DNA of 62,695 nt, counting the filler, from Squatina squatina (taxonomy: Eukaryota): the NCBI GenBank assembly GCA_031763465.1. It is 4 parts of 4 records of this genome, joined end to end, with 100 filler letters (N's around TTAATTAATTAA, not from the genome) between each part and the next. Parts side by side here need not be neighbours in the genome. Positions count along the whole stretch, not along the records: positions 30,135 to 48,532 come from JARFOE010000001.1; 3 more parts are not named here. One strand, written 5' to 3'. The stretch's first letter is position 1; each line of letters opens with the position of its first letter. Below are positions 1-62,695 of the stretch, piece after piece. The notes beneath the pieces are model-generated. The model ran no database searches and was not told the DNA's origin. It worked only from the letters and a program-made list of their open reading frames with translations. The position numbers and the translations under genes are program-made.

Positions 1-14080: not shown

Positions 14081-15455
14081 TTACTGAACAGCAGCATCGT
14101 CACAATTGCTTATATCGAATACTGTGTCAACACCATGAAAATTTCAGAGGGGAGAACTAAATTTCTGGCACACAGATAAAATATGGCAAGATTAGGCAGC
14201 TTTATTTTTTTTTAAAAACAGAACTAACAAACAAATTAAGGTGAGTAATCACTGGCTATGTTTTCTGGTTATCCTCAAGTACCATCATTAGATGACCCAA
14301 TGACCACTTCCTTTCTGTGAAGCTCATGTGCAAGCCAAAATCTAACGGCAACCTGCTTCTAACTTCCTCTGTGGGTTTTCCTCAAACTGGGTTCTGTTTC
14401 CTCTCCATATGCTGTAATAGGAAATGATCTGAAAAGCAACTTCCTGAGCACATACTGCCTGTCCACCCATTCTTTGTTTGACAGNNNNNNNNNNNNNNNN
14501 NNNNNNNNNNNNNNNNNNNNNNNNNNNNNNNNNNNNNNNNNNNNNNNNNNNNNNNNNNNNNNNNNNNNNNNNNNNNNNNNNNNNNNNNNNNNNNNNNNNN
14601 NNNNNNNNNNNNNNNNNNNNNNNNNNNNNNNNNNNNNNNNNNNNNNNNNNNNNNNNNNNNNNNNNNNNNNNNNNNNNNNNNNNNNNNNNNNNNNNNNNNN
14701 NNNNNNNNNNNNNNNNNNNNNNNNNNNNNNNNNNNNNNNNNNNNNNNNNNNNNNNNNNNNNNNNNNNNNNNNNNNNNNNNNNNNNNNNNNNNNNNNNNNN
14801 NNNNNNNNNNNNNNNNNNNNNNNNNNNNNNNNNNNNNNNNNNNNNNNNNNNNNNNNNNNNNNNNNNNNNNNNNNNNNNNNNNNNNNNNNCTGTCACCAGC
14901 ATTTCACATTTTTAGCCATGAGTCTTCATTTGCTTTCTGCAGTAATCATATGCAATGAAGATATGCATGGACAACAGTTAAGCAGGCTGCAGATCAATTA
15001 GCAGTCTTAAGTTTATCTGATTTTTATCAAAGCAGACAGAGCAGTGGGTCGATCATCAGAGCCTGTGTCAAGTTGACCTTTTCAGAGACATCTACATTGC
15101 TTGTCCCCAGGGTAACTCTAGGTCCCATGTCAGCCTCTGAATGACAGAAGTCTGTTTCACTAAACCACAAAGTATACACAGATGTCTATATTACAATCTT
15201 AAAGGTGTGACAGCAACTGTGTATTATATCTATAAACTGTCCTTTAGTGGTGACACTTCCCCAATGATGATCTGCTAATTTATTCACCTAAATCTCTTTT
15301 GTACAGAAATAAAAGGTAATTGAGTCATTATAAACTAATTCAAGCAGAACTAAATTGGCTTATTTTATAAATCCTTCTCAAGTGGCCCCCACATACACTC
15401 ATCAATACTTATGAGCTTTGCTGCTGCCACACAAGTACATAAAATTGGGAAAAAG

Positions 15456-15555
15456 NNNNNNNNNNNNNNNNNNNNNNNNNNNNNNNNNNNNNNNNNNNNT
15501 TAATTAATTAANNNNNNNNNNNNNNNNNNNNNNNNNNNNNNNNNNNNNNNNNNNN
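15456..15555. other. Artificial scaffold-joining linker
   Basis: 44 N + TTAATTAATTAA (15500-15511, stop codons in all six frames) + 44 N. Identical at three places in the window. Confidence 0.97.
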
Positions 15556-15912
15556 GTGCATGGATAATGGTATGGCGGGTGTAGATTAATTTGTTTTCTG
15601 ATCTGGGACAAAGGTTCGGCACAACATCGTGGACCGAAGGGCCTGTTATATGCTGTATGTTCTATGTTCTATGTTCTACGTTCTAAATGTTGAGACGTGG
15701 AATGCACTTCCGGAAAGGCCGGTGGAACCACTTTCAATAATCACTTTCGAATGGGAAATGGATGTACACTTGAAGCGAAGGAATATTGCAGGGATAGGGG
15801 AAAAGTTATGAAGGGTGTGGCAGGGAATAATTGATCGCTCTTTCAAACAGCCTGCAATCGCAAGTGGGAGCGAATGATCACCTTCTGTGCAGTAAGATTC
15901 AATGATTCTCTG
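15556..15912 (+). mobile_element. Two adjacent CR1-like 3' end fragments
   Basis: First fragment: GGCACAACATCGTGGACCGAAGGGCCTGT with a (GTTCTAT)n tail to about 15685. Second: GTGGAATGCACTTCC...GGATGTACACTTGAAG (WNALP...MDVHLK, CR1 ORF2 C-terminus) and its tail. Confidence 0.75.
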
Positions 15913-16434
15913 GCCTATGGCAATGAGGCTTGTGCCCACATTGTTGGAGTTTAGAATCTTGAAGCATTCATAAAATTTCCATTCTATTATTCAGAGTTAA
16001 TCAACTGTTACAGATTAGAGCCTCTGAAGGCAGAACAAGAGGAAGCGTCAGTGCCATTTTATTGGAAGACAATTGACCTGAGGTGAAGGAGATTAAGTAA
16101 ATAACAGAAATACCTTTCGATATCTGTGTCAGTCAATGAGCTGGAGGCGGGGCGGGAATAAAGGCAGGACGTACAGAAAACAGACAACTAACATCGACAA
16201 AACCTCGCACTATTCACACACTTAATGCTGCTGGCTTTCCGGTAGAAAATACAGAAAACACTCTGCTTGTCACGAAGGTGATTGAGTCATCGGTTTGCTG
16301 GCAGATGGTTGTCTGGCAGAGACAGTCCGCAAAAAAACTGAATTTATATTATGCCCTTTTCAATCTGTTTTTTTTGGAGGGAGAAGATACAGAATACACA
16401 CTTGAATGTCTCGAAACCATTACTTTGTGGCATT

Positions 16435-16506
16435 GGGGATGTAGCTCAGTGCTGGCGCGCATGCTTCGCATTTGTGAAGTCCTGGGTTCAATCCCTGGCA
16501 TCTCCA
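16435..16506 (+). tRNA. tRNA-Ala (anticodon CGC), degenerate, probable pseudogene
   Basis: 72 nt, GGGGATGTAGCTCAGTG...CTTCGCAT...GGTTCAATCCCTGGCATCTCCA, colinear with vertebrate tRNA-Ala-CGC; anticodon at 16467-16469. The D-loop GG is altered, the D stem and anticodon stem carry mismatches, and no T4+ terminator is adjacent. Confidence 0.85.
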
Positions 16507-16659
16507 AATGATTTATAGTGAAGTTAAATTCTTGGACTCGCCTGAGCTCCACACACAAAGACAGGTCAAGTTCATTGACTCGGAGACACACAGAGAGGAT
16601 ATAATTCATTGGAGGAACGCATTTACCGACTCAATGGTTCCCCACCCATGGCTGGAAGA

Positions 16660-17082
16660 ACAGCCCCGTTATAATGGTGAAAGTTAAGGGGATATTTAAT
16701 GGAGCTGTTGAAAATTATGAGTGGTGTTGTTCAATTAGTTTTGCAGAAATTTTTATTTTAACATCAGGTGGGTCGGTAACCAAAGGATCCCAGATTCACG
16801 ATGAATGGCAGCAGAACAAGAGGAAGGGTGAGGAGTATAACATTTAATGCAGTGCTTTTTTATGATCTGGACTGCATTGCCTGACAGGGTGGTCGAATGA
16901 CATTCAATAAAAAAACATTCAATGGAGAATGGATGTAGATTTCAAACAGATAAAAAAATAATGCAGCGATTTGGGAAAACTCTGCGTGGTCATTGCAGAG
17001 AATAATCCGGAGGGTCAGAGACTCACTGTTCTCTTTCAGAGAGCCCGCCTCCTTCTGTCCTGCATGTTTCTATGATTCTCTG
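16660..17082 (+). mobile_element. Degraded CR1-like 3' fragment
   Basis: Resembles the CR1 ORF2 end and tail (AAGTTAAGGGGATATTTAAT...CTGGACTGCATTGCCTGACAGGGTGGT...TTCTATGATTCT); homologous to 15700-15912. Confidence 0.6.
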
Positions 17083-17184
17083 ACGTATGATGCACAAGAT
17101 CTTGGAGGTTATTTATTGATGCATTTATAAAATTTCAATATGATTATTAAGAGTTAATCTACAGTTAAGGATTAGAGAATAAGA

Positions 17185-18355
17185 CACAAAGAAGCACGAA
17201 CAGGGGTAGGCCATTCGGCCCCTCTAGCCTGCTCTGCCATCTAATTGGATCATGGCTGGACCGACATTCCTCAAGTAAACTTTCCTGCACTTTCGCTATA
17301 ACCCTGAATCTCCTCACTGATAATAATTCTCTCTCTCCCAGCCTTAAATATAAATAAGGATTCAGCCTCGACAGCTCGCTGTGGGCAGGAGATTCAAAGA
17401 CTCACAATCTCTGGTATATTCCCTCTTGTCCTACCCGCTCCCATAAGCGGAATCACCCTCTCAGCATTTATCCTCTCCTGTACACGAGGAATCTTACTTG
17501 TTTCAATAATATCGCCTCTCATTATTCAAAACTCAGTGAGTAGAGTCCCATTCTGTTTATCTTTTCCTCATAAGTCAATCACTTCATACCCGGGATCATC
17601 CGAGTGAACCTTCTCTGAAACGACTCCAATGAATTCATATATTTCCTTAGTAGGGGGACCACAGCTGTTCACAGTACTCTGGATGCGGGCTCACTCGTGT
17701 CTTGTACAGTTGCAGTAGGAAGTCCCTACATTTTATACTCAAACCTCCTTGAAATAATTGCCAAAATTCCATTCGCCTTCCCTATTACCAGCTGCACTTG
17801 TGTGCCAGCTTTCTTTGTTTCGTGCATGAGAACACCCAAATCCCTTTGGGTTCCAGCTTTCTGCTGTTTTCTTCTGCTTAAATAATGCCCTGTTTTTTGT
17901 TCTTGTTTCCAAAATGAACAACGTCACATTGTCCCACATTGTTCTACATTTGCCAATTTTTTTTTGTGTTGTCTCCAATTTTGGCCCCTGCACATTCGCT
18001 TCCTTGCTCCACGTCATTAATATATATTGTAAACCGTTCTGGTCCCAGCCCTGATTGCTGTGTCATCTCACTGGTTACATGTTGCCAAAGCGAGAATTCC
18101 CCCTTATCCCTACTCGCTGCTTCCTGCCTGTGAGCCATTCCTTTATCCATGCCAATATATTCCCTCTAACACCACAGGCTCTTTCCTTGATACTTAACTT
18201 TTTCTGCAGCGCCTTGTCGAACGCCACTTCCAAGTGAAAATACAATATATCTATCAGTTCCATTCTATCTACTCTGTTTGAGAGTCCCTCAAAAACTCAA
18301 AAAAATCTCTGATAAATTTGTCAGTCACGATTTCCCTTTCATGAAGCCATGCTGT
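17185..18355 (-). mobile_element. CR1-like LINE fragment (RT domain to 3' tail), decayed
   Basis: Minus-strand translations include QHGFMKGKS, AFDKALQKKLSIKERACGVRGNILAWIKEWLTGRKQRVGI and LGPERFTIYINDV. The 3' tail GGCCGAATGGCCTACCCCTG lies at about 17200-17220. Confidence 0.9.
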
Positions 18356-18723
18356 GGAGATTATGATTTTCCAAATGATTCGGCCCTTAAATGCAGAGCT
18401 TGAATTACTGGTTTGCTCGCAGGCTTGAGGTTAATCAATCAATCTCTGCCACTTCTGCGAGGAAGGCTCAGTCCCCACTTTATAGAAGGAAACGTGACCG
18501 GTGCATAACGGGATCAATCAGTAACCAAAGTACCTCTAGATGTCTGTTTCAGTCAATGAACTGAGGCAAGGCGGGAGTAAAGGCAAGACGTGGAGCCAGT
18601 TTCTAGAGTTAATCCTAAGGCAACTTGCTGGTAATTGCTCTCGTCAAATTAGAGTGATATTAATAAGATTAAGTTTCTTGGGGTACGTTCAGTGACAAGG
18701 CTAGGGCTAACTCAGAATCTCAG

Positions 18724-18724
<1 letters not shown>

Positions 18725-18779
<55 letters not shown>

Positions 18780-18790
18780 TCTCTCTCTTT
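18725..18790. repeat. (CT)n microsatellite
   Basis: About 50 nt of uninterrupted CT repeats plus a degenerate tail. Confidence 0.95.
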
Positions 18791-18953
18791 CAATCACTCT
18801 TCAAATTCACCAACATAATTCAGTAATTTTGATCTGAAGTATTCTGTCCGTCTCCCCTTTGCATCTTTCACTTATGAGACTTTATCTCCTTCCAACCTGT
18901 TCTCTGTAGTACTGTCCCATTAAACATCATGGCCCCTTCTGTTACTTATTTAC

Positions 18954-19303
18954 ATATTGAAGCCTTCAGCTGAGACTCTCAGTGTTAACGAACTTTGGAA
19001 GGAGCTTCACATCAAAATCGATGGCTCCCATGGATTCATACATCCTCGATGAGAAGGATATGACAATGGTTTCGTTGCTAAATTTTTGCAGTGCCTTTGT
19101 CAGTGAGTGGAATGCATCCCACTTCTGGATGGTGTCTGATCCCAGGGTGATGTCATCCTCTGCAGGAAAAAGACCATGGTCCTCAAACCTCGAGACAACA
19201 GAGACTTTTCAACAATGTATAATTTCACTGAGGATGTTGCATACTACATTGTACTCTATTTGGTCCATGAGCGATTTTTGGTCTTTCACCATTACATTTC
19301 TAC
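18954..19303 (-). pseudogene. Putative pseudo-exon, possibly CARD/death-fold-like
   Basis: Acceptor TTTATTTTGGCAG (AG at 19305-19304) is followed by about 115 codons broken only by two TGA: GRNVMVKDQKSLMDQIEYNVVCNILSEIIHC*KVSVVSRFEDHGLFPAEDDITLGSDTIQKWDAFHSLTKALQKFSNETIVISFSSRMYESMGAIDFDVKLLPKFVNTESLS*RLQY. A possible donor GTAAAT is at 18953. The CARD resemblance is judged by eye only. Confidence 0.4.
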
Positions 19304-20639
19304 CTGCCAAAATAAATTTAAGTTCTAATGACGTATGTCCATTTGGTGCATCCCCAAGGCAGCAATGTGGAAATGGTAAATGCCAACAAAAGAGACTCTG
19401 GCTCAATGCAAACTAACACAGCAAATGAAGTCAATTATAGGGAGGAATTATTGAAGTATCACATTACTGAAATATAACTAAATCGGAGGTAATGCAGAAA
19501 GGTAGATCACCTATAATATGGGACATCATTTATATTACTGGATTAGTAATCACGATCTTTTGACAACAAATCCTGGAATCTCAATTGTAAATCCACCCAG
19601 GGCAGTTTGAGAATTTAAATTCATTTCAATAATGTGAAAATAAGAAGCTGGCATCAGGATAAGGGTAGATCCTGACACACTGCCTTCAGTTTAACCCAGG
19701 TTAATGCGAATTTGTCGCCCGTTTACCATCGCTTACCTGGTCAATTTCCATTTCTTGACTTGCTGCTACCCGTTCTGAGCTGCCGCACAAATCACCATCT
19801 GACCTCAACTGACCATGAAGCTATCAGACTGAGGTAAAAACTGCTTTACTAATGTACTTTAGGGAATGAAACCAGCCATCCTGAATCCGATTTGACTGTT
19901 CGGGAATCGAGCCTCACTGCAAAATGAATGATTCTTAAACTCCCTCTGAAGCTATATGTTAACTGTATCACAGCGAGTGGCGACGAACTGTCAATGGTGA
20001 GGATCTCAGAAGAAAAGTGAACTGAAGCAGTGATCAGCCATATATATAACTAAGAGGTTTACACACGTCAATGATCAGGTCTACCATGTTGCATATGACG
20101 ATATAGCGATGCTGCAGTATTGTCGTCCACAGCTATCCCTTAGAAACGCAAAGTTCTATTGCATGGACCCTTTTGCACATGCAGCAGGTTGGCAAGAATC
20201 CCCACAATTCTGGAGCCCTACACCAGTTCACGCACATTCTTCCTAGAATGAAAAATCACCTGCTCTTTCTCATTGCACCAGCAGAGAAAGAGGCCCTGAA
20301 ATAGCATATCACATTAATATTAGAATTAGTTCCCCTACAATAATTAACAGCATTAATCAAACCTGCACACGTTACGTGGGAAGGTCCAAACATAGCAAGT
20401 AGTTCCATTGCATTGCCAAATCCAATAACTGGATCCAATTAGGAGACAAAATTAGGAAAATCGTGTCAAGGAACAAGGAGTCCCAATATATGTCTCCGTA
20501 CGGGTAGAGAAAGAGCTGTGAACCCAGTAAATTGCGTTATGGAGAGTAGTAACCAAGCTGATTGGTAACATGAGACCAAGTACGTGATTCCAAGGAGCAT
20601 GCACCAATTAGTGCATCGTGGTAGCGAGGGTAAACCTGC

Positions 20640-20935
20640 GCTCCTCTAAGGCTTCCTCGATTTTACACGCTCCACCATTGACAACATACCTTCAGCCTAA
20701 AGTTCGATGCTCGGAATTCCCTCACTAAATCGTTCCCCCTCGCTGCCTCTCTTTCCTGCTGTAAAACTCTCCGAAACAATTCCTTCATTGAGCAAGCTTC
20801 TGTTTATCTGTCTTAATATCTCCTATGTGGCTCGTTATCAAATCTTGTTTTATAATGCTGAGGTGAAGCATCATGGAATGTTTTACTCGGTTAAAAGTGC
20901 GATATTAAAACAAGGTTTTTTTCATTGTTGTTGTT
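20640..20935 (+). mobile_element. L2-like LINE 3' end
   Basis: CGCTCCACCATTG...CCTTCAGC...GGAATTCCCTC...GTGAAGCATCATGGAATGTTTTACTCGGTTAAAAGTGCGATATTAAAACAAG followed by a (TTG)n tail; same tail type as 55338-55400. Confidence 0.7.
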
Positions 20936-21299
20936 TTTTTGTTGTTGTTTTTGTATCCATTGAGTACAATCTGCCCTGGAACTTATAAACCAGATTTAGA
21001 CTGATTCTGGAACGAATGAGGAGCAATAAAAATTTAAAATACTCAACTGGTATATAATTCATGTAACTGATAGTAAAAGAGATTTGTCTGTGGTAGATTA
21101 TTTAACTGCCTTTGGCCCATATCCCTGAAAAACTTGAGATTACAAAAATCTCTCAACCTCCGACTTAAAATTAACAATTGATGGAGCAGTGGATTTTCAC
21201 CATTGATGTTTCTCAGACTGAGACGGAGAGATTTTTTGGATATTACGTGACTGACGTGATATGTGGCTAAAGCGAGAAGGTGGATTTGAGGGAGTAAAT

Positions 21300-22950
21300 C
21301 AGCCATGAACTTATTGAATGGTGGAGCAGGCTCGAGGGCCCTATGGCCAATTGCTGCTACTATTTCCGATCTTATGTTCTGAACGTAGCCGACGGAGTTG
21401 AGAACTGCGGCTCCTGTGGCTTTGGCAATTAAATAAACATCACAATACGAAGCAGCATCAACTCTCATATGTTTTTCTGGACGATGTGTAATTTCCTTAC
21501 TGCATTGTAACATACATATTACGGAAGCTTAAGTATGAGTTCACGGTTTCAAGAGAAATCAGCAATTCAGTGTTTCTGCTGCAGCCTATGCATCTCGTGA
21601 AGCCGGGATCTAATATTGGGGTGAAGTATGTGTTTTCATTCTGTTCATTTTGCATTGTGATTGGAACATTGTTTGAAGGGAGCCATGGGGCCTTTACCTC
21701 GGCACAAGAGACGAAAGGCAGCAGTTGAAATTAATTTAAAATGGATCACTGTGTACGAAACAATCATACACATAGTTGGCATGGTTTGAATCTGCACGGG
21801 GTGATGTAAACAGTTTATTAGCCCGGAAATTAAAACCCTCAGCAACGGCTGCCAATACAATCAGTCCATCCCACACAACTTCCCATTTGCTGGAAAATCA
21901 GTGCCTCTGGTTTCAAAACATTTTTGGGTCATTCACTCGGGATCCTGTGGAATAATTCAACTTAAAAATTCCACGCTGGTTTTCTCTGTGGCGCAATGAG
22001 AATTAATTTGCCTCAACACTATATTTTCTGCTGCCTGTCAACCCTGCTAAACATTGTTTTCTGTGGAAGGAGCAATCAACACATTGTATTGAGGAAGAAC
22101 AAATAAATTCTTTCAGGGCTTGAGAGGGTGGAATCTCCGAGGCGTCCCCTGTGTGTGGAGTCCAGAACTGGGCTTCACAATCTCAGATATGTTGGCTGGT
22201 TATGTAGGATTGAAAGGAGAGTAATTTTCTTCATTTGGAAGTTTATGAATGGTTCAAATTATCTACGCCAGAGCGCTGTGGATGTTCAGTCATTGAATAT
22301 GTTCAAGACCGATGATCGATACATTTGTGACTATTAAATTAATCAAGTGATATGGATGGAATGTTGAGTTGATGTAGAGGACCAAGTGGGATCTTCTGCA
22401 ATGGCAGAGCAGGCTCGCAGGCCGCATGGCCAACTCCTGCCAAAATCTAATCATCACATATTATTGATCTTGGACGGTGGGGTTGAGAACTGTGGCTCCA
22501 ATCGCTCAGTTCATCAAATAAACATCACTGTAGGATGCAGCACAAACTGTAATATGCCTTTGTGGCGGTTGTCTGTTGTCATTGCTGGTTTGTAAAATGC
22601 ATATTTTCAGTGGTTAAAATTGAGGTTACGGTTTCAAGATCATTAAACAATCTGGATTGTCTCCTGTGGCCAGGGGCCTCGTGATTCCGTGGTCTAATAT
22701 TGTATTGAACTGCTCGCTTTCGATCTCTTTGTTTTACATTGTGCTCGGAACATTGTTTAAACATCGACATGTGACCTGTGTCTCAGTGCAGGAACAGAAA
22801 GATAGGTGTTAAAATAATTTTAAAATGTATCGTGAGGATGACACAGTAGTCGGCAGTGTTCAAGCCCTCATCTGTCGGTGCCTCTGATTTGAAAACTTGG
22901 GCATCAGTCACTTGAGATCCTATGGAATAATTGAATTTACAAATCTCACA
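21300..22950 (+). repeat. Old diverged tandem duplication (copy 1 about 21300-21975, copy 2 about 22385-22950)
   Basis: Colinear anchors: GAGCAGGCTCG (21324/22407), GTTGAGAACTG.GGCTCC, AAATAAACATCAC, ACGGTTTCAAGA (21543/22628), GGAACATTGTTT and GTGCCTCTG (21901/22878). Confidence 0.8.
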
Positions 22951-23949
22951 AATACATTATCTGCAGCACTGCCTTGATCAACATTCTCTGTAACCTTATC
23001 CTGAATTCAACTAAATTCGTCAAGGACAAGTTTTCTTCAATAACTCTTTGGTGCATCTCCTTGAGTAACCCATGCTTTAAAATTGAAATTTTCTAATGTA
23101 CCTGATTGTAGTTTGCAATAACTTCCCCACCACCATGCAAGCCGGAAGGCCTGCAGTTTTCCGGTGTGACCACTGCATGTTCGTGATACTGATAATATTT
23201 GCAAAACTCCAGTCGTCCAGCGCTGCTCCTGTATCTACTGAGGATGAGGAATGTGACCAACGCCTGTGGCATTTTCATCTTTGCTTCTTTCAGCAGCCCA
23301 TAATGTGTTCCATTCGGTGCAGGGGACTGAGCACATTACATGCATGCTAATCTTTTTAGTACATCTTCTCTATCTATTACTATCGTGCCCATTACTTTAC
23401 TCTGCTCTTTTTGATAACCTTCACATCATTAACTTCCATATGGAAGATAGAAGCAAAGTATTCCTTTTATGCTTTAGCCATGTCTTTTGCGTCTGCAAGA
23501 TGATTGTCCTTGGCTACTCAACATGCTTTAATTTTTACCTAGCTAATAATTTACAGTCCACAACGACACCTTTTTAATATTAAACATAATTTTGCAACCA
23601 GTTATTTTCTGGTAACTCCTATTTGGTTTCCGTATTAAATACTTCATTTCCCTCCTGTATTTTCCATAATATTCCTGCAAATTAATTTATTGTGATTGCT
23701 GTTATTTCTCATGAGTTTCCCTTTCTGTTTTCTTTCTGTGCGAGGCTGGGTGTTGTACAGTTCCCTGAATTTAGAGTGCAGGGCCTGATCTCCACAAACC
23801 CGAAATCCTTGTAGTGGTGTGCTGTGAATCTACAGGTCTGTATCTTGACGCGACAGTGCCCATGCTGAACATATCTGATCCCTTACAATGGAGTGCTGGA
23901 TGTTGTACATTCATACATCCTTATAATAGAGTTTTCCGGAATTAGGGTT

Positions 23950-24122
23950 ACTCGATTCAAGAAGGATTTAGATATAGTTCTTAAGGCTAAAGGGACAGGG
24001 GATATGGGGAGAAAGCAGGGACTGGGTACAGAATTTGGATGATCAGCAATGATCTCATTGAATGGCGGAGCAAGCTCGAAGGGCCCAATAGCCTACTCCT
24101 GCTCCTAGCTTCTATGTTTCTA
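23950..24122 (+). mobile_element. CR1/HER1-like 3' end
   Basis: GATCAGCAATGATCTCATTGAATGGCGGAGCAAGCTCGAAGGGCCCAATAGCCTACTCCTGCTCCTAGTTCTATGTTTCT. Confidence 0.85.
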
Positions 24123-24589
24123 CAGTACCGGGTTTGTACAGGCCATTCCAATGGAATGCTGCATGTTGCATGTCCGACAATGGAGTGCTTTCGATGTGCA
24201 GGTCTGTGTAATTACTCTGCAGTGCTGGGGCTGCACATGTCTGTGCCTTTCATTGCACGACTGAGTGTTACACTGAACTGTTCAAGTGTATGGAAGCTGG
24301 ACGATGGGACGTTAGCCAGATACATTGGTAAATGGATGAGCATTTCGCTACTTGATTGGCTGAGGCAAGCGTTGCAGCGAGGATGCTACTGAGATGAACC
24401 TCGGCAAGCATTGCCATGGAGTATCCAATGGGAAAGAAGCACAAATTCTGAGTAACCATTCTGCTGAAGTTCATTCTGAGCACATAGCCAAGGTGCGGAT
24501 TGAACCTGGTGGTCAGAATGCAAACTTTGTTATCGGAATAAAAATGGTGGCTTCCTCCGTGTGAAAACTTCCTTCGAGAAATTTGTGTT

Positions 24590-24960
24590 GCACACAAAAC
24601 TGCATTTTGGCGAATAGTCTGACAACACTGCGACAGTGTGGTGAGGGGGCGAGGTCCAGAGAGATAGAATTTAATGTGTGTGCAAGAATAGGGAGACCTC
24701 TGAGAATTTGAGATAAGTCTATGAATTTTGGCAGGACAGGGCAACAAAGCCATTGCAAAGCAAAGGGACTTCTGAGCTTTAATAATAGATGCCAGGAACT
24801 TATGCTAATATATTATGAAACACTGCGTCTCGCCCAGCCTGGAGTGTGGTGCCCAATTCTGCGCAGCACAATTCAGAACGATGTGAAAAAAGTTGGAGAT
24901 CCTGCAGAAGAGATGAATTATACGTTTCCAGAATGAGGTATTTCAATTACATGGAGAAAT
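24590..24960 (+). mobile_element. Degraded CR1 ORF2 fragment
   Basis: Translates as ...ELMLIYYETLRLAQPGVWCPILRSTIQNDVKK..., a decayed version of the CR1 LYKTLVRPQLEYCVQFWSP region. Confidence 0.6.
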
Positions 24961-24974
24961 TGTGAATATGCATT

Positions 24975-25585
24975 TTTATTTGTTCATGGAATGAGGGTGT
25001 CGCTGGAACGACACACATTCATTTTCCATTTCTAACTGCCCTTGTGAAGATGGAGGCCTGGCACCTTCTTGAACTGCAGCAATCGGTGTGCTGAAGGTGC
25101 TCCATCATTGCGGACAGGGAGAATGTGTCAGGATTTTGACTCTGCGACGATGGAGCAACACAATATATTTCGACATCATTTTGGTGTGCAAATCAGAGGA
25201 GAATTTTCAGTTGATGTCTTATATATGTGCCTACTGCCCTTGTACATCTGGCAACAAGAGCTCGTCTGTGAGGCAGTTTCTGGTGACGAAGCCTTTGCGA
25301 GTTGTTCTCGTGCATCTTGTACATGGAACACTCTGCAGACAAAGGGCACTGGTGATGGTGGGTGTAAATGGCTAATGTGTTGGATGGGCCAGTCTGTTCA
25401 GCTGCATTGACCTGGATATTGTCGAGTGCCTTAATAGTTCTCTGAGCTGCACCTGTCCAGGTAATTGGAGATTATGTCATTAAAATCCTGGCTTGTGTCT
25501 TGTAAATGGTTGAAGCCTTTGGTGATTCAGGACGGGAGATACTCGGCACAGAATATGCAGCTTCTGACCTGCACTGACAAATCTG
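24975..25585 (-). mobile_element. Degraded LINE fragment of a common shark family, antisense
   Basis: TTTGTTCATGGAATGAGGGTGTCGCTGG...CTAACTGCCCTTGTGAAGATGG...CTTCTTGAACTGCAGC resembles a widespread elasmobranch LINE-derived repeat that I recall. The family is not certain. Confidence 0.5.
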
Positions 25586-25950
25586 GTGCTGTACTCCTTA
25601 GAGCAGAGAAGGTTAAGAGGAGATTTGATGGAGGGGTATAAAATAGTGAAGTTTATAAGGAGCAATTAACGGTAAACGACTTCCAATGGCTGATGGCTCG
25701 ATAACCAGAGGACAGAGATTTAAGTAGGTTGACAATAAAGCCAGGTGCGACATGAGGAACATCTTGTTTGCACAACAAGGAAATGGATTTGGAGTGCACG
25801 GAACGATAGTGTGTGGGATACACATTCAATAGCAGCCTGCAAAAGGACTTTGGGAAATACTTGAAGGAGAAATGAATGCAGTGGCATGGGGAAAGAGAGG
25901 GAGACTGGGACCAACAGCACTGCTCTTTGGCAGAGATTCAAGAGGGTGCA
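25586..25950 (+). mobile_element. CR1 3' fragment
   Basis: TACTCCTTAGAGCAGAGAAGGTTAAGAGGAGATTTGATGGAGGGGTATAAAAT encodes YSLEQRRLRGDLMEGYKI, the CR1 ORF2 C-terminal motif. Confidence 0.8.
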
Positions 25951-25989
25951 TGGCTGTAGTGTTTAATATCATATTCGGATTGGGAACCA

Positions 25990-27055
25990 ATAACCACTGG
26001 GGTGCCACAAGGTTCAGTGCTGGCGCAGCAACTGTTTACAATATACATTAATGACTAAAGCATTAATAATTAATAAAACATTAATAAAGCATGTGAATGT
26101 ATTGTAGATAAATTTGCAGCTGAAACACTACTAGGTGGGAAGGCAAGTTGTGAGGAGGATACAAACTTTTTACAGAGAGATATTGATCGGTTAGCTGATT
26201 GGGCAAAACGTTGGCAAATGGAGTATAATGTGGGAAAATGTGAAGTTGTTCATTTTGGAAAGAAAAACAAAAGAACAGAGTATTATTTAAACGGAGAAAA
26301 ACTGCATAAAGCTGCATGACAAAGGGATTTGGGTGTCATTCTGCTTGAAACACAGAAAGCTAACACACAAGTGCAGCAGGTATTAAGGAAGGCTTATGGA
26401 ATGTTGGCCTTTATTTCAAAGGGGTTGGAGCAGAGATGTAAGGAAGTCTTGCTGCAACTATATAAGGCACGAGTGAGACCATTCCTGGTGTACTGTGAAG
26501 AGTTTTGGTCCCCGTATTTTAGGAAAGATCTAAATTCATTGGAGGCGCTTCAGAGAAGGTTTACTAGGATGATTCCGGGTATGGAGGGATTGCCCGATGA
26601 GGAAAGGTTGAACAGTTTAGGACTCTACTCATTGGAATTTAGAAGAATGAGAGGAGATCTGATTGAAACATATAAGATTCTTAGGGGGTTGGACAGGGTA
26701 AATGCAGAGAGGATATTTCCTCTCATGGGTGAGTATAGGACCAGATGACACAGTCTCAGAATAAGGTGGCGCCCATTTAAGACAGAGGCGAGGAGGAATT
26801 TCTTCTGACAGAGGGTTGCCAGTCTTTGGAATTCCTTGCCACAGTGGGCTCTGGAGGCTGAGACGTTGTGCATATTAAGTCCAACATAGATAGATTTCTA
26901 ATCAGTAAGGGAATCAAGGATTATGGGGAGAAGTCGGGGAGATGGACTTGAGAAATGTCGGTTCAGCCATGATCCAATTGAATGGCAGAGCGGGCTCGAA
27001 GGGACGAATGGCCTACTCCTGCTCCTATTTCCTATGGGTTCTGGTCTTATGTTCT
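25990..27055 (+). mobile_element. 5'-truncated CR1/HER1-like LINE (RT C-terminal half and 3' UTR)
   Basis: GVPQGSVLAQQLFTIYIND, then WAKRWQMEYNVGKCEVVHFG, then ORF 26329-26748 (LYKARVRPFLVYCEEFWSP...SLEFRRMRGDLIETYKIL), then the canonical tail. Stops and frameshifts are present. Confidence 0.95.
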
Positions 27056-27069
27056 TTGAATCCATGATC

Positions 27070-28260
27070 CATGGTTCTGCGATAGGAAGAGTTACAACTG
27101 GTGACATCACCGTACTTGTAAATGCTGGACACATATCTGTGGAAGGAAGCTCCAAAACCATGCATGCAAATGACGAAGAAGAGAAGGCAAGGATAGAGCC
27201 TTGGGATTCATCAAAGGGAACGGTGCCTAAAGAAGGAGGATGGTGAGAGAAACCATTGTTCGATATTCTCTCGCTCTAATCAGGTAGGTAAACTGTGAAA
27301 CAAGCATTTGAAGTCCCACGAAAAGCGAGGCACATTGGAGGAGAGGCCGCTGAGTCTGCAACTGATAAATTATTATTTGGGAGTTTCAATGTCAGCAGAA
27401 CTGAGGCCGGGTCAGAGGTCAGAATGTTATAAATGTAGAAGTGGGCCTCTGCTCCAATTGGAAGGAAATGAGGGCAGAAACACAAATCAGGGACACAAAT
27501 GGATCAAAGGGTTAAATACACCATATTGAGTACAAGACAACAGAAAGATTGGGGATTGAATCATTGTCACGGGTATCGATGTTGCGGTGGGACCAAAATT
27601 GTTGGCTTCGGCCTTTGCAGTGATTAATTGGAGCAACGCACATCTCAAAGAAAACAGTCAATTGCATTCGGATAACACAGTGTTAGTGAAAGGACGGGCG
27701 AGATGGTGAAGACTTGGAGCTGGGTGTTATCAGTGGACATGTGGAAGCTGACTGCCATACCTGCAGATGATGTCACAAAGGGCAGCATGTGGATGATTCA
27801 GAGGAGGGGACAATTTCAGATACTCGAGAGTTAATGGTGCTGTTATGGGAAGATAAGCCTTTGATGGAGATGCTTCCGCTACCATCCGATCGAATAGACT
27901 CGAAGTCAGTTTGGTTAGTCCCACTGAAATAAGCGCATGTCAAAGTTACGGAGAGATCATGGGTGGGTTTGTGACATGTTTGGAGGAGAGGGCGTAGATG
28001 GCAAGGGGTGAGACGATGAAGGAATTTATAGTCAAAGGTCAACATTTTAAACCGAATGCTACCGATAACAATTGAGGGATGCGGGATTCGAGGTAATGAG
28101 GCTCTGCGGTCGAGCGGGACTTGGGAAGGGCTGGACATGGACTGCAGAGTTTTGGATCGGTTGACAGTAATGGAAGGTGGAGTGTGGCGGGGCCGCCAGG
28201 CGTTAACTGGAGGGACGGAGTCAGGAGGTGGCACAGTTCCAATTTTACTGCAGCCGTTAG
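27070..28260 (-). mobile_element. Cluster of decayed L2-like LINE ORF2 fragments
   Basis: Minus strand gives FHMSTDNTQL (decayed FHMYADDTQL) near 27730 and a second core with SQGSIL...IYKYGDVT near 27100-27210. IQNSA...IRFKMLTFDYKFLHRLTP lies near 28000-28160. Confidence 0.7.
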
Positions 28261-30034
28261 CCAATATAGAATAAACAGTTAAACATGTGCAGTAAAATAA
28301 TGGAGAGAGAAATGTCAGTAGCACACGTTCAGGGTACTTACGCGAATATCATGTACATAATTTCCAGTCTGCACTCCTGAGCGCGACCTTTACATGACCC
28401 TGTGTCGGAGACTGAGACTCCACATTTTAACTTGGAAGCGGCAGGGGCAGAGTGAAGAGGGTCTGCCTGTGTCTCTAGATTCAGTAAACACTGCAGGGAA
28501 ATCGGTAACATTCGCAAATGAATCAGAAGGTGTCAATATAGTCAAAAGAATTACATGAAAATGGTAAGTGGAGCCTCTCATCATTGTTGGATCAGTCCTC
28601 TATGGGCACAGCTTTCGAACTTATTCTCGAGAGAAGTTTGATTAAGGTAACGTCCAAGCCTATGGGATCTTTGTGCTTTATCCAACACATTCTTTGCATC
28701 GGAGTCAAAGGTCCTGATGTAATGTGTTTGTTCAAGTGTCTGTAACTAATTGCAATGTTCAGGGTTGTTGCCGTCTCAGAGGAGATTTATCCGCTGTATA
28801 AATCAGGGCCAATTGGAGTGGGTTAGCTCAGAGTGCCTGCGGGAGCTGTGGGTTCCACTCCAACAGAAGTCGCTGATTATCACAGCAATGGGATATCCCA
28901 TAATCTATCAGATAGAAGACATTTACTTTCCTGTTATTGCAGCCGTTGGAGTTTCTGGTAAGCCGTTATATCAGCAGTGAATTGTGTAAATCGGTGCTAA
29001 CTGTGCTGCTTTATTTGGTTATGTTTTACTCTCTGTGTGTTTTCCAGAGCCGCCTGTTCTGTTCCAGCAGTTCAAGGATGGGATGTGCTCAGCCTCAGTC
29101 TACGCTTTTTTCGTCATTTAGGCTGTGCATTATATCTGTAATATTCTTGTTTCTCCAAACCTGGCCTTGCTATCAGATTAATCTCTGTGCTGAAAGCACT
29201 GGAATCAGGTGTCTGGGCTAAGAGCAGGTAGCAGATCATCAGGAGATGTTAGCAGCTACACTCTGAGTAATAAGCTTATTTCAATGCGGTTTCATTGGTT
29301 GATAATGAGACAGCTCACGGTTGCAATGTTGCAAGGAGACAGCATAATGTCCTCATTCCAAGCAATGTCTTTCAGTCTAACTGGGATTTCAATGTCTGTA
29401 TTGGTTATCACTGCCAAAAAATATTATTTCACGGTTTGTGTATCTGGCGCAGGTTCAGAGGTCTGACAGCCAGCAGCACGGGTGTGGCTGCCCTCTCTTT
29501 TACTTCTCCTTCTCTGATTCAGTGTGGATCAATTCACTGACTGTAACTGGACATCATTATAAAATTAGAAGTTGTGAGGTTACGCTGTATCAGTTTGCAC
29601 AGTATCTGTTATCATCAGGAGCCCTTCGATTAATATTGAAATTATAAGTCGCAGCCATGATTTTAGCCTTCCATTAAATGACAATCGCGCCATCTAACGT
29701 TAGAAGTACAGGAGAAGGGAGTTTCATTGTCTGTCTGGAAGAAACATTCGATTCTTTATGTTTGGTGCAATTCAGATACAGTGAGGAGTGTCGGGGATCA
29801 AGCTGCAGTTTGCATGTTCTGTAGAAACATTAAGCTATTCATATTAAGGCTTAACCATTGAACAAATTTGAATCTGAGAATAGAATCTTTGAACAATGGG
29901 CTCGTGAACAGCATGCAGGTGCAGCATGTTAGGATTGAATCGGAAGTGGGTAAAAACGCATTGAGCAAGCGATTGAATAATGTGCGGTGAAATAGAGAGC
30001 AGCGATAAGGAAGTGGTCTGAGGGGGAATTTATA

Positions 30035-30134
30035 NNNNNNNNNNNNNNNNNNNNNNNNNNNNNNNNNNNNNNNNNNNNTTAATTAATTAANNNNNNNNNN
30101 NNNNNNNNNNNNNNNNNNNNNNNNNNNNNNNNNN
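30035..30134. other. Artificial scaffold-joining linker
   Basis: 44 N + TTAATTAATTAA (30079-30090) + 44 N. Confidence 0.97.
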
Positions 30135-31537
30135 GAAAATCTGGAGTGCGCCTTTTTCTGTCCAAACATCTAGTTGCACCATATTGTGACCCAGGCACGG
30201 CAACAGAGAACTCTTACTCCACCCGATTACTACTGACATATAATGCATTTTCCCTTATTCGTTGGCATCGTCATCCTCGATACGAGCGACAGACTACACT
30301 GCACACATTCTCCTTATGGGAGGCTGAGTGAATAAGCATGGTATGGAAACGAAGGTTTATTTATATAAAGTACATGAACAAACAGTTTTCACAATGAGAA
30401 CATCTATTCCCTGGACTCCGCGGTGTCTGAAAACAACAAAGATGTGACTTACTTTCTTTTTAATCATGAAGCCTATGACAGAAGACCATTTACTCCAGCT
30501 TAACTCTTTAAAGCTAAGCTGGCACAGGCTTTCAAAACACTCACAGCTGTTTGCCGCTGGCTGCCAAATCCACACAACTCCTGGTAGAGACTGGCCCTGT
30601 CTTGAGATAGTGACACAAGGTTTACATCTATTGAGCTGACAATTACGGAGGGCTCCAGACTGGTACCTATCCTTAGAACAGTGGTTAGACAATATACCGG
30701 TCATGATTTAATTAAACCAGAATGCCTGTTCATCAATATTGAATGAAAATAATCTCTACTGATGCTTCTCAGTGAACGTGTCCATTCCAGTTAATTCCCA
30801 CCTGAGGATTTCTCATTATTAACAGCTTCAGGAACTCGCATAAGTAGGCAGTGTCGATGCCAACACTTCTAGAGTTAAACTGCTAAGACGGCCCCTTTGA
30901 GAAACCTTGGGCGACATAAATTTAACCCCCTACATACTGATCCTGACAGTCCAGAAATATTAAAAGTTAAAAATGCTAAAAACGACAACACAGGCAACAA
31001 TTCATTTTGGCACAACCTCAAAGCACTTTATGCAATGAGTCACTTTTGAAATGCAATGACAGTGTACACCATTTCTTGGGGTTTCCCAGTGGATCTTCTG
31101 GCAAAGTTACGACAGATGATCGAAGAACCCCTGTGGAAATTCAACCCCCTAATTTTTAGCTATAACAGGAAAAGGCCAGTTTGGTCCATCTGGCAAGTTC
31201 CAAAACAGAATATGCAGTTCAGTGCCTACATCCGTCGATGCCTGAAAGGGACATGGACTGACATTTTCTTTCTTATATATCATTTGCATGTTGGTGGAAT
31301 AAATACTTGGCAGCTAGCATTTATGAGAACAAATGTGTTTCAGCAGTATAAAACAACCCTAATCCTTTTCTTGAACTTCAGTGGAATAGCAAATCGGTTG
31401 GGTGTATGACGGGCAGCCGATTTGCTATTGCTCATTTTGTGCCCCCACCCCTATCTCTCTCTAACCTTTTTAATACGCTGAACTGATGCACTTGGTAAGA
31501 TGAGTACAAATAGAAATTGTTAAACTGCTTTAGTGGT

Positions 31538-31686
31538 GTCAGCTGTGGCTCATTAAGTAGCACACTGGCCTCTGAGTCAGAAGGTTGTGGGTTCAAGTCC
31601 CACTCCAGGGACCTGAGCACAAAAATCTAGGCTGGTGCTCCAGTGGAGTGCTGCATTGTCCAAGGTGCTGTCTTTCAGATGAGGTG
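31538..31686 (+). mobile_element. tRNA-derived SINE head (SacSINE1/DeuSINE-like), truncated by a gap
   Basis: GTCAGCTGTGGCTCA...GCCTCTGAGTCAGAAGGTTGTGGGTTCAAGTCCCACTCCAG with A and B boxes. Sister copies at 53466 and 60518. Confidence 0.85.
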
Positions 31687-32139
31687 NNNNNNNNNNNNNN
31701 NNNNNNNNNNNNNNNNNNNNNNNNNNNNNNNNNNNNNNNNNNNNNNNNNNNNNNNNNNNNNNNNNNNNNNNNNNNNNNNNNNNNNNATGAGATTGACTAA
31801 TAGGACATGGATACGTTAACCACTTTCTTCCTGATCACCAAAAAAGGGCAATTCCAACACTCCCATCTATTGCTCACCCAATCCGTGGGATAAGTGGGGA
31901 AAAATTTCATCAAACCCGTGTAGTAACAGGGATGCTTTATGCATAAGTTAACACTTCAGCTCAAACTCTGAAAATTGTGCAAAGTTGAGATTGACTCTCA
32001 TTAACATTACATCTTCACCTGAAGAGATGGTACTCTTCCTCACTGCTTTAAAAAAAATGAAATTGTGAGAAACAAAAAAGAATTTAAAGTAGAGCATGTT
32101 GATTCATCTTGTTTCTGTACATGTTATTTTTACTTGTAC

Positions 32140-32309
32140 CTTTGGTTTCCTTGGTTTCTTGTTCTTTAAAAGCATGGTACTGGTTACGAGTAGTGCTAGT
32201 CATGGATTTCAATGGCTGATTTAGGATCTTGTATTTTTCTTTCACTGTGGTATTAAGCTCCCGAATCACAGCATTGATCTGATCATAGGTCATACGACCT
32301 TTCATGTAC
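32140..32309 (-). CDS. SKA1: Spindle and kinetochore-associated protein 1, one internal exon (microtubule-binding domain)
   Basis: 170-nt exon with acceptor TTCTAG and donor GTACAA. It encodes YMKGRMTYDQINAVIRELNTTVKEKYKILNQPLKSMTSTTRNQYHAFKEQETKETK, matching the vertebrate SKA1 pattern YMKxRxTYxQINxVI...KYKILxQPxKSM...ETKxTKG. Confidence 0.92.
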
Positions 32310-32569
32310 CTAGAATACAAAGTAAATAAAAAGAAATCATTATCTAATAACATTTAATTGAAGTGATAAAACATATGCATGTTCAAAAATGATCTGATGG
32401 TCAATATAGTAGCAATTTCTATCCAAGATAACTCGATGAAAAAGTGAGGCTTTCTTGGAGTTGTGGAAGNNNNNNNNNNNNNNNNNNNNNNNNNNNNNNN
32501 NNNNNNNNNNNNNNNNNNNNNNNNNNNNNNNNNNNNNNNNNNNNNNNNNNNNNNNNNNNNNNNNNNNNN

Positions 32570-32820
32570 TATTCAACAGCAGGTTGGCTGCTGGCCGATA
32601 AGGGACACCCGCTACTCTCATGCCTCATGGCGCCTCATCAAAGGCCCATCACAGCTGCAGAAGAACGTTACTATGAAGCACACATGAAGGAAAGAATATG
32701 ATTTGAGCAAGTCATTGGAATGTACAAAAGATAGGTCTGGTGTTACTGGGGTTGCCTGCCAGGATGCGCCAAGCACTGCCTGGCAAATTGTGGTAGTTCA
32801 CAATTTTGCAATCAGGATGG
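32570..32820 (+). mobile_element. PIF/Harbinger (HARBI1-like, DDE_Tnp_4) transposase remnant
   Basis: GWLLADKGHPLLSCLMAPHQRPITAAEERYYEAHMKERI*FEQVIGMYKR*, then IVVVHNFAI. This matches the Harbinger GWLLGDxGYPL..WLMTP...E.RYN.AH..R..E..G..K.R...LHN motif. Disrupted. Confidence 0.85.
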
Positions 32821-33699
32821 TAGATGGCCCAGACGATGCCAGAGAGCCTGATGACGACATTGTTGATGCTGAAGGCCCAGCCTATGAAGAACAGGAAATA
32901 CATGTTGTGGGGGTGATTGTGGTATTAGATGCTCCAAATGTAAACCCCCAAATTTATATAAACCGCATTGGTTGTGAGACAGCAGAGAGACAGATTCATT
33001 TGTCACGCCTTCACAGCTGAATAGAGCACCGTTATTTGGAAGTCTCAGCCCAGCAAAGACCTGCCTCCTCTCACTAATCTCCCTGTGGCCCAAGTAAAAT
33101 CCTTGCTCTTCACAGCTCACTAATCCATCAGGTCCTTCATGGCTCCCCATTGTCGTACAGAAGAACGAAACATCAAGCAGTCCTTAAAAAAATATTCTAG
33201 TGATTTGTTGCAACTATTTACAAAATAATTACTTGGTTTGCATATCCCCAGTGACCACGTGAGCTTTTTTTCTGCCCTATTTAACACTTATTCTACATAC
33301 CATCTAAGGGTCTGGGGTTTGAGATGGAGATACCTGCAGCAAAATACTATGAGCCTCTTGGAATGGAGATGACTTAAGATGGAAATAGGACAGGCCGAGT
33401 CCTTATCATGGCTCCTTGGCAGCCTGCATAGCTGAGGGTCTGTAGGGAACTGATGTAGTACTCCACTGTGCGAAGGGAAAGCAGCCTCATTGGCACATCT
33501 CCCAGCTACTCCACTAGTAATGGGAGCAGGATTCTGATCACCGGCATCCGCTTCACATTGACCTGTCCAAACGATTCCCCAAGACCTGCAGTTCTTTATG
33601 TTAAGCTTTGTAGGGTTTCTCCTCTCGCTTCAGAATGCAAAAGGCCGAAGATCAAGTAAGACACTATAGTTATTTTCTAACTTTATAGAGAATTTAATT

Positions 33700-34000
33700 T
33701 GAAATACAGACTTGTCAGTTTTTACCAGAAAGAAAGTAATAGCTTCTCATACAACCTTTCTCAAGGCAAATAATTGATCAAGTTCTTTCTTCTTGGGAGA
33801 ATAAGAAGGTTGCTCTCCTACGCCGTCTTGGCATTGCATGTGGTTCTCCAGAAAACCCTTGTAAGATAGGGTGCTGTATATATTTTTCTCTTCAAATTCT
33901 GCTGTTTGACATCATACCAAATATAGGTTGTTTTAGAACTCCAACACTAATAAACCTCTTATCAGATCCATAGGCCTTACTTTCTTGTCTCTGCAACTAT
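33700..34000 (-). mobile_element. Very old LINE RT fragment (RTE-like)
   Basis: Minus strand reads SYKGFLE...EQ...DQLFALRKVV*E, resembling the RT subdomain DQIFxLRQIxEK. Confidence 0.4.
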
Positions 34001-34362
34001 TGGCATTGTTTCTTCTTACCAAGGTCAGTCTTCCTGACACACCCTATCTACTGACTCAGCAAAACAGCATCCTGGCAATATTGTAGTAAACATATCTATG
34101 ATCCTTTGCAGGACATGTCAATAGCTTGTTTTCCAAGCATTCTTATTTAGCTCAAATTGACAATACCAAGTAAGTCCATTCTTTTAGTCTCCTTTAAAAA
34201 CATATTTTAAAAAGCCATTTCAAAACGTCCAAAATCTTTCATTAGTCCAGTAACATAACCACCACACTACCATACCCAAGTCACTTATATCAGAGAGTTT
34301 AGATTGAATTAGTACAGTATTCCCACCACGCCATCTGTGACCGATTTCTGTATATATTTTAG

Positions 34363-34642
34363 GGAGCAGAATGAGGAGCTTCAGACAAAGCTATCTCATC
34401 AGCGAGAGATGGAATTGGTGAAGGACAGGAAGGCACAAATAGAGTTCAAGAAGAGGCTGCAGAATCAGCAGAAGGAAGAGGAGCAGCTCTTTGGTGAGTT
34501 GTGGGAGAAGGATCGGCTTGCTAAAGAGGAGAGGTTAGAAAAAGAAATGAGAGAGCAAAATGAGAAACAGCAAGAAAACCTGGCTGGTCAACAGGAGCAA
34601 ATGGCAGAAACCAACGCTAAACGCATGGATCAGAAGCGGCTG
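34363..34642 (+). CDS. CFAP53: Cilia- and flagella-associated protein 53 (CCDC11), one coiled-coil exon, 3' end lost in a gap
   Basis: Acceptor TATTTTAG, then EQNEELQTKL...DRKAQIEFKKRLQNQQKEEEQLFGELWEKDRLAKEER, matching CFAP53 ERKAQIxF...EEQMFxxLWEEDRLAKE. Its position between SKA1 and MYO5B agrees with known synteny. Confidence 0.88.
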
Positions 34643-35437
34643 NNNNNNNNNNNNNNNNNNNNNNNNNNNNNNNNNNNNNNNNNNNNNNNNNNNNNNNNNN
34701 NNNNNNNNNNNNNNNNNNNNNNNNNNNNNNNNNNNNNNNNNNTTTTAGTGATAAATAGAAATAAATGCAATGTATCTGAATGGTCAGCAGATGGTGCCAA
34801 ATGACTATTAGGAAGGTGAAATCTACCCACCTAGTTGACAAAAAGACTCATTACAGCAGTGTTTCAGTTTGCAAGATGTGACCCTGAATTTACTCAGGAG
34901 TTCTGCCAGACACTCACTGTAACTCCAGCAGGACGGTGGGGGAACTCACCATCAGGTAGTACCAGGTCCCTGCCAATTCTGGTTGCTCTCAGTTGGTTTT
35001 GTAAGGGGGCAGAACCTCCACCTACCCTTTAAAAAATGACCATAGGGGATGACCCCAGGAATGGGAGTGGGATTCTGTAAGCTGGGAGTTACAACTCCCC
35101 AAGCTCATTAAACTCACTCGGCGTACCAGCCTCGAGAGCAGCACAAATGGGCCACCTTGACTGGGTACAGGATGCCCTGAAGAAAGCACAGGTGTTTTTA
35201 AAAAAAAATATTGGGTCAGCCCCTTTGCACAGGGGACCAAAGCAGGCATGGCTGGGCTTTCAAGGCGGGTCTTGGGCAACTCTTTCCCCCGCTCCCCCAC
35301 CCCCCCGCCCTTAAGGCAGGCAAGCACTGAATTATCTNNNNNNNNNNNNNNNNNNNNNNNNNNNNNNNNNNNNNNNNNNNNNNNNNNNNNNNNNNNNNNN
35401 NNNNNNNNNNNNNNNNNNNNNNNNNNNNNNNNNNNNN

Positions 35438-35540
35438 ATTTTGAAAAAGAGTTCTTCTCCCTTGTTCTGGCCAACATTTATCCCTCAACCTACATCACGA
35501 AAACAGATTATCCTTCACTTATCACATGCTGTTTACAGTC
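35438..35540 (+). mobile_element. SacSINE1/DeuSINE-like central segment
   Basis: CTGGCCAACATTTATCCCTCAACCTACATCACGAAAACAGATTATC, the Deu-domain-type core. Confidence 0.75.
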
Positions 35541-37154
35541 GTACCTTCAGTGTGCCAAACCTTTTTGGAATTGTAATATGATCACCAGAATTTCAGTAAG
35601 TGCAATGAGTGGGTGTGAAATTTTCATTCTTATGTCCACGTTGCAATGGAAACAGTTCTGTTATAAAAGATGGTTCTCTGGTTCCCAAATATTTCCACTT
35701 GAAAAATGCCAGATGTGTGAATGCAAGGACACAGCTGCAACAAAGTTTGCAACTTTGTCATTCTAGCTACGGACCATCCCCGATGCCATTGTGTTGTATG
35801 AGGTAGACCAGGCTGGTGCATATACGTATATTCTTATACTCGGATTGGCAGGGAACAGGCTAAACACCCCCTTATTGTTTAGAAATGTGAACATAGATCA
35901 GAGTTAGGGTTAAATGTTGCATTTGCATTACACTAATACCAATGTTGTATTGGCATGAAGACGTAGACACATGGGAATTGAGTTTTGACAAATATATTGT
36001 TTTTAAAAACTGTGTGGGATCTGTACAGGGGAAATACGAATAATTCAGCTAATGCAAAGGAAGAATAGCAGCAAGCGTATTTTTATATATAAAAGCTCAG
36101 AACTTGTGCAGTTTATTTAGGGGGAGATTTGGTAACCTATGGGACACAAACACTTCCCTTTTGATCTCTAGGACCTCCTAAATCTATCCAAATTAATTCA
36201 GTAAAAGTCTGATTGGCTGTGATGGTCCTTTTTATGAAATTAGTTTGGAACAATCACAACTCAGTTCCCACACCATGTGGCCGTGGACCCATAAACATAA
36301 TTATTTGGCACTAAGTTGCCAATTTCACTCATCAGGATAGCTGGAGAGAAAATGGAAATGTGCAGGAAGGGGTTCTCTTCATTGGTCAAGGCTAAGGCGT
36401 ATTATTGGGATCGAGTAGAAGGAGTTTTCCTGTTTATTTGAAAGTGTAATGTACCCTCACATCCCCAAGTGATACCTGGAGTGACTGGCCTGTTGTCTGG
36501 TGCTGTTCCAAATGCTATCTAAGAAAATGGAGGGGGCATATGTTCATGCTGTAGTTAGGTGGGAAGGTGAAGGTATTATAAAGTCCGGGGTAGGGTAACA
36601 GCAGTGCAACTCCAATTTGGTTATTTATTTTGGAACATTTGTGCATTTTTAATTGGAGGCAAATCAGTGGTACAACTACAATACTAGCTGCTTTATTGTA
36701 AATTCAGACATCTTGCTCTTTTTAAAATATAACATTTGATGAATGCAACCTCATCTCTTGGAAGAGCTGACTTAATGATCACGAGGGTGGGGGGTGTCAC
36801 TTTATATAACTCAACTCTTTTTAATTAAGAATTTCACAGTTCCCACACCACCAATTGTTAAGATCTGATTTTTGTTTTAATTGTGAAACTTAGGAAAGGG
36901 GCCAAGGCCCATGTTGTAGAACACCACTGAATTTGAAAAATGTAGGAGAGAAGACAAGGTAAATCAAGAAACGGTTGTTAGTTGTCAGCAAGCTTGGATT
37001 TTTAAAAGCCGGTAGATAATAAGAGGAAAGAAGGTCTGAGGATGGTGGTTCCGTCGCTTAGAGATTGTGGAAAAGATTTAATTGCAGTAAATGACGGTGA
37101 GATGATTCTTGGTTTGACACAGGAGGATGCAGCAAGGAGGCAGCCAGCATGCTT

Positions 37155-37530
37155 AGAATCTTAGGAATTTACAGCACGGAAGGAGGCCATTCAGCCCATC
37201 GTGTCCGTGCCGGCCGACAAAGAACTATCCAGCCTAATCCCACTTTCCAGCTCTTGGTTCTCAGCCTTGTAGGTTACGGCACTTCAAGTGCACATCCAAG
37301 TACTTTTTAAATGCTGTGAGGGTTTCNNNNNNNNNNNNNNNNNNNNNNNNNNNNNNNNNNNNNNNNNNNNNNNNNNNNNNNNNNNNNNNNNNNNNNNNNN
37401 NNNNNNNNNNNNNNNNNNNNNNNNNNTTTGAATAGCTGGGGCCCAAGCCCTGATCCTCGTGGTACCCCACCAGTCACCGCCTGCCACCCCGAAAAAGCCC
37501 CATTTATTCCTACTCTCTGTTTCCTGTCCG
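37155..37530 (-). mobile_element. CR1 fragments either side of a gap (3' tail; RT segment)
   Basis: Before the gap: ETLTAFKKYLDVHLKCRNLQG and the tail GATGGGCTGAATGGCCTCCTTC. After the gap: GGTGGGGTACCACGAGGATCAGGGCTTGGGCCCCAGCTATT (GVPRGSGLGPQL). Confidence 0.8.
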
Positions 37531-38929
37531 CTTACAGTATGCATGACATCACACGCAAAGTGGACATTCCAGAAAGAGGAAATTTTGATCATCTATTTGC
37601 TAAACAAGGGTCATCCTGTGAACTCAAATGACACTGCAACCATAGTAAACAGGCTGCTATTGTCAGTTTTTTTCCCTAATTCGCTCTGACACAATGAGGT
37701 TGAATAACTAGTTCAATTAGTCCAGCTATTCGAGCACTTCGACCCCACCCTGTGTCACCATAACAACCTAAAGCAAACAATGCTATTATTTGCTGACACT
37801 GAAATAAATTTTACCAATCTCAAGCTCTTCACACATGAAGGAGAGGAGCACGGGTTCAGATTTGACAGCATTCCCCATTTAACCACTTTCTTTTTGTGTC
37901 TTTTCTGTCGATCTCAGCAAGTAAAAGGATGTGAAGTGAAATACTATTACCTCTTGCACCTCGTGTGAGAATCGAAGAATTCCTAGTCTGGTCTTGCACA
38001 GGTTAGATCCCCTTTTAGTTTGTTCTATACTAGCTTATCAATGGGCAATGTTCCCCTTGCTTTCAATACATTTTCATCAATATAACAAATGAGAGTTCCT
38101 GGCCAGTTGGTTTTCACTTTAATTTCACATTCCCTCTGTACACATACTCAACAACAACAGCTTGCATTTATATAACACCTTTTTAAGTAAAACATCCTAA
38201 GGTGNNNNNNNNNNNNNNNNNNNNNNNNNNNNNNNNNNNNNNNNNNNNNNNNNNNNNNNNNNNNNNNNNNNNNNNNNNNNNNNNNNNNNNNNNNNNNNNN
38301 NNNNACTTTCAATGACTGGTGTACCATGACACCCAGATCTCGTTGCACCTCCCCATTTCCTAATCGGCCACCATTCAGATAGTAATCTGCTTTCCTGTTC
38401 TTGCCACCAAAGTGTGGAAGCCAGGCACCCTTTCATTTAAGATATGTTCTCATTCAGGTAAATTGGCTTGTAATCAGTGATGTCACTGTGCCTTTGCTCA
38501 TGTCTAGTCTTAAAAAGTTGATTCAAGTGTGTTCACAAAAATTAAAACATATGAGAAAATGGCATTGCAGTGGATCTTGCAAATGCTAAACAACAAATCT
38601 TAATGTGCCAAGAGTCTCTGCAGCAACAATAAAATTGACAGTTTTTAAAACAATTTAAGAAATTTACAGTCAGTATTTTATTCTATTTAGGAAAAAGTAC
38701 TTTACTTTAAACCAAAAGTAGACCCTAAGGGTTCCCTTCCAAACAAGGGTAGGAATGACATTGCTTGAAATAAAACATGTATCCACTTTTACGCCCAGTG
38801 TCATCAACCTCATTTCTCTTTGGATCCTCTTAGCCAGCAGACAGACATTTTTGGCTCCTTGGTCTGGATGAGATTTGAATGCAGACTATAGAGGTGAAAG
38901 TGACAAAATCTTTGGATGAGTTATAGTGA

Positions 38930-39094
<165 letters not shown>

Positions 39095-39397
39095 TGAGTG
39101 GAGTTATGGGTAGCTGTTGTGGACATTCTTACCTTTATATTGTGGTTTAAAAAAAAATCTTCTAGTCCAATGATATTTCTATTGCTGAACATTTCTAGTA
39201 CACGTGCATGCGGCTACATAACATGAGCAACAAAACGGCTGGTTGGGTGCGTGAGTTTTATAATCAAACTGCTGTTCTATTCATGTGATGGCAGTGATCG
39301 GCAATCTAAAAAATTGAGGACAATGTTCGAAATGAAGAATAATGGAACTAAATGAAGACCTACCTTATAATTATGCCTGAAGTTATGGAAGAACACT

Positions 39398-39537
39398 GGG
39401 GGTAATTTTCAACTGGGCCATTACCTGATGGAGTGGATTGCTTTCCACTGTAGATTCCAACTGATTTTCATTCCATTGAAAATCCGATGGACTCCATAAA
39501 GGTTAGTGCCCAGGTGGCAAAATTGAAAATTACCTCC
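39398..39537. mobile_element. 140-bp MITE with 15-bp terminal inverted repeats
   Basis: GGGGGTAATTTTCAA ... TTGAAAATTACCTCC (14/15 complementary), with an internal TTCCATTGAAAATCCGATGGA core. Confidence 0.7.
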
Positions 39538-39702
39538 AGTAACCATGTCTGTGTACAGTGATAATGTCAGTATTCTGATGACAGTTGGAGTTTGATCTTG
39601 GTNNNNNNNNNNNNNNNNNNNNNNNNNNNNNNNNNNNNNNNNNNNNNNNNNNNNNNNNNNNNNNNNNNNNNNNNNNNNNNNNNNNNNNNNNNNNNNNNNN
39701 NN

Positions 39703-39862
39703 GTAGTCACTGTTATCATGCAGGTAACTGTGCCAGCCAATTTGTGCACAGCAATGAGAATAATGACCAATTAGTTTATTTTTTGGTGGAGTTGCTGAGA
39801 GATAATTGTTAGCCAAGACACTGGGAGAACAGCGAGAACGGCTCCGCTGTTCTTTAAATAGT
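39703..39862 (-). mobile_element. SacSINE1/DeuSINE-like body, antisense
   Basis: GTAGTCACTGTT...GCCAATTTGTGCACAGCAA...AATGACCA...GCCAAGACACTGGGAGAAC is the reverse complement of the SINE core and 3' part. Confidence 0.75.
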
Positions 39863-41191
39863 AACATTCAATCTTCTGCGCCAGTATTCCACTGGCCCGT
39901 AGTTGTGTATGGGAAATTATACTCTCATAAAATATGTAAGATTATACATATAGATATACAATCACCTCAAAATATCTATGTAAATGCAACCTTAAGCAAA
40001 AATAAAATGTGCTGGGGTGGAGTTTTTTAGATAATGTTTTAGGATTATGTGACAATTCAGGAGAATGCACTTCCTGTACAAAAGCAGCCAGGCTCCTGGA
40101 TCACGTGAGGTTGAATGAAGTGGGAAAGATGGCTTGGTAAATCCAGCAGTGGTGACTAGGTGATGCTAATTATCAACCCAATTATGTATTTTACAGGAAA
40201 TCTTTACGTGCTGTTTTCTTGTTTATCTTCAGGACTGTTTGCCCACAGTAACAGCCCCAGAGGGACTGCATTTTGTGCTGCTAAACAGAGCTTAACTCAA
40301 GAAGTGTTGTGCCATAAAAGATAGCTGTGAACACACTTTTTGGGAAAAAAAATATTTTAGCTGCCCACCATTCCTGAGGGTCTCGATTTGACAATATCTC
40401 AATATTGATTAATAGCTTTAGGAAAGCTCGTAATGAATATTTAGTTAATTCTTGGATTAATTACAGCTAGAGATTGATGTGTTTTTCACCTGGAACTTCC
40501 ACAGGGCTGCTCCCCATTTCCCACTGTAACATTAGCTGAAGTACAGCGTAAACCCCAGAAAAATGGTGCGAATGGCTGTTTCTGCCGTTTCTCCAGGGTT
40601 TCCATCGACCTTCTGCCAAAATTACAGCAGAGGATCAGGAGAGGTCTGGAAATGTTGTGCCCTTATCTTTATTCCTGACGTCAGGCGAATGAGACCAAAC
40701 TGGCATGTGTACTACGGCCCTACATTTAGTTCCAGGGTCTGTGTTGAATTGGAACCCGGCTAATGAACACATGTTCAGAGTGTTGTGATTGATTTAGGAC
40801 TGGGCAAGTACCAATGTCATGATGCGACCACAGTAATACACAGAATTAACATTTAACAGGCTACAAGAGGAGGTTGTTATTTTAAGATGCACAAAAATAT
40901 AGATCTCCACTTATGGCGATGGAGGCGTTTATATTTATAAATGACGTTGACAATAATGCACCTGCACATCAGTAGGAAGGTAAAGGCATCATGGAGATGA
41001 CTTAATGCTTTGTAAGTGATTCTAGTTCCCTCGATGCAGCAAGGGAAAAGAGTATGCCAGGTGCGGAGCTAGAGCTTAAGGAGAACAAGAGAGGAAATTG
41101 AAAAGGAACAATGACTACAGTAGTTTTGATAAAATAAAGAAAGAGAAGATTGTGATGGAGAGGGACGAATGATTTTCTTTCTACTCCCCAG

Positions 41192-41348
41192 AGATGAGAA
41201 GAATCAATCCATTATCGTAAGTGGGGAGTCTGGAGCTGGCAAGACCGTGTCTGCTAAGTATGCCATGCGTTATTTCGCCACTGTGGGTGGGTCAGCCAGT
41301 GAAACAAATGTTGAAGACAAGGTCCTAGCCTCAAGTCCAATTATGGAT
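41192..41348 (+). CDS. MYO5B: Myosin-Vb exon containing the P-loop (equivalent to exon 5)
   Basis: 157 nt after CCCCAG. Encodes [52 protein letters not shown], with GT at 41349. VGGSAS and LASSP are Vb-type residues as I recall them. Confidence 0.93.
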
Positions 41349-42251
41349 GTNNNNNNNNNNNNNNNNNNNNNNNNNNNNNNNNNNNNNNNNNNNNNNNNNN
41401 NNNNNNNNNNNNNNNNNNNNNNNNNNNNNNNNNNNNNNNNNNNNNNNNNNCTAATTGAATATTTATAGAAATATGGATGTTGAACATGGTAAAGCGTGTA
41501 ACTAAATAACTAATATGTGTCTTAAGCTAAATAAACCCCCCTCAATTTTGATGAAAATCTATGGTTGCTTTCAAAAGGATTAAAACGTGGCTGATAATAG
41601 CATTTGAAAATGGCTGCTCGGGCTGAGTGAGGCTATATTTCAGCCTTACGTGAAAGGAATGATTTGGATTTCATCGAAACCTTTTGGTNNNNNNNNNNAT
41701 TACAGAATCTTAACTTGGAACAATTAATAAACATAATAACCACTGCCCTATATCATAAATGAATCCAGCCATACTAAAATAATTAATTACAAGTGGTAAT
41801 TTAGAGATTAATTTTTAGGCTCATTTTCTAAAGTCCGTATCTACGCCTCTCTCGCTGCTCTCTCTCACATACACACAATTACATTAGGCATCGCTGCATG
41901 AGACGGGCATTCATGTAAAACTTTAACCTGTACAATAATATTTCTAACTCGTTTTAGTCTCTTCTCTCTCTCAGCTTTAAGAACGAGGATAAAACAGATG
42001 ATTTCATAAACAATGAAGAGCTTGTCTGCTGGGCTCTGCAGAGAACGACTGAATTATTTACAGCAATGAAAAATTGTTTCCTTTATAGTGATTATTGTGT
42101 CCATAACAGCAATAACATTAACCTCAAGGCTTTGGTACTTCCATTCATCTCCAATAATTACTTATTGCTAAAAATAAAAGTGAAGTTACACACTTGCACT
42201 ATTGCTGAAATTGTCATTTGGGGAAAACGAAACAATTACCTTTGCCAAAAG

Positions 42252-42401
42252 CAAAATGCTGGAATCTAGAATATAAACAAAATGCTGGAAAAACTCAGTG
42301 TCTGTGGAGAGAAAAACAGAGTTAACGTTTCGGGTCGGGTTCGACATGTTTTTCTCTCCACAGATGCTGCCTGACCACCTGAGTTTGTCCAGCATTTTTT
42401 G
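42252..42401. mobile_element. Inverted-repeat remnant, probably a Penelope-like element terminus
   Basis: CAAAATGCTGGAAAAACTCAG...CTGTGGAGAGAAAAACA paired with TGTTTTTCTCTCCACAG...CTGAGTTTGTCCAGCATTTT. A common shark repeat; the family call is from recall. Confidence 0.6.
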
Positions 42402-43384
42402 TTAATTACCTTTTGCCATGCATTGCATTTTGAAGCTGGTTGTAATGCATGCGAAATTACCGGCGAAACTGAATTCTCAAAGTGAGCAAACCAATCATTT
42501 CAATTAAATCCAAAGAACTATGTGGAAATGAATCAATCCACTGACTTGTACCTATCTAAACCTTCATGTTTAATTAATTCGTTCCTAGAAATAAAACAAT
42601 TAATCAGTTACAAATTGATGATATGTTAGGATTAAATATAAATCATTCAGCTTCAAGTATTCATTGATTATTTAAAACATGTGTCAACTCTACTTGTTTA
42701 ATGCTCTTAATAATGTTTCAAATTGAGTCGTATTAATTGAAGCCATCGCGTTGGTGTATGCAAGGGTTCTCTCCCTTATCTGAAACAGGTTTAATACCAA
42801 ATGTGAATTAAACTGTTCACCATAAGTAATACAGGTTGGCATGATTGACATTCAATCTGAGCGTGAAATTGCACAGTTGAATTCAGTTCCATTACATCTC
42901 TGAGAGTCTTCTTGCACTCGGTGTGACTTTAAAGCAGTGATACTTTCATGAAAGTGTGTGTTAAAGGTTGGGGTGTGGCAGTTGATCTCAGTATTCTTAG
43001 GCTAGGGAGGGAAAAATATCAGCAAGAGTTTCCGCTCCTGGTCGCTATCCATTGACTGCTGTTGATGTCAGGCAAGGAAATGATGAGACTTAAACATGAT
43101 GTGTACCATGAATGAATAGCCTGCTCGCACTCACTTGTCTAGATTTACCAATGAAGAATGGTCACTTGGGTGAGGATTGCGGTATCTGAGGTACCGTATA
43201 AACCAAAGCCCTACATGGGGGTGCATGGTGAAGGGGCGAGGGGAGAATGAAAGTGTGTTTGTTAAAAGTTGGAAGATTTGCCACGTGAGAGCAGTTGAGT
43301 TCAAACATCTTTTGTTTTTGGAATTTCACGTGGAAAATTCCAGTTAAGAACAGTGTGGCCAACAGGTATTGTTTCGACTTTAGA

Positions 43385-43487
43385 ATCTTCTTAGGCAGTC
43401 CCTCGGGTTCGAGGATGAGTCAGTGGGGATGTTTCATTTTTTCAATGAGGCTTTGAGGACGTCCTTGTAACGTTTCCTCGGAGGCAT
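43385..43487 (-). mobile_element. RTE-like LINE 3' fragment
   Basis: Minus strand encodes PRKRYKDVLKASLKK (RTE C-terminal RKRFKDxLKxSLK), followed by the tail CATCCTCGAACCCGAGGGACTGCCTAAGAAGA. Confidence 0.7.
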
Positions 43488-43609
43488 TTGCCATGACTTT
43501 AGAATACAGTTTAAATGGAACAACCTTGTGTTTGGAGTTTGGGAAATTGTTGATTTAAAGATTTTTGTATATTTGTAACTGCAGATGTTAATGCATTTCT
43601 TTCCTTCAG

Positions 43610-43719
43610 GTGTAAAGGACGCACACCAGATGAACATTTATAGAGTAATAGCTTCAATTCTCCACCTGGGAAATGTAGAGATCATGTCTGAAAGAGATGC
43701 AGACACGTGCAGTGTTGCT
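43610..43719 (+). CDS. MYO5B: Myosin-Vb exon (equivalent to exon 9)
   Basis: 110 nt, TTCAG/GTAAGT. Encodes [37 protein letters not shown]. Confidence 0.92.
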
Positions 43720-44302
43720 GTAAGTCATACGCAGTGCCTTTACTTGAAATAAAACCTACACGCTGGTTTGGTTAGTGACTGTACCGCAAACGTTAGTATT
43801 TCATCGGNNNNNNNNNNNNNNNNNNNNNNNNNNNNNNNNNNNNNNNNNNNNNNNNNNNNNNNNNNNNNNNNNNNNNNNNNNNNNNNNNNNNNNNNNNNNN
43901 NNNNNNNCAGACGCCCTTAAGAGGCCCACCTGTTGCTGCAACCAGCCGCGCTGCAGCCACCTCCGTGGGACACAAAGGGCATTGCGGCTGCGCGGTGCGG
44001 GTCGGCACCGGTTTTGATGACGTCACACGCTGAACTGGCGCAAAATTTCGCTGGGCAGATGCAAAGGCCTTTGCGCCCCAGCTGAATTTCCTGGGAGGTG
44101 AGATGGCCGCCTCCGGATGCCTTTTTTTTTAAACTCGCAGGCCAAAGTCCAATGTTTCGACCAAGGATTCCATTTTATTTTTATAGCCTCCTAATGTCCA
44201 AGTCACCAGTTAAGTGAGTAAAAGGGCTCGGAGAAATTGAATAGACTGAATGTGATTGTGGTGTGCTTCAAACATGTCACTTGTTGATTTCTGTGCTTTC
44301 AG

Positions 44303-44568
44303 AAAAAAGATGAGCACTTGAACTACTTCTGTGATTTACTGGGAGTTGAGCACGATCAGATGGAACACTGGCTGTGTCATCGCAAGCTGGTCACGACGTC
44401 CGAGACCTATGTCAAGACCATGGCCAGGCAGCATGCCATCAATGCCAGAAATGCACTGGCCAAGCACATCTATGCCCAGCTCTTCAAATGGATTGTGGAT
44501 CACATCAACAAAGCACTGTACACAACCAGCAAACAGCACTCATTTATTGGAGTACTGGATATTTACGG
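44303..44568 (+). CDS. MYO5B: Myosin-Vb exon 10-equivalent, copy A (CM loop, helix O, switch II)
   Basis: 266 nt, TTTCAG/GTACAG. Encodes [89 protein letters not shown], very close to mammalian MYO5B. Confidence 0.93.
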
Positions 44569-46191
44569 GTACAGAATGGAGTAGGGTTTACACAACTTTG
44601 TGCAAAGTATAACTACAGCTGCCTTTTCAAACTGGGACCCTTAGTGGTGGTTGCCCAATTTATTTTTAAAAAAAATAGCAAATGTGTCAAAATAAGTTTT
44701 TTTTTCAAAAAAGAAACAGTTATTTGTGTGTGGATTTTGTGCCCATCAAGGTGAGGGACAGTGGGCTGGGAATGGAACACTTTTTCATGTTGGGTACCCA
44801 CATTCAAGCACTTTGAGGTAAGCGTACGGCATGGTTAGCTGCAGAAGTAGGTCCCTCTGCTCTGCTCCAACAATAGGCTAAAGTCCAATTTCAGAGAGCA
44901 CCACCTGCTGCACCAGTGCCACACTTATCACTTCCCTCTCTGAGTAACATTTCCAATTTGGTGCCAGTTTTGTGCTCCAGGCCTGTGCCCACTAGAAACA
45001 GAATTGAGACTGTTGAAAACCCATTTCATATATGCCTTTTAAATACAGACGGAGAAGACGTTTATCCCATCCGTCAGATTCAGACCCGAATCCCAGAGGT
45101 TGAAATGACCGCCTAAACCAGTACATTCCTCTTGGTCCAATCCCTCCTCTCCCTGGATATTCTCAAGTGGCCGTTCTTCTGGACAGTGGGTGGGCTATTT
45201 GGAAATCACAGTCCAGTCTGAACTTGACATAGCCCAGATTTTGCGATCGGAGGCTTCCTGTGTGCGGAGGCCTCGAGACGCAAAAATGTCTAAGACCTTA
45301 CCTGACAGTCCTGGATTCACGTGAGTTTCCATTTTCTGCCCCCGCAGTTGTGCATGGGCAGCGCGGCTCTGTTCTTTCCTGTGTTAGTCCTGCGGAGTGA
45401 CTGGAGAGGTCACGTGGGAGGCCCCAACCAATCAGGTAGGAGTATCTCTCATTCAAACTTTGACAGATATGACAGGTCTGTCAAAGCTTGNNNNNNNNNN
45501 NNNNNNNNNNNNNNNNNNAAAAAATGATTGTAACATTAAAATTTAATAAAAATGAGATAAATAATACAAACATTAAAAAATTTAAAAATGTTTAAAAACA
45601 TACTTGCCTTAATGGGAATGGTTTTAAAAATAATATACCATTAATTTTTTTTATTTTAACATTTTTAAAAACTCTTACGCTGGTAAAACCAAGCATATAC
45701 ACTTGGTTTTACCGTGCATTAAAAAAGTTAGAGATTTCCAGGCGTGGAGAANNNNNNNNNNNNNNNNNNNNNNNNNNNNNNNNNNNNNNNNNNNNNNNNN
45801 NNNNNNNNNNNNNNNNNNNNNNNNNNNNNNNNNNNNNNNNNNNNNNNNNNNACAGGCAAAATACCCATGAGTTGCAAAAATGCAATGCTATTCACAAGAC
45901 ATTCATCACTGTTTGTCAAACTCTTTTTAAATGCATTCTGCTTTAACGGCAACGTGATTTGTAATATGCACCTCACAGATTGAGAGCTCCTTTATCCATT
46001 TCTTTAATGAAATGCTTTGTGGAAATAGCAAATTTGGAAAAGGATGGAAAACCAAATTGGGTTGGGAGTATGTTCTGAAGATGGATTTCTCCCACACTTG
46101 ACTGAAATGAATTTACACTCGCTAATATTTGTTGTCGTTTATGAAAGAGATGTGACCTGAATTTACGTGTTTTTTTTGTGATGGTCTGCAG

Positions 46192-46457
46192 TCAAATGAT
46201 AAACATCTCGAGCTATTCTGCAAGTTACTGGGACTGGAGAGAAAACAGTTGGCGCATTGGCTTTGTCACCGCAAGCTTGTAACACTGAATGAAACCTACA
46301 TCAAATCAATGACCATAAAACAGGCCACTCATTCCAGGGATGCTCTTGCAAAGCACATTTATGCACAGCTATTTAACTGGATTGTGAATCAAATCAATAA
46401 AGCTCTACGATCCTCTTCAAAGCAGCATGCCTTTATTGGTGTGTTAGATATTTATGG
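46192..46457 (+). CDS. Class V myosin exon 10-equivalent, copy B (alternative exon or paralog)
   Basis: 266 nt, CTGCAG/GTAAGA, no stops. Encodes [89 protein letters not shown]. Confidence 0.9.
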
Positions 46458-46541
46458 GTAAGAATGACGAGCTTTCTGCTGACCAAGTATTTTTTAAAAA
46501 CTGATCATAGTTGTAATTTAAACTTTTTAAATCATCTTTAG

Positions 46542-46623
46542 GTTTGAAACTTTTGAAAACAACAGTTTTGAACAGTTTTGCATCAACTATGCCAATGAAA
46601 AATTGCAGCAGCAATTTAACCTG
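46542..46623 (+). CDS. Class V myosin exon 11-equivalent (end of switch II, relay helix)
   Basis: 82 nt, TTTAG/GTGAGC. Encodes [27 protein letters not shown]. Paralog identity is uncertain. Confidence 0.92.
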
Positions 46624-46842
46624 GTGAGCTCACTGAACTGTGCATGCGCACATGTACGCGAACATTTTTACTGATGGTGACATTCAATTCTAAGTGCATC
46701 AAATTTACCTGGTGTTTGTATTTACCTTGACTCTAAAGACCCCTTTAAATAGTGACCGAACAAATGGAGATTCCCAGTAATGGGCATTTTTTGAATGTAA
46801 CCTTAGTGTCACTGTTTGTCGTATGCTTTCAATGTTTTTCAG

Positions 46843-46983
46843 CATGTCTTCAAACTGGAGCAGGAGGAATACATGAAGGAACAAATACCATGGACTCTCA
46901 TTGACTTCTCTGACAATCAACCTTGCATTGACCTTATTGAGGCTAAATTGGGCATCTTAGACCTGTTAGATGAAGAATGCAAG
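46843..46983 (+). CDS. Class V myosin exon 12-equivalent
   Basis: 141 nt, TTTTCAG/GTAAAG. Encodes [47 protein letters not shown]. Confidence 0.92.
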
Positions 46984-48532
46984 GTAAAGACAGATAATGA
47001 GTTTCCCCTCTGATTTTATAATAAGAGTGCATGAGTTTCTCATCTTGGGAGGCTGTGATAGGAAGTGAGAGTAAAAAAATCAGCATGTATTTAGGCAGGC
47101 AGGTTGGATTGTGGGACCGAAAGGAGAGTAACTGTTGTATATTCAACTGGAAACCAATTAAATATAACCATGATGGGATTTTGCTGAAACATTTTGGGAA
47201 ATTTAGATTTTTTTTTGGAAGTCTTAAACCTGTTGAGTGACCGACACAGCATATTGGAGCACCAAATGGGTGGGACATTGATGTGTGTCCTCAATCACTT
47301 TCACTGCTGAGTTCACAGTCTCAACTGTAAGGGACTGCCAAACCGAGAGGCCAGGAGCTCATCAACACCTAGGAAGGGAAAGTCACTCATGAGGCAATCT
47401 TAAGCATTTCCTTCATGGCTGGTTACAGATTTCATTGTTGGAGGCCTGGGAGCCGAGCGCCCAGCCTCTCTGCCATGGCTGGAAANNNNNNNNNNNNNNN
47501 NNNNNNNNNNNNNNNNNNNNNNNNNNNNNNNNNNNNNNNNNNNNNNNNNNNNNNNNNNNNNNNNNNNNNNNNNNNNNNNNNNNNNTAGTCAAAAAAGGGG
47601 ATGCTGAGCCAAAAGAAGGAGATATTATGAAAAGTGGTCACTGCGCTCATCTTAACGGTGGAAAGGCAGAGGGGTGGGAGACACTGGAGCATTGCACCCT
47701 ATGTGTTGTACTATAGAGGTTGTTCCACACTAAGACCAAATGTAACTTGGAAAATATGGGAGCTAAAATTTAAATTCTTACATCTGAACCTTATAACCTT
47801 ATATTAAGGCAAAACGTCGTCTGTTGAAATTTCTGCATACAATTTCTTTCCTGGAATTTTGAGGAGAGAAATTCATAACTCTTGCTGTCTCCTTCAAGAA
47901 GCAAGGAAGGATTAAATGTAATTCTGGACTTATTGCAAGAGCATGCAGTGGACTATGATCCCACAGTAAAATTTCATAACCTGGAAAAATAATGAAGCGA
48001 TGCATCAAATGAAGTTTTACAGCAGTTTTTTCATATAAGTAGTGCCAGAAATTAATGATAACACAAAGCTTTGGGATCCATGCAAAGTTACCCCTTCCCC
48101 TTGTTTGGCTCATGCTGATTTCATTTTGAAAAGAAAAACAATCAATGTTTCTTCTGCACGTTGGAGACTTGTACAGGTTTTACTCTAGATGAAGCAGGTA
48201 GCTAATGTAGAGCTGTCAGTGCTATTAGAAGCAATAAAAGTGTAATTGGTTCTATTTGGATTGATCATGGTTGGAACTCGCGCTGCAGAGGTATGCAGCA
48301 TTTTCAGCTTTGCGTCTGCATTAAGTACTGGGCAAATGGATGCAGTCGACTTTAGACCCAGAGCTAGGCTCCTCTCTTTAAATCTCCCAAGCAGCACTCT
48401 TCCTGCACAAGTTTGACTTTTCTATTTCATGCACTCAAAGGAAAATCTTCAACTTGCTTTATTGGTTATCCATGGGATTTTGGTTATCCATGCCTTTGTT
48501 ACCTCTGGACTTGACTATTCCAAAGCACTCCT

Positions 48533-48632
48533 NNNNNNNNNNNNNNNNNNNNNNNNNNNNNNNNNNNNNNNNNNNNTTAATTAATTAANNNNNNNNNNNN
48601 NNNNNNNNNNNNNNNNNNNNNNNNNNNNNNNN
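48533..48632. other. Artificial scaffold-joining linker
   Basis: 44 N + TTAATTAATTAA (48577-48588) + 44 N. Confidence 0.97.
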
Positions 48633-48895
48633 ATGGGAACAAAAATATGTTAGCGAGCTCGGACGAGGAAAAGACTCCATCTCAAACGCCGGATCACACT
48701 TCGAGCAGCCCGGCACTGCTGTTGGGATCCCTGGGCCAGAGCTCCAACACCAGCCTGCAGCCACTGCACACCCTGGCCGCGCCCCCGGGTCCTAGCGCCG
48801 TGGCAGTACCCACCTCAGATGTTATACACCACCATGCATTACAGGACTCCATGCTCAACCCCATGTCATCCAATTTAGTTGACCTTGGCTCGTAA
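48633..48895 (+). CDS. SIX2: Homeobox protein SIX2, 3' part of the last coding exon (5'-partial)
   Basis: [30 protein letters not shown]...[10 protein letters not shown]...[22 protein letters not shown], matching the SIX2 C-terminus ([23 protein letters not shown]...PPGPSAV...LQDSILNPMSANLVDLGS). Stop TAA at 48893-48895. Confidence 0.93.
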
Positions 48896-51289
48896 AAAAA
48901 AAAACAATTTCCTTTTATCATCGAACAATTAAAGACACTCTCAAGATTATCCTTTATATATTTTACTTGACATTTAAGCGATGTACATAAAAAAAACACT
49001 TTAGTGGATATTTTGTCAACCATGGGAAGGAATGATGGATATAGCTATTCGAGTTTTAAGGTACTGTATTAGATCACATAAGAGATTGATGTAGCAAAGT
49101 CTTAAGGTTTTTTATATAATGGAGGATTTTGTTTTGTTTAGACAGACGTTTTTATTTTACTGGTCACACAATCACGATCTCGAAGTTTTGCTCCCACTTA
49201 AAAATTACACCACATGTCTATATATATATCCAGGTTACAAGAGTGAATAGGTTTGTAATCGCGTGCAAGACGAGCATTTTAAGTTTTGATAAAATATGCT
49301 AAAAAATTTTTTAAAAAAGAACACACGCTGTAGGAAGATGATTTACATGTAGCTGAATACTGTACAGAAAGCGGGCTTTCCTGTAGTAGAATGCGTGGAA
49401 CGTGTAATCGCAGCTATATTGGACTGAAACCAAGATCAGAGGGGGNNNNNNNNNNNNNNNNNNNNNNNNNNNNNNNNNNNNNNNNNNNNNNNNNNNNNNN
49501 NNNNNNNNNNNNNNNNNNNNNNNNNNNNNNNNNNNNNNNNNNNNNNNNNNNNNNNNNNNNNNNNNNNNNNNNNNNNNNNNNNNNNNNNNNNNNNNNNNNN
49601 NNNNNNNNNNNNNNNNNNNNNNNNNNNNNNNNNNNNNNNNNNNNNNNNNNNNNNNNNNNNNNNNNNNNNNNNNNNNNNNNNNNNNNNNNNNNNNNNNNNN
49701 NNNNNNNNNNNNNNNNNNNNNTAATTAACAGCGCAAATGTACTTATTGTGCAATGAATGGCAGCGCCTTTACTATCGCGATAGGCTTCACATTCATATCA
49801 CACCGTAGGTTTATGTTAAAGTTACCACTGCGTTTATGCAAAGGTTCAAGTTAATTATTGTTAGCCTAATTCTGAAGTTGCAATTTTAATACACCACAAA
49901 GAGATTGGAGAAAAAAATAAATCCGTAATAGGCCTTTAAGAAAATATTGCGGCTTACTTCAAATCAATGTCCAAAATGGGAGAATGAGCCACACAAATCC
50001 GTTTACTAGTTAAGGCAGCAAAATATATAACGTATTTAGTTCCATTCCCCTCCTGACTGTTATGCAGCTACAAAGCAGATTTAAGTTAAGCTCTATTCAA
50101 CAATACAGATGGCTCTTGTAGCCCCAAAATGTCTTTCACGTGATAGCTTTTTTTTATATCCCCAAATAACAGCGCAGCCATATAGAACTAGTTTTAACAG
50201 TGTTTCGTTTTTAAATTACAAAACGGAAAGAAAGCTACACTTAAAATTTTAATGTGTGCGTTCGGTATACAGAGTCATTCCGGAATTCAGTGTCTCTTCA
50301 GTTACGTATATTGCTGACACACGTTCACTCTGACTGCTGTATGACCAGACTGCGTTTGATGACATTTGGCTCGTCCTGAAATGCAAGCCTTCTTTAAGTT
50401 AACGTTATTCCCAAAGCCTCTTGCAGTAACTTAAGTGATATACGTGATCATATACGCGTGGGCCAAAACAAACTGCGATGTCTGGCTTCTCTTATTCTCC
50501 TTACGCTGGAAATAAATTGTACAGAGCAATGCGTGGTCGGTGATCAAGAACACTTAGCCAACTGCGTGTTATTGAAGGAAGGCGCTGTGTGCATCTTGCA
50601 AGCGGAGGGTTCTTAATTTAAGTTTAAAGTATTAGCGCCAATAGTGATTTCACTGCAGTAAAATCCAATGGCGAATGAAGCTCATTATACGTTTATATCT
50701 GCACTGGGCAAATAAAGCCTACAGCAAATGTGACTCGTGGGATAAAAAAAACTATAAAAGTTAGCATAAATAGCAGCAACCATTTGTTCTCAGACCCGTA
50801 CAATACATCATTTGAGGCTTGAGGTCTTTTGGACGATTCTTTTATTTCGGTGTCTGGTGGGCAATCGTAAATCTATCTATTTATTTACCTGTCCATCTGT
50901 CTGTCTATCTATCTATTATCTGTTGTGCGAGTTTGTTTTTTTGACATAACATAACCCCAGGAAGTCATTGCATACTATCTTTAAATTGTTAAAAATAGAT
51001 CTTCTCTGCTTTCGGTTATAAAGCATCGTTAAAGTANNNNNNNNNNNNNNNNNNNNNNNNNNNNNNNNNNNNNNNNNNNNNNNNNNNNNNNNNNNNNNNN
51101 NNNNNNNNNNNNNNNNNNNNNNNNNNNNNNNNNNNNCATAATTATTACAGTCTTTGTTGTACATCACCTGGTAGTATTTGATGTTAAGACCGGATACCTG
51201 AAATTGAATCATATTCCATTCACCAGGACTAATATTCTTCTCCTTAATGAGTACAAAATAATGAATAAAAGCACATTGAATTTAAAATT

Positions 51290-51600
51290 CTCATGGTTGT
51301 CTTCATGGCCTTGCGCTACCATATCTCCTTAACTTCCTTCAGCCTTACATCTCTTCCCATACCCTTTGACATTTTGACTCCAGCCCTCGATCCCCTCTGT
51401 TTGCCCTGCCACTGATGGGCGAACCTTCAGCCTCTCATCCTAGTATATGGAATTCCCATCCTAAACCCCTGCACCTCTTTGCTTCTGTCTCCACCTTTAA
51501 AAGCCTTCTCAAAACCTATTTTTGACCATTCTTTGGGTTACCTGTCTGGACTCTGGAACCATGGCTCTGTGTCAGTTCCCTTATCTCTTTGTTCTGTGTT
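51290..51600 (+). mobile_element. L2-like LINE 3' fragment
   Basis: CTTCATGGCCTTGCGCTACCATATCTC (LHGLALPYL)...CCTTCAGCC...TGGAATTCCCATCCTAAACCCCT...CCTTTAAAAGCCTTCTCAAAACCTA. Confidence 0.7.
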
Positions 51601-52255
51601 TCTCCCCCCTCGGTAAAGCAGGCCAGGAGTGCACAATAGGTGGAATGTTTTCGAAGATGAAACAGAAGTGGATTGACACTTTCTTGGAGCCGTCACTTAA
51701 AACGAAACTCCAAGCTTCAAACAACTCCTCCAATATTGTGTTTGCCAGACAAATCATATTATCAACAGAGGAAAACAAGTTTGGAGAGATTGTTATCCCA
51801 CGCCCTTGTCGCCGGAAGTAATATCATGATGTTGTTGCTTGCTAAAAAGTACATAAGGAAACAATAAATGTCTAGGTAGGAGGTTTTTTTTCCTGAAATT
51901 AGGAGACTTCATTAAAAACATGTGTTTCGCTCACGTTGAAACACAAAATGTGTTAATGTGTGTGTTTGGGGTGGGGTGCGCGGTAATGACTGTCCTGCAC
52001 TCCAATGATCGGAAAAATATGAGCGTGCAGAGCGCCACAGGTTTCAAGTAATTAGAAGGAGCAGGAAGCAGCTAGGGCTTCAATGTCTAGTGACAACAAG
52101 GCTGTTAAAAGTGCTTTTTTGTGAACAGTTGATGGTAGCAGGAGACGACCTACTGNNNNNNNNNNNNNNNNNNNNNNNNNNNNNNNNNNNNNNNNNNNNN
52201 NNNNNNNNNNNNNNNNNNNNNNNNNNNNNNNNNNNNNNNNNNNNNNNNNNNNNNN

Positions 52256-52672
52256 CACACTCATTCTGTCTCTCACATACACCCCTCATTCACACACACC
52301 TTCTCCCACACATACACACTCATTCTGTCTCTCACACATACACCCCTCATTCACACACACCCTCCCACACATACACACTCATTCTGTCTCTCACACACAT
52401 ACACATTCATTCTGTCTCTCACATACATACACCCCTCGTTCACAAACACACCCTCTCCCACACATACACACTAATTCTGTCTCTCACACATACACCCCTC
52501 ATTCACACACACCCTCTCCCACACATACACACTCATTCTGTCTCTCACACATACACCCCTCATTCACACACACCCTCTCCCACACATATACACTCATTCT
52601 GTCTCTCACACAAACACCCCTCATTCACGCACACCCTCCCACACATACACACTCATTCTGTCTCTCACACAC
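52256..52672 (+). repeat. CA-rich minisatellite, about 60-bp unit, about 7 copies
   Basis: Unit approximately CACACTCATTCTGTCTCTCACACATACACCCCTCATTCACACACACCCTCTCCCACACATA, repeated head to tail with small indels. Confidence 0.92.
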
Positions 52673-53273
52673 GTGCATGCATTTTCTTCTTTCATTTCTG
52701 ACACACACAGCCTTAAGGCAAAATCATATTTTTGAATCCAGACAATGATTTCATTGCGGAGGTATGACAGCATTTGGACAGAATGAGAGACTTGTTCTTT
52801 TAATAAAGAAAACGGAGGCTCGTCCAAAATAACGGGCGAAGAATCCACTGTTGAAACTCGCCATGAGCATAAAGAGTACCACATGAACCGTATCTTTCAG
52901 GTTTTTTATGCGTTCACCAGATTAACAAACCAGATGTAAAAGCTTTATTCTGTAGCATCACAGTCCAAATATTCAAAGTGCAAACACAGATCTGTTGCTC
53001 TGCATTTGCTCTAATGGAATAGGTGGCCTTAACCCCCAGCAGATTCATAGACCCATTTTCTCCTGTGGCTTTGCTCAGTTCCTTGTAGCGCTTGTTTTTT
53101 CTGGTTAAGAGAGCAGCTAAGAGCAGAACTACATGTCTACATAATGGAAGCAAAGTCAGGCAGGCTCCATTATGGTCGTTCAAACATCCCTACCCTCTGC
53201 TTAGTCAATGCTTAATGGCCAGAGAGCAAAACAGGAAAATCTAACACAATGTTTTCCTTTTTTTTGAGGGTTA

Positions 53274-53402
53274 GGGGGAAATTTTAACCTAACCCTGCCT
53301 GATTTTACTCTCCACTGAAGTCAATGGAGAATAATATTGAGCAGGTTGTAAAAGCAGCATTTCACCTGATCCCGTGGCTTAACCCCTTAGAATCTCTCCC
53401 CC
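53274..53402. mobile_element. Short MITE of the palindromic-core type
   Basis: Starts GGGGGAAATTTTAA and ends TAGAATCTCTCCCC, with core CTCCACTGAAGTCAATGGAG. Confidence 0.55.
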
Positions 53403-53465
53403 TTGCCATATTACCCCTCTTACTGTTTTAGATGCTGCTTTTATGTTCGACACTGACACAGCAGT

Positions 53466-53577
53466 ATCAGCTGTGGCTCAGTTGGTAGTGTGTTCGCTTC
53501 TGAGTCAGAAGGTTGTGGATGCAGGTTCATGTCCCACTCCAGGGACTTGAGAACAAAAATCTAGGCTGACACTCCAA
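53466..53577 (+). mobile_element. SacSINE1-like SINE head
   Basis: TCAGCTGTGGCTCAGTTGGTAG...TCTGAGTCAGAAGGTTGTGG...GTCCCACTCCAGGGACTTGAG...AATCTAGGCTGACACTCCA. Confidence 0.85.
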
Positions 53578-55337
53578 NNNNNNNNNNNNNNNNNNNNNNN
53601 NNNNNNNNNNNNNNNNNNNNNNNNNNNNNNNNNNNNNNNNNNNNNNNNNNNNNNNNNNNNNNNNNNNNNNNNNNNNNAGCCCCGTGCCGGCTGGCAGTGG
53701 CAGCGTGTCCCTTTTTATTCAAAGTGTATTCTAAACTCGCATACACGCCTGTGTTCTCCTCGGACCACGTAAAACCTTAAATCACCAATGCTTGGTTTCT
53801 GGGGAAAGTGACGATTAAAAAATATAATCTGCAAAGGCAGCCGCTGTGAACTTGGGACCAAAGTGTGCATTTAAGTGAACAAAGCGATATTCTAATATCT
53901 GGAATCATTTTGGGCTTGTCTGTTTACACTGAGGTGGCTGACTGGCATTTTATGAAACCTTTTGTCTGGAATTTGCACTTTCGAGTGGCCGCAGTCAACA
54001 CTTATTGAAGACCTCCTTTTTCCCAGAAAGATCAGGTCACCTCTTTAGTCACGCTCCTTCTGTAACACTACTTTCAGCCAAGAACAAAGGATTCTGCCTG
54101 TTCCCTCAGAGGGGTAAGGGTGGGTGTGGGTTTGGAAGAACATGATCCACACCTAATAGAGGGGAAAGAACATAATCTGTCTTCCCATCTGAATCACGCT
54201 CTCTATCTCACTCACCACCAGCCCCCAACCCCCTTTAGATCTGGATCACATTCTTCCCCCACTCCCTCTCCATCTCTCCATCCTCCCCGCCACTTGTTCC
54301 TGACTCCCTTTCCCCCCCACCCACACATGAGTTCCTGAACTTCTCCCCCCACCTCCCAAGGTGATGACCTNNNNNNNNNNNNNNNNNNNNNNNNNNNNNN
54401 NNNNNNNNNNNNNNNNNNNNNNNNNNNNNNNNNNNNNNNNNNNNNNNNNNNNNNNNNNNNNNNNNNNNNNAAATGCTGTCTGATCTCCAGGAATTCAGTT
54501 GGTTCACTGGCAAATATCCATTACAGACCAACTCGTGTAACTCTAACCCTCCGCATTGTACACTCGCCTGAAAATGGACAAAAGAGCAGCAGCTTCTGGG
54601 GTTGCTGTGCCCGTGGGAAAAGGTGTCACGAACGAGGAAGGACGGTGCAATCGGCTCCTCGCTCAACAATCGATCCGATTGTTTGTGCCGCAGATCTAGC
54701 TCTGTCATCGACACGTTCAACTTCAAATTAAAATCAGACCATGCTCGAGATGCACTCATTCTGCAACTTGGAATCAATCCGTCCTTAGCTGGGAAACAAA
54801 AGTGATTTAACGCAGTGAGCCGCCCGAGCCACTGCAGCGAAAGGCGGCCTTGAATCTGTTGGGTAGTTAACACCCTGAAGGCCAGTACTGAAAGTAAAAT
54901 TACACTCTGAAAGCTGTTAGGCATTCAAGTGCAAAATACATATACTTTTTTTTTTAGATCTGTGCACTTTCCTATTTCTTTACTGAAAACTGGAAATTTG
55001 CAGAAAATCATTCTCGCAGATGAATGCGAAAACATGTGCGCGTGCGTTAAAAGCGGGGAGCAGTTAGGACTCCGAGGACAAGCAGTGTAAAGGGGTGAAT
55101 GGGACATGTTCGTGAACCTCCAACCAATTCGCCCGAGCTGGGAAACTGAAGGGAATGAAGCTGAAGTGTGTGACTGCAGCGGAGGAATCATTTAACCCGC
55201 GTCTTCTCCGCGAGCTGTAGTAACCTTTCATTTGTAGNNNNNNNNNNNNNNNNNNNNNNNNNNNNNNNNNNNNNNNNNNNNNNNNNNNNNNNNNNNNNNN
55301 NNNNNNNNNNNNNNNNNNNNNNNNNNNNNNNNNNNNN

Positions 55338-55400
55338 AAGCACTTTGGGACGTTTTACTGCATTAAAGGTGCTATATAAATACAAGTTGTTGTTGTTATT
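55338..55400 (+). mobile_element. L2/SINE shared 3' tail
   Basis: AAGCACTTTGGGACGTTTTACTGCATTAAAGGTGCTATATAAATACAAG(TTG)n. An antisense copy lies at about 38148-38204. Confidence 0.75.
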
Positions 55401-56689
55401 GTTTTTGTCTTTCTCACAGAAATAAGTAAACTTTACATTATGTGTGAGCACAAGTAGAGTTTAATAAAGCTTTCAAGTAATCTTTCAATTTAATCAAATA
55501 ATCTAGAAAATCAGATTTTAAACAAAATATCACATCAGCCAAACCTCAGTGCTTCACTGTAAGATTTTTTTTTGAAACACAGTATGCTGAAGAGGTTACA
55601 AGTAAAGTTCATTCATCCCCAGAGATTCAATCCTGACTGTAATTTTTTTACATGTCATTGGTTTTGACAGTAATACTATTTTTGCCTTGGGCGATGTCAA
55701 AGTATTTGCTGATATCAGTTGCTCTCATATTTCACAAGTCAATATGCAACCTTTCTCACATTAACGGAACTAAAGAGTGACCTCCATTTGACACTTTGGC
55801 CTCATCTTGCAAGTTTTCCTTTCCATCCTCCCTTCATCACACACCATTCTGTGAGTGAGGGGATCGACAGGTGACATGCACCCAGCCCTCTGCCAATCAT
55901 GTGCTCACATCAGTCAATAGGAGTTCACAAGAGCAACATGGCTTGGTTTACCCTCTCATTTTCCTTCTATCTCACCAGAGACGCTGCTCATATCTGCTTT
56001 CGTTGGATGCCCTGTCTGGCTGAGCTTGAGATCTCTTCAGGAAGGTAACACGGAAAAAAGGCCCCAGTGCTGCTGTTCTGCAGTGTGGCAGACAAGCATT
56101 CTAATATGCTGCATGGCTAGGCTGCTTATTCATCATATTTTCTTCACAAAATGGAGGGTTGCTAACTAAACAAGCAAGGTCTTGGAAAGCTCAGCGATGC
56201 AGTAATTTGATTTCTATAAATAGGTATGTCTATGATTAATATTATAAACTACAGAAGGGTTGCCAGCCACAACACAAAAACATTCAATTAGGAGATCTGC
56301 TTTCAGGATTTGCCAAATGTCTATGCTTTCCTTTTGGGTTCATGGTGTGGTGTGATGTGGTGGGGTGGGGGGTGGCTCTGAGGGGAGGATGCAGGAACCA
56401 TAGAATCNNNNNNNNNNNNNNNNNNNNNNNNNNNNNNNNNNNNNNNNNNNNNNNNNNNNNNNNNNNNNNNNNNNNNNNNNNNNNNNNNNNNNNNNNNNNN
56501 NNNNNNNATCCCCAATTGGTGAATGGAGAATGATTCTCTGTGATCTCAGTGTGGAAAATTCATCGAGAATTCACACAGAAACCCCAGTGCAGGGACAGTC
56601 TGCCGTGGTTCAGTCCTCGATGTGATTAAGAACAGAATCCAAACCCCTGCAGTCACATGTGAACTCACAGGTTGAGTGAATTTTTCATG

Positions 56690-57895
56690 GAATCATGGAA
56701 ATCTCCAGCACAGAAAGAGGCCAGTCGGCCCATCGTATCAGTGTCGACCGACAAAGAACTCCCCAGCTTACTTCCACTCTTAGTCTGTAGCCTTGTAAGT
56801 TATGGCACTTCAAGTTCACATCCAAGTACTTTTTTAAATGCTGAGCGTTTCTGCCAATACCACCTTTCAGACGGTAAGCTCCAGACCCCCCAACATCTGG
56901 GTGAAAGAAGTTCTCCTCAAGCCCCCTCTGAACAACCTACCAGTTACTTTAAATCTATGTCTCCTGGTTATTAACCCCTCAGCTAAGAGGAATATGCCCT
57001 TCCTCTCCACTCTATCCATGTCCCTCATAATTTTTTACACCTAAATTAGGTCTTCCCTCAGTCTCCTTTGTTCAAAAGAAAACAACCCCAACCTATGCAA
57101 TCTTTCCTCAAAACTAAAATTCTCCAGTCCAGGCAACATCCTCGTAAATTTCTGCTGTTCCCTCTCTTCTGCAATTACATCCTTCCCGTAAGGTAATGAC
57201 CAGAACAGCATGCAGTAATCTAGCTGTGGCCTAACTAGCATTTCAAGCATTCTCTTCCTGCACTTATATTCGCCTCAGCTAATAAAAACATTTTATTGCA
57301 AATAATACGATCTTATCCATCTTATCTACCTGTTCTGCTACCTTCAGGAATCGGTGGACATGCACTCCAAGGTCCCTCTGATCCTCCACACCTCAGTGTC
57401 CAACCATTTATCGTGTATTCCCCTTGCCTTGTTAGCTCTCCCCAAATGCATTACCTGACACTTCCATTTGTCACTGTTCTGTGCACCTGACACCCATCAA
57501 TCATCACTCTTCGCTTCCTGCCTCTGACCTAATTTTGGATCCAACTTACCAGTTTGCCTTGGATCCCATGTGCTTTTACTTTCCTGACAAGTCTGTCAAA
57601 CGGGACCTGAATAAAAACCTTGCTAAAATACATCAAATGTACTACCCTCATCGACCCTACTTGTTGCCTCCTCAAAAAATTCAATCACACAGTCAGATAT
57701 GACAATCCCTTAACAAAGCTATGCGAAATGTTCCTGATTAATACGTGTCCTTCTAAATGAAGATTTAACCTGTCCGTCAGAAATGTTTCCCATAATCTTC
57801 CCACCACCAAGGTTAGGCTGACTGGCCGGTAATTACTTAGTCTATCCCTTCCTTGCTTTTTAAAATAACGGTCCCACGTTAGCAGTCCTCCAGCA
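56690..57895 (-). mobile_element. CR1-like LINE, about 1.2 kb decayed fragment with internal deletions
   Basis: Minus strand encodes LVRPQLDYCMLFWSLPYGKDV...FTRMLPGLENFSFEERLHRLGLFSFEQRRLREDLI. NYRPVSLTLVVGKIMGN lies near 57790-57835 and the 3' tail near 56700-56740. Confidence 0.9.
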
Positions 57896-59439
57896 CCACA
57901 TTGGAAAATGATGGTCAGGAAATGCGATCTAACAACATTGTCCGTTTCATAGTGTTCAAGACCACCACTGATGGGTGAATCAATGATATCTCTAGAAACA
58001 TGAGAGAGTTGGGCTGTCTACAAAAAGATGGCAATGGTAATGCAGAAGTCATTTCCAAAAGATGCAAAACTATACTAATTATTGATGAGTGATATTACGC
58101 ATGAACTTAGTGCTTTTTAGAGGATTTTGTGCCTACAATTGAACAGGGTGAGCTTGCCGCAAAAATGCAGACAGAAGGGGGACCAAAATAACCTGTGATG
58201 GTAGTCTCCTGGTCTGCTTCGGTCTTCTTGCCATACATTCTTAAATCTCTGCCAACTGAACTTAATTTGATGTAAAAATTTGCATGCAAACTGAAGAACT
58301 ACAGGTCCCATGATCCAGTGCTACTTTTACAGTCATCTGTGCACACCGAATGTTCCACCTGTGCAGGTTAAATGTAAGACGGTGAGTAATGGTGGAACTT
58401 GTGACCTTTGTCACTGTTCATGGGGATCAGATTTCATTAGCTCTACTAATATCCTTGACAGCTGGACAGTATTTTCATTTTATCTAACAGGCAGACAAGA
58501 TTATCTGGCAGTTAGCCGCTGTGATGATGCCCTGAGAGTTACAGAGGTGATTGAGAGTATGTTTTGGGCCCAAAGCCAAAAAGACTGAGGTTGTTATTGC
58601 ACATTCAAGGTTACTTTTCTAATCCTCTGCTGAGATTTTAAGAATTGTGGCCAGACAAATTCAGTCAATATTTCATTATGCCTTACCCTTTGGCTACAAT
58701 CACTAATCAGTATTCCAATTGTACTGCGTCAGTTCAGTAAGTACTTCAGAAGCAGTCTTCATTTTTGACACACAAGCTCAGAGGTCATTCATTCTGACAG
58801 CACTCAACAAAGGGATAATTTTCAGGTCGTCAGACTCCATATCATTCTACTCCCGAAACATTTACCTCAGGAATACGTCAGTGAATTGGCAATAAAGGGT
58901 GAAAAACATTTATGTTGTGTCATTACAGCTAAAATAATGAAGCTTATTGGGAAACTGCATAACAATGTCAATTAATCACTCTTAGTGCCTATTTTACGTG
59001 TGCCTTTGCCTATCCTAGTATGTCAGGTTTATTCATTTCCCAAATATTCAATGTACTTTTAAAGTTTATAATGGTGTTTAAAAGATAAAGTGAATTCTGT
59101 ATTTTAAAGTAATATCTGATTGTCAGCCAATTCTTGGAAGTCACATGATTGAAAACAAAGGTGTGCTTGAGAAGAGAAATGAAAGTTNNNNNNNNNNNNN
59201 NNNNNNNNNNNNNNNNNNNNNNNNNNNNNNNNNNNNNNNNNNNNNNNNNNNNNNNNNNNNNNNNNNNNNNNNNNNNNNNNNNNNNNNCTCTCTTTAGGTA
59301 GCTCACCAACTAGGAAATGGGAAACTTGGCTCTTAAGGGCCTGCAGCAGCTTAAACTGGTTGTGCATTTTTGTGACTAAAGCAGGGAAGCAAAATCATGG
59401 AGCTACAGGAAGGTGACTGGGGACAAGGAGAGTTCCAGT

Positions 59440-59630
59440 GGAACCCCAACATTTTCGGATACAGCTGTGGAAATGCCGATGGAGCAAGTTCAGAGTCAGA
59501 TGGTCAATAAGTGCCAAGGCAAATTGGCAAACTGGAATGGCAAGAGGAGACACAACTTGTGAATGGGATCCAGCATTATCCCCAGGACCTGGCTGCAGTG
59601 CACAAAGAAATTTAATGATCGCATCAAACA
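59440..59630 (+). mobile_element. Harbinger accessory-gene (Myb/SANT-like DNA-binding) remnant
   Basis: One frame reads PTFSDTAVEMPMEQVQ...NL*MGSSIIPRTWLQCTKKFNDRIK, matching the PRFSDxxLExL...PRTWxQCxKKFNDL motif of Harbinger Myb-like ORFs. Confidence 0.75.
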
Positions 59631-60517
59631 AGCAGGGGCACAGAGGCACAATCCATTTACTTGCATACAAACAAATATAAATGACTTGCTTAAAATAAGC
59701 AAAACTGCACGACTGCTGATGCAATTGATTTGGGTACTCAGAAAATGTTCATTCACACAGATTTTTATATGAGCAACTTGCATACAAATAGGCTTGATTG
59801 TACAACCAAATATCTATGTACCCTCTGTACTACAGCATGGGGTTATAATTGTATTGTCTGACTAATGCACTTCCTTTGTCAAAACTTTAATTATCACAGC
59901 ATTTACATCAATGGTTAAATTAATTAATGTCATTCAAATTTGTAAAACAAATGAGCTTGTCAAAAAATAGTAAAAATAAATTAGCTTTTTCCATTATACA
60001 AAGAACAGCTGGATATCTCTTCCAGTCAACTGCCCTAAAGATGTGTTCTAAGTGAAGCACTTAGTAAGGTACACCATCCATGTATATGTAATCTGCAATC
60101 AAATAGCATGCAATATAATGCAAGACTTCAAAGTCTGCTCTCTGGTAAGCCAGATTCATGAATATGAGGTAATGTTCATTTTGTAGCCAATCCATTTCTC
60201 ATCTCTTTCCTATATCCTTTCTCTCTCTGTTAAAACCTTTCTTCTTCTTCTCTAATTTAGCACAACCACAATAATCATCATTCCTCTGAATTGTCTTCCC
60301 TCCTAATTTTCCTCCTAACCTCCAATATTCCATCTTGAATGTTCTTCCTCCCAAGTGCATTTTTACTGTCAAAATCTTTGCACTGTCTCCTGCTCCAATT
60401 CAGTCTTTCTCAGAAACATAATTTTTTACAACTTCTTATCTCTCTCAATTGCCCTTTCCTCCTACAACTTATCGTTTTTAAACCCCAAGCTTGGTGTTAC
60501 CAAACCACGAATGAGGT

Positions 60518-60605
60518 GTTAGCTGTGGCTCGGTGGCAGCACTCTCGCTTGAGTCTTCAAGTCCCACTCCACAGACTTGAGCACAAAATCTAGACCGACA
60601 CTCCA
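60518..60605 (+). mobile_element. SacSINE1-like SINE head with an internal deletion
   Basis: GTTAGCTGTGGCTCGGTGGCAGCACTCTCGC...TTCAAGTCCCACTCCACAGACTTGAGCACAAAATCTAGACCGACACTCCA. Confidence 0.8.
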
Positions 60606-62695
60606 ACACACTTGCAATAACACAAAGCAAGACCCTCTCTTGACTCAACTTCTTATCTCACAACTATCTTGGCCCAATGTTCACTGATTCCTTTTCGTTT
60701 GGATCTGTCCACNNNNNNNNNNNNNNNNNNNNNNNNNNNNNNNNNNNNNNNNNNNNNNNNNNNNNNNNNNNNNNNNNNNNNNNNNNNNNNNNNNNNNNNN
60801 NNNNNNNNNNNNCCGGGCCCGGTGCAGTCGGGCTGGTTGGGAATGCGTGTGGAGGAACTCCTGCTGAGTGAGCTCCCTGGAAGGCGAACACTGGGCCCGA
60901 GTGTTTCCTGGCTGGACAGGAGACAATTGGCGATTCATTCCGGGAGCTGTGTCCCCAAGCCCCCGGAGACAAGACAACGTGACATCTCTAATGGTTTCTT
61001 GCGAATAAATGCTCATCCAATGGCGTCTTTGTGGACACGTCAAAGATTATTTACAGAATCACTCAGTTTCTGAAATTGTTTCCTGCCGGTTCCCGTCACT
61101 CCCGGTAGGTGGTGCCAGGACAGATCGCGGACAGAAGGAGCGACCTCTCCACCTCAGCGGGAGGGCAGCAGAAGGAGCGCTAATTGTGCAGCCCGAGGGC
61201 CAGATCGAGCGGATTAGAGAGAAGGGTCTGGGGACACAGGCAGACGGGGAGAATCCGCCTCTCTCTCTCACACACACACAAGCACATACACACGGGCAGA
61301 AATCAAACTCCAATAAAGACTCAAGTAAAAAAAAAATCACCCTTCTGCCTACAATAAACTCATTCACACTAACACAAAACTCACAAACGCAAATACACTC
61401 TTGCATAAACCAACATCAACACATTCAGACTCTCACACATAACAAAAACAAACTTAGAAACAGGCTCACACTACTACATACACCAACATCACATACACCA
61501 TCATTNNNNNNNNNNNNNNNNNNNNNNNNNNNNNNNNNNNNNNNNNNNNNNNNNNNNNNNNNNNNNNNNNNNNNNNNNNNNNNNNNNNNNNNNNNNNNNN
61601 NNNNNATATAAACAGCCAAACATTTCACAAGTGACTTTTCACAAGTGACTTTTCAAAAATATGCACCACTTCCATAATTCTAAGGACATGTATGTGTGAC
61701 ATATTAGGTCCACGTTATTATCCAGTAATGCATGTTTCTATTTACACAAGCTAGCGCCTATCGAAATGACACACAGCTAATGTGTACCTTAGACCTGCCT
61801 AAATAGGTACTATTTCAAAACACGACTACATAAAATGGAACTATTAGAGCCCTGAACCCAATGCACTGGCAGGGTAAGTGCTGAAATGTGCTGTAATGTT
61901 CAACACTTCAATTTGCTGATGTATTATGCATTATCTAACACGACTTCTGCAATATGGACTCGGCCGTTTCTGTGCAGACAGCTCTCGTTTGCAATCTGAA
62001 TTAAATATATAACTATAGACTGCTGTGAATTTGTTCTTTCAGTAAAACTACGCGTATTAAGAATGAGAGTTTTTTTAATTATTATTTTACCCTAACTTAT
62101 TATCAGACCAGGCGGGCGATATTGTCACATTTTGGACGATTGCCACCAAGCAGTTAAGACTAATCCAGAGATACCGTTCACAATTTGTAAACTGACCTAT
62201 GGATAGCAGTCTGAATATATATTCGACTGGCAACTACTAAAAAGGTTGTTACTTAGCAATAAATTGCATCAGATTTTGGATAAACTTATAATAAAAGTAC
62301 TTCACTTTCCAGCTGGTAAGTGTGTAGTTCTATGTTTACATTATGGGACGCTCACGTTCTGTCTATGTTTAGGCTCACCTACACATCCCTATATAGACTC
62401 ACACAAAATGATCTGGGGAATTTCAACAGTCAAATAACTTATTAGACTCGAAAGTTTAGATCTATTTTATCTTTTAAATTAAAAACTGCGAAGTCCCATA
62501 TAATTTGTGCTGCTTCAATATGATTAAATATTTTTGAGTTAATTATTATATTTGTGAAATTGAAATTAAAAATGAAGAAATAGCACTCGTTTATTTTAAT
62601 TATTTTACAGCAACGGCCGATAGCGAATGTGTGTGTGATTCGCGTATGATTATCAGGAGCCGAAGTTACAAGCATCGAATCAAAACAATGAGGAA

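What the first reader, a model, noticed from the sequence alone, without database searches (positions are those of the whole stretch)
44303..46457. Two intact, diverged copies of the same myosin V motor exon: mutually exclusive exons or a hidden paralog
Seen: two exons (44303-44568 and 46192-46457), each exactly 266 nt, with the same phases, canonical AG/GT sites and no stops. By hand count they share 59 of 89 residues (about 66%), with many additional synonymous differences, so both appear constrained. Because 266 is not a multiple of 3, including both would frameshift, as expected for a mutually exclusive pair. Established: this segment spans the upper-50K region, the actin-contacting cardiomyopathy loop ([10 protein letters not shown] vs [10 protein letters not shown]), helix O and the start of switch II (DIYG). 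Mutually exclusive motor-domain exons are known in arthropod muscle myosin heavy chain; I know of none in the vertebrate myosin V motor. Inference: if both copies are in cis, this shark MYO5B could tune actin binding or kinetics by exon swapping. Caveat: a 100-N gap (45752-45851) separates the copies, so homology-guided mis-scaffolding of a paralogous contig is at least as likely.
Basis: partly seen in the sequence, partly recalled or inferred. Interest (0 to 1): 0.7.

Follow-up and report, generated by a model that had tools for sequence, protein, structure and literature searches.

The report
Assembly chimera of two myosin genes
The two look-alike exons belong to two separate, already described shark myosin V genes, and their side-by-side position is likely a genome-assembly error, not an exon-swapping mechanism.

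Summary
Both 266-nt exons are real and intact (58 of 88 residues shared), but they come from different genes. Exon A (44303-44568) is MYO5B exon 10 (85/88 to sawshark MYO5B). Exon B (46192-46457) is exon 10 of a fourth vertebrate class V gene (83/88 to sawshark 'Va-like', 59/86 to MYO5B), most likely the published myo5bb; it lies on another chromosome-scale record than MYO5B in 11 of 12 chondrichthyans. It runs paralog intron-exon B-intron-exon 11, then switches inside exon 11 (between about 46560 and 46625) to MYO5B intron 11 and exon 12. In related animals' DNA contigs, 2 of 2 carrying exon B leave the window at 46625 into one shared other intron, and 3 of 3 that run from exon 11 into the window's intron 11 have another upstream intron. 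None of 63 scored chondrichthyan proteins mixes the exon types. Verdict: paralog misjoin in a fragmented assembly (about 0.93); no support for mutually exclusive exons. Reads of this same animal were not available.

The parts
38949..39093 (+). MYO5B coding exon (residues 104-151; exon 4 by recalled human numbering)
   Evidence: 46-48/48 to 8 of 8 chondrichthyan MYO5B (one partial, 20/20) against 38-45/48 to their paralog
41192..41348 (+). MYO5B coding exon (residues 152-203, P-loop; exon 5). Exons for residues 205-315 are missing from the scaffold after it
   Evidence: 49-51/52 to MYO5B against 40-47/52 to the paralog; no hit for 205-315 in 40 kb of C1
43610..43719 (+). MYO5B exon 9
   Evidence: 29-33 of 35-36 to MYO5B, 11-16 matches to the paralog
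44303..44568 (+). Exon A = MYO5B exon 10
   Evidence: 77-85 of 87-88 to chondrichthyan MYO5B, 52-58 of 86-87 to the paralog; sits among shark MYO5B rows in the tree
45752..45851 (.). 100-N scaffold gap; left border of the paralog-derived sequence
45852..46191 (+). 3' end of the paralog's intron 9
   Evidence: one relative's contig (X6 record 14) carries 45852-46084 and 46170-46625 together
46192..46457 (+). Exon B = exon 10 of the separate class V paralog (likely myo5bb)
   Evidence: 69-83 of 86-88 to the paralog in 8 of 8 chondrichthyans, 58-61 to their MYO5B; in a 97/92-supported clade of 13 rows with it
46458..46541 (+). 84-nt intron 10 of the paralog
   Evidence: carried with exon B on X1 record 3 and X6 record 14; MYO5B-type contigs start matching only at 46540
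46542..46623 (+). Exon 11, chimeric: paralog at its 5' end (Asn codon 46558-46560), MYO5B by its 3' end; the join lies between about 46560 and 46625
   Evidence: FETFENNS is the paralog's form, MYO5B has Ile/Val there; contig ends
46624..46842 (+). 219-nt intron 11 of MYO5B
   Evidence: carried with exon 11 and exon 12 on X6 record 17 and X10 record 9; the paralog's contigs continue into another intron
46843..46983 (+). MYO5B exon 12
   Evidence: 43-46/46 to chondrichthyan MYO5B, 33-39/46 to the paralog

Best explanation
Exon A is exon 10 of MYO5B and exon B is exon 10 of a separate class V myosin gene (likely myo5bb), and they stand side by side most likely because the assembler joined the two genes inside their near-identical exon 11 and the scaffolder then placed the chimeric piece in the MYO5B locus. 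Shown: the gene of origin of each exon; the switch from paralog to MYO5B sequence between about 46560 and 46625 on a gap-free piece; separate, collinear exon 10-11-12 runs for each gene in related animals. Inferred: that the join was made by the assembler (shared word in exon 11, wrong entry paired with wrong exit) and that the MYO5B half (intron 11, exon 12, intron 12) is what drew the piece to this place. In the animal, MYO5B would splice 9-A-11-12 and the paralog 9'-B-11'-12', each constitutively.
For: (1) Best hits of B are full-length 'Vb-like/Va-like' proteins of sharks, rays and chimaera (76-94%), best hits of A are MYO5B (86-97%); the two sawshark proteins are only 52% identical overall. 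(2) Exon by exon, 4, 5, 9, A and 12 are MYO5B, B and the start of 11 are the paralog. (3) DNA contigs of relatives: X1 record 3 and X6 record 14 follow B, the 84-nt intron and exon 11 to 46625, then both run on for 255 or more unlike letters with the same 30-letter start; X1 record 6, X10 record 9 and X6 record 17 follow exon 11 into the window's intron 11 (two of them to exon 12) but match only from 46540. (4) X1 and X6 each hold 4 different exon-11 contigs; G000 yields 1 class V exon 11 and 2 exon 12 for four genes. (5) B is the only paralog-type exon 10 found in G000 (four class V hits = B, A, two on C7), while 12 other paralog-type exons lie on 9 small contigs, C163 and C222. (6) 63 of 63 scored chondrichthyan proteins have matching exon-10 type and flanks (38 MYO5B, 25 paralog; 9 fragments of 72 skipped). 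(7) The two genes lie on records of different length in 11 of 12 chondrichthyans. (8) The assembly has 1,152,659 contigs and the scaffold holds only about 11 MYO5B exons in 40 kb.
Against: No raw reads of this animal were laid, so the join is not shown to be absent from its DNA; the informative contigs are from other organisms (mostly under 95% alike). The run closest to the window (X5, 95-99% alike) covers only 47022-47443 and says nothing on the join. The two left-over arms expected from a misjoin (MYO5B intron 10 end; paralog intron 11 and exon 12) were not found in G000. In Narcine both genes are on records of the same length, probably one chromosome. Annotated proteins would miss an unannotated alternative exon.
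Confidence: 0.93

Rival explanations
1. A real rearrangement in this lineage or individual: ectopic recombination between the two genes inside exon 11 put a paralog segment (intron 9 end to exon 11) into or next to MYO5B.
For: The switch lies on a gap-free piece with intact splice sites; the paralog's own intron 11 start and exon 12 were not found in G000.
Against: Both genes' other exons are present and intact-looking elsewhere; only one paralog-type exon 10 was found, so no donor copy is left; many exons of all four genes are missing from this assembly, so absence means little; three related organisms show the unjoined state.
Confidence: 0.04
2. Mutually exclusive exons of MYO5B: a duplicated exon 10 in cis, one copy spliced at a time.
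For: Equal length, equal phases, canonical sites, 266 not divisible by 3.
Against: Equal length and phase are expected of any two class V paralogs (the two C7 genes match over the same span). B groups with a separate gene whose clade includes chimaera, coelacanth, lungfish and newt. Paralog character runs on through the next intron into exon 11. 0 of 63 scored proteins mix types.
Confidence: 0.015
3. Simple mis-scaffolding: the whole piece 45852-47485 is an intact contig of the paralog.
For: The piece begins at a 100-N gap and its first 770 bases are paralog.
Against: Exon 12 on the piece is MYO5B (46/46 to three sharks' MYO5B, 36-39/46 to the paralog in sharks) and its intron 11 travels with MYO5B-type contigs.
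Confidence: 0.015

Closest known systems
myo5bb, the fourth vertebrate class V gene (PMC6372264; passages, section 12 and supplement table rows seen)
   Same: A second MYO5B-like gene kept in shark and coelacanth and described there as hidden paralogy; exon B falls in a clade of shark, ray, chimaera, coelacanth, lungfish and newt 'Vb-like' proteins apart from MYO5B. The paper's shark myo5bb is XM_007910183.1; the chimaera member of my clade is XP_007908374.1, probably its protein (number offset recalled, not checked).
   Different: The paper's synteny markers (mbd3, onecut3) could not be placed beside the paralog's exons in G000. The paper counts chicken 'myo5b' as myo5bb; the two bird proteins in my tree group with mammal MYO5B (chicken not tested).
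MYO5B (myo5ba) of cartilaginous fish
   Same: Exons 4, 5, 9, A and 12 match it at 77-100%; an MBDa hit lies 0.3 Mb and a CUT hit 1 Mb away on C1, in line with mbd1 beside myo5ba in PMC6372264.
   Different: No annotated or transcript-derived chondrichthyan MYO5B scored here carries a B-type exon 10 (0 of 38).
Mutually exclusive motor exons of arthropod muscle myosin heavy chain (PMC2257972; search listing and start of abstract only)
   Same: Tandem, equal-length, equal-phase homologous exons, as the window appears to show.
   Different: There the copies share one gene's flanking exons; here copy B brings its own intron and the start of its own exon 11 and belongs to another gene.

Membership tests
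Mutually exclusive exon cluster | Homologous exons of equal length and phase with canonical splice sites | tested here: met
Mutually exclusive exon cluster | Both copies lie in cis in one intron of one gene | tested here: not met
   B's flanking introns and exon 11 start belong to another gene in relatives' contigs; other record in 11 of 12 species
Mutually exclusive exon cluster | Isoforms with either copy in the same protein backbone | tested here: not met
   0 of 63 scored chondrichthyan proteins mixed
Mutually exclusive exon cluster | Junction reads 9-B and B-11-12 in RNA of this species | not testable with these tools
   no RNA holder listed
myo5bb (exon B) | Groups in a class V clade apart from MYO5A, MYO5B and MYO5C | tested here: met
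   exon tree 97/92 for B with 12 elasmobranch rows; motor tree: paralog clade 96, MYO5B clade 100 (no full-length MYO5C row)
myo5bb (exon B) | Same gene as the published shark myo5bb accession | tested here: inconclusive
   XM_007910183.1 against XP_007908374.1; pairing recalled
myo5bb (exon B) | Synteny with mbd3 and onecut3 | tested here: inconclusive
   no CUT or MBDa hit on C163 or C222; incomplete assembly
MYO5B (exon A) | Closest to MYO5B across species and collinear with MYO5B exons | tested here: met
Paralog misjoin in an assembly | Switch of gene of origin inside a conserved shared segment, unjoined in relatives | tested here: met
Paralog misjoin in an assembly | Raw reads of the same sample do not support the join | not testable with these tools
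   no run holding half of the stretch's words was listed

The most novel reading that the evidence does not exclude
The join is real: in this shark lineage a segment of the myo5bb gene (exon 10 and the start of exon 11) recombined into MYO5B through exon 11, giving MYO5B a second, paralog-derived actin-contact exon that could be spliced instead of its own.
Probability: 0.04. Interest if true: 0.7.

Novelty: not a real feature. Interest (0 to 1): 0.07.

Why it matters
As biology it is ordinary: two known paralogs. As a warning it is useful: in this assembly a gap-free piece can be a paralog chimera with perfect splice sites, so equal-length tandem exons here should be checked against paralogs exon by exon before being called mutually exclusive. 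If the join were real, it would be a case of a vertebrate myosin V motor gaining an alternative actin-contact exon from an old paralog; three paper searches listed no report of that.

Tried and rejected
Sequencing runs: no RNA holder listed and no run with half of the words; this says nothing on expression. Reads were laid only on 45852-47485; exon A, its flanks and the 100-N gap have no read evidence. C822866, whose end matches exon 11, first looked like MYO5B's lost exon 11; it reads YCNEKLQQ with another exon border and is another myosin class. Searches of G000 for the paralog's exon 12 and for the 30-letter start of its intron 11 with 3 mismatches found nothing; the assembly is incomplete. 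Synteny markers for myo5bb were not placed. GC and GC3 of the pieces do not locate the join. The whole-motor IQ-TREE run did not finish and was replaced by FastTree on 33 partly different rows. PMC5583752 (passages and its one held supplementary table) gave nothing on class V mutually exclusive exons; its Additional file 1 text, which discusses splice variants, was not among the files held and may bear on this. A search for 'myo5d' and like names listed no relevant paper. Earlier findings of this scan: none by words or sequence. Pfam scan of 21 of 55 long open frames of the window gave no family over its cut-off.

Full report
Observation. The two exons are as described: 44303-44568 (A) and 46192-46457 (B), 266 nt each, AG/GT borders, one open frame. 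They share 58 of 88 residues and 179 of 266 bases; 30 of the 58 shared residues differ synonymously. The window's third stretch equals G000 contig C1 at 18398 of 18398 letters, so the N gaps are the assembly's. The genome has 1,152,659 contigs. Exon 9, exon A and exon B lie on three different gap-free pieces. In 40 kb of C1 only about 11 MYO5B exons are present, and those for residues 205-315 are missing. Exon numbers follow the recalled human MYO5B structure.

Whose exons are they? The best hits of A are MYO5B of sharks and rays, 86-97%. The best hits of B are other full-length proteins of about 1700-1760 residues, named 'myosin-Vb-like' or 'Va-like', 76-94% in sharks, rays and chimaera. The sawshark pair is 52% identical overall. 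In 8 of 8 chondrichthyan pairs A is closer to MYO5B (77-85 matches against 52-58) and B to the paralog (69-83 against 58-61). In an 88-column tree B lies in a 97/92-supported group with 12 elasmobranch paralog rows; A lies among shark MYO5B rows, in forks of weaker support (89/83 and 88/96). A FastTree of 707 motor columns and 33 reference rows separates a MYO5B clade (100) from a paralog clade (96) that holds sharks, rays, chimaera, coelacanth, lungfish, newt and a long sturgeon row. By the length of the record that carries each gene, the two differ in 11 of 12 chondrichthyans (Heterodontus, Carcharodon, both Chiloscyllium, both Scyliorhinus, Hemiscyllium, Stegostoma, Rhincodon, Pristis, Rhinoraja); in Narcine the lengths are equal.

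All four genes are in G000. A search with B gave four class V exon-10 hits: B, A and two on C7, 53 kb apart; one C7 exon groups with coelacanth MYO5A (99/96), the other is likely MYO5C, its known tandem neighbour (PMC6372264). Twelve further exons score best to the paralog and lie on 9 small contigs, on C163 (2) and on C222 (1) (31 of the loci held were compared). So B is the paralog's own exon 10, and no second copy was found.

Where the error lies. Exon by exon, 4, 5, 9, A and 12 are MYO5B; exon 12 is 43-46/46 to MYO5B and 33-39/46 to the paralog. Exon 11 begins FETFENNS, the paralog's form; MYO5B has FEINS in 35 of 38, FDINS and FEVNS in one each, one not read. B, exon 11 and exon 12 stand on one gap-free piece (45852-47485), so the gene of origin switches without an N. 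Contigs of four public runs were laid on this piece. The 2 contigs that carry B (X1 record 3, X6 record 14) follow it through the 84-nt intron and exon 11 to 46625 and then both run on for 255 or more letters unlike the window, with the same first 30. The 3 contigs that run from exon 11 into the window's intron 11 (X1 record 6 to 46631 with 2 other letters; X10 record 9 to 46642 and again 46762-46985; X6 record 17 to 46991) match only from 46540. X1 and X6 each hold four different exon-11 contigs, as four genes would give; G000 yields one class V exon 11 and two exon 12. No listed piece spans B and intron 11. The join therefore lies between the Asn codon (46558-46560) and 46625, where the two proteins are identical.

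Mechanism. Shown: the origin of each exon, the switch inside exon 11, the unjoined state in three other organisms. Inferred: MYO5B and the paralog share a word in exon 11 long enough for a short-read assembler to treat it as one node with two entries and two exits; it paired the paralog's entry with MYO5B's exit, and scaffolding placed the piece after exon A because its right half is MYO5B. In the animal each gene would use its own exon 10 constitutively. In agreement, 63 of 63 scored chondrichthyan proteins, including transcript-derived ones, have an exon 10 of the same type as both flanks (38 MYO5B, 25 paralog; 9 fragments of 72 skipped).

Against this reading. The informative contigs come from other organisms; the run most like the window (X5) covers only 47022-47443. 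No RNA holder was listed. The left-over arms of the misjoin were not found in G000. Exon A and the 100-N gap have no read evidence. A true recombination between the genes in this lineage is thus not excluded (about 0.04). Among all 220 fetched proteins over 500 residues, 6 gave mixed signatures: coelacanth and lungfish paralogs, whose exon 12 region stays close to MYO5B, a lamprey and a MYO5A protein, and two near-zero scores; none is chondrichthyan.

What is known. PMC6372264 (passages, section 12, supplementary table rows) describes a fourth clade, myo5bb, in shark, coelacanth, gar, teleosts, turtle and birds, as hidden paralogy from the vertebrate genome duplications, and lists four shark genes (5a, 5c, 5ba, 5bb). 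Exon B is most likely its exon 10; the accession pairing is recalled and synteny could not be tested. Searches for mutually exclusive exons in the myosin V motor listed no such report; the arthropod case (PMC2257972) was seen only as a listing.

Verdict. The exons are real; their tandem arrangement is very likely not. Novelty: not a real feature. Interest 0.07.

Noticed in passing
window 46621-46623 and proteins: Exon 11 ends FNL in 10 of 10 chondrichthyan MYO5B shown, as in most of the paralog, but FNS in 5 of 5 bony-vertebrate MYO5B shown; relatives' MYO5B contigs differ from the window's exon 11 by only 2 letters. An old conversion of exon 11 between the two genes is possible and would explain why the join fell here.
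   Followed up: no
P0001-P0014, P0026: The chondrichthyan paralog has diverged in the relay region (EEYL-EGL-WTLIDY against [15 protein letters not shown] in MYO5B, coelacanth and lungfish paralogs staying close to MYO5B) and is about 100 residues shorter than MYO5B; its function seems unstudied in the papers searched.
   Followed up: partly
L068 (G000:C163) and L070 (G000:C222): Paralog-type exons lie on three different large scaffolds (C1, C163, C222), so placement on scaffolds in this assembly is unreliable for this gene family.
   Followed up: partly
P0111, P0236: Ostrich and swift MYO5B group with mammal MYO5B, not with the paralog clade, whereas PMC6372264 calls chicken myo5b a myo5bb gene.
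   Followed up: no
P0128 and P0014 (Narcine bancroftii): Both genes are on records of equal length (375,657,673), probably one fused chromosome; the only such case of 12.
   Followed up: no
L012 and L014 (G000:C7): Two more class V genes 53 kb apart (MYO5A and likely MYO5C); no exon 11 was found for either.
   Followed up: partly
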